In this document: positions 1 through 34,514 of the stretch, piece after piece
Numbering within the stretch: position 1 is the first letter of the stretch
How the letters are laid out: each line of letters opens with the position of its first letter
Origin: a virus
Lineage: Duplodnaviria; Caudoviricetes
Length of the DNA stretch: 34,514 bases
Reading direction: 5' to 3' (one strand)
IMG/VR virus record: IMGVR_UViG_3300032047_000058
Span: 1 to 34,514 of that record
The notes under the pieces: model-generated
Database searches by the model: none
Told to the model about the DNA's origin: nothing
Seen by the model: the letters and a program-made list of their open reading frames with translations, nothing else
Position numbers and translations under genes: made by a program

Positions 1-1
1 A

Positions 2-1183
2 ACTACTTTAGCGTTTTTTGGTAATACAGGTGGAAGTTCTTTTTCTCTTGACAATATATCTTTAGTAGAAGTACAAGGCGATAGACCAAGATTAAGTTAC
101 GATATAACAAATGGAGTAGTAGAAGATACACCACATTTAATTTTAGAAAATAGTTCTACGAATCTTGTTACCTTTAGTGAGGACTTGTCAGATTGGACTT
201 TAGTTAACGGAACTTTAACATCTAACGCAACTGTATCTCCTGATGGAACTCAAAACGCAGATAAGGTTGCATTCAGTAGTGTTGGTTTAGATTTAAAAAG
301 AACAGTTACAGTTGTTGCAGGTCAAACATATACAATAAGTTTTTATATTAAAGTAGAGGAGGGAACAGGTCTATTTAATGGTAGATTTTATGACAACAGC
401 AATACTACTAATATTGAATATTACGATTATGCAGACCAAATAATACCTAATCAATGGTCAAGAATAACAAGGTCTGTAACAGCTCCAAGTGGTTGTACAG
501 AGATGCAAATATGGTTACTTGCAGGGGCAAGCACTTTAATTACAGCTTCTTTTTGGGGTGCTCAATTTGAGCAGCAATCATACGCTACATCATACATACC
601 CACAGCAGGAACAACTATCACAAGAGCTGCTGAAACTTGTAACAATTCCAAACCAAGTGTAAATAGTACAGAGGGTGTTTTATACATAGAAACTTCTTAT
701 TTAACACAAACAAGTCCAACTATAAAAGAAATTTCTATAAATGATGGAACAACAGCTAACAGAGTTGCGTTAAGACTTAATACAACCACAAATCAAATCA
801 GAGCAATAGTTAGGGTTGGAGGCTTAAATCAATTTACAAAGCAAGAAACAATAAGTAATGTAACAAATTTTAATAAAATAGCTGTCAAGAATAAAGCTAA
901 CGATTTTGCTTTATGGGTTAATGGTGTAGAGTTAGCTACAGACACTTCAGGAAGTGTTCCATCAGGATTGAATCAAGTTGATTTTAGTGATGGAGATGGC
1001 ACATCGCCTTTTTACGGAAAAGTAAAAGGTTTAGCAGTATATAACGAAGCATTAAGCGAATCACAACTTATGCAACTAACAGGCGTAACAGCATCATCAA
1101 TATATAACAACTTTGTAACAAGAACAGCATCCTTTACAGTAGAAGCATTAAACGAAGTTAAAAAAGTAATAGATAATTTATAA
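2..1183 (+). CDS. 5'-truncated tail fibre / receptor-binding protein with carbohydrate-binding-like and C-terminal LamG/ConA-like domains
   Basis: The frame is open from base 2, so the track start at 185 is not the real start. Shares WGAQxEQxSYATSYIPT, TRAAETCN, EGVLY, NKIA and FYGK motifs with the next two ORFs. Confidence 0.75.
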   Translation, partial: TTLAFFGNTGGSSFSLDNISLVEVQGDRPRLSYDITNGVVEDTPHLILENSSTNLVTFSEDLSDWTLVNGTLTSNATVSPDGTQNADKVAFSSVGLDLKRTVTVVAGQTYTISFYIKVEEGTGLFNGRFYDNSNTTNIEYYDYADQIIPNQWSRITRSVTAPSGCTEMQIWLLAGASTLITASFWGAQFEQQSYATSYIPTAGTTITRAAETCNNSKPSVNSTEGVLYIETSYLTQTSPTIKEISINDGTTANRVALRLNTTTNQIRAIVRVGGLNQFTKQETISNVTNFNKIAVKNKANDFALWVNGVELATDTSGSVPSGLNQVDFSDGDGTSPFYGKVKGLAVYNEALSESQLMQLTGVTASSIYNNFVTRTASFTVEALNEVKKVIDNL

Positions 1184-1186
1184 GAT

Positions 1187-2794
1187 ATGGATATACCAAG
1201 TTTATTTATGATTCCCTCAGCAGTTAGTTCAGGCAAAGTACATTCTGTATTTCCTAACTCAACGGATTCTGACTTCCAATTTAATCGTGATTCAGATGCT
1301 ACTCGTGTGAATAGTGAGGGTTTAATAGAAAGAGTAGGTTATTATGGTAGTGAGTTGGTTACTAATGGTAGTTTTAATGCTGATACAAATTGGTCAAAAG
1401 ATGGTTGGAAAATAGAAAATGGTAAAGCTATAAATACTTTAGCAAGTTCAGGTCTTAATTTATATCAAGGTAGTGTAACATCAGTAGGAAACACATTCAA
1501 AGTTGTTTTAGATTCTGTAATTAGTGCAGGTGGTTTGAAAGTCTTGTTAGGTGGTGGCTCAGGTGGTTATAACGAAATAGGACAAGCATCTTCTACAGGA
1601 ACACATACTTTTACAGGTGTGTCAAATGGTACAGATAATAGAATATTAATACAAACATTATCAGGTAGCACAATAGGTAGTGTTATAGTTGACAATGTAA
1701 GTGTAAAACAAATTAATGGCGACAGAGCAAGATTAAATTATGAAATAGAGGGAGGTTTAGTAAACACAAAATGTTCACTTTTATTAGAGCCACAAAGCAC
1801 AAACCTTATAACATATAGCGAGGACTTTAATCAGAGTGTGTGGAATAATTTTGCATCAATAACACCAATAGCAAATAGCATAATAAGTCCTGAGGGATTA
1901 AAAAACGCATCTACTTTAGCTTGTAGTGGTAACAATGTTTTTAGATATGCCTTTACCGCAAGTTCATCAACTAACTATGTAGGCTCAGTATTCGTAAAAG
2001 CAAAAGAAACTACAAATGATTTTGGTATTCAAACGCTTGAAAGTGGTACGGCTTATAAAAGTGTATTTAATATTGAAAGTGGCGTTGTAGTTACACAAGC
2101 ATCAAATCACACAGCAAGTATTGAAGATTTTGGAAATGGTTGGTTTAGGTGTATTGTAAAATTTAATAGTGGAAGTAGCACATCAAATATCTTTGATTTT
2201 ACAGGCTCACAGACAATAGATATAAAAGAATTTTATGCTTGGGGTGCTATGTTAGAACAGCAAACATACGCAACAAGCTACATACCAACAAACGGAAGCA
2301 CACAAACAAGAGCAGCAGAAACCTGTAATGGTGCAGGTACATCTTCTATCTTTGAAAGTTCAGAGGGAATATTATATGCAGAGATTAGTGCTTTGGCTGA
2401 TGATTTTGCAACTTATAGATTTATAAGTCTTTATGATGGAACGTATGATAATATTTGTGATATATATTATGGTGATGCAAGTAACAGAATTTCTGTTCGG
2501 TTTAGAGGTGGTGGTGGAACTGTTATCAATATGTTTTTTGCAATTTCTGATATTATGTTATTTAATAAAGTCGCTATATCTTGGAAATTAAATAAGTTTA
2601 AGTTTTTTATTAATGGTGTTAGTAGAGGATTAAATACAAGTGGTGCAGCACCTGTCGGTTTGGATAGGTTAGATTTTAATCAAACGAGTGGTAGCAATCC
2701 ATTCTATGGCAAGATACGAGATATAAGAGTATATAACACTAAAGAGATGACAGATTCAGAAGTAGATATATTATTAACTAAAATAACAAGTTAA
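1187..2794 (+). CDS. Tail fibre / receptor-binding protein paralogue (LamG/ConA-like C-terminus)
   Basis: 535 aa, S/T/G/N-rich. Same motifs as neighbours: DFxFxRxS, LLLEPxSTN, YSEDF, NGWFRC, ATSYIPT, FYGK. Confidence 0.75.
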   Translation: MDIPSLFMIPSAVSSGKVHSVFPNSTDSDFQFNRDSDATRVNSEGLIERVGYYGSELVTNGSFNADTNWSKDGWKIENGKAINTLASSGLNLYQGSVTSVGNTFKVVLDSVISAGGLKVLLGGGSGGYNEIGQASSTGTHTFTGVSNGTDNRILIQTLSGSTIGSVIVDNVSVKQINGDRARLNYEIEGGLVNTKCSLLLEPQSTNLITYSEDFNQSVWNNFASITPIANSIISPEGLKNASTLACSGNNVFRYAFTASSSTNYVGSVFVKAKETTNDFGIQTLESGTAYKSVFNIESGVVVTQASNHTASIEDFGNGWFRCIVKFNSGSSTSNIFDFTGSQTIDIKEFYAWGAMLEQQTYATSYIPTNGSTQTRAAETCNGAGTSSIFESSEGILYAEISALADDFATYRFISLYDGTYDNICDIYYGDASNRISVRFRGGGGTVINMFFAISDIMLFNKVAISWKLNKFKFFINGVSRGLNTSGAAPVGLDRLDFNQTSGSNPFYGKIRDIRVYNTKEMTDSEVDILLTKITS

Positions 2795-4065
2795 TGGAGC
2801 AACCTAATTTAGCAATGATACCTTCTGGTGTAAAAGCCACAAAAGTTTACTCCATTATGCCTGAATCAGGTGTTGGAGATTTTACTTTTGCAAGAAGCTC
2901 TACTGCTTATAGATTAAACAAAGACGGTTTATGGGAAACATCTGCTAGTAATTTACCTAGATTACATTATGATTTATCTAATGGAAATCCTGATAGTTGC
3001 CCTTGTTTATTATTAGAACCAGCATCTACGAATGCTTTAGGTTATAGCGAATTATTTTCTAGTTGGGGTACTACAAGAAGTGCTATTGTAGCAGATTCTA
3101 TCATGAGTCCAGATGGTACTGTTAATGCTTCTAAAATGAAAGATGATGGAAGTACAGGGACAGACACATCTCAAAGGTTTTTATCTGTTATAGTTGCTAA
3201 TGGTTCAGATTACACATTTAGTGTATTTGCTAAAAAAGGAAGTATGGACTTTGTAGCTTTAAGAACAGGGAACTTTTCAAATGGAGGAGGTACTGGAGAA
3301 ACATTCTTTAATTTAGCTACAGGTGCAGTAGGAACTACTTATGCTAGTCATAGACCAAATATAGAAAAATACCCTAATGGATGGTATAGATGTAGTATTG
3401 GATTTACAGCAGGTACAGATTTATCAGGAACAGTTTTAATTAGACAAGCATCAGCAAATGGAACAAGTACAGTTCCTTTAGATGGTAATTCATTTATCTA
3501 TTTATGGGGAGCGCAGTTTGAACAAAATTCTTTTGCTACAAGCTATATAAAAACTACATCTAACATTAGTTCTACTAGAAGCGCAGAGACTTGTAATAGT
3601 GCAGGAGATGCTAGTACATTTAACTCAGAAGAAGGTATTTTATATGCTGAAATAGCAGCCTTAGCAGATGACGGAACAAGTAGAATTATATCTTTATCAG
3701 ATAGTTCAGACACAAACAGAGTTCATCTGTTTTATAATGTCTCTTCCAATACAGTTAATGTAAATTACAGAGTTGCAGGGAGTTCTAAGGCTATAATGTC
3801 TTTTGCTGTATCAGACGCTACTATAATGCAAAAAATTGCTTATAAATGGAAGTCAGGGAATTTTGAATTATTTGTTAATGGAGTTAACAGAGGAACAAGT
3901 TCAAATACAACTATGATGCCTGCAAATACTATGAATCAATTAGCTTTTAATGTTGGAGGTAGTGGCTTAAATTTCTATGGAAAATGCAAAGATATAAGAG
4001 TTTACGATACAGAAGGTATGACAGATACCGAAATAACAAATTTATTAACACAATTAACACAATAG
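2794..4065 (+). CDS. Tail fibre / receptor-binding protein paralogue (LamG/ConA-like C-terminus)
   Basis: 423 aa, colinear with 1187..2794 but lacking its insert near the N-terminus. TAATG stop/start coupling. Confidence 0.75.
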   Translation: MEQPNLAMIPSGVKATKVYSIMPESGVGDFTFARSSTAYRLNKDGLWETSASNLPRLHYDLSNGNPDSCPCLLLEPASTNALGYSELFSSWGTTRSAIVADSIMSPDGTVNASKMKDDGSTGTDTSQRFLSVIVANGSDYTFSVFAKKGSMDFVALRTGNFSNGGGTGETFFNLATGAVGTTYASHRPNIEKYPNGWYRCSIGFTAGTDLSGTVLIRQASANGTSTVPLDGNSFIYLWGAQFEQNSFATSYIKTTSNISSTRSAETCNSAGDASTFNSEEGILYAEIAALADDGTSRIISLSDSSDTNRVHLFYNVSSNTVNVNYRVAGSSKAIMSFAVSDATIMQKIAYKWKSGNFELFVNGVNRGTSSNTTMMPANTMNQLAFNVGGSGLNFYGKCKDIRVYDTEGMTDTEITNLLTQLTQ

Positions 4066-4068
4066 AAA

Positions 4069-4434
4069 ATGGGAATTAAAATTAGCAAATATGAGTTCGC
4101 AGATGAAGCAAGTGCATTAGCTAAAATCAATGCTTTACCAAGTGTAAAGGATGAAGATGGCAATGATGTTCCTTCACATAAGCATACTATTGTTAAGCTT
4201 GGAAACATAGTTTTAGAGCAAGGCGAGTATGATGAAGAAGGTGAAGAAACTAAAGCACCTGTACTATCAGAAAAATATCATGTAGATGTACTTTGGAAAG
4301 ACTTAGAAGAGACTGACGAAGACGGAAACGTAACTGTAGACCACCCTTATGGATGGAAGAGTTATGCACTTGATTTAGATAGTGAAGGTATGCATGGTTT
4401 TATGGGAGTTTCATATCAGGAAAACAAGATGTAA
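4069..4434 (+). CDS. Acidic hypothetical protein, possibly tail-fibre associated
   Basis: 121 aa ORF tightly packed after the fibre genes. Function inferred from position only. Confidence 0.6.
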   Translation: MGIKISKYEFADEASALAKINALPSVKDEDGNDVPSHKHTIVKLGNIVLEQGEYDEEGEETKAPVLSEKYHVDVLWKDLEETDEDGNVTVDHPYGWKSYALDLDSEGMHGFMGVSYQENKM

Positions 4435-4733
4435 TGAAGATAAGCGAGGAAACTAACGTAACATTAGACCTTAAGACTATCGGTATGATAGTTGGTTTTG
4501 CTGTCTCTTTAGCAAGTATGTATTTTGCTCTGAAGGCAGACATTGCAGAGGCTAAGGAACTACCTGAACCAGAAATACAGAAGATAGAGTTTGACTATAA
4601 AGATAAATTAGTTAGAAGTACTATCGAAAAAATAGACTCTGATGTGTCTACAGTTAAAGAAGATGTCAATGAGATAAAAGAATCTTTAGCTAAGATGGAT
4701 GAGAGATTGTATCAAATTAGTAAACAAAGATGA
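4434..4733 (+). CDS. Membrane-anchored coiled-coil protein
   Basis: Hydrophobic segment TIGMIVGFAVSLASMYFAL followed by a heptad-like C-terminus. Confidence 0.65.
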   Translation: MKISEETNVTLDLKTIGMIVGFAVSLASMYFALKADIAEAKELPEPEIQKIEFDYKDKLVRSTIEKIDSDVSTVKEDVNEIKESLAKMDERLYQISKQR

Positions 4734-5059
4734 AATGGATTGTAACGGTAATTGCCCTTTTTGTATCGGCTGTTAATTTTGCACAAACTGAATCTATATC
4801 TATAGTTCAGTATACAGCAGGATTTGCAGAAGAAGTATCATTAAAAGATTTTAGAGACTACAATGTAGAGACATTGTTTATGTCTAAATCTGAAGATGCG
4901 TTTAACAAGAATAAGATAAAGTACTTACCTACTATTATTTTATATAATGATGGTGAGGAAGAAATAAGAATAGAGAGTGGAATAACCCTAAAACTACCTG
5001 AAGATTGGAAAGACACCTTAATAGAACATATAGACTCTTTGTTGGAGCAACGCTTCTAA
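4730..5059 (+). CDS. Secreted thioredoxin-fold-like protein lacking CxxC
   Basis: Signal peptide MKWIVTVIALFVSAVNFA-Q. IKYLPTIILYNDGEE resembles the thioredoxin cis-Pro strand motif. No cysteines. Confidence 0.55.
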   Translation: MKWIVTVIALFVSAVNFAQTESISIVQYTAGFAEEVSLKDFRDYNVETLFMSKSEDAFNKNKIKYLPTIILYNDGEEEIRIESGITLKLPEDWKDTLIEHIDSLLEQRF

Positions 5060-5406
5060 CAAGTCTATGTTTTGCTCAAATACCAGAAGATAAGATTCTA
5101 CATTTTGCAGCAGGTACTATTTCAGGTTATACAGGTTACAACACTTTTGATAATATAGGAGGAGCAGTAGCTACCTCTTTTATTGTGGGTTTAGGTAAAG
5201 AAACTTATGATGAAATGAGGTATGGAGGGTTTGATAGCAAGGATTTATTAGCAACAACTTTAGGAGGAGTTGCTATATCAGTAACAATTAAATTATTAAA
5301 TAAACCAAAAGATGAAAAAATTAATAGCAGTATTATTCGCTCTTATCGTAAGCATAAGCGCAAACAGTCAAGAAAAAAAAGAAGGCTTCTTAAAAAAGGC
5401 ATTTAA
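5005..5406 (+). CDS. YfiM/VanZ-like small membrane protein
   Basis: DKILHF...GLGKETYD...FDSKDLLATTLGG pattern with hydrophobic helices. Overlaps both neighbours, and the start is uncertain. Confidence 0.55.
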   Translation: MERHLNRTYRLFVGATLLTSLCFAQIPEDKILHFAAGTISGYTGYNTFDNIGGAVATSFIVGLGKETYDEMRYGGFDSKDLLATTLGGVAISVTIKLLNKPKDEKINSSIIRSYRKHKRKQSRKKRRLLKKGI

Positions 5407-6400
5407 GTATTCTACTATTTACGGAGCTTACTCACAAACAAATTCAATACAAGCACCACAAACATTTATTGTAACACAAGGCAACGAGTTGATAGAAACA
5501 ACTCAAAGGCATCCGTCTGACATGATGGTTACTTATGGCTGGAGAAAGTTAGCTTTCTTTCAGTATGAGGATAGAAATAAGTTTTATGATGGTAGTGAAA
5601 AGAATCAATCTGTAAAGTCAAACATAGGTGCTTATAAAGGTTTAGAGTACTTAGTAGAATATTCAAGAGGTAGACAACAAGGAAGAGAGTTTGATAATCA
5701 AGAAGTATTTGTAAGATATTTAGCTAAGTATTGGTTAGTAAAAGGAGAGTATCAAAAGAATGAGTTAATTGATATAGATTATAAAAGTGCAGAGGTTAGA
5801 TTTAGACTACCTATAGGAAAGAAACTAAGTATAAGTATCGGCTCAATCTATAGAACTTATGAAAAAGCTTATGGGCATAACCCAATACAAAAGTATTTAG
5901 AAGACAATGCTTGGTGGGAGTTAGCTTATCAATACCATACAGACCAGTTATATGAGATGATAGACCCTTTTACAGAAGAGAGTTTAGGTTATGATTATCT
6001 ATGGTATAATCAAGAAGGTCAAATCATTGCAGCAAGTGATGCTGATTATAGAAACGGTATATTCCAGAATGTAGTTAATAGGTATAATAGAGAGGAACTT
6101 GCTAAGATAGGTAGCTTTGCAGATTTATCTGCAGTATTTGGTTTAGACTTCTATCACTACAAGAAGAACTTTTGGTTACACTTATATGGCAATCTACTAA
6201 CTAAACATCAACTTATTCAGGGTGATGAGAGATATAGCTACAATAACTTTGTAGAAGGAGACTGGATAGATTATTCTGCAGGTGGTGTATTTGGTTTTAG
6301 AGTAGGCAAAAATCTAGGTGTGTTTAGTGAGATTACTTTACAGAGATACTGGGATAGAAACCTAAAAGAAATAAAAGTAGGATTAAATTATAAATTATAA
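5312..6400 (+). CDS. Putative outer-membrane beta-barrel protein
   Basis: Signal peptide MKKLIAVLFALIVSISANS-Q, aromatic-rich alternating strands, and a beta-signal-like C-terminus IKVGLNYKL. Confidence 0.55.
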   Translation: MKKLIAVLFALIVSISANSQEKKEGFLKKAFKYSTIYGAYSQTNSIQAPQTFIVTQGNELIETTQRHPSDMMVTYGWRKLAFFQYEDRNKFYDGSEKNQSVKSNIGAYKGLEYLVEYSRGRQQGREFDNQEVFVRYLAKYWLVKGEYQKNELIDIDYKSAEVRFRLPIGKKLSISIGSIYRTYEKAYGHNPIQKYLEDNAWWELAYQYHTDQLYEMIDPFTEESLGYDYLWYNQEGQIIAASDADYRNGIFQNVVNRYNREELAKIGSFADLSAVFGLDFYHYKKNFWLHLYGNLLTKHQLIQGDERYSYNNFVEGDWIDYSAGGVFGFRVGKNLGVFSEITLQRYWDRNLKEIKVGLNYKL

Positions 6401-6403
6401 TAG

Positions 6404-6784
6404 ATGACAAAGAATTTTAGTAAATCAGAGTTTATGTCTAAATGTGGTGCAGATATGCCTGAAGAGGTATATCACAATGTAGTTAAGGTTGCTAACCAAT
6501 TACAGTACCTAAGAGATTATTTAAACAAACCAATCAAAGTGAATAGTGCTTATAGGAGTCCAGAGCATAATGCTAAAGTAGGAGGAGTTCCTAAGTCTCA
6601 GCATTTACTAGGTAAAGCTGCAGATATAGTTGTTAAGGATATGCCAACAGATATTTTATATCAATATATAGAGGATGCTATTAGCAACGGAGAGATGTTA
6701 CAAGGTGGTTTAGGTTTGTATGATACTTTTGTTCATTATGATATAAGAGGTACTAAAGCTAGATGGGATTATAGAAAAAAATAA
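6404..6784 (+). CDS. Endolysin, peptidase M15 family (Zn peptidase)
   Basis: SAYRSPEHNAKVGG, SQHLLGKAAD and FVHYDIRG: all three Zn ligands (H, D, H) present. Confidence 0.9.
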   Translation: MTKNFSKSEFMSKCGADMPEEVYHNVVKVANQLQYLRDYLNKPIKVNSAYRSPEHNAKVGGVPKSQHLLGKAADIVVKDMPTDILYQYIEDAISNGEMLQGGLGLYDTFVHYDIRGTKARWDYRKK

Positions 6785-6786
6785 CT

Positions 6787-6927
6787 ATGGATTTTAGAAT
6801 TATATTATTATTACCAAACGGTTTGAATGTAGGGTTTAATTACTTTCCTGCTGATGACGAGCATAACTATGAGGAGGTAAACCTTTATTTATTAGTTGTA
6901 CAACTTAAATGGAGACTATACTTATGA
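6787..6927 (+). CDS. 46 aa hypothetical protein (not in ORF track)
   Basis: MDFRIILLLPNG...QLKWRLYL fills the gap exactly, with an ATGA overlap into the holin. Confidence 0.6.
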   Translation: MDFRIILLLPNGLNVGFNYFPADDEHNYEEVNLYLLVVQLKWRLYL

Positions 6928-7370
6928 GTAAAAAGAAGTTTAAAGATACGAAGCTAGGACAGTTCTTAGCTAGTAAAGGTTCAGATATTGTAGGGTTAGT
7001 AGGCGATACATTGCCGAATCAAGGCTTATTAGGCGTTTTAAAGAACGTTATAGACAAAGATGATGCCCTACCTGCAGAAGACAAAGAAAAGGCGTTAAAA
7101 CTGCTTGAAATGGATTCTATTGAGATGCAAGAGGTGTCTAAGAGATGGTCTAGTGATATGGCTAGTGATAGTTGGTTAAGTAAGAATACCAGACCTATGA
7201 CACTTATCTTTCTAACTATATCTATGGTGTGTTTAATATTATTAGACAGCTTTAATATAGACTTTAGCATCGACGGCTCATGGGTAGATTTGTTAAAATC
7301 TCTTCTTGTTACAGTCTATGTTGCTTATTATGGAAGTAGAGGAGCAGAGAAATTTAAGTCGATTAAATAA
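6924..7370 (+). CDS. Putative holin (3TM/GTA-holin-like)
   Basis: RWSSDMASDSWLSKNTRP followed by two hydrophobic helices and YYGSRGAEK. Adjacent to the endolysin. Start moved to ATG 6924 on the basis of ATGA coupling. Confidence 0.7.
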   Translation: MSKKKFKDTKLGQFLASKGSDIVGLVGDTLPNQGLLGVLKNVIDKDDALPAEDKEKALKLLEMDSIEMQEVSKRWSSDMASDSWLSKNTRPMTLIFLTISMVCLILLDSFNIDFSIDGSWVDLLKSLLVTVYVAYYGSRGAEKFKSIK

Positions 7371-7549
7371 GTAGCTCAGAATAAAGAACATAATTATAGC
7401 GTATTGAATACTTATAACGCTATGTGTTTTGTGGTTTCGCTGTGTGGCTACACCACAAACTATTAAGAAAACTTATCTTGTTTTTAATAAGTCGTAAAGT
7501 TATAAAAAATATTTCTCACTAAACAACTATTTATTTAATTATTTTTTTG

Positions 7550-7557
7550 TATATTTG
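7550..7557 (+). promoter_or_regulatory. Bacteroidota-type -7 element TATATTTG
   Basis: Matches TAnnTTTG and lies 3 nt before ATG 7561. No clear -33 TTTG. Confidence 0.5.
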
Positions 7558-7560
7558 TAT

Positions 7561-7941
7561 ATGCAAGATGATTTAGACATAGAAGGTTTAGATTATTTAC
7601 AATGGAGTTTATTTGATTCTCCAGATGAAAAAGGTAGTGGCTACAAGTTTATGGAAAGACAGCCAGTATACATTTTAGACAGAATAGTTAAACGAACTAG
7701 AAGAAACTTTAATATAATACTTGGCTACACAACTCCTTCTTATGCTACTAAATATGGCTTATCTAGTAAAGACTCACATAGAGTTGGTAGAGCTGTAAGA
7801 ATAAAAATATTGAATCCACAGAAACGCATGGATTTAGTCCGATTGTTAATACTTGAAGGCGTTACGAGAATAGCAGTTGCCAGAGATATAGTTTATTATG
7901 ATACTGATGACTTGAAAGAAAGAGGATTATATATCTGGTAG
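7561..7941 (+). CDS. Degenerate peptidase M15-like protein, predicted inactive
   Basis: FDSPD..GSG, LGYT, SHRVGRAVR and IVYYD align with the M15 motifs SGYR, SHxxGxAxD and FxHxD, but the D and second H ligands are replaced. Confidence 0.65.
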   Translation: MQDDLDIEGLDYLQWSLFDSPDEKGSGYKFMERQPVYILDRIVKRTRRNFNIILGYTTPSYATKYGLSSKDSHRVGRAVRIKILNPQKRMDLVRLLILEGVTRIAVARDIVYYDTDDLKERGLYIW

Positions 7942-7969
7942 AATTGTTTATTATTGTTTTTTGTTTTAG

Positions 7970-7999
7970 GAGGGTGGATTTATTTCTGCCCTCTTTTTT
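7970..7999 (+). terminator. Rho-independent terminator
   Basis: GAGGGTGGA / TCTGCCCTC stem (two G-U pairs) followed by T6. Confidence 0.8.
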
Positions 8000-8027
8000 G
8001 TTTTATTAATATTTTTGTGTATATTGC
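7997..8027 (+). promoter_or_regulatory. Host-RNAP (Bacteroidota sigma-A type) promoter
   Basis: TTTG (7997-8000), 19 nt spacer, TATATTGC (8020-8027). Same geometry as the sites at 13134, 17126 and 18298. Confidence 0.65.
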
Positions 8028-8052
8028 ATACTGTAACAATAAAACAATAATA

Positions 8053-8238
8053 ATGGAAGATTTAATAACCTACAAAAATCTAAGGATTAAAACACTACAA
8101 AATAGAGTGCATAACTTAGAGCAAGAGAACTTGCAATTAGAATCTTACATCTTTGAATTACTTACTGGAGAATGTACTGAGGAATATAGAAACGAGATAA
8201 GAACAAAACTATTCCAAAGAGACACAAGAGAATCTTAA
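8053..8238 (+). CDS. Small coiled-coil hypothetical protein
   Basis: Start reassigned to ATG 8053 after an A-rich leader. The track extension runs through a terminator and a promoter. Confidence 0.7.
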   Translation: MEDLITYKNLRIKTLQNRVHNLEQENLQLESYIFELLTGECTEEYRNEIRTKLFQRDTRES

Positions 8239-8257
8239 ACAACTAAAAAGTAATTAT

Positions 8258-8485
8258 ATGAGAATGCAAGAAATTAACTTTCACAAGAACTTTCAAACAC
8301 TTAGTGAATACTTTCTAAAGAGCAACGGTAATAAGAAAAAATGCAAAACAGCATTAACAGAAATCTATTTTCATGTCAATACATTAAGACTAGAAAACAG
8401 AGAGTTAGAAGAAAACTTGTCAAAGTGGCAAGATAAATTTAATAAACAAATAAATAATAATGAAAACAGAGTACACATTTCATGA
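8258..8485 (+). CDS. Hypothetical protein
   Basis: 75 aa ORF in the operon, with a coiled-coil-like C-terminus. Confidence 0.65.
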   Translation: MRMQEINFHKNFQTLSEYFLKSNGNKKKCKTALTEIYFHVNTLRLENRELEENLSKWQDKFNKQINNNENRVHIS

Positions 8486-8909
8486 GAGAGTAGTTCTCTT
8501 ACAAACGGAGCTTAAAGCTCCTAAGAACCAAAGAAACAACTTTGGTAAGTACAACTATAGAAGTTGTGAAGACATACTAGAGTCAGTAAAACCTTTGCTT
8601 GCAAAGTATGGTTTGTCTTTAATGATTACTGACGAAGTAAAAGAAGTATGTGGTATTCCTTATGTACAAGCTAGAGCAGTATTACATTGCCCTGACGGTA
8701 AAATGGAATCAACAGCACAAGCTGGTATTGACCCTAATAGAAAGGGTATGGACATATCACAGTCATTTGGTTCATCTAGTTCCTATGCAAGGAAGTATGC
8801 TTTAAATGGTTTATTATTAATAGACGATACAAAGGATGCAGATGTAACCAATACACACGGAAAAGAGAAAAGCTTTAGTACAAAGACTAAAGACTTTAAT
8901 TTATTATAA
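8460..8909 (+). CDS. erf: ERF-family single-strand annealing protein
   Basis: LKAPKNQRNNFGKYNYRSCEDIL and GSSSSYARKYALNGLLLIDDTKDAD are ERF hallmarks. Confidence 0.9.
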   Translation: MKTEYTFHERVVLLQTELKAPKNQRNNFGKYNYRSCEDILESVKPLLAKYGLSLMITDEVKEVCGIPYVQARAVLHCPDGKMESTAQAGIDPNRKGMDISQSFGSSSSYARKYALNGLLLIDDTKDADVTNTHGKEKSFSTKTKDFNLL

Positions 8910-8927
8910 CCATTAAATTTAATATAT

Positions 8928-9227
8928 ATGAGTAGTTTAATTAACGTAAGTATGAATCTACAAAACTTACCAAAAGAAAAATTTGTAGAAGGAAAAAAAG
9001 GAGTCTACTATAATTTCACAATATCTGTGAATGATGAGACTAACCAATTTGGTCAAAATGTTTCTTTATATGACAGCCAAACAAAAGAGGAAAGAGAAGC
9101 TAAGAAAGACAAAGTCTACATTGGCAACGGAAAAGTAGTTTGGACAAACGGAAGCTGCGTAGTAGCAGAGAAGGATGAAGTGAAAAAAGAAACTGTTGCT
9201 TCCACTAGCAGCGATTTACCATTTTAA
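8928..9227 (+). CDS. Putative single-stranded DNA-binding protein
   Basis: Beta-rich 99 aa protein ending SSDLPF, directly after ERF. Confidence 0.65.
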   Translation: MSSLINVSMNLQNLPKEKFVEGKKGVYYNFTISVNDETNQFGQNVSLYDSQTKEEREAKKDKVYIGNGKVVWTNGSCVVAEKDEVKKETVASTSSDLPF

Positions 9228-9232
9228 TTAAT

Positions 9233-9260
9233 AGGGAGGGCTAATAACCCTCCCTTTTTT
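9233..9260 (+). terminator. Rho-independent terminator
   Basis: AGGGAGGG / CCCTCCCT stem followed by a T run. Confidence 0.85.
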
Positions 9261-9265
9261 ATTAT

Positions 9266-10144
9266 ATGACATTAGAAGAAAGAACAATAAACAATTTAGT
9301 AATGGAAGTAGTTGAACAAGATTGCATCCTAGACACATCTGAAAAGATAGTATACCCACCTATAGCATTATCTATAGGAGAAAAAAGCTTTACGACTAAA
9401 GATGGTGTAAAATCATATCCAGTACCTATTGGTACTTATGGAAACTTTAGCTTTGTACAAGCACCACCTAAAACTAAGAAGACATTCTTTGTTAGTTTAC
9501 TAGCTTCTGTTTACCTAGCAGGTAACAATAAGTTTGGAGGAGATATTAAAGGACATAGAGGAGATAGAAAGCTGTTACACTTTGATACAGAGCAAGGTAA
9601 ATGGCATTGTCAAAAAGTATTTAGAAGAGTACTAGATATGAACAATACAAAACAAGATGACAATTATCAAACCTTTACATTAAGAACTATAGGATATAAA
9701 ACAAGATTAGAATTTATAGAGTATTGGTTAAGAGAAAGAGTAGAAGAAGGTAAAGCTGGTGTTGTAATAATAGATGGTGTTGCTGATTTAATTAGTGATG
9801 TAAACAACCTTGAAGAAAGTAATAATGTAGTACAAAAGTTAATGGAATGGACAGCTAACTTTAATTGTCATATCATTACAATTATACATTCTAACTATGG
9901 CTCATCTAAACCAACAGGACACTTAGGTAGTTTGCTAGAAAAGAAAGCAGAAACACAAATAGAATTAGAAGTTAATACTGTTCATCATGAGCAGATTACA
10001 GTTAGATGCAGAAGGAGTAGAGGTTTTCCTTTTGATACATTTAGCTTTAAAGTAAATGATTATGGTTATCCTATATTAGTAGGTAACCTTTATAACCCTT
10101 TACAAGGTATAGATATAAAACATAAAGAAATACCTTATGATTAA
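9266..10144 (+). CDS. RecA-like AAA ATPase / RepA-DnaB-like helicase domain
   Basis: Atypical Walker A (APPKTKKT), FDTEQG, Walker B (VIIDG), IIH and GHLGSLLEKKAET. No TOPRIM domain seen. Confidence 0.75.
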   Translation: MTLEERTINNLVMEVVEQDCILDTSEKIVYPPIALSIGEKSFTTKDGVKSYPVPIGTYGNFSFVQAPPKTKKTFFVSLLASVYLAGNNKFGGDIKGHRGDRKLLHFDTEQGKWHCQKVFRRVLDMNNTKQDDNYQTFTLRTIGYKTRLEFIEYWLRERVEEGKAGVVIIDGVADLISDVNNLEESNNVVQKLMEWTANFNCHIITIIHSNYGSSKPTGHLGSLLEKKAETQIELEVNTVHHEQITVRCRRSRGFPFDTFSFKVNDYGYPILVGNLYNPLQGIDIKHKEIPYD

Positions 10145-10529
10145 AATAGACTGTCCTTTATTTGTGTTGTTAGAAAGAAAAACAAAGCCTGACAGAAAGA
10201 TATTTATTAATATGAACACTTACAGGAATTTGCATTACTTCACAAACAACAAAGCAAAGGCTCTATTTAAAGAAGTTGTAAAACCACAATTAGAAGGAGT
10301 AAAAATAAACACACCAGTAGAAATAACTTACAAGGTTTATAAAGCTAGGAATAGAATTATAGATAAAATGAACTTTGTATGTGTTACATCAAAATATTTG
10401 TTAGATGCAATAACTGAAGCAGGTTGTTGGACAGATGACAATGATGATTTTATAAAAACAGAAACAATAATGCCGACAGAATTAGACAGAGAGAATCCGA
10501 GAGTTGAAGTTTTTATAAAAAGTATATGA
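10137..10529 (+). CDS. RusA-like Holliday junction resolvase
   Basis: DKMN....KYLLDAI...G...DDND and ENPRVEV resemble the RusA D-x-x-N...K...D...DD pattern. Confidence 0.7.
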   Translation: MIKIDCPLFVLLERKTKPDRKIFINMNTYRNLHYFTNNKAKALFKEVVKPQLEGVKINTPVEITYKVYKARNRIIDKMNFVCVTSKYLLDAITEAGCWTDDNDDFIKTETIMPTELDRENPRVEVFIKSI

Positions 10530-11089
10530 ATGTATTGAAGATGGTAGCTAAGAATCATACTTTATGGTTAAAGATGGTTCTTAATATGGGGTGTAACCCT
10601 AGTATGGCAGAAGATATTGTCCAGCAGATGTATCTGCGAATAGACAGATTGGTCAAAGAAGGAAAGAATGTGATGTATGATGACGAGTCTGCGAATAGAT
10701 TTTATATCTATTTAACATTGAAGTCTATGTATATAGATTACAAAAGGGCAAGAGGCAAGTATACGTTCTTTGAGATAATGGATAATGATGAGGTAGATGC
10801 TTTAACAGAAACCCCAGCTTATTATGCTGGTATGGATATGGAAGAGCAAGAAGCATTTACAAAGATTTATAATAGAATCTTAGATGAGATAAACACTTGG
10901 GATTTCTATAACAAGAATTTATGTATTGCTTATTTCACTACAGGTTTATCATTAGATAAGCTTGTAAAGGAATTAGGTATAGGTAGGTCCAGCATCTACA
11001 ATACAATAAGAAATCACAGAGAGATTATACAAGAGAAGTTTAGTGAGGATGTAGAGGATTTTTACAATAAAGATTACGATAAAATATAA
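10526..11089 (+). CDS. ECF-like sigma-70 factor (candidate late sigma)
   Basis: Region-2 motif AEDIVQQMYLR and a C-terminal region-4 HTH (LSLDKLVKELGIGRSSIYNTI). 187 aa. Confidence 0.8.
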   Translation: MNVLKMVAKNHTLWLKMVLNMGCNPSMAEDIVQQMYLRIDRLVKEGKNVMYDDESANRFYIYLTLKSMYIDYKRARGKYTFFEIMDNDEVDALTETPAYYAGMDMEEQEAFTKIYNRILDEINTWDFYNKNLCIAYFTTGLSLDKLVKELGIGRSSIYNTIRNHREIIQEKFSEDVEDFYNKDYDKI

Positions 11090-11093
11090 TACT

Positions 11094-11510
11094 ATGAATG
11101 AACCTAAAGACAAGCGTACTAAAGAGTACAAAGAATGGAAGAAGAAGTTTAACAAGGAGAACACTATCGGACTAGGAGATATAGTCGAGAAAGTTACAGA
11201 AGCTACAGGAATTAAGAAAGCAGTTAAGTTTATAGCTGGTGAAGATTGTGGCTGTAATGAGCGTAAGGAGAAGATGAATGCTATTCCTATTCTAAAAAGA
11301 AGAAACGTAAACTGTTTAACAGAAGAGGAGTATACTTATTTATCTGACTGGTTTAATAAGAAGTCTAATGTGATTAGACAAGATGACCAGAACAGATTGT
11401 TAAAGATATATAACAGAGTGTTTAACCAAAGAAGAGAAAGAACAAGTTGTGGTTCTTGTATTAAAACAATGACTGATGAATTAAGAATCTTGTTTAACCA
11501 ATACGATTAG
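11094..11510 (+). CDS. Hypothetical protein with Cys motifs
   Basis: GLGDIVEK, DCGCNERK and CGSC suggest possible metal binding. Confidence 0.7.
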   Translation: MNEPKDKRTKEYKEWKKKFNKENTIGLGDIVEKVTEATGIKKAVKFIAGEDCGCNERKEKMNAIPILKRRNVNCLTEEEYTYLSDWFNKKSNVIRQDDQNRLLKIYNRVFNQRRERTSCGSCIKTMTDELRILFNQYD

Positions 11511-11511
11511 G

Positions 11512-12225
11512 ATGAAAGACTTTAGACCAAGACTAAAAGGCAATAAGCTTAAAGCATTTCTTAATGTAACTAAAAGAGAAACTAGGGTTTTAGTTATAGG
11601 AGATTTGCATGAGCCTTTTTGCTTAGACAAATACTTAAACTTCTGCAAAGACATATACTCTAAGTATAATTGTAACAAAGTTATATTTATAGGAGATGTA
11701 ATAGACAATCATTATTCAAGTTATCATGAAACGAATGCTGATGGTTTAGGTGGAGGAGATGAGTTAGATATAGCTATAGATAGAATAGCTAGATGGTATA
11801 AAGTATTTCCTAAAGCAGATGTAATCATCGGTAATCATGATAGGATTATAGCTAGGAAAGCACAGACAGGAGGCATACCTAGTAAATGGATAAGAGATTA
11901 TTCTGATGTATTGAATACTCCTAACTGGAATTTTATAGAAAGATTAGTTGTGGATAATGTACAATATTTACATGGAGAAGGAGGAACAGCTAGAACAAAA
12001 GCTAAAGGAGATATGATGTCTACAGTACAAGGACACCTACATACACAATGTTATAGTGAATGGTGTGTTGGTGCTAAGTTTAAAGTATTTGCTACACAAG
12101 TAGGTTGTGGCATAGACCACGAGAAGTATGCGTTTGCTTATGCTAAAGCAGGAAAGAAACCAGCTATAGGTTGTGCAGTAGTATTTGGAGGACATACAGT
12201 TGTTAATGAATTAATGGATTTATGA
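11512..12225 (+). CDS. Calcineurin-like metallophosphoesterase
   Basis: GDLHEP, GDVID, GNHD, HG and GHLH motifs in canonical order. Confidence 0.9.
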   Translation: MKDFRPRLKGNKLKAFLNVTKRETRVLVIGDLHEPFCLDKYLNFCKDIYSKYNCNKVIFIGDVIDNHYSSYHETNADGLGGGDELDIAIDRIARWYKVFPKADVIIGNHDRIIARKAQTGGIPSKWIRDYSDVLNTPNWNFIERLVVDNVQYLHGEGGTARTKAKGDMMSTVQGHLHTQCYSEWCVGAKFKVFATQVGCGIDHEKYAFAYAKAGKKPAIGCAVVFGGHTVVNELMDL

Positions 12226-12380
12226 AACTAAAAGATAAGAAACATACAATAGCTCAAAGGATGGGTAGGATAGAGAAAGTGCTTACTCAGTTGTACTTAA
12301 CCAATGTAAACTTTGGTGAGCGAATAAAGAAGATGGAAGAAATATTATTTAAGGAAGAAAAAGAAGAAACAGATGAGTGA
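12222..12380 (+). CDS. 52 aa hypothetical protein (not in ORF track)
   Basis: MKLKDKKHTIAQRMGRIEK...; ATGA overlap upstream and overlap with the next start. Confidence 0.65.
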   Translation: MKLKDKKHTIAQRMGRIEKVLTQLYLTNVNFGERIKKMEEILFKEEKEETDE

Positions 12381-12750
12381 TAGTAGAAAGGCATACGAGG
12401 AAGAGTTTGGTAATCTACCAACCAATAGCGAAGAGAGAAAAAGGATTCCTATTTATACTGGATTGATTAAATACTTTCCTGATGCTATAGCAGAAGTAGC
12501 TAGGGTATCTTTAATAGGAAACCAGCAACATCATCCTGATGAACCTTTACATTGGGATAGAGAGAAGAGTACAGATGAACTGGATGCTTTGGCTAGACAT
12601 CTAGTAGAAGCTGGTAAGATAGATACAGATGGTGTAAGGCATAGTGCAAAGGTTGCATGGCGTGCTATGGCTAACCTACAAAAAGAATTAGAGAACTCTA
12701 ACACTAGAGACGAGCAATGGTATATAGACCAGTACAATAGAAATAGATGA
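12373..12750 (+). CDS. dATP/dGTP diphosphohydrolase-domain protein (DUF5664-like)
   Basis: FPDAIAEVARVSLIG...W...DALARHL....D.DG..H...AWRA pattern. Confidence 0.7.
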   Translation: MSDSRKAYEEEFGNLPTNSEERKRIPIYTGLIKYFPDAIAEVARVSLIGNQQHHPDEPLHWDREKSTDELDALARHLVEAGKIDTDGVRHSAKVAWRAMANLQKELENSNTRDEQWYIDQYNRNR

Positions 12751-13145
12751 GTTTAATAAGAAACAGTAATCAGACAAAGCAAGGCTTAGACTTTACAGGA
12801 CTACAGAATGGAAAGATACATCCTTCTGATATAGATGCTGTATTAGAGTTTGACAATGAAGCTTTAATATTGATGGAGGTAAAGAGGACAGGTAATCCTA
12901 TACCTACAGGTCAAAGGTTATTGTTAGAAAGAATATGTGATAGTTGGAGAACAAACAAAGCTATTGTTTTATATGTTACTCATAATTATTTAGATACAAG
13001 TAGAGACATTCCATTGACTACTTGTTCTGTTAATGGTTGTTATTATAATAGAAGATGGGTAAAAGTAGACAACGAACCCCTGAGAATAGTATTAAACAAA
13101 CTAGGTTTTAATTGGAATATAAATAAATTAATGTTTGATAATTAA
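12747..13145 (+). CDS. PD-(D/E)XK-like nuclease-fold protein
   Basis: PSDIDAVLE...LILMEVKR...GQR. Confidence 0.5.
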   Translation: MSLIRNSNQTKQGLDFTGLQNGKIHPSDIDAVLEFDNEALILMEVKRTGNPIPTGQRLLLERICDSWRTNKAIVLYVTHNYLDTSRDIPLTTCSVNGCYYNRRWVKVDNEPLRIVLNKLGFNWNINKLMFDN

Positions 13146-13164
13146 AATATTTATTATATATTGC
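13134..13164 (+). promoter_or_regulatory. Host-RNAP type promoter
   Basis: TTTG (13134-13137), 19 nt, TATATTGC (13157-13164), then an A-rich leader to ATG 13192. Confidence 0.65.
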
Positions 13165-13191
13165 AGTTATTAACAATAAAGATAATAAACA

Positions 13192-13431
13192 ATGAGAGAA
13201 ATAAGAATTAGTTATAGTGGAGTTACATTAGACATTAAAGGTCAGTATTACGAAGGATGTAATGCTACTTATATGTACCCAGCAGACCCTACAGAATTTC
13301 AGTCTACAGCTATTGTATGTGGAGACCAAGACATTACAGACTTGCTAGATGGAGATACAATAACAGAAATAGAAAACCTAGCTGCTCAACAGATACAAGA
13401 TGAAGAAGAGTATCACGACAGTCTTATATAA
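13192..13431 (+). CDS. Small acidic hypothetical protein
   Basis: 79 aa, D/E-rich C-terminal half, with its own promoter. Confidence 0.7.
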   Translation: MREIRISYSGVTLDIKGQYYEGCNATYMYPADPTEFQSTAIVCGDQDITDLLDGDTITEIENLAAQQIQDEEEYHDSLI

Positions 13432-13452
13432 TAAACATAAAAACAAATAAAA

Positions 13453-13608
13453 ATGCCAATATTTAATGAAACATTTGAGTCGTTTAGGATTCAAGAAAGA
13501 ATAAAAGAACGTAACAAAGCTATAACTCTTTTGTGTAAAGAGGGGTATACTGTGTTTGATACCGAAGGAAACATATTAAACAAGTCAAGCAACAACACAT
13601 ATAAATAA
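13453..13608 (+). CDS. 51 aa hypothetical protein (not in ORF track)
   Basis: MPIFNETFESFRIQERIKE...; A-rich leader; fills the gap. Confidence 0.65.
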   Translation: MPIFNETFESFRIQERIKERNKAITLLCKEGYTVFDTEGNILNKSSNNTYK

Positions 13609-13611
13609 TAC

Positions 13612-14298
13612 ATGACGGTCTTATTTGATGCAGATAGTTTGGTGTGGGCTTCATGCTTTAGAGCTGATGGTGATTTAGAACAAGCAAAGAAAGAGTATGA
13701 TGATTCTTTCGATAACATTTTAACAAACTTATATGGTCGTTATGATATTGATTCAGTTATTACTTTTAATAATAGTAGTGGAAATTTTAGAAAACTATTA
13801 GACAATAACTATAAGGCTAATAGAAAGGGAAGTGAGCTTCCTTTAATATTACAGGAGATACATAATTATGTTACAGAAAAATATAATGGTATCAAAGCTT
13901 GTGGTGTTGAGACAGATGACTTAGTTGCTAGATACTGGAATCATATAGCCAAAGAAGATGGCAGAGACAATGTAATCATCTTAGCATTAGATAAGGATTA
14001 TATGCAACTACCAGCTTTAATATACAACTATCATTACAATCATCAATGTATGTATGATGTATCAGAAGTAGAAGCTCTAAACAATTTCTACACACAAATG
14101 ATTGTAGGTGATACAATAGACAACGTAAACTATTGTAGAGGTTATGGTAAGAAGTATGCAGAAAAGTTGTTTGCAGAATGCACAACTCATTATCAATTTA
14201 CTAAAAAAGTATATGGGTTGTTTAAAGAAATATATAAACAGAAAGCAAAATTAAAATATATACAATGTTATAATTTACTTAGACTAAGAACAGAATGA
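13612..14298 (+). CDS. 5'-3' exonuclease / flap endonuclease (T7 gp6 / T4 RNase H-like)
   Basis: FDADS, NFRK, YKANRK, ETDD, DKD, GDTIDNV and GYGKKYA motifs. Confidence 0.9.
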   Translation: MTVLFDADSLVWASCFRADGDLEQAKKEYDDSFDNILTNLYGRYDIDSVITFNNSSGNFRKLLDNNYKANRKGSELPLILQEIHNYVTEKYNGIKACGVETDDLVARYWNHIAKEDGRDNVIILALDKDYMQLPALIYNYHYNHQCMYDVSEVEALNNFYTQMIVGDTIDNVNYCRGYGKKYAEKLFAECTTHYQFTKKVYGLFKEIYKQKAKLKYIQCYNLLRLRTE

Positions 14299-14567
14299 GA
14301 GATGATTTATCTAGTTCTAAGATTGCAGAGTACTTTGCTTTGACAACTTATGAACTAGAGAAGGGAACAAGTGTTGATGAGATAAAACTTATCTTAAAAC
14401 AATACGAGGAGTTGGAGATGTATTTAGAATGTGCAGGCATATATAATGCGTTAGAAGTTTATAAGTTTAACTTGTCGGTTGACTTGGCTAAAATTATGAG
14501 CGAAGATAAAATAAAGAATAATATAAAATTTATAAAAGATGATAGAAAAAATAAGAAAGGAAGTTGA
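14295..14567 (+). CDS. Hypothetical protein
   Basis: 90 aa helical ORF, ATGA-coupled to the exonuclease. Confidence 0.65.
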   Translation: MRDDLSSSKIAEYFALTTYELEKGTSVDEIKLILKQYEELEMYLECAGIYNALEVYKFNLSVDLAKIMSEDKIKNNIKFIKDDRKNKKGS

Positions 14568-15009
14568 ACAAGCTACTATGCAAGACTTGTCTAGTAGAAG
14601 AAGACAAAGAGAATTAGTTTATGCAAGAGCCATATACTTTAAGTTGTGTAAAGAGAAAACAACCTCTACATTAAAGAAGATTGCTGACACTTTAAACTTA
14701 AACCACGCTACAGTTTTGCATGGTATTAATAATGTATTTCCAATAATAAAAAAAGAAGAGCCTTTTCTTTACAAGGTATATAGTAAAATAAAGAACAATG
14801 ATGACTTGAATCATATAAAAGAAAACTATTATGCGTTGCGTAAAGAACACGAAAGTTTATTAGTAAAATATGAAAATCTAATTGAGACAAGAACAGTTGA
14901 TGAGTATGATGAAATTGTTGGCATTGTAAAGCAAATACCTAGTCAACACCTAGAGACTGCTAGGGTTAGAGTAAAGGCAATGGTTGACATTATTAAAAAC
15001 TATGCGTAA
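14539..15009 (+). CDS. DnaA domain IV-like HTH protein with coiled-coil tail
   Basis: RRQRELVYARAIYFKLCKE..TLKKIA...NHATVLHG parallels the DnaA C-terminal R.R..V.ARQ..MYL...SL..IG...DHTTVLH pattern. No AAA+ domain. Confidence 0.75.
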   Translation: MIEKIRKEVEQATMQDLSSRRRQRELVYARAIYFKLCKEKTTSTLKKIADTLNLNHATVLHGINNVFPIIKKEEPFLYKVYSKIKNNDDLNHIKENYYALRKEHESLLVKYENLIETRTVDEYDEIVGIVKQIPSQHLETARVRVKAMVDIIKNYA

Positions 15010-15220
15010 GATAAAAGTATTAAACCCAGATGCAGTTCAATGGTGTATTGCTAATGACTTTATTATCTATCCAGTAACAAAAGATAATAGTACTTATAAT
15101 ATAGTTGTAGAGAAAGGAAACAAGAGAGCAATCATACAGGAAAAATTTAACAAGAAGACTGTGCAAGAAGGTATTGCAGATGTTTACCTAAAGCTTTACA
15201 AAAAACATAATACAAAATAA
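15002..15220 (+). CDS. Hypothetical protein
   Basis: Probable start ATG 15002 (MRKIKVLNPDAVQWC...). Confidence 0.65.
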   Translation: MRKIKVLNPDAVQWCIANDFIIYPVTKDNSTYNIVVEKGNKRAIIQEKFNKKTVQEGIADVYLKLYKKHNTK

Positions 15221-15229
15221 TCGTTATCA
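15203..15229 (+). promoter_or_regulatory. Phage late promoter copy 1 (AAACA-N14-CGTTATCA)
   Basis: Conserved bipartite motif. The terS ATG lies 4 nt after it. Confidence 0.8.
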
Positions 15230-15233
15230 TTAT

Positions 15234-15635
15234 ATGTCAAGAGCAAAGAAGAATAGGTCTCAGGAAATTAAGAGAACAGACGGAAGAAAGAACAACAAAA
15301 GACTTGAACCTAAGCCAATATCTACAATAAAGAAGCTACCACCTGCAAGGCAAAATAAAGCGAAGAGAGAGCGTATCTCTTCTTATGCGACCAATGCTAT
15401 GAAAGAGGTGTTTGGAAGCGAGAAAGAGGCGTTTAAGCACCTTGCTGAGCTTGGTAAGAAGAACTTTACTCACATGAAACTGTTAATGGAGTATGCTTAT
15501 GGCAAACCATCAGACAGTATAAATGATAGTAATAATAGTAAGAAAGTTCAAGTACCTGTAATCAACTTCTTTAACAACAAGGAGTCTCAAATACAAGATG
15601 ATGTTATAGATATAACACCAGAGGATGAACAGTAA
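15234..15635 (+). CDS. terS: Putative terminase small subunit
   Basis: Immediately upstream of and overlapping terL. Basic N-terminus and LLMEYAYGKP motif. Confidence 0.65.
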   Translation: MSRAKKNRSQEIKRTDGRKNNKRLEPKPISTIKKLPPARQNKAKRERISSYATNAMKEVFGSEKEAFKHLAELGKKNFTHMKLLMEYAYGKPSDSINDSNNSKKVQVPVINFFNNKESQIQDDVIDITPEDEQ

Positions 15636-16839
15636 CATAAATCTACATACAAAGTATATTCCCTTGTTTCAATCTGATAGCAGATACTTTATAATTACAG
15701 GAGGTAGAGGTAGTGGTAAGAGTTTTGGAGCTGCTCTGTTTCTACTGAACCTAACCTATGAGCATGGACATAAGATTCTATTTACTAGATATACTTTAAC
15801 ATCAGCCAACACTTCTATTATTCCTGAGTTCATTGAGAAGATAGACTTGATGGATGTTCATAGTGATTTTAGAATTACTAAGGATGAGATAATAAACTTA
15901 AAGACAAACAGTTCTATAATGTTTAAAGGTATTAGAACCTCATCAGGTAATCAAACTGCAGCTCTTAAATCTTTAAATGGTGTAACTACATTCGTTGTAG
16001 ATGAGGCTGAAGAGCTTTTAGAAGAGGATGTGTTTAACAAGATTGACTTCTCTATCCGTACACAAGGTAAACAAAACAGATGTATCTTAATATTAAATCC
16101 AGCTACAAAAGAGCATTGGATATATCAGAGATTCTTTTTATATAAAAATATCAAAGGGGGTTACAATGGTGTTACAAATGATGTTACATACATTCATACA
16201 ACTTATGAAGACAACAAGAAGAATTTATCCGATTCATTTATTAGTCAGATAATGGATATGAAACGTAGAACTCCTTCTAAGTTTGAGCATATTATTTTAG
16301 GAGGTTGGATGGAAAAAGCTGAAGGAACAATAATTAGAAACTGGAAGCTTGGAGAGTTTGCACAAACAGAATTAACTTGCTATGGGCAGGATTTTGGGTT
16401 CTCTATGGACATGACAACGCTTGTAAAGGTCTCTGTTGACAGAGATGTACGGAGGGTCTATGTAAAAGAGATATTCGGTAAAACAGCACTTTCTACGTCA
16501 GATATAGCATTTATGAATAGGAAGGAATGTGGAGCAGATTTGATAATATGTGATAGTTCTGAACCTAGATTGATAAAAGAATTAAGAAACACAGGATTAA
16601 ACATAAGACCAACCATAAAGAAGAAAGGTAGTATCTTATCAGGTATTGCTTTGATGCAAGACTATGAGATAATAGTAGAGAGAAACTCACACAATATAAT
16701 TAGAGAGTTTAACAATTATGTTTGGCATGAGAGAGGACAGAAACCAATAGACAAGTACAATCACTTTGTAGATGCAATCAGATATTCTTTGCAATATTTA
16801 GTTCAAGGAGTAAATTCTGGAAAATATGTTATTCGATAA
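15625..16839 (+). CDS. terL: Terminase large subunit (PBSX/SPP1-like)
   Basis: GGRGSGKS Walker A, VVDEAEE Walker B, LNP coupling motif, and nuclease motifs GQDFGF, DSSEP and NHFVDAIRY. Confidence 0.95.
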   Translation: MNSNINLHTKYIPLFQSDSRYFIITGGRGSGKSFGAALFLLNLTYEHGHKILFTRYTLTSANTSIIPEFIEKIDLMDVHSDFRITKDEIINLKTNSSIMFKGIRTSSGNQTAALKSLNGVTTFVVDEAEELLEEDVFNKIDFSIRTQGKQNRCILILNPATKEHWIYQRFFLYKNIKGGYNGVTNDVTYIHTTYEDNKKNLSDSFISQIMDMKRRTPSKFEHIILGGWMEKAEGTIIRNWKLGEFAQTELTCYGQDFGFSMDMTTLVKVSVDRDVRRVYVKEIFGKTALSTSDIAFMNRKECGADLIICDSSEPRLIKELRNTGLNIRPTIKKKGSILSGIALMQDYEIIVERNSHNIIREFNNYVWHERGQKPIDKYNHFVDAIRYSLQYLVQGVNSGKYVIR

Positions 16840-16841
16840 TT

Positions 16842-16938
16842 TGTTTAACATGAACCTTTAACATGAAGGGTCGATTGTTTAACATGGAGGTGTTTAACAT
16901 GAGGGCTGTTTAACATGGGGGCTTGTTTAACATGAGGG
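16842..16938 (+). repeat. Six direct copies of (TG)TTTAACATG with short, mostly G-rich linkers
   Basis: TTTAACATG starts at 16844, 16857, 16878, 16893, 16909 and 16926. Five copies are the full TGTTTAACATG. Confidence 0.95.
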
Positions 16939-17125
16939 TAGCGCAAAAAAATTATATCCCCTAAATTTTTATTTATATTCATTCTAAATAACATCTGTTA
17001 AGATTTACACAATTTTAGCCAGAAAAAAAGCCAGTAACAAAATCAATTTTATTTTTGTAGTATCAAATTATTTTTGTATACGTGCGCACACGCTTTTAAT
17101 AGGTGCAAAAAAAATATTATATTTA

Positions 17126-17156
17126 TTTGGTTTATTAACAAAATTGTGTATATTTG
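17126..17156 (+). promoter_or_regulatory. Host-RNAP type early promoter (full consensus)
   Basis: TTTG (17126-17129), 19 nt, TATATTTG (17149-17156). Confidence 0.8.
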
Positions 17157-17184
17157 TATCATTAACCAATTAAAACAAAACAAA

Positions 17185-17313
17185 ATGAAAGATTACACTA
17201 TTTTTAACGGAAGAATGTTAAGCGGAGATGTTAGACAGGAGCTAGAGAAAAAAGACGAAGAGATTAAAAGATTAAGAAAAATTATTGATGAAAATATTAT
17301 ATCAATGTTTTAA
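17185..17313 (+). CDS. 42 aa hypothetical early protein
   Basis: ATG 17185 after an A-rich leader. The track extension overlaps the promoter. Confidence 0.65.
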   Translation: MKDYTIFNGRMLSGDVRQELEKKDEEIKRLRKIIDENIISMF

Positions 17314-17338
17314 GTATTAACCAATAAAAACAAAAAAA

Positions 17339-17749
17339 ATGTATAGTAACATAGAAAAACAATTTAAACTACATGTATTAGAATGCGTTCTTGATTCGCT
17401 TGATGATTACGAAGGCGCAACAGATTTTAACTTTATTACAGATGACGAAATATATTCAATGATTTATTACAGTCGTTGCAATCACTTTATAAATGAATCA
17501 GGTTGTAACGTTTGGGATGTTATCAGCTTCGCAAGTGAATTATATAAAGATATGACAGGCGAAAACATACCGAGCGAAAATATCAATTCGGAATTTGTAT
17601 GTAATTTTATATTCAATCATTATGCATATACTTTGATAAGTGATTTGGAACATAATTTTGATTCATTCGAGGAATTAAACGACATAAAAAAAGAGGTTAA
17701 AGAGTACCTAGAATTATATGAGGACAGATATTTATCATTACCATTTTAA
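17339..17749 (+). CDS. Strongly acidic early protein
   Basis: 136 aa; my count is 28 D/E versus 8 K/R. Confidence 0.75.
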   Translation: MYSNIEKQFKLHVLECVLDSLDDYEGATDFNFITDDEIYSMIYYSRCNHFINESGCNVWDVISFASELYKDMTGENIPSENINSEFVCNFIFNHYAYTLISDLEHNFDSFEELNDIKKEVKEYLELYEDRYLSLPF

Positions 17750-17761
17750 AAACATAAAACA

Positions 17762-17977
17762 ATGAACAAAGAAAAAGAACAAAAAACAATGTATCTATAT
17801 GACACCCACACAATTTGGGCGCAGGATGGAGAATTACATTTAATGAATGAAAATAATTATCTGGTTATTAATATAAGAAATTTATATTTTGACTTAGACC
17901 ATATAATATATTTAACAAAAAAAGAGTTTAACAAACAATTAAAAGAACAAAACAAAAGAATAAAAAAACAATCATGA
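17762..17977 (+). CDS. Hypothetical early protein
   Basis: 71 aa ORF with A-rich leader. Confidence 0.65.
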   Translation: MNKEKEQKTMYLYDTHTIWAQDGELHLMNENNYLVINIRNLYFDLDHIIYLTKKEFNKQLKEQNKRIKKQS

Positions 17978-18264
17978 GAAAAATAACAAAAGAATCTGTA
18001 AAAGCATTTTATAATAATTACAATTATTCAAATAATAATACATTTGTAAATGATAATAAGTTTTATTTGCATCATAATTTAATAGCTGAAAAGAAAAATA
18101 ATAAATTATTTATTTGTAATTGTGGATGGTTCAGTAATACCACAAAAGAAAGGCTTAACGGAATATTAAACCATATCGGACACGCTGGAATATATCAGAA
18201 AAATTTCTGTTGGTTTTTAGATGGTGAGAAGTGGAACGGGAACAGGGTAGAAATAAAACTTTAA
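17974..18264 (+). CDS. Hypothetical phage protein
   Basis: 96 aa with LHHNLIA, GWFSNTTKERLNGIL and IYQKNFCWF; ATGA coupling. Confidence 0.75.
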   Translation: MRKITKESVKAFYNNYNYSNNNTFVNDNKFYLHHNLIAEKKNNKLFICNCGWFSNTTKERLNGILNHIGHAGIYQKNFCWFLDGEKWNGNRVEIKL

Positions 18265-18288
18265 CATTTCTTTAACAAAACTTTAACA
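18259..18288 (+). repeat. Three CTTTAACA direct repeats with exact 11-bp period
   Basis: Copies at 18259, 18270 and 18281, just upstream of a promoter -33 element. Confidence 0.85.
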
Positions 18289-18297
18289 TTTCAATAC

Positions 18298-18327
18298 TTG
18301 ACTTATTAACATTATTGTGTATATTTA
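18298..18327 (+). promoter_or_regulatory. Host-RNAP type promoter
   Basis: TTG (18298-18300), 19 nt, TATATTTA (18320-18327). The spacer shares TTATTAACA...TTGTG with the 17126 promoter. Confidence 0.65.
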
Positions 18328-18364
18328 CATAACAATAATAATTAATAACAATAAAACAATAAAC

Positions 18365-18514
18365 ATGAAAACAATTAACAAACAAGTAAACACATTTAAA
18401 CAATTAGACACATTTGAAAAAGTACAACTAACAATTTTTAGCGTTGTTATGTTCAGCCTTTTATCTGTTGTTGGTCAATGGGCTTTAAATGGTTTCTTTA
18501 CTGCATCATTTTAA
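18365..18514 (+). CDS. 49 aa single-pass membrane protein
   Basis: ATG 18365 after an A-rich leader; hydrophobic LTIFSVVMFSLLSVVGQWAL. Confidence 0.7.
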   Translation: MKTINKQVNTFKQLDTFEKVQLTIFSVVMFSLLSVVGQWALNGFFTASF

Positions 18515-18576
18515 TAAAGTTATACTGAAGAGGATTTAATATCCGAAACGCCTTCGGGCGTCTATAACAACTAAAA
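18509..18576 (+). ncRNA. Type I hammerhead ribozyme
   Basis: Stem I GTTATA(18519-24)/TATAAC(18563-68); core CTGAAGA(18525-31); stem II GGAT-ttaat-ATCC; GAAA(18545-48); stem III CGCC-ttcg-GGCG; GTC cleavage triplet 18560-62; distal stem I TTTTA/TAAAA beyond an internal loop. Confidence 0.95.
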
Positions 18577-18585
18577 CAATTAAAC

Positions 18586-18807
18586 ATGAAAGAAATCACA
18601 GAAATTAAAATGCTACCAACTAACAAAATATGCATTCATTACGGCAAACAAATTGAGGTCTTAACCTTACAAGAATTCAATGATTTAATGAGATATAGAA
18701 TAAGAAAAGCAAACAGAGAAAACGACATCAGAAGCACTCTTTTAATTGTTATTATGTTAATCACTGGTCTTATCTTAGCAATGAAAATAATTCAAATACT
18801 AGGATAA
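18586..18807 (+). CDS. 73 aa protein with C-terminal transmembrane helix
   Basis: TLLIVIMLITGLILAMKIIQILG at the C-terminus. A 23-nt leader separates it from the ribozyme cut site. Confidence 0.7.
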   Translation: MKEITEIKMLPTNKICIHYGKQIEVLTLQEFNDLMRYRIRKANRENDIRSTLLIVIMLITGLILAMKIIQILG

Positions 18808-18995
18808 TGTTAGAAGAGATGAACAAAATAAAAGACATTGAGAAATTAAAAGCATATTACAGAGCCGATTTAATTTATATAGAATGGCTTAAAAGATATG
18901 AAGAATATATATATAAAAGCTATATAATGATTGACGCTGAGGCTTCAGCCTATGCTGACGGAGATAAAGAATATAAAGAAAACTTTAATAATTAA
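18807..18995 (+). CDS. Hypothetical protein
   Basis: 62 aa, TAATG-coupled. Confidence 0.6.
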   Translation: MLEEMNKIKDIEKLKAYYRADLIYIEWLKRYEEYIYKSYIMIDAEASAYADGDKEYKENFNN

Positions 18996-18998
18996 ATA

Positions 18999-19097
18999 AT
19001 GGAAATAACAGATAAAGAAATTGTTGATATATTACATTTATATTACCCTAAGATTTATAATAATATATGCGAACATATACAACAACAGGAGCAATAA
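18999..19097 (+). CDS. 32 aa hypothetical protein (not in ORF track)
   Basis: MEITDKEIVDILHLYYPKIYNNICEHIQQQEQ, between the previous stop and the terminator. Confidence 0.5.
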   Translation: MEITDKEIVDILHLYYPKIYNNICEHIQQQEQ

Positions 19098-19144
19098 AAA
19101 TAATAAAATAGTTTAATTTGTTTTATATTTAGTTAGTCCGAAAG

Positions 19145-19177
19145 AGCCTTAAAACCTTATGTTTTAGGGCTTTTTTT
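19145..19177 (+). terminator. Rho-independent terminator closing the early cluster
   Basis: AGCCTTAAAAC / GTTTTAGGGCT stem followed by a T run. Confidence 0.85.
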
Positions 19178-19479
19178 ATATCCTTTATATATCTACACCT
19201 TTTTTTTAATTGATTGATTTACAGATGAGATATGAGGCTGAGAAATAACAAACAATTTTAAGCTCATTTAAGCATACTTTACACCTCATCAAGTACCTAC
19301 ACACATATAATTAATAAACATCTCTTAAATCGTCTCTAAATAGCCTTAGATTAGACGTTTATAACATACATTTAACGTAAATTGAATATATGGCAGGTGG
19401 AGTTACCCATTCTAATGATTTCATCAAAAACGAATTTATCTAAAACTCATAATCTAAAAATACAAATATAATTGAAAGT

Positions 19480-19713
19480 GTATTGGGAAGGTATTATTCG
19501 CCCACCTATAATAAATGTTATTTTAAATAATATTTGCTAGATATTTGGTTAGCAGTTTACTCGTTGTATGGAATAGTACTAGGGCGATTACGAAAACAAC
19601 AAAGGATTTAGTACTGCCATTCACAAGGAGATTTAGAGTACACGGTCCAACAATCATCCGTATTTATTAGGGTATTGAAGTGTGGCAACTTATGTAGATT
19701 TGCAACTACTTAT
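19480..19713 (-). ncRNA. Candidate structured late non-coding RNA (3' end uncertain)
   Basis: Lies downstream of a minus-strand late promoter. Contains a long interrupted inverted repeat at 19558-19640 and smaller hairpins. Confidence 0.45.
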
Positions 19714-19717
19714 ATAA

Positions 19718-19744
19718 AGATAACGATATTTTTAATTTTTGTTT
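19718..19744 (-). promoter_or_regulatory. Phage late promoter, antisense copy (AAACA-N14-CGTTATCT)
   Basis: The plus strand reads AGATAACG (19718-25) and TGTTT (19740-44), with the same spacing as the sense copies. Confidence 0.7.
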
Positions 19745-19774
19745 TATACTTCCATAAACAACTTATTAACAAGA

Positions 19775-19802
19775 AAACAGAAAGTGTTGATTTTCGTTAT
19801 CA
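19775..19802 (+). promoter_or_regulatory. Phage late promoter copy 2 (AAACA-N15-CGTTATCA)
   Basis: ATG 19807 lies 4 nt after the motif. Confidence 0.8.
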
Positions 19803-19806
19803 TAGT

Positions 19807-20529
19807 ATGATAAAGGAATATAAGCTGTCTATACCTCAAGCATTGGCAGGAATAACCCTTAGACAGTATCAACAGTATCTAAAGATACTAGATAAATGGG
19901 ATAAGGAAGATGAGGTATACATAAAGACAAAGATGCTGCAGATATTCTGTGGATTAGAGATTGAAGATACATTTAAGATTCCCTTAAACAACTTTGATTT
20001 CGCTATTGATGTAATAAATAAGTGTTTTAAGGAAGAGACACCTTTAGTACCTAGATTTAGTATGTCAGCCACAGATGAGTATGGAGAAGAGACTGTTGTT
20101 GAGTTTGGTTTTATACCAAAGCTAGACGAGATGACATTTGGTGAGTTCATTGATTTAGATGGGTATATCTCAGATTGGGATAAGATGCACAAAGCAATGG
20201 CTGTATTGTTTAGACCAGTAATCTTTAAGAAGAATGAGTTCTATAGGGTGATGGATTATGAAGGCAGTCACAAATATTCTGATGTAATGTTAGATATGCC
20301 AGTTAGTGTAGCGATAGGAGCAATGGTTTTTTTTTATCGTTTAGGGAGCAAATTACCAAGCTATACTCTGGATTATTTACAGAAGGAGCTGAAAGGGAAG
20401 GGGATTCCACCTCAGCTCAAGCAAACTTTGGAAAAAAATGGGGTTGGTATCAGTCAATATTTACAATCGCTCAAGAAGATGCAGCAAACATTGACAAAGC
20501 TACAAAGCTTCCAGTACACACCTGTCTAA
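19807..20529 (+). CDS. Putative tail assembly chaperone-like protein (0-frame product)
   Basis: Start reassigned to ATG 19807. First gene of the tail block, with an internal slippery T9 run. Confidence 0.6.
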   Translation: MIKEYKLSIPQALAGITLRQYQQYLKILDKWDKEDEVYIKTKMLQIFCGLEIEDTFKIPLNNFDFAIDVINKCFKEETPLVPRFSMSATDEYGEETVVEFGFIPKLDEMTFGEFIDLDGYISDWDKMHKAMAVLFRPVIFKKNEFYRVMDYEGSHKYSDVMLDMPVSVAIGAMVFFYRLGSKLPSYTLDYLQKELKGKGIPPQLKQTLEKNGVGISQYLQSLKKMQQTLTKLQSFQYTPV

Positions 20530-20600
20530 TGTACTTAGAATATATAAAGGATAAGACAAGAATAGAGAATGCTTTAATAAAGAAGGCACATAGAAAATAA
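20327..20600 (+). other. Programmed -1 frameshift site and alternative C-terminus
   Basis: T9 at 20327-20335. The -1 frame opens just before it (after TAG 20304-06) and reads LSFREQITKLYSGLF...NFGKKWGWYQSIF...KKAHRK to TAA 20598-20600, 2 nt before the next ATG. Confidence 0.8.
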
Positions 20601-20602
20601 AT

Positions 20603-21061
20603 ATGACACAAGTATACGACTTATTAGACAAGATTAAAGATGAACTAAGAGCTAATCACCACATGAATAGTGTTAGCTTTGGTGATATAACAGAAGTTAA
20701 CCTTAACAAGATGGATATATTTCCATTAGCACACCTAAACATCTCTAATGTAGTAATAGATTCACAGTTTATGACATTTACTTTACAGATATTATGTGCA
20801 GACATAGTAGATTACACAAAGGAAGTAGTTACTCCAGACCAGTTTTATGGTGTAGACAACTTGCAGGATGTGCTAAACACACAATTACAGGTAATGAATT
20901 TAATATTCTCTAAACTAAAAAGAGGTAATCTAAGGGCTGATAAGTTGCAGGTAGATGACACAATGAGTTGTCAGCCATTTAAAGAGAGATTTGAGAATGA
21001 GTTAGCTGGTTGGGAAGCAGAAATAGACATTAAGATGATTAATGATATAAGTATCTGCTAA
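20603..21061 (+). CDS. Putative tail terminator / tail completion protein
   Basis: 152 aa acidic alpha/beta protein (FPLAHL, FKERFENELAGW) in the tail block. Confidence 0.55.
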   Translation: MTQVYDLLDKIKDELRANHHMNSVSFGDITEVNLNKMDIFPLAHLNISNVVIDSQFMTFTLQILCADIVDYTKEVVTPDQFYGVDNLQDVLNTQLQVMNLIFSKLKRGNLRADKLQVDDTMSCQPFKERFENELAGWEAEIDIKMINDISIC

Positions 21062-21543
21062 TGAGAGATGAGTTTATGAAAAGGGCGTTAGAGAAGTTTG
21101 GCTCTAAAACACTAGAAAGACTAAACTACACTTTAACATCAGACCCTTATTATCAGGGTGGATTAAGAGCTTCTGGTAATTTAGCATCTAGTATGTATTA
21201 CAAGATAGTGAATGATACTATTGAGATATACATGGCTGAATATGGTAAAACCGTAGATGAAGGTAGGCGTAAAGGAGCTGGGTTGCCTAAAGGCTTTGAA
21301 AACGACATACTTAGATGGATGTCTTTTAAAGGAATTAATGCTAGAGCAGGTAAAACAAAGTTAGAATCTGCAAAAGCTATTGCTAATAGTATATACAGGC
21401 AAGGAACTATAAAAAGATTTGGTTATTCTGGAAGTAACTTTATAGATAGAGCTGTAAATGACTCTATGAATGTATTTGGAAATGATTTACTGACTGCATT
21501 CATGAAAGATTTAGAGGCAGAATTAGATAAAATATTAAAATAA
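21061..21543 (+). CDS. Putative neck / tail completion protein (HK97 gp10-like)
   Basis: ASGNLASS, YGKTVDEGR and FIDRA resemble the gp10-like TGxLxxS...YxxxVExG...F pattern. Confidence 0.6.
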   Translation: MRDEFMKRALEKFGSKTLERLNYTLTSDPYYQGGLRASGNLASSMYYKIVNDTIEIYMAEYGKTVDEGRRKGAGLPKGFENDILRWMSFKGINARAGKTKLESAKAIANSIYRQGTIKRFGYSGSNFIDRAVNDSMNVFGNDLLTAFMKDLEAELDKILK

Positions 21544-21552
21544 TAAAAACAA

Positions 21553-22710
21553 ATGGCTAAAATAAACGTAAGAAGCCCATACTTTGTAAATGTATTTCAT
21601 GCAGACTTAGCATCTGCTAAATTAGATATAGAGATATATGCAGGAACAGCACATTCTTTGGGGCATACAATAACTCCTACTTATACACTATCATCTTCAT
21701 CAGTAGGACAGTTTGGGTTTTATGTAAACTTTGAGATAAGCAACTTAATAAAAGATTATATTGCTACAGGTTTTGATGGCAACTACGCAGGAACACAAAG
21801 CATAGCAAACACAATAAATGTAGATTATCAAGTTACAAGGACATTAACAAACGGTAATAGCACACAGCTAACTGCTGTATTAGGAGTTAAAGCTTTTGAT
21901 GGATATGGCTACTTTGAAGACGGTGCAAATCCAGAATTACTACAAGGACTACTCATAAGCAACAAAATAATAATTAAACCAGATGATTCTCCTTTAAGAA
22001 TACCTGTTGATGCAAACAATACAACATCTGTATCTTTCTTTTACAATAATCAAGAAATATATACACAAGCAGTTGCAAGCCAAACAGACTCTAAGGACTA
22101 CATACAATACATAAGCAACGAAACACAAGCAGGCGCAGATAGTTACGAAGATAGAGTATTACAAGACGGAGGTGTATTTGAAAACAGTCAATGCCTAAAC
22201 AACTTTTTAGCACAAAACGGAATCTATGGTGTAGATGAGGTGTATGTAGATGGAGTAGAAGGAGTAACAAGGCTAGAAGTAAGAAATATAGATGAATGTA
22301 AGCATACTCCTTACAAAATGGTGTTTGTGAACAAGTATGGTGCTTTACAGGACTTATGGATGTTTAAAAGAAGTAATTTATCAATGAAGAAAGATGAAGA
22401 AAGCTTTAGGTCATCTACTTTACTATCAGCTACAGGAACATATAACACATTTGACCACCAGTATAAGACATTTAATATTAATGCTAAGGAAACTTTAACA
22501 CTAAATACAGGCTTCTATCCTGAAGAATACAATGAAATATTTAGACAGTTTACATTAAGTGAATTAGTTTGGATAGAATATGATAACAAGACATTGCCTG
22601 TTACAGTCAAGTCTAGCAACTTATCATTCCAAACACAATTAAACGACAAGTTAATAAACTACACAATACAAGTAGAATTTGCTTTTGATAAAATAAACAG
22701 CGTAAGATAA
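21553..22710 (+). CDS. Putative tail tip / distal tail structural protein
   Basis: 385 aa beta-rich protein with FVNKYG..W.F and LNTG; position in the tail block. Confidence 0.5.
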   Translation: MAKINVRSPYFVNVFHADLASAKLDIEIYAGTAHSLGHTITPTYTLSSSSVGQFGFYVNFEISNLIKDYIATGFDGNYAGTQSIANTINVDYQVTRTLTNGNSTQLTAVLGVKAFDGYGYFEDGANPELLQGLLISNKIIIKPDDSPLRIPVDANNTTSVSFFYNNQEIYTQAVASQTDSKDYIQYISNETQAGADSYEDRVLQDGGVFENSQCLNNFLAQNGIYGVDEVYVDGVEGVTRLEVRNIDECKHTPYKMVFVNKYGALQDLWMFKRSNLSMKKDEESFRSSTLLSATGTYNTFDHQYKTFNINAKETLTLNTGFYPEEYNEIFRQFTLSELVWIEYDNKTLPVTVKSSNLSFQTQLNDKLINYTIQVEFAFDKINSVR

Positions 22711-25061
22711 TGCGAAGACAAGTAGAGGTATATGTAAGTATTAGACAAATAAATCCAGCAGATTTATTAGAGATTCCTTATTACTATAAGTTAGACTTAT
22801 TTGACGAAGAGTCAATAAACATAACTAACTCTATAAAAGATGTCAGAGATATAGCAAAAGTATTTACCGATTACTCACAACAGTTTAACGTACCTGCAAG
22901 TACAGCTAACAACAAGATATTTAAACACTACTACAACTTTGATATAGATGGTGGTTTTGATGCTAGAGTAAAAAGAGAAGCGTTAATTAAGATAAATGGA
23001 GAAGATTACAGACAAGGCTTTATAAGTCTAAATGATGTTAGCATGAAGAAGCAACAGCCTTTTTCATATAAGGTTGTTTTTTATGGTAAAACCATTAACA
23101 TAAAAAGATTGTTTGGTGATGATGAATTAGATTCACTTCCTGACAATGAAGGCGCATACTTAAACGCATTTAATCAGCCTTACACCTCTACATTTGCCAA
23201 AAATGGTTTTATAGAAGGATATAATAAGGCTGGTGTCGGTATAGTGCAAAATCCAGATGGCAACAAGGCAGGTGATTTATGTTTTCCTTTTATTAGTGGT
23301 AGGTCTCATTACTATTATGATTCACAACACAATAACGCTCCTGTTACAAACACAGACACTCCTTCTAGGAATGTACAAACACATGGTAATGATAAAAAAG
23401 GTATAAATCTGGTAGACTTAAAACCTGCGATTAGAATTTATCATATTATAAAAGCAATAGAAGAAAAATACAATATTACTTTTAGCACAGATTTCTTTAA
23501 CACGACCAATGCAACATTCCACGAGCTATACTTATGGTTACATAGAGAGGCTGGTGATTTAGCAACACAAATCGGAGAAAGCGTATTATCAATAGGTTTA
23601 GGTGAGTTTACATTTACAAACACCTCTCCAACAGGTAATGATGACCCAAGAAGTAATACTGGAAACACAGACTTAGTATCATCAATATCAGGCTCACCTT
23701 TAGTAGGTAATCGTACTTGGGTTTATTATAAATATATTATTAGTGTTACAGCTGCTGGAGGTTCAGGAGCTACATATACTGCTGAATTATTAGACACACA
23801 AACAGGTAATACAATAAATCCTGACTCTGTTTCTACAGGAGTAGGAATGGGTAGCCCAACGGTGTTTACGTTTCTAATTCAAATACCAATTTTTGCTTTT
23901 GGTAGCAGAGTCTATACTCCAGTATTTAAACTTAAAACTGTAGGGGCAGTTACAAGTGCTACAATAAATTCTTTAGTAATAGAAAAATATACAGAAGAAA
24001 CTTCTTCATCAACCCCACCCTCTCATTATGATGCTAACTACACAATAGCAAACCAACAGGCACCTCCATCAGACCCAAAATATAACACAAATGGGTTTGA
24101 GGTGTCTTCAGGATTAGAGATGTCTGCTAATATGCCAAAGATGAAAATTATAGATTTCCTAACATCTATATTTAAGATGTTTAATCTTATTGCTTTTTAT
24201 GATGACAGGAAAATATTAAATAATGGAAGCACAAATACAGATTTTGGTAAAATAAAAGTAATGACTTTAGATGATTATTATTCTGAAGGAACAAATTATG
24301 ATATAACAGAATATTTGTATACTGATAAACATAGTGTTGGTAAAGCAAACATATATTCTGAAATTAACTTTAAATATAGCGACCCTTCTACTTTCGCAAT
24401 AATACATAGCAATGAGATAACAAATGATGAGTTTGGTAATGAAAGACTAGATAACCGTAGTGATGAAATAGATAGTCCTTTAGCATTTGATGGAGGCAAG
24501 TATGATGTTGAGTTAGGGTTTGAACACATGATGTTTGAGAGAATGACTAATCAATCAGGAACGCAACAGCTTACAAATACACAATGGGGTTGGATGGTTA
24601 GTGAAGATGAGAACCCTGTTTTAGGCAAACCCTTACTTGTTTATTGTCATAAACACGCTACAACTTCAACCTATGAGATGATGTTAGAGGATGGAACTGC
24701 GATAGACAAATACATAAGACCTGCAAACACAAGAACTCACATCCTTTCTGGTACAACAACACCTACTGCTAATCTACAAACCATACATTTTGGTGAAGAG
24801 CAAGACGAATATTTTGCAGACACTAATCTACCAAACAATGAAAGTCTGTTTGCTAACTTTTACTTTAATTATGTAACAGGTATATATAGCGAAAAAGCTA
24901 GATTGTCTAAGTTTAAAGTAGTGTTACCAGCTAAGATAGTTAATAAGCTTAAACTAAACGACAGGCTTATTATTTCTGCTAAGAAATATAAGATAAACAA
25001 AATAAAGATGAATATTAATACAGGTAAAGCAGACCTAGAGTTAATGAATGAAGTAGTATGA
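22710..25061 (+). CDS. Putative tail tip / baseplate hub protein
   Basis: 783 aa. N-terminal LDLF.E.I.I..SI.DV.DI.K.FTDYSQ.F.VPA...NN.IF pattern typical of siphovirus tail proteins, with a variable S/T-rich middle. Confidence 0.6.
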   Translation: MRRQVEVYVSIRQINPADLLEIPYYYKLDLFDEESINITNSIKDVRDIAKVFTDYSQQFNVPASTANNKIFKHYYNFDIDGGFDARVKREALIKINGEDYRQGFISLNDVSMKKQQPFSYKVVFYGKTINIKRLFGDDELDSLPDNEGAYLNAFNQPYTSTFAKNGFIEGYNKAGVGIVQNPDGNKAGDLCFPFISGRSHYYYDSQHNNAPVTNTDTPSRNVQTHGNDKKGINLVDLKPAIRIYHIIKAIEEKYNITFSTDFFNTTNATFHELYLWLHREAGDLATQIGESVLSIGLGEFTFTNTSPTGNDDPRSNTGNTDLVSSISGSPLVGNRTWVYYKYIISVTAAGGSGATYTAELLDTQTGNTINPDSVSTGVGMGSPTVFTFLIQIPIFAFGSRVYTPVFKLKTVGAVTSATINSLVIEKYTEETSSSTPPSHYDANYTIANQQAPPSDPKYNTNGFEVSSGLEMSANMPKMKIIDFLTSIFKMFNLIAFYDDRKILNNGSTNTDFGKIKVMTLDDYYSEGTNYDITEYLYTDKHSVGKANIYSEINFKYSDPSTFAIIHSNEITNDEFGNERLDNRSDEIDSPLAFDGGKYDVELGFEHMMFERMTNQSGTQQLTNTQWGWMVSEDENPVLGKPLLVYCHKHATTSTYEMMLEDGTAIDKYIRPANTRTHILSGTTTPTANLQTIHFGEEQDEYFADTNLPNNESLFANFYFNYVTGIYSEKARLSKFKVVLPAKIVNKLKLNDRLIISAKKYKINKIKMNINTGKADLELMNEVV

Positions 25062-25195
25062 TAAGAGATATAATAGATTTATTAGGAGCAGCAGATTGGC
25101 ATATAGATGACGAGGATATAAAGATAGCCAAAGGTAAATATTTAGCTCCTACTAATTGGAAAGAATTTAAAAACGCAATAAAACGAAATAGATAA
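25058..25195 (+). CDS. 45 aa hypothetical protein (not in ORF track)
   Basis: MIRDIIDLLG...IKIAKGKY...; ATGA and TAATG coupling on the two sides. Confidence 0.7.
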   Translation: MIRDIIDLLGAADWHIDDEDIKIAKGKYLAPTNWKEFKNAIKRNR

Positions 25196-27051
25196 TGGCA
25201 ACTAATTCACAAGTAGTAAAAACAATTACTATACAATTAAATACCAAAGATTCTAAAATAAAGATAGATGGTATAACTAAGGGATTTGTAGAGGCTGGAC
25301 AAGCAGCGCAAAACTTTAGTGCTAAAGCATCACAAGGATTTGACGCATTAGCAACAGGAGCTAACAATGCTAGGAGTGCTACAGGTTCTGCATCTGCTAC
25401 TGTTTTAGAAGCGGGTAGAGTAGTTTCCGATTTTAACTACGGAATTAGAGGTGTGGCAAACAACCTTTCTCAGTTAGCAAACAACTTTGTTTTTACTGCA
25501 AAAAAAGCAGGTGGTTTTATGGCAGGTCTAAAGGATATTGGTCAAGCGTTTATGGGTCCTCTTGGAATTATACTCGCTATTAATGTAGCTATTGCTGCCC
25601 TAGAACGATGGTCTATGGAAAGTGAAAAAGCAAAAAAAGCTTCAGAGGGTTTTAACAAAAGTTTACAAAACGAAATAATAACTTTAAAAATTTATGAAGA
25701 AGCTTTGGCAGATGCTAACATTAGTCTACAAGAAAGAGTTGGTATTGTTAAAGGTCTTTCTAAATTAGACAAAAATTTGTCTGATAAGTTAAAAGATGCA
25801 GCAGGAGACACTGAAAAATTAACAAAAATAACTAAGGATTATTTAGCAGAAAAAGAAAGAGAGCTAGAGATAGATTTAAAAAGGCTAGAAATACAAGAGT
25901 TATACAATAAAAGACTTGAGCTAACAGCTAAAAAAACAAAAATTGAAGAAGAGATTGCTGACAAAACTACTGCTGACTTCGTAACGAGAAACGGAGACAG
26001 GGCGCAAATACTAGTGGACCAAGATAAAATAATAGCTGATTTAAGCGACACTCAATTAGAATACAATAATGCTGTGGAAGATTATCTCAAACTAATGTCT
26101 TTAACTAATCAAGAAGAAGAAAAAAGGGGTAAAAAGGCTAAAAAAACAACTAAAAAAGCAAAAGCACCTGTTTTTGATGCTATTTTTGATGTAGACTCTT
26201 TAATGGAAGGGTATGATGAAGCTAAAACAATGGAATTTGACTTGAGAAGAAGGTATTTAGAGTCAAGAGCGTTATTCTTTGATGAAGCTAGAATACAAGC
26301 ATCAGAGGCAAACAACAAAGTGTTGGAAGATGAAATAGCTCATAGAGAAAAAATGCTTCTTAACACCGACATGGGTTCTATAGAAAGGATAGAAGCAGAA
26401 AATGAGCTTTCTATAATGAGGATGGATTTAAAAGACCAAGAGTTAGAGCATGAAATAATGATTATAGAGGCTAGAAGAAATATTAATATGGAATATGTTT
26501 CTTTTATGAATGGTATTGGTACGGCTTTAGCATCAGCTTCTCAAAGAGGTAGTGCTTTGGCAACTGCAGCATTGATTATACAAAAAGGAGCGGCTATAGC
26601 ATCTATTGTTGTAGAGGCGCAAAGAAGTATTGCAGAAGCAACCTCAGCAACAGGTTCTGCAAATCAAAAAGTAGCAGATTTTTATGCCCCTGCTGGTCCT
26701 CTTGGAGTTGCACCAATGGCTGCACAAATTGCAGCAAATTCAGCTATGTTGGCAGCAAATAATAAAAGAACAAAAATAGGCGCTGCTATATCTATTGCAA
26801 ACATTTTAGCTACAACTATTGGTGGAAATAAAAACATAAAAGGAGCATCTTCATCAACAGCAGGTGGTGGAGGTGGTGGAGGTAGAACTTTTGATTTTAA
26901 TTTAGTAGGAAGCACAGGAACAAACCAATTAGCTGAAGCAGTAGGAGGTCAGTTCCAAGAACCAATACAAGCTTATGTAGTAAGTAATGAGATTACATCA
27001 CAACAAGAACTAGATTTACAAATACAAACAGGAGCATCACTTGGTGATTAA
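25195..27051 (+). CDS. Tape measure protein (short)
   Basis: 618 aa with Ala/Gly-rich ends, YGIRGVANNLSQL and MGPLGI, and a long charged coiled-coil centre. Confidence 0.75.
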   Translation: MATNSQVVKTITIQLNTKDSKIKIDGITKGFVEAGQAAQNFSAKASQGFDALATGANNARSATGSASATVLEAGRVVSDFNYGIRGVANNLSQLANNFVFTAKKAGGFMAGLKDIGQAFMGPLGIILAINVAIAALERWSMESEKAKKASEGFNKSLQNEIITLKIYEEALADANISLQERVGIVKGLSKLDKNLSDKLKDAAGDTEKLTKITKDYLAEKERELEIDLKRLEIQELYNKRLELTAKKTKIEEEIADKTTADFVTRNGDRAQILVDQDKIIADLSDTQLEYNNAVEDYLKLMSLTNQEEEKRGKKAKKTTKKAKAPVFDAIFDVDSLMEGYDEAKTMEFDLRRRYLESRALFFDEARIQASEANNKVLEDEIAHREKMLLNTDMGSIERIEAENELSIMRMDLKDQELEHEIMIIEARRNINMEYVSFMNGIGTALASASQRGSALATAALIIQKGAAIASIVVEAQRSIAEATSATGSANQKVADFYAPAGPLGVAPMAAQIAANSAMLAANNKRTKIGAAISIANILATTIGGNKNIKGASSSTAGGGGGGGRTFDFNLVGSTGTNQLAEAVGGQFQEPIQAYVVSNEITSQQELDLQIQTGASLGD

Positions 27052-27055
27052 TATA

Positions 27056-27082
27056 AAACAAATAATATAAAAATCGTTATCA
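27056..27082 (+). promoter_or_regulatory. Phage late promoter copy 3 (AAACA-N14-CGTTATCA)
   Basis: ATG 27087 lies 4 nt after the motif. Confidence 0.8.
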
Positions 27083-27086
27083 AATT

Positions 27087-28283
27087 ATGGAACAAGATAT
27101 TATAGAACTATTTATAGACGAAGAAAATGATTTTTCTGGTATAGAAGCAATTTCTATAGTAGAATATCCAGCAATAGAAGAAGACTTTATTGCTCTTAAA
27201 GAACAAACAGTACAGTTAGCAGAGGTAGATTCTGAGAAAAGAATCTTAATGGGTGCTGCATTAATACCTGACAAAAAGATATTTAGACAAAGTGGAGATA
27301 AAGAATACTTTATATACTTTTCTAAAGATACTGTTAGGAGAGCATCTGAGCTGTTTCTAACGAAGGGTAAACAAAACAACTCAACACTAGAACATGATGT
27401 AGAGTTAAAAGGATTAAGCGTAGTAGAAAGCTGGATTATAGAAGATGAGAAGAAAGACAAGTCTGCTAAGTACAATCTTAATTTACCTGTAGGAACTTGG
27501 ATGGTGTCTGTCAAGGTAAACAACGACCAGATATGGCAAGAGTTTGTAAAAGAAGGCAAGGTAAAAGGTTTTAGTATTGAGGGATTTTTTACAGACAAGC
27601 TTGATGAAAGACCAAGAGAAAGCGTAAAAGAAGAGATAGACTCTGAAGAGTTTGAAGCATTAGCTAAGATATTTGAACTAGAAGATATTGTGCTTTCACA
27701 ACTAGATGTAGAACTAGAAAGCTATAACGACTATCCTAAAGGAGCTAGAAATAATGCAAAGAGAGCATTAAAATATAAAGAAGAAAACGGTAGTAGTTGT
27801 GGAACACCAGTAGGATGGAGAAGAGCTTCACAATTAGCATCAGGTGCTAGTATCTCTCGTTCAACAATAGCTAGAATGGCAAGCTTTAAGAGACACCAAC
27901 AAAACAAAGACGTACCGTATTCAGAAGGATGTGGTGGTATTATGTGGGATGCTTGGGGTGGTAGTGCTGGTGTTAACTGGGCTATCAATAAACTAAAGCA
28001 AATAGATAAAAAGAAACTAGCTAAAGAATTTGTTCCTGTTAATGATGATTATATAATTATTGATAACAGATTGGCTTTTGCTACTAAAGAGATGGCTGAA
28101 GAGAAAGCAGCAGACTTAGGATGTGAGGGTTCTCATGAGCATGAGGTAGAAGGCAAGATATGGTTTATGCCTTGTCAAGAGCATTTATTACAAGAAGACC
28201 CTTGTCAAGAAGGATATACTCAATATGGTATGAAGAAGAAGAATGGTAGATTAGTTCCTAACTGTATACCTGATAAAAAGTAA
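27087..28283 (+). CDS. Prohead protease (XkdF-like) with multi-module C-terminal extension
   Basis: LEH, VVESWI, PVGTW and KGFSIEG protease motifs in the first ~170 aa, followed by three Cys-containing modules. Confidence 0.8.
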   Translation: MEQDIIELFIDEENDFSGIEAISIVEYPAIEEDFIALKEQTVQLAEVDSEKRILMGAALIPDKKIFRQSGDKEYFIYFSKDTVRRASELFLTKGKQNNSTLEHDVELKGLSVVESWIIEDEKKDKSAKYNLNLPVGTWMVSVKVNNDQIWQEFVKEGKVKGFSIEGFFTDKLDERPRESVKEEIDSEEFEALAKIFELEDIVLSQLDVELESYNDYPKGARNNAKRALKYKEENGSSCGTPVGWRRASQLASGASISRSTIARMASFKRHQQNKDVPYSEGCGGIMWDAWGGSAGVNWAINKLKQIDKKKLAKEFVPVNDDYIIIDNRLAFATKEMAEEKAADLGCEGSHEHEVEGKIWFMPCQEHLLQEDPCQEGYTQYGMKKKNGRLVPNCIPDKK

Positions 28284-28402
28284 TGCCTAGAAAAGTAGTA
28301 AGCACATATAGAAAGAACAAGAGAAAGTCTCATCCTCATAGCAAAAATGCAAGCGTAGGACAAAAGGGATATAAAAAGAAATATAAAGGACAAGGTAGAT
28401 GA
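28283..28402 (+). CDS. 39 aa highly basic peptide ending YKGQGR (not in ORF track)
   Basis: MPRKVVSTYRKNKRKSHPHSKNASVGQKGYKKKYKGQGR; coupled on both sides. Confidence 0.7.
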   Translation: MPRKVVSTYRKNKRKSHPHSKNASVGQKGYKKKYKGQGR

Positions 28403-28545
28403 AAAAAACACCAAGTAGAACAAGTCCAACAGGCAAAAAGAGAGGCTGTTTATGCAAAGACGGAACGTACAGTAGTAAATGCTGTGATGGAAGTTTACAA
28501 GCACAAGGTATTGGAACTTTAACAGGACAAGGGACAACTCCATAA
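28399..28545 (+). CDS. 48 aa Cys-rich peptide (not in ORF track)
   Basis: MKKTPSRTSPTGKKRGCLCKDGTYSSKCCDGSLQAQGIGTLTGQGTTP. Confidence 0.7.
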   Translation: MKKTPSRTSPTGKKRGCLCKDGTYSSKCCDGSLQAQGIGTLTGQGTTP

Positions 28546-28556
28546 CCTTGAAAATG

Positions 28557-28583
28557 AAACAGATATTTTATTAATCGTTATCA
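28557..28583 (+). promoter_or_regulatory. Phage late promoter copy 4 (AAACA-N14-CGTTATCA)
   Basis: 16 nt before the scaffold ATG; the only sense copy with a leader. Confidence 0.8.
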
Positions 28584-28599
28584 AATTAAATAATTATTT

Positions 28600-29085
28600 A
28601 TGAAAGCAACAGAAATTATTAAAAAGTTCAAAGAAGTATTACTTTCTGCTGAGACCGAAGAAGAGACTCCTGTACAAGAGGAGCTTTCTGCTGAAGTTAA
28701 AGAGGAAGTTACTGAAGAGCAGGTAGAACTTGCTCAAGATGAAACAGTAGAAGAAGGTTCTACGGAAGAATTGGCTGAAGAAGAAGTTGAAGAAGAAGTA
28801 ATTGAAGAAGCACCAGAAGAAATTTACGCTACAAAAGAAGAATTAAACAAAGTAGTAGCTGAATTTAAAGCTATGTATGAGCAAATGATGGATGGAATGG
28901 GTCAGGAGGAAGCTTCTGATGCACCTGAAGAATTAAGCTCAGACAAAGTTGAACTTTCTGAGGAAGCTGAAGCAATCTCTCATTCACCTGAAGCAGAGGT
29001 AGATTCAAAACCAATGAATTTATATTCTCAAAACCGTCCTATGACGACACAACAAAGAGTATTTAACAAATTATTTAACAATTAA
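28600..29085 (+). CDS. Putative capsid scaffolding protein
   Basis: Extremely Glu-rich 161 aa protein immediately before the capsid gene. Confidence 0.7.
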   Translation: MKATEIIKKFKEVLLSAETEEETPVQEELSAEVKEEVTEEQVELAQDETVEEGSTEELAEEEVEEEVIEEAPEEIYATKEELNKVVAEFKAMYEQMMDGMGQEEASDAPEELSSDKVELSEEAEAISHSPEAEVDSKPMNLYSQNRPMTTQQRVFNKLFNN

Positions 29086-29095
29086 TTAATTAATT

Positions 29096-30022
29096 ATGGC
29101 AACAACAACAAGTATAACAAGTACTTACGCAGGAGAATTTGCTGGCAAGTATATCGCTGCAGCTCTTCTTTCTTCTTCTACTATCGATAATGGTGGAATT
29201 GAAGTAAAACCAAACATTAAATTTAAGGAAGTCATTAAGAAATTAGCTACTGGAGACCTAGTTGCTAACGCTTCTTGTGATTTCGCTGCTACTTCTTCTG
29301 TTACATTAACAGAAAGAATTATTCAGCCAGAAGAATTTCAAGTAAACTTACAGTTATGTAAGAAAGACTTCGTCTCAGATTGGGAAGCTGTCTCTATGGG
29401 ATATTCTGCATTTGACACATTACCTAAGAATTTCCAAGATTTCTTATTAGCTCATGTAATCGCTAAAGTAGCTGAGAAAAACGAACACGCAATCTGGCAA
29501 GGTGCTAACGCTACTGCTGGTGAGTTTGACGGATTCACAGTATTAGCTGCTGCTGATTCAGACGTAGTAGATGTAACAGGAACAACTGTAACTGCTGCAA
29601 ACGTAATCGCTGAGCTTGGTAAGATTGTAGATGCTATTCCTTCTACTATCTATGGAAAAGAAGATTTATACATCTATGTATCTCAAAACATTGCTAGAGC
29701 TTATGTAAGAGCTTTAGGTGGATTTGGAGCTTCTGGATTAGGTGCTGCAGGTACAAACAATATGGGTACACAATGGTGGAATAATGGTTCATTATCTTTT
29801 GATGGTGTTAAATTATTCGTAGCTAACGGATTACCTGATAATGATGCAATGGCAGCTCAAAAATCAAACTTATACTTCGGTACTGGTTTATTATCAGACC
29901 ACAATGAAGTAAAAGTAATTGACATGGCAGATATTGATGGTTCTCAAAATGTAAGAATCGTTATGAGATATACTGCTGGTGTACAGTACGGATTAGGTTC
30001 AGAAATCGTTTACTATACATAA
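29096..30022 (+). CDS. Major capsid protein
   Basis: 308 aa with strongly biased codons, IWQG...FDG, located between the scaffold and a terminator. Confidence 0.85.
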   Translation: MATTTSITSTYAGEFAGKYIAAALLSSSTIDNGGIEVKPNIKFKEVIKKLATGDLVANASCDFAATSSVTLTERIIQPEEFQVNLQLCKKDFVSDWEAVSMGYSAFDTLPKNFQDFLLAHVIAKVAEKNEHAIWQGANATAGEFDGFTVLAAADSDVVDVTGTTVTAANVIAELGKIVDAIPSTIYGKEDLYIYVSQNIARAYVRALGGFGASGLGAAGTNNMGTQWWNNGSLSFDGVKLFVANGLPDNDAMAAQKSNLYFGTGLLSDHNEVKVIDMADIDGSQNVRIVMRYTAGVQYGLGSEIVYYT

Positions 30023-30050
30023 TAGTTAAATAAGTATTAACAATAAAACA

Positions 30051-30081
30051 GGGTGGGTGGAAATTCTACCTACCCTTTTTT
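30051..30081 (+). terminator. Rho-independent terminator
   Basis: GGGTGGGTGGA / TCTACCTACCC stem followed by T6. Confidence 0.85.
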
Positions 30082-30099
30082 AATAAAAACAATTAAATT

Positions 30100-30678
30100 A
30101 TGGCTTGTGATATATCAAAAGGGAGATTAGAGGCGTGTAAAGAATCCGTAGGTGGTATTAAAAACTTATACATTGGAAACTACACTTCTGCTATGTATGC
30201 TGGTATGGCTGACTCTGCTTCTGTAGCACCATCAGGTTCTGCATTTAACGGTCAAGTAGACACTTTAACTGCTGGAGTACAGGTATACAAATTTGAAGTA
30301 AGAGGAGACAACAATACGTTTGAAGAAACTAATGAAAATTCAAGAGATAACGGAACATCTTTCTGGACACAATCAGGAAGTTTTGTTATTAAGGCTCAGA
30401 ATGCTGAGACTATGATGCAATTAAAGTTATTATCTTACGGTAGACCTCATATTATCATTGAAGATTACAATGGTAAATTTAGGATTGCTGGCGCACAAAA
30501 CGGAGTAGAAGTATCTGTGAATACATCTACTGGTGGTGCAATGGGAGATTTATATGGTTATACAATTTCTTTCGAAGGAAAAGAAGTCCTTCCATCTCTA
30601 TTTGTTCTAAGTACTTTAGTTGGAGAAGGCGTTAGTGCTGGATTTGACGTACAGACTTCAAATATGAGTAACGAATAA
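30100..30678 (+). CDS. Putative major tail tube protein
   Basis: 192 aa: MACDISKGR..CK.SVGGIK, ENGT-like DNGTSFWTQ, TGGAMGDLYGYTISF; flanked by terminators. Confidence 0.65.
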   Translation: MACDISKGRLEACKESVGGIKNLYIGNYTSAMYAGMADSASVAPSGSAFNGQVDTLTAGVQVYKFEVRGDNNTFEETNENSRDNGTSFWTQSGSFVIKAQNAETMMQLKLLSYGRPHIIIEDYNGKFRIAGAQNGVEVSVNTSTGGAMGDLYGYTISFEGKEVLPSLFVLSTLVGEGVSAGFDVQTSNMSNE

Positions 30679-30702
30679 TACTTCCTTTATTATTATTCAA
30701 TT

Positions 30703-30732
30703 AAAAGGGTAGATTTCGGTCTACCCTTTTTT
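30703..30732 (+). terminator. Rho-independent terminator (possibly bidirectional)
   Basis: AAAAGGGTAGAT-ttcg-GTCTACCCTTTT followed by further Ts. Confidence 0.9.
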
Positions 30733-30738
30733 ATTATA

Positions 30739-30765
30739 AAACAAAAAATAGTTTTTACGTTATCA
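30739..30765 (+). promoter_or_regulatory. Phage late promoter copy 5 (AAACA-N14-CGTTATCA)
   Basis: Directly after a terminator. ATG 30770 lies 4 nt after the motif. Confidence 0.8.
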
Positions 30766-30769
30766 TATT

Positions 30770-31192
30770 ATGATAGTTATTAATGCAGCAGAGACACAGA
30801 CATTTAACATAATACCTAGAGATGGTGTTGTAGAATACACTACTCAAGAGGACGGAACTATTACTCTTGATGCTAATAAGCTTACTGTTAAGTTTGTGGA
30901 AGAAGAAACCAATAATGGTGCTAGTTTTTTAAATTTAGTAAGTACTAAATATCCTAACTATTTAGCTTTAGAAGTAACAGCAACAGTAAATACATTTAGG
31001 AAGAACTTTAATTACTTTATGGAGATAAAAAACAATACTACTGGAAAGCTTTTTTATAGAGATAGACTTTTAGTATTAACTGACAATGATGTGCCTTATA
31101 ACAATACGGCTATTCATTCTATTGATGCAGGTGAATACGAGCCTTTTACTGGTTCTTCTAGCGATAACGAATATATTATATTAAATGATTAA
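30770..31192 (+). CDS. Hypothetical structural protein
   Basis: 140 aa beta-rich ORF overlapping the portal start. Confidence 0.65.
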   Translation: MIVINAAETQTFNIIPRDGVVEYTTQEDGTITLDANKLTVKFVEEETNNGASFLNLVSTKYPNYLALEVTATVNTFRKNFNYFMEIKNNTTGKLFYRDRLLVLTDNDVPYNNTAIHSIDAGEYEPFTGSSSDNEYIILND

Positions 31193-32921
31193 TAAAGAAA
31201 AAAATAATTCAATAAGAGTAGTAAACTTGTCTGGTTACGAGATACCAGAGGTAAAAGAGGTTTACAATAAGAAGTGGATTTCTTATGGAGAGAACAACGA
31301 CTACTTCGACATACTTATTGAAAGGTATTTAGGCTCACCTACTAACAGTAGATGTATCAACGGTATTGTTGATATGGTTTATGGTAGAGGATTAGAGGCT
31401 ACAGATAGTGCAGAGTTTCCTGAAATGTACGCTAAGTTCAAGGTATTGATTAGACCTAAAGATGTAAAGAGAGTATCTAATGATTACAAGATGTTAGGTC
31501 AAGCAGCTATGCAAGTAGTATACAACAAGTCTAAAACCAAAATAATAAAAGTATTACACTTTCCTATGGAGTGTTTACGAGCAGAGAAGTGTGATGCAAA
31601 AGGGGTTATCAGAGCTTATTACTATCATCCAAAGTGGGCTGAGATAAAGCCAAGCGATACACCTAAGAGAATCCCTACATTTGGGAATGGTGCAAAGAGT
31701 GAAAAATCAGAGCTATATATATTCAAGCCTTACAGAAGTGGCTTTTATTATTATGCTCCTGTTGATTATCATGGATGTTTACAATATTGTTCTTTAGAAG
31801 AAGAAGTAAGTAATTATCACATCAGTAACATAAAGCAAGGATTACAGCCTAGCTTACTAATAAACTTTAATAATGGGATTCCTAATGAGGAAACTCAAGA
31901 GATTATTGAAAGAAAAATATATGACAAATTTAGTGGCAGTTCTAATGCAGGCAAATTCATACTGGCATTTAACGAATCTATAGAAACTAAAGCAGACCTA
32001 GAACCTATTCACTTACCAGATGCTCATGCGCAATATCAGTTCTTATCTGATGAGAGCAGAGAGAAGATTATGTTAGGTCATGGTATTGTATCTCCTATTC
32101 TTTTGGGGATAAAAGACAATACAGGGTTTGGGAATAACGCAGAAGAGTTAAGAACTGCTTCTATATTGATGGACAATATTGTTATTAGACCGTTCCAAGA
32201 AGGAATTATAGAAGGTATTAATGACATACTAAACTTTAACAAGATATACTTGAGTTTATACTTTGTAACTCTACAACCGATTGAGTTTACAGAGCTAGAC
32301 AACATCTCTACAAGAGTTAAGAGAGAAGAAGAAACAGGAGAGAAGTTAAGCTCAGATGAAGTAACAGATTTTAGTGATGAAGAAGGAGATGACCTTTTGG
32401 AGCAATTAGAGGCTCTAGGAGAGCGTATCTCTGACGATTGGGAGCTTATACATTCCGAAAAGGTAAACGACTCGGAAAAGGGCTTTAATTTGGATAATTT
32501 GGCAGATATTAAGTCTGCTCCTAACAAGAAGTCTAAACAGGATAGAGGAATATATAAAGTAAGATATGCTTATATGCCTGTAAGAAAGTCTCCTAATAGT
32601 AGAGAATTTTGTAAAAGAATGGAATTATATACTCAGGACAATATTGTATTCAGAAAAGAAGATATTGGCACAATGAGTTTTAGAGGTGTAAACAGAAAGC
32701 TTGGACACAAAGGTAGAAACTATTCTCTGTTTAAATACAAGGGTGGTAAAAACTGTAAGCATTACTGGGAGCTAAGAGTGTATAAAAAGAAAGTATCTGA
32801 TGATGCAAAGATTAGTGTTAATCAAGCAACAAAGGATGGATTTGTAGAACCTAATAATCCTTCAGAGGTATCTGTTAGACCAGCAGATATGCCGAACTCA
32901 GGAGCTTATCCAAATAGTTAA
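31185..32921 (+). CDS. Portal protein with basic C-terminal extension
   Basis: YGENNDY, FSGSSNAGK, IMLGHGIVSP.LLG and VIRPFQ portal-like motifs, then an acidic linker and a basic SREFC...GGKNCKHYW domain. Confidence 0.8.
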   Translation: MINKEKNNSIRVVNLSGYEIPEVKEVYNKKWISYGENNDYFDILIERYLGSPTNSRCINGIVDMVYGRGLEATDSAEFPEMYAKFKVLIRPKDVKRVSNDYKMLGQAAMQVVYNKSKTKIIKVLHFPMECLRAEKCDAKGVIRAYYYHPKWAEIKPSDTPKRIPTFGNGAKSEKSELYIFKPYRSGFYYYAPVDYHGCLQYCSLEEEVSNYHISNIKQGLQPSLLINFNNGIPNEETQEIIERKIYDKFSGSSNAGKFILAFNESIETKADLEPIHLPDAHAQYQFLSDESREKIMLGHGIVSPILLGIKDNTGFGNNAEELRTASILMDNIVIRPFQEGIIEGINDILNFNKIYLSLYFVTLQPIEFTELDNISTRVKREEETGEKLSSDEVTDFSDEEGDDLLEQLEALGERISDDWELIHSEKVNDSEKGFNLDNLADIKSAPNKKSKQDRGIYKVRYAYMPVRKSPNSREFCKRMELYTQDNIVFRKEDIGTMSFRGVNRKLGHKGRNYSLFKYKGGKNCKHYWELRVYKKKVSDDAKISVNQATKDGFVEPNNPSEVSVRPADMPNSGAYPNS

Positions 32922-32925
32922 GATT

Positions 32926-33441
32926 ATGGCAAAAGCATTATTTATAACAGTAATAGACTTAAAGAGAAAATCCATAATAGATGGGAACTTAGATGCTGAT
33001 AAGGTAATTCAGTTTATTGAGGTAGCACAAGATACTCACATACAAAACTATTTAGGAACAGATTTATATAATAAACTACAAACATTAATAACAACAGGTA
33101 ACGATATAAATAATCCTGCTAACGCACATTACAAATCATTATTAACAACTTATATAAAGCCAATGTTAATATGGTTTACACAAAGTAATTATCTTCCGTT
33201 TGCTATGTATCAAATAGGTAATGGAGGAGTATTTAAACATAGAAGTGAGAACTCTGATTCTGTAACACAAGAAGAGGTTGCAATGCTGATAAACAAGGTT
33301 TCAGAAACAGCAGAGTTTTATACTAGAAGGTTTATTGATTACATGACTTATAACTCGACATTATATCCAGAATATAATTCTAACTCTAATGAAGATATGT
33401 ACCCTGACAAGGATGTTAATTTTCATAGCTGGGTTCTTTAA
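32926..33441 (+). CDS. Putative head-tail adaptor
   Basis: 171 aa helical protein (AQD..I...LGTDLY, YIKPML) right after the portal. Confidence 0.6.
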   Translation: MAKALFITVIDLKRKSIIDGNLDADKVIQFIEVAQDTHIQNYLGTDLYNKLQTLITTGNDINNPANAHYKSLLTTYIKPMLIWFTQSNYLPFAMYQIGNGGVFKHRSENSDSVTQEEVAMLINKVSETAEFYTRRFIDYMTYNSTLYPEYNSNSNEDMYPDKDVNFHSWVL

Positions 33442-33443
33442 TT

Positions 33444-33584
33444 ATGAGCATGTACAAACCGAAAAAGATTAATGTTGAAAAACTAAAACAATATTTAAAA
33501 CGACAAGAAAAAGATGGCGAATACAATAGATTGGGGAAAAGCATACAGCGAGAGTTATTGGGGGAACGCAACCTCAACGATTGA
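33444..33584 (+). CDS. 46 aa hypothetical protein (not in ORF track)
   Basis: MSMYKPKKINVEKLKQYLKR...; starts just after the previous stop and overlaps the next ORF. Confidence 0.45.
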   Translation: MSMYKPKKINVEKLKQYLKRQEKDGEYNRLGKSIQRELLGERNLND

Positions 33585-33696
33585 TTGGGCAGACGTATAT
33601 CAAATAGAGTACCACACTTCTGATTTAAATAGGAGAGTGCAAATATACGAGAACAACACAATGACAATACAACTATTAGAAAACTTAGAAGATTAA
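33514..33696 (+). CDS. 60 aa hypothetical protein with repeated TIDW motif
   Basis: MANTIDWGKAYSESYWGNATSTIDWADVY... Confidence 0.65.
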   Translation: MANTIDWGKAYSESYWGNATSTIDWADVYQIEYHTSDLNRRVQIYENNTMTIQLLENLED

Positions 33697-33699
33697 GAT

Positions 33700-34514
33700 A
33701 TGAGTTTACTTAAGAAAGCATCCATAATAACCACACCTACAGCTTATGCTGAGGACTACTTATATTCTATAAAACCTGCTTTTGCTTTAGGTAGTAGCCT
33801 AACATCAAGCCCTGTAAACCTATCTAATGATTTTAATGCAAATGGCTCATCATCAATAACAGATGCAGACACATTTACTTCAACAGGTGGTAGTTTAGAT
33901 GGTATTACCTCTAAGACAAGTGTATATACTTTAACAGTAGGTAGAAGATTTCAAATAGAAATACAAGGAAATACTACATCTTCAGGTTTTACTTTAGGTG
34001 CAGGTAATGGTAATGGAGATGAATATGGCTCAGGTTTTGGTGTGCATACATTTGTTAGTTTACACGCCCAATTATGGATAAGACAAAGAACATCAGGAAC
34101 TACAAATATTACAAAATTATCAATACAAGAAGTAACAGATGCCGACTTTCACTTTGACAGAAACTCAACAGGTACACGATTAAACGAAGATTATCTTATA
34201 GAAGATGTGCCTTATAATTTTGTTATAAACAGTGAGGACTTTAGTCAATCTACTTGGCTTAAATCAAATGTTACTATAACAAGTAACTCAATAATTGCGC
34301 CTGATGGCACGTTAAGTGGAGGTAAAATATTAGAAACTACAGGCTCTTCTAATGGTCATTTTATATTAGACAGCTTAAGTTTAGCTGAAAACATAACATA
34401 TAATTTTAGTGCTTTTGTTAAAAAACTAAATAGAAGATATGTAGCTTTGCAAAACAGCTATAATTCAAATAATGGCTCTATTGCTTTTTTCGATTTAGAT
34501 AATAAAACTATAAT
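33700..34514 (+). CDS. 3'-truncated tail fibre / receptor-binding protein (not in ORF track)
   Basis: MSLLKKASIITTPTAY...DFHFDRNSTGTRLN...NSEDFSQSTW...IIAPDGT...FSAFVKK, open to the window end. Same family as the ORFs at 2-4065. Confidence 0.8.
   Translation, partial: MSLLKKASIITTPTAYAEDYLYSIKPAFALGSSLTSSPVNLSNDFNANGSSSITDADTFTSTGGSLDGITSKTSVYTLTVGRRFQIEIQGNTTSSGFTLGAGNGNGDEYGSGFGVHTFVSLHAQLWIRQRTSGTTNITKLSIQEVTDADFHFDRNSTGTRLNEDYLIEDVPYNFVINSEDFSQSTWLKSNVTITSNSIIAPDGTLSGGKILETTGSSNGHFILDSLSLAENITYNFSAFVKKLNRRYVALQNSYNSNNGSIAFFDLDNKTI

Follow-up and report, generated by a model that had tools for sequence, protein, structure and literature searches.

Genetic setting and anatomy of the ribozyme

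The window, that is, the whole stretch of 34,514 bases analysed here, was a virus record 92% complete and carried genes for terminase, portal, Erf, RusA, a sigma factor, lysis and tail proteins, all on the + strand. Among cultured relatives its terminase was closest to that of Nonlabens phage P12024L (51%), while blastn of positions 17300-19200 against cultured phages gave no match. Shine-Dalgarno (SD)-like words were found for only 3 of the 44 window genes. A Bacteroidota host is likely because of the terminase match, the rarity of SD-like words and the occurrence of sites of the TAnnTTTG type, which is the -7 box of flavobacterial sigma-A.

Behind terL lay a run of small unannotated ORFs, and the ribozyme followed the first gene after the promoter-like site at 18298 (Table 1). 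Near-identical Bacteroidota-type promoter-like sites headed small-gene groups at 17127-17156, 18298-18327, 17889-17914 and 7550. Since the loose promoter pattern had 29 matches in the window, the 17127 site was not significant by itself, and a sigma-70 promoter scan was uninformative (27 found versus 22 expected). From their size, promoters and analogy only, the small genes may be expressed early. The upstream ORF had no PHROG or Pfam match, and the downstream ORFs had no family match at the cut-off. The non-coding interval after terL (16844-16935) contained six TTAACATG-type words at short spacing, which is possibly a packaging or replication signal.

Table 1 Features of the ribozyme unit and its surroundings in the window
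Feature	Position	Strand	Remark
Promoter-like site with exact TAnnTTTG box, ahead of small-gene cluster	17127..17156	+	25/30 bases identical to 18298 site
Promoter-like site, one mismatch to TAnnTTTG	18298..18327	+	Likely start of ribozyme unit; putative function
Upstream ORF, 49 aa, one hydrophobic stretch, stop at 18512-14	18365..18514	+	Homologs in relatives
A2.7, unpaired, before stem I	18518	+	Predicted partner of first loop II base
Stem I 5' strand, 6 bp with 18563-68	18519..18524	+	Compensatory changes at all six pairs (family)
Catalytic core C3-A9 (CUGAAGA)	18525..18531	+
Stem-loop II, 4 bp (18532-35/18541-44), G-C closing, loop UUAAU (18536-40)	18532..18544	+
G12-A14, stem III with UUCG loop, U16, C17	18545..18562	+
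Stem I 3' strand and A1.7 (18569), the predicted partner of last loop II base	18563..18569	+	Predicted new 5' end
Leader, A-rich, without SD, like other genes of window phage	18570..18585	+
Three downstream ORFs (73, 62 and 32 aa)	18586..19097	+	Only the first hydrophobic
Intrinsic-terminator-like hairpin closing the unit	19140..19176	+	Sole such site in 16800-19700; 0.7 expected by chance

A descriptor scan placed a complete type I hammerhead at 18519-18568, with stems I, II and III of 6, 4 and 5 bp. All residues of the consensus, as defined in the portion of the 2011 survey by Perreault et al. considered here (PMC3088659), were present, namely C3 U4 G5 A6 N7 G8 A9, G12 A13 A14 and A15 U16 H17, and the three core-adjacent stems were paired, stem I being open-ended as in type I. 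GAAA lay at 18545-48, stem III at 18548-52/18557-61, and the GUC triplet ended in C17 at 18562, so the intact core, three stems and UUCG loop claimed in a previous sequence-only reading were all found. By established hammerhead chemistry the cut is predicted after 18562, and the leader from there to the ATG at 18586 was, as had been stated, 23 nt long and A-rich. This hammerhead was the only match on both window strands, none of 300 dinucleotide shuffles gave a match even with looser stem lengths, and neither a scan allowing one core mismatch nor a pattern search detected a second or degenerate hammerhead in the window. The Rfam search suggested in the sequence-only reading did not detect it: no match was obtained at gathering score in the window, nor at E<=10 in 16800-19800. 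The copy did not reach the 34 bits of RF00163 (Hammerhead_1) or the 56.3 bits of RF03152 (RAGATH-1-hammerhead); it has no 5' hairpin, and its stem II is of 4 bp, not one pair.

A compact hammerhead subfamily in phages

Three pattern scans and one protein scan of the IMG/VR collection gave 299 loci. Correctly folding type I hammerheads were present in 126 of 136, 23 of 29 and 123 of 134 of these loci, the last being those fetched out of about 920 stretches matching one sub-pattern, and the subfamily comprised 353 distinct viral copies, the window copy included. Because the scans detect intact cores only, decayed copies are undercounted. The search patterns themselves fixed the 13-base length of stem-loop II and, in the seed copies, GGAU or UAA, but left the flanking As and the distal G-C free. 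Stem I was exactly 6 bp in 329 of the 353 copies, preceded by A in 99% and followed by A in 93%, and the first base of loop II was U in each of the 333 copies whose stem-loop II was 13 bases long. An ATG-initiated ORF began within 80 nt behind the ribozyme in 333 of 353 copies, with a median leader of 25 nt; of these 333 leaders, 154 had an SD-like word and the remainder were A-rich. Compensatory changes were found in all three stems, the outcome for which the sequence-only reading had proposed examining related phage contigs.

Cultured carriers were Pelagibacter phages HTVC022P, HTVC131P and Jormungand, Methylophilales phage MEP301 and Cellulophaga phage phi19:3; no hammerhead was found in Nonlabens phage P12024L. 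Thus, the layout is kept across hosts, since these carriers infect Pelagibacter, Methylophilales and Cellulophaga, with leaders either SD-like or A-rich. Only 12 of 120 pattern matches in cellular genomes folded as hammerheads, mostly on short MAG contigs, the rest being chance matches. Seven multi-copy loci compared with Rfam had only sub-threshold matches (best 31.5 bits to RF00163 and 42 bits to RF03152). A literature search, mostly without subscription papers, returned no description of this subfamily or of pelagiphage hammerheads; members may already sit among the 860 environmental type I entries of the Perreault data set, which, in the portion considered, also has type I hammerheads in phages LUZ24 and PaP3 (PMC3088659).

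Arrays of 9 to 10 hammerheads, about one per gene and with mostly identical stem I, occurred at L142:2385-5830, L153:528-4593, L175 and L202, L142 and L153 having 10 copies each in about 5 kb. Stem III carried inserts of up to about 100 nt in many loci (L007, L030, L105, L142:2719), some of them conserved between phages. In three T7-like pelagiphages (L540:2303, L543:2664 and L662:3011) the hammerhead lay just upstream of a gene-poor gap before MarR and integrase genes. No annotated gene started close behind it in these three phages, and a non-coding RNA may there take its 5' end from the hammerhead.

Outside the helices, the strongest covariation in 268 dereplicated copies was that of the last loop II base with position 1.7, the pair being U:A in 223, G:A in 21, A:U in 16, G:C in 2 and other in 6. 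Watson-Crick pairs numbered 241, versus 207 +/- 2.5 after permutation (0 of 10,000 permutations as high), counts that are inflated by shared ancestry, 5 of the 16 A:U cases coming from one contig. The first loop II base and position 2.7 were U:A in 267 of 268 copies and A:U in one, which had both positions swapped. The G:A cases and the shared ancestry weaken the proposed loop II contact; even so, the partner of loop II is likely the unpaired A2.7 and A1.7 (U18536-A18518 and U18540-A18569 in the window) and not a distal internal loop. The sequence-only reading had continued stem I past an internal loop into a distal UUUUA/UAAAA helix. The helix can be drawn, but the computed energy then rises from -13.1 to -11.5 kcal/mol (a cost of 1.6), and the longest flank helix averaged 3.46 bp in 349 copies against 3.46 after permutation (96 of 200 permutations as high); it was thus supported neither as a family trait nor as the loop I partner. 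The stem I duplex was computed at -2.2 kcal/mol in the window (family median -4.1) and stem III at -6.2 kcal/mol (family median -10.1).

Twelve relative loci were obtained through the downstream protein, one of which ended early, leaving 11 informative. At the slot behind the same upstream gene, six of these had a hammerhead, three had nothing and two had another structured RNA; the ribozyme is therefore optional, as 5 of 11 informative relatives are without it. A further search for holders of the upstream gene returned only 6 contigs, all already in the set. Behind the ribozyme, three carrier relatives had a different gene that did not look hydrophobic, and the same extra genes also occurred without the ribozyme. 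Across the subfamily, 270 downstream ORFs (median 77.5 aa) fell into 229 clusters, and the downstream gene differed in 74 of 94 pairs sharing the upstream gene. The placement between two small membrane-protein genes proposed from the window was locally consistent with the flanking ORFs, both having one hydrophobic stretch (19-residue Kyte-Doolittle 1.79 and 2.64), but did not extend to the family: the element is not tied to membrane proteins, since hydrophobic ORFs made up 28 of the 270 downstream against 70 of 718 background ORFs, and since the relatives carry other genes behind it.

The RNA replacing the hammerhead in two relatives (L159, 3627-3692, and L163) was an uncatalogued element of about 65 nt without a match in Rfam. 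A loose pattern gave mostly chance matches; the stricter one used for the count gave 23 distinct members, 18 with an ATG close behind. It was also seen in L544-L558, and in the marine phage contigs it stood behind a stop codon and ahead of an A-rich leader. Alignment of 13 members revealed two-sided changes in two helices, at 4 of 8 pairs in one and at 2 of 4 in the other; a crossing helix of four pairs, a predicted pseudoknot, never varied, partly because it was in the search pattern. Identity with the pistol ribozyme (purine at 32, G40/G42, stem P3 and a six-pair pseudoknot) was not supported on hand-mapping as a circular permutation, position 32 being mostly C and P3 absent. At L635:601-650 this RNA was nested within a hammerhead's stem III; it may therefore be cargo and not a self-cleaving element. 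A damaged-core hammerhead lay directly behind it at L557:2543-2600 and in L565.

In 57 independent multi-copy loci, copies from one genome resembled each other more in stem I than in stem II (excess 0.59 versus 0.23; bootstrap difference 0.19-0.54, and 0.19-0.60 in 22 loci with stem II unconstrained), the contrast with stem III being weaker (0.01-0.33, spanning zero in one subset). Stem I strands of neighbouring copies cross-paired fully in 78 of 129 cases, compared with 16% between genomes. No neighbour-specific matching was detected (60 of 101 versus 57.8 permuted). Each of 104 multi-copy loci, among which some overlap, had all its copies on one strand. The matching fits recombination between copies or circularisation, and recent duplication could also explain it.

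Predicted cleavage of the small-gene transcript and alternative roles

From its sequence, the window RNA is predicted with high confidence to self-cleave. Reads of two low-share RNA runs gave no coverage of 18323-19300, a result that is neutral as to activity. In the portion of the Perreault survey considered, three prophage hammerhead clusters cleaved in vitro and one in E. coli, and the cutting of long transcripts into gene-length mRNAs was proposed (PMC3088659). The segmentation idea, with in-vitro and in-vivo cleavage of prophage clusters, was thus published in 2011, and the sequence-only reading overstated its novelty. The LUZ24 type I hammerhead, which belongs to a different subfamily with a 5-bp stem I and a long stem II, was located at 2415-2485 (L660), between gp5 and gp6. 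The sections consulted of an ONT-cappable-seq study of LUZ24 list 26 RNA 3' ends, including T004 at 2480 without a predicted terminator (PMC10914365), and this position is exactly C17 of the hammerhead. T004 was annotated by its authors as a termination site, and the main text, as far as it was covered here, makes no mention of a ribozyme (PMC10914365). This end supports, without proving, cleavage in the cell, because a cleaved end must be healed before poly(A) tailing and because exonucleases trimming back to the hairpin could stop at the same place. Together with the compensatory changes in three stems, it favours the protein-free mRNA processing that had been proposed from the window.

The job of the ribozyme is probably constitutive, unregulated cutting of the small-gene transcript after C18562. 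Transcription would start at the 18298 promoter-like site (or that of 17127) and end at the 19140 hairpin, and folding would be aided by the two predicted loop II contacts. Owing to the type I topology, the whole ribozyme would stay on the upstream RNA, whose 3' end would be formed by the stem III hairpin and a cyclic phosphate; the downstream RNA would carry a 5'-OH 23 bases before the next start codon, its first part being the weak stem I strand followed by the open leader. The weak stem I, with stem III the stronger, would let the products separate quickly. As the cut always lies behind the upstream stop, no stop-less message would arise and both pieces would be translatable. The stability and the translation of each piece would then depend on its own new ends and not on its neighbours, a feature that would suit a region of often-swapped genes. 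The intact core and stems, not reproduced in any shuffle, and one layout over 353 copies with compensatory changes argue for constitutive cutting. Against it, the LUZ24 parallel concerns another subfamily and was read after poly(A) tailing, relatives without the ribozyme exist at the slot, and the three pelagiphages have no annotated gene close behind theirs. Stem I is also marginal in nearest-neighbour folding (in-context pair probability 0.37 in the window, family median 0.18), and an AU-rich RiboJ variant was non-functional in cells according to the part of the RiboJ report considered (PMC7536230). The same part models RiboJ-cut mRNA as more stable (PMC7536230), whereas glmS-cleaved mRNA is degraded, not stabilised, so that the effect of a 5'-OH end on RNA stability in the window host could be of either sign.

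Coupling to translation, in which ribosomes ending the upstream gene, or pairing of its last codons with the start codon, would gate cutting or initiation, is quite unlikely as the general role. Of 255 copies, 205 had the upstream stop within -16 to +14 of C3, and 101 had it inside the ribozyme itself; these counts cover copies with at least 400 nt of upstream DNA, and 8 copies were without an upstream ORF. Positions 18506-15 of the window can pair with 18580-89 and cover the AUG, the computed opening cost falling from 4.2 to 0.5 kcal/mol after the cut, and masking of the upstream ORF raised the stem I probability from 0.37 to 0.78. However, the stop positions were scattered over this range, the spacing of -13 in the window recurring in only 8 of 255 copies, which speaks against the tuning by terminating ribosomes suggested in the sequence-only reading. 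All frames of the ribozyme contain stop codons, and ORFs running into it would simply terminate there. Flank-leader pairing was no better than permuted (-3.89 versus -4.00 kcal/mol, 306 copies), the gain in access on cutting had a median of 0.9 kcal/mol and reached at least 2 in only 47 of 275 copies, and an irreversible cut would be hard for passing ribosomes to hold off. Ribosome coupling is thus possible in the window and is not a family trait.

Three further roles were weighed. The ribozyme and leader may act mainly as a recombination point for gene shuffling, cutting serving only to standardise the 5' end of the arriving gene. A crossover inside two copies joins the 5' strand of one stem I to the 3' strand of another and would thereby favour copies with matching stem I in one genome, as is consistent with the cross-pairing of neighbouring copies, with the many downstream clusters and the differing genes behind one upstream gene, and with the promoter cassettes of T4-type phages as precedent, in the part of that report considered (PMC2839356). 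Yet the window has a single copy, the swapped genes of its relatives come and go without the ribozyme at a shared A-rich leader, and recent duplication could also make copies alike, the stem III contrast being the weaker one. This role is unlikely as the main one, though it is compatible with constitutive cutting and not exclusive of it. Stem I cross-pairing within genomes, together with a median copy spacing of 498 nt, equal to one or two genes, would also suit circular gene-length RNAs, in which the unit between two cuts, with 5'-OH and cyclic phosphate, refolds a ribozyme through the matching stem I and ligates. Such circles are impossible for the single copy of the window, the matching was neither neighbour- nor direction-specific (60 versus 59 of 101), weak stem I favours release, and circular or spliced products were sought by Perreault et al. 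and none were found, as stated in the portion considered (PMC3088659); they are highly improbable. A nearly neutral passenger, active and unimportant in a variable region, would be expected to be dispensable; the ribozyme is missing from 5 of 11 informative relatives that have the same flanking genes and from P12024L, whose terminase is the closest among cultured relatives. Selection is implied by the compensatory changes and intact cores of the carrier relatives and by one orientation and position over hundreds of copies, although decayed copies are undercounted and one was seen (L557/L565); the passenger reading is very unlikely. It is likewise unlikely, taken as a whole, that unrelated phages share a ribozyme-plus-leader gene head whose stem I is kept cross-pairing for recombination or circles and that the second RNA is also a new self-cleaving or end-protecting RNA.

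Relation to known systems

RF00163 and RF03152 have the same type I topology and core as the subfamily, whose compared members (those of the seven multi-copy loci and the window copy) all lay below their gathering values (34 and 56.3). The RAGATH-1 model has a 5' hairpin and a one-pair stem II, both missing in the subfamily. RNase III cutting of T7 early RNA, to which the window element had been likened, also occurs before the ribosome-binding region and leaves a 3' hairpin on the upstream piece; it depends on a host protein and yields a 5' phosphate, unlike the hammerhead. RiboJ insulators, as described in the part of the report considered, likewise cut just before the ribosome-binding region and standardise the 5' end, but they are engineered and add a hairpin to the downstream piece, unlike the window element (PMC7536230). 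PeSL cassettes of T4-type phages (Arbiol et al. 2010), from the portion considered, are similar as repeated small cassettes heading variable non-essential genes; they consist of a promoter and a terminator and were shown to recombine, whereas here the cassette is a ribozyme with a leader and its recombination is presumed (PMC2839356).

At the level of structure, the loop motif U-Nm-Y-N / R-Nm-A (Perreault Fig. S5) was absent from the subfamily. Fast natural hammerheads have a contact of U1.7 with a loop II A, that is, the A:U form (O'Rourke et al., in the part of PMC11875169 considered). Minimal fast hammerheads described there resemble what is predicted for the subfamily, namely one contact that links position 1.7, next to a short stem I, with the final base of loop II (PMC11875169). 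The contact predicted for the subfamily is mostly reversed (A1.7 with a loop U), and the subfamily also has a second, near-invariant U:A at 2.7 and a five-base loop. It is a very small natural hammerhead subfamily missed by Rfam, and is useful for annotation and for compact RNA tools.

What self-cleaving ribozymes do near phage genes is a question that the literature itself calls open; natural pairs with and without the ribozyme at one slot, cultured carriers and the overlooked LUZ24 3' end at the cut site make it testable without answering it. The closest parallel lies in the clusters of Perreault et al., in which, within the portion considered, hammerheads also separate non-constant, small genes of phages and are found on the coding strand (PMC3088659). 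Those clusters have several copies per genome, as do many relatives, whereas the window record has one, and the subfamily differs further in being without a pseudoknot and in having loop II U..U and unpaired As that end the open stem I. The window element itself is ordinary and its layout has been known in kind since 2011, while the new lead is that the copies in one genome appear to keep cross-pairing stem I strands.
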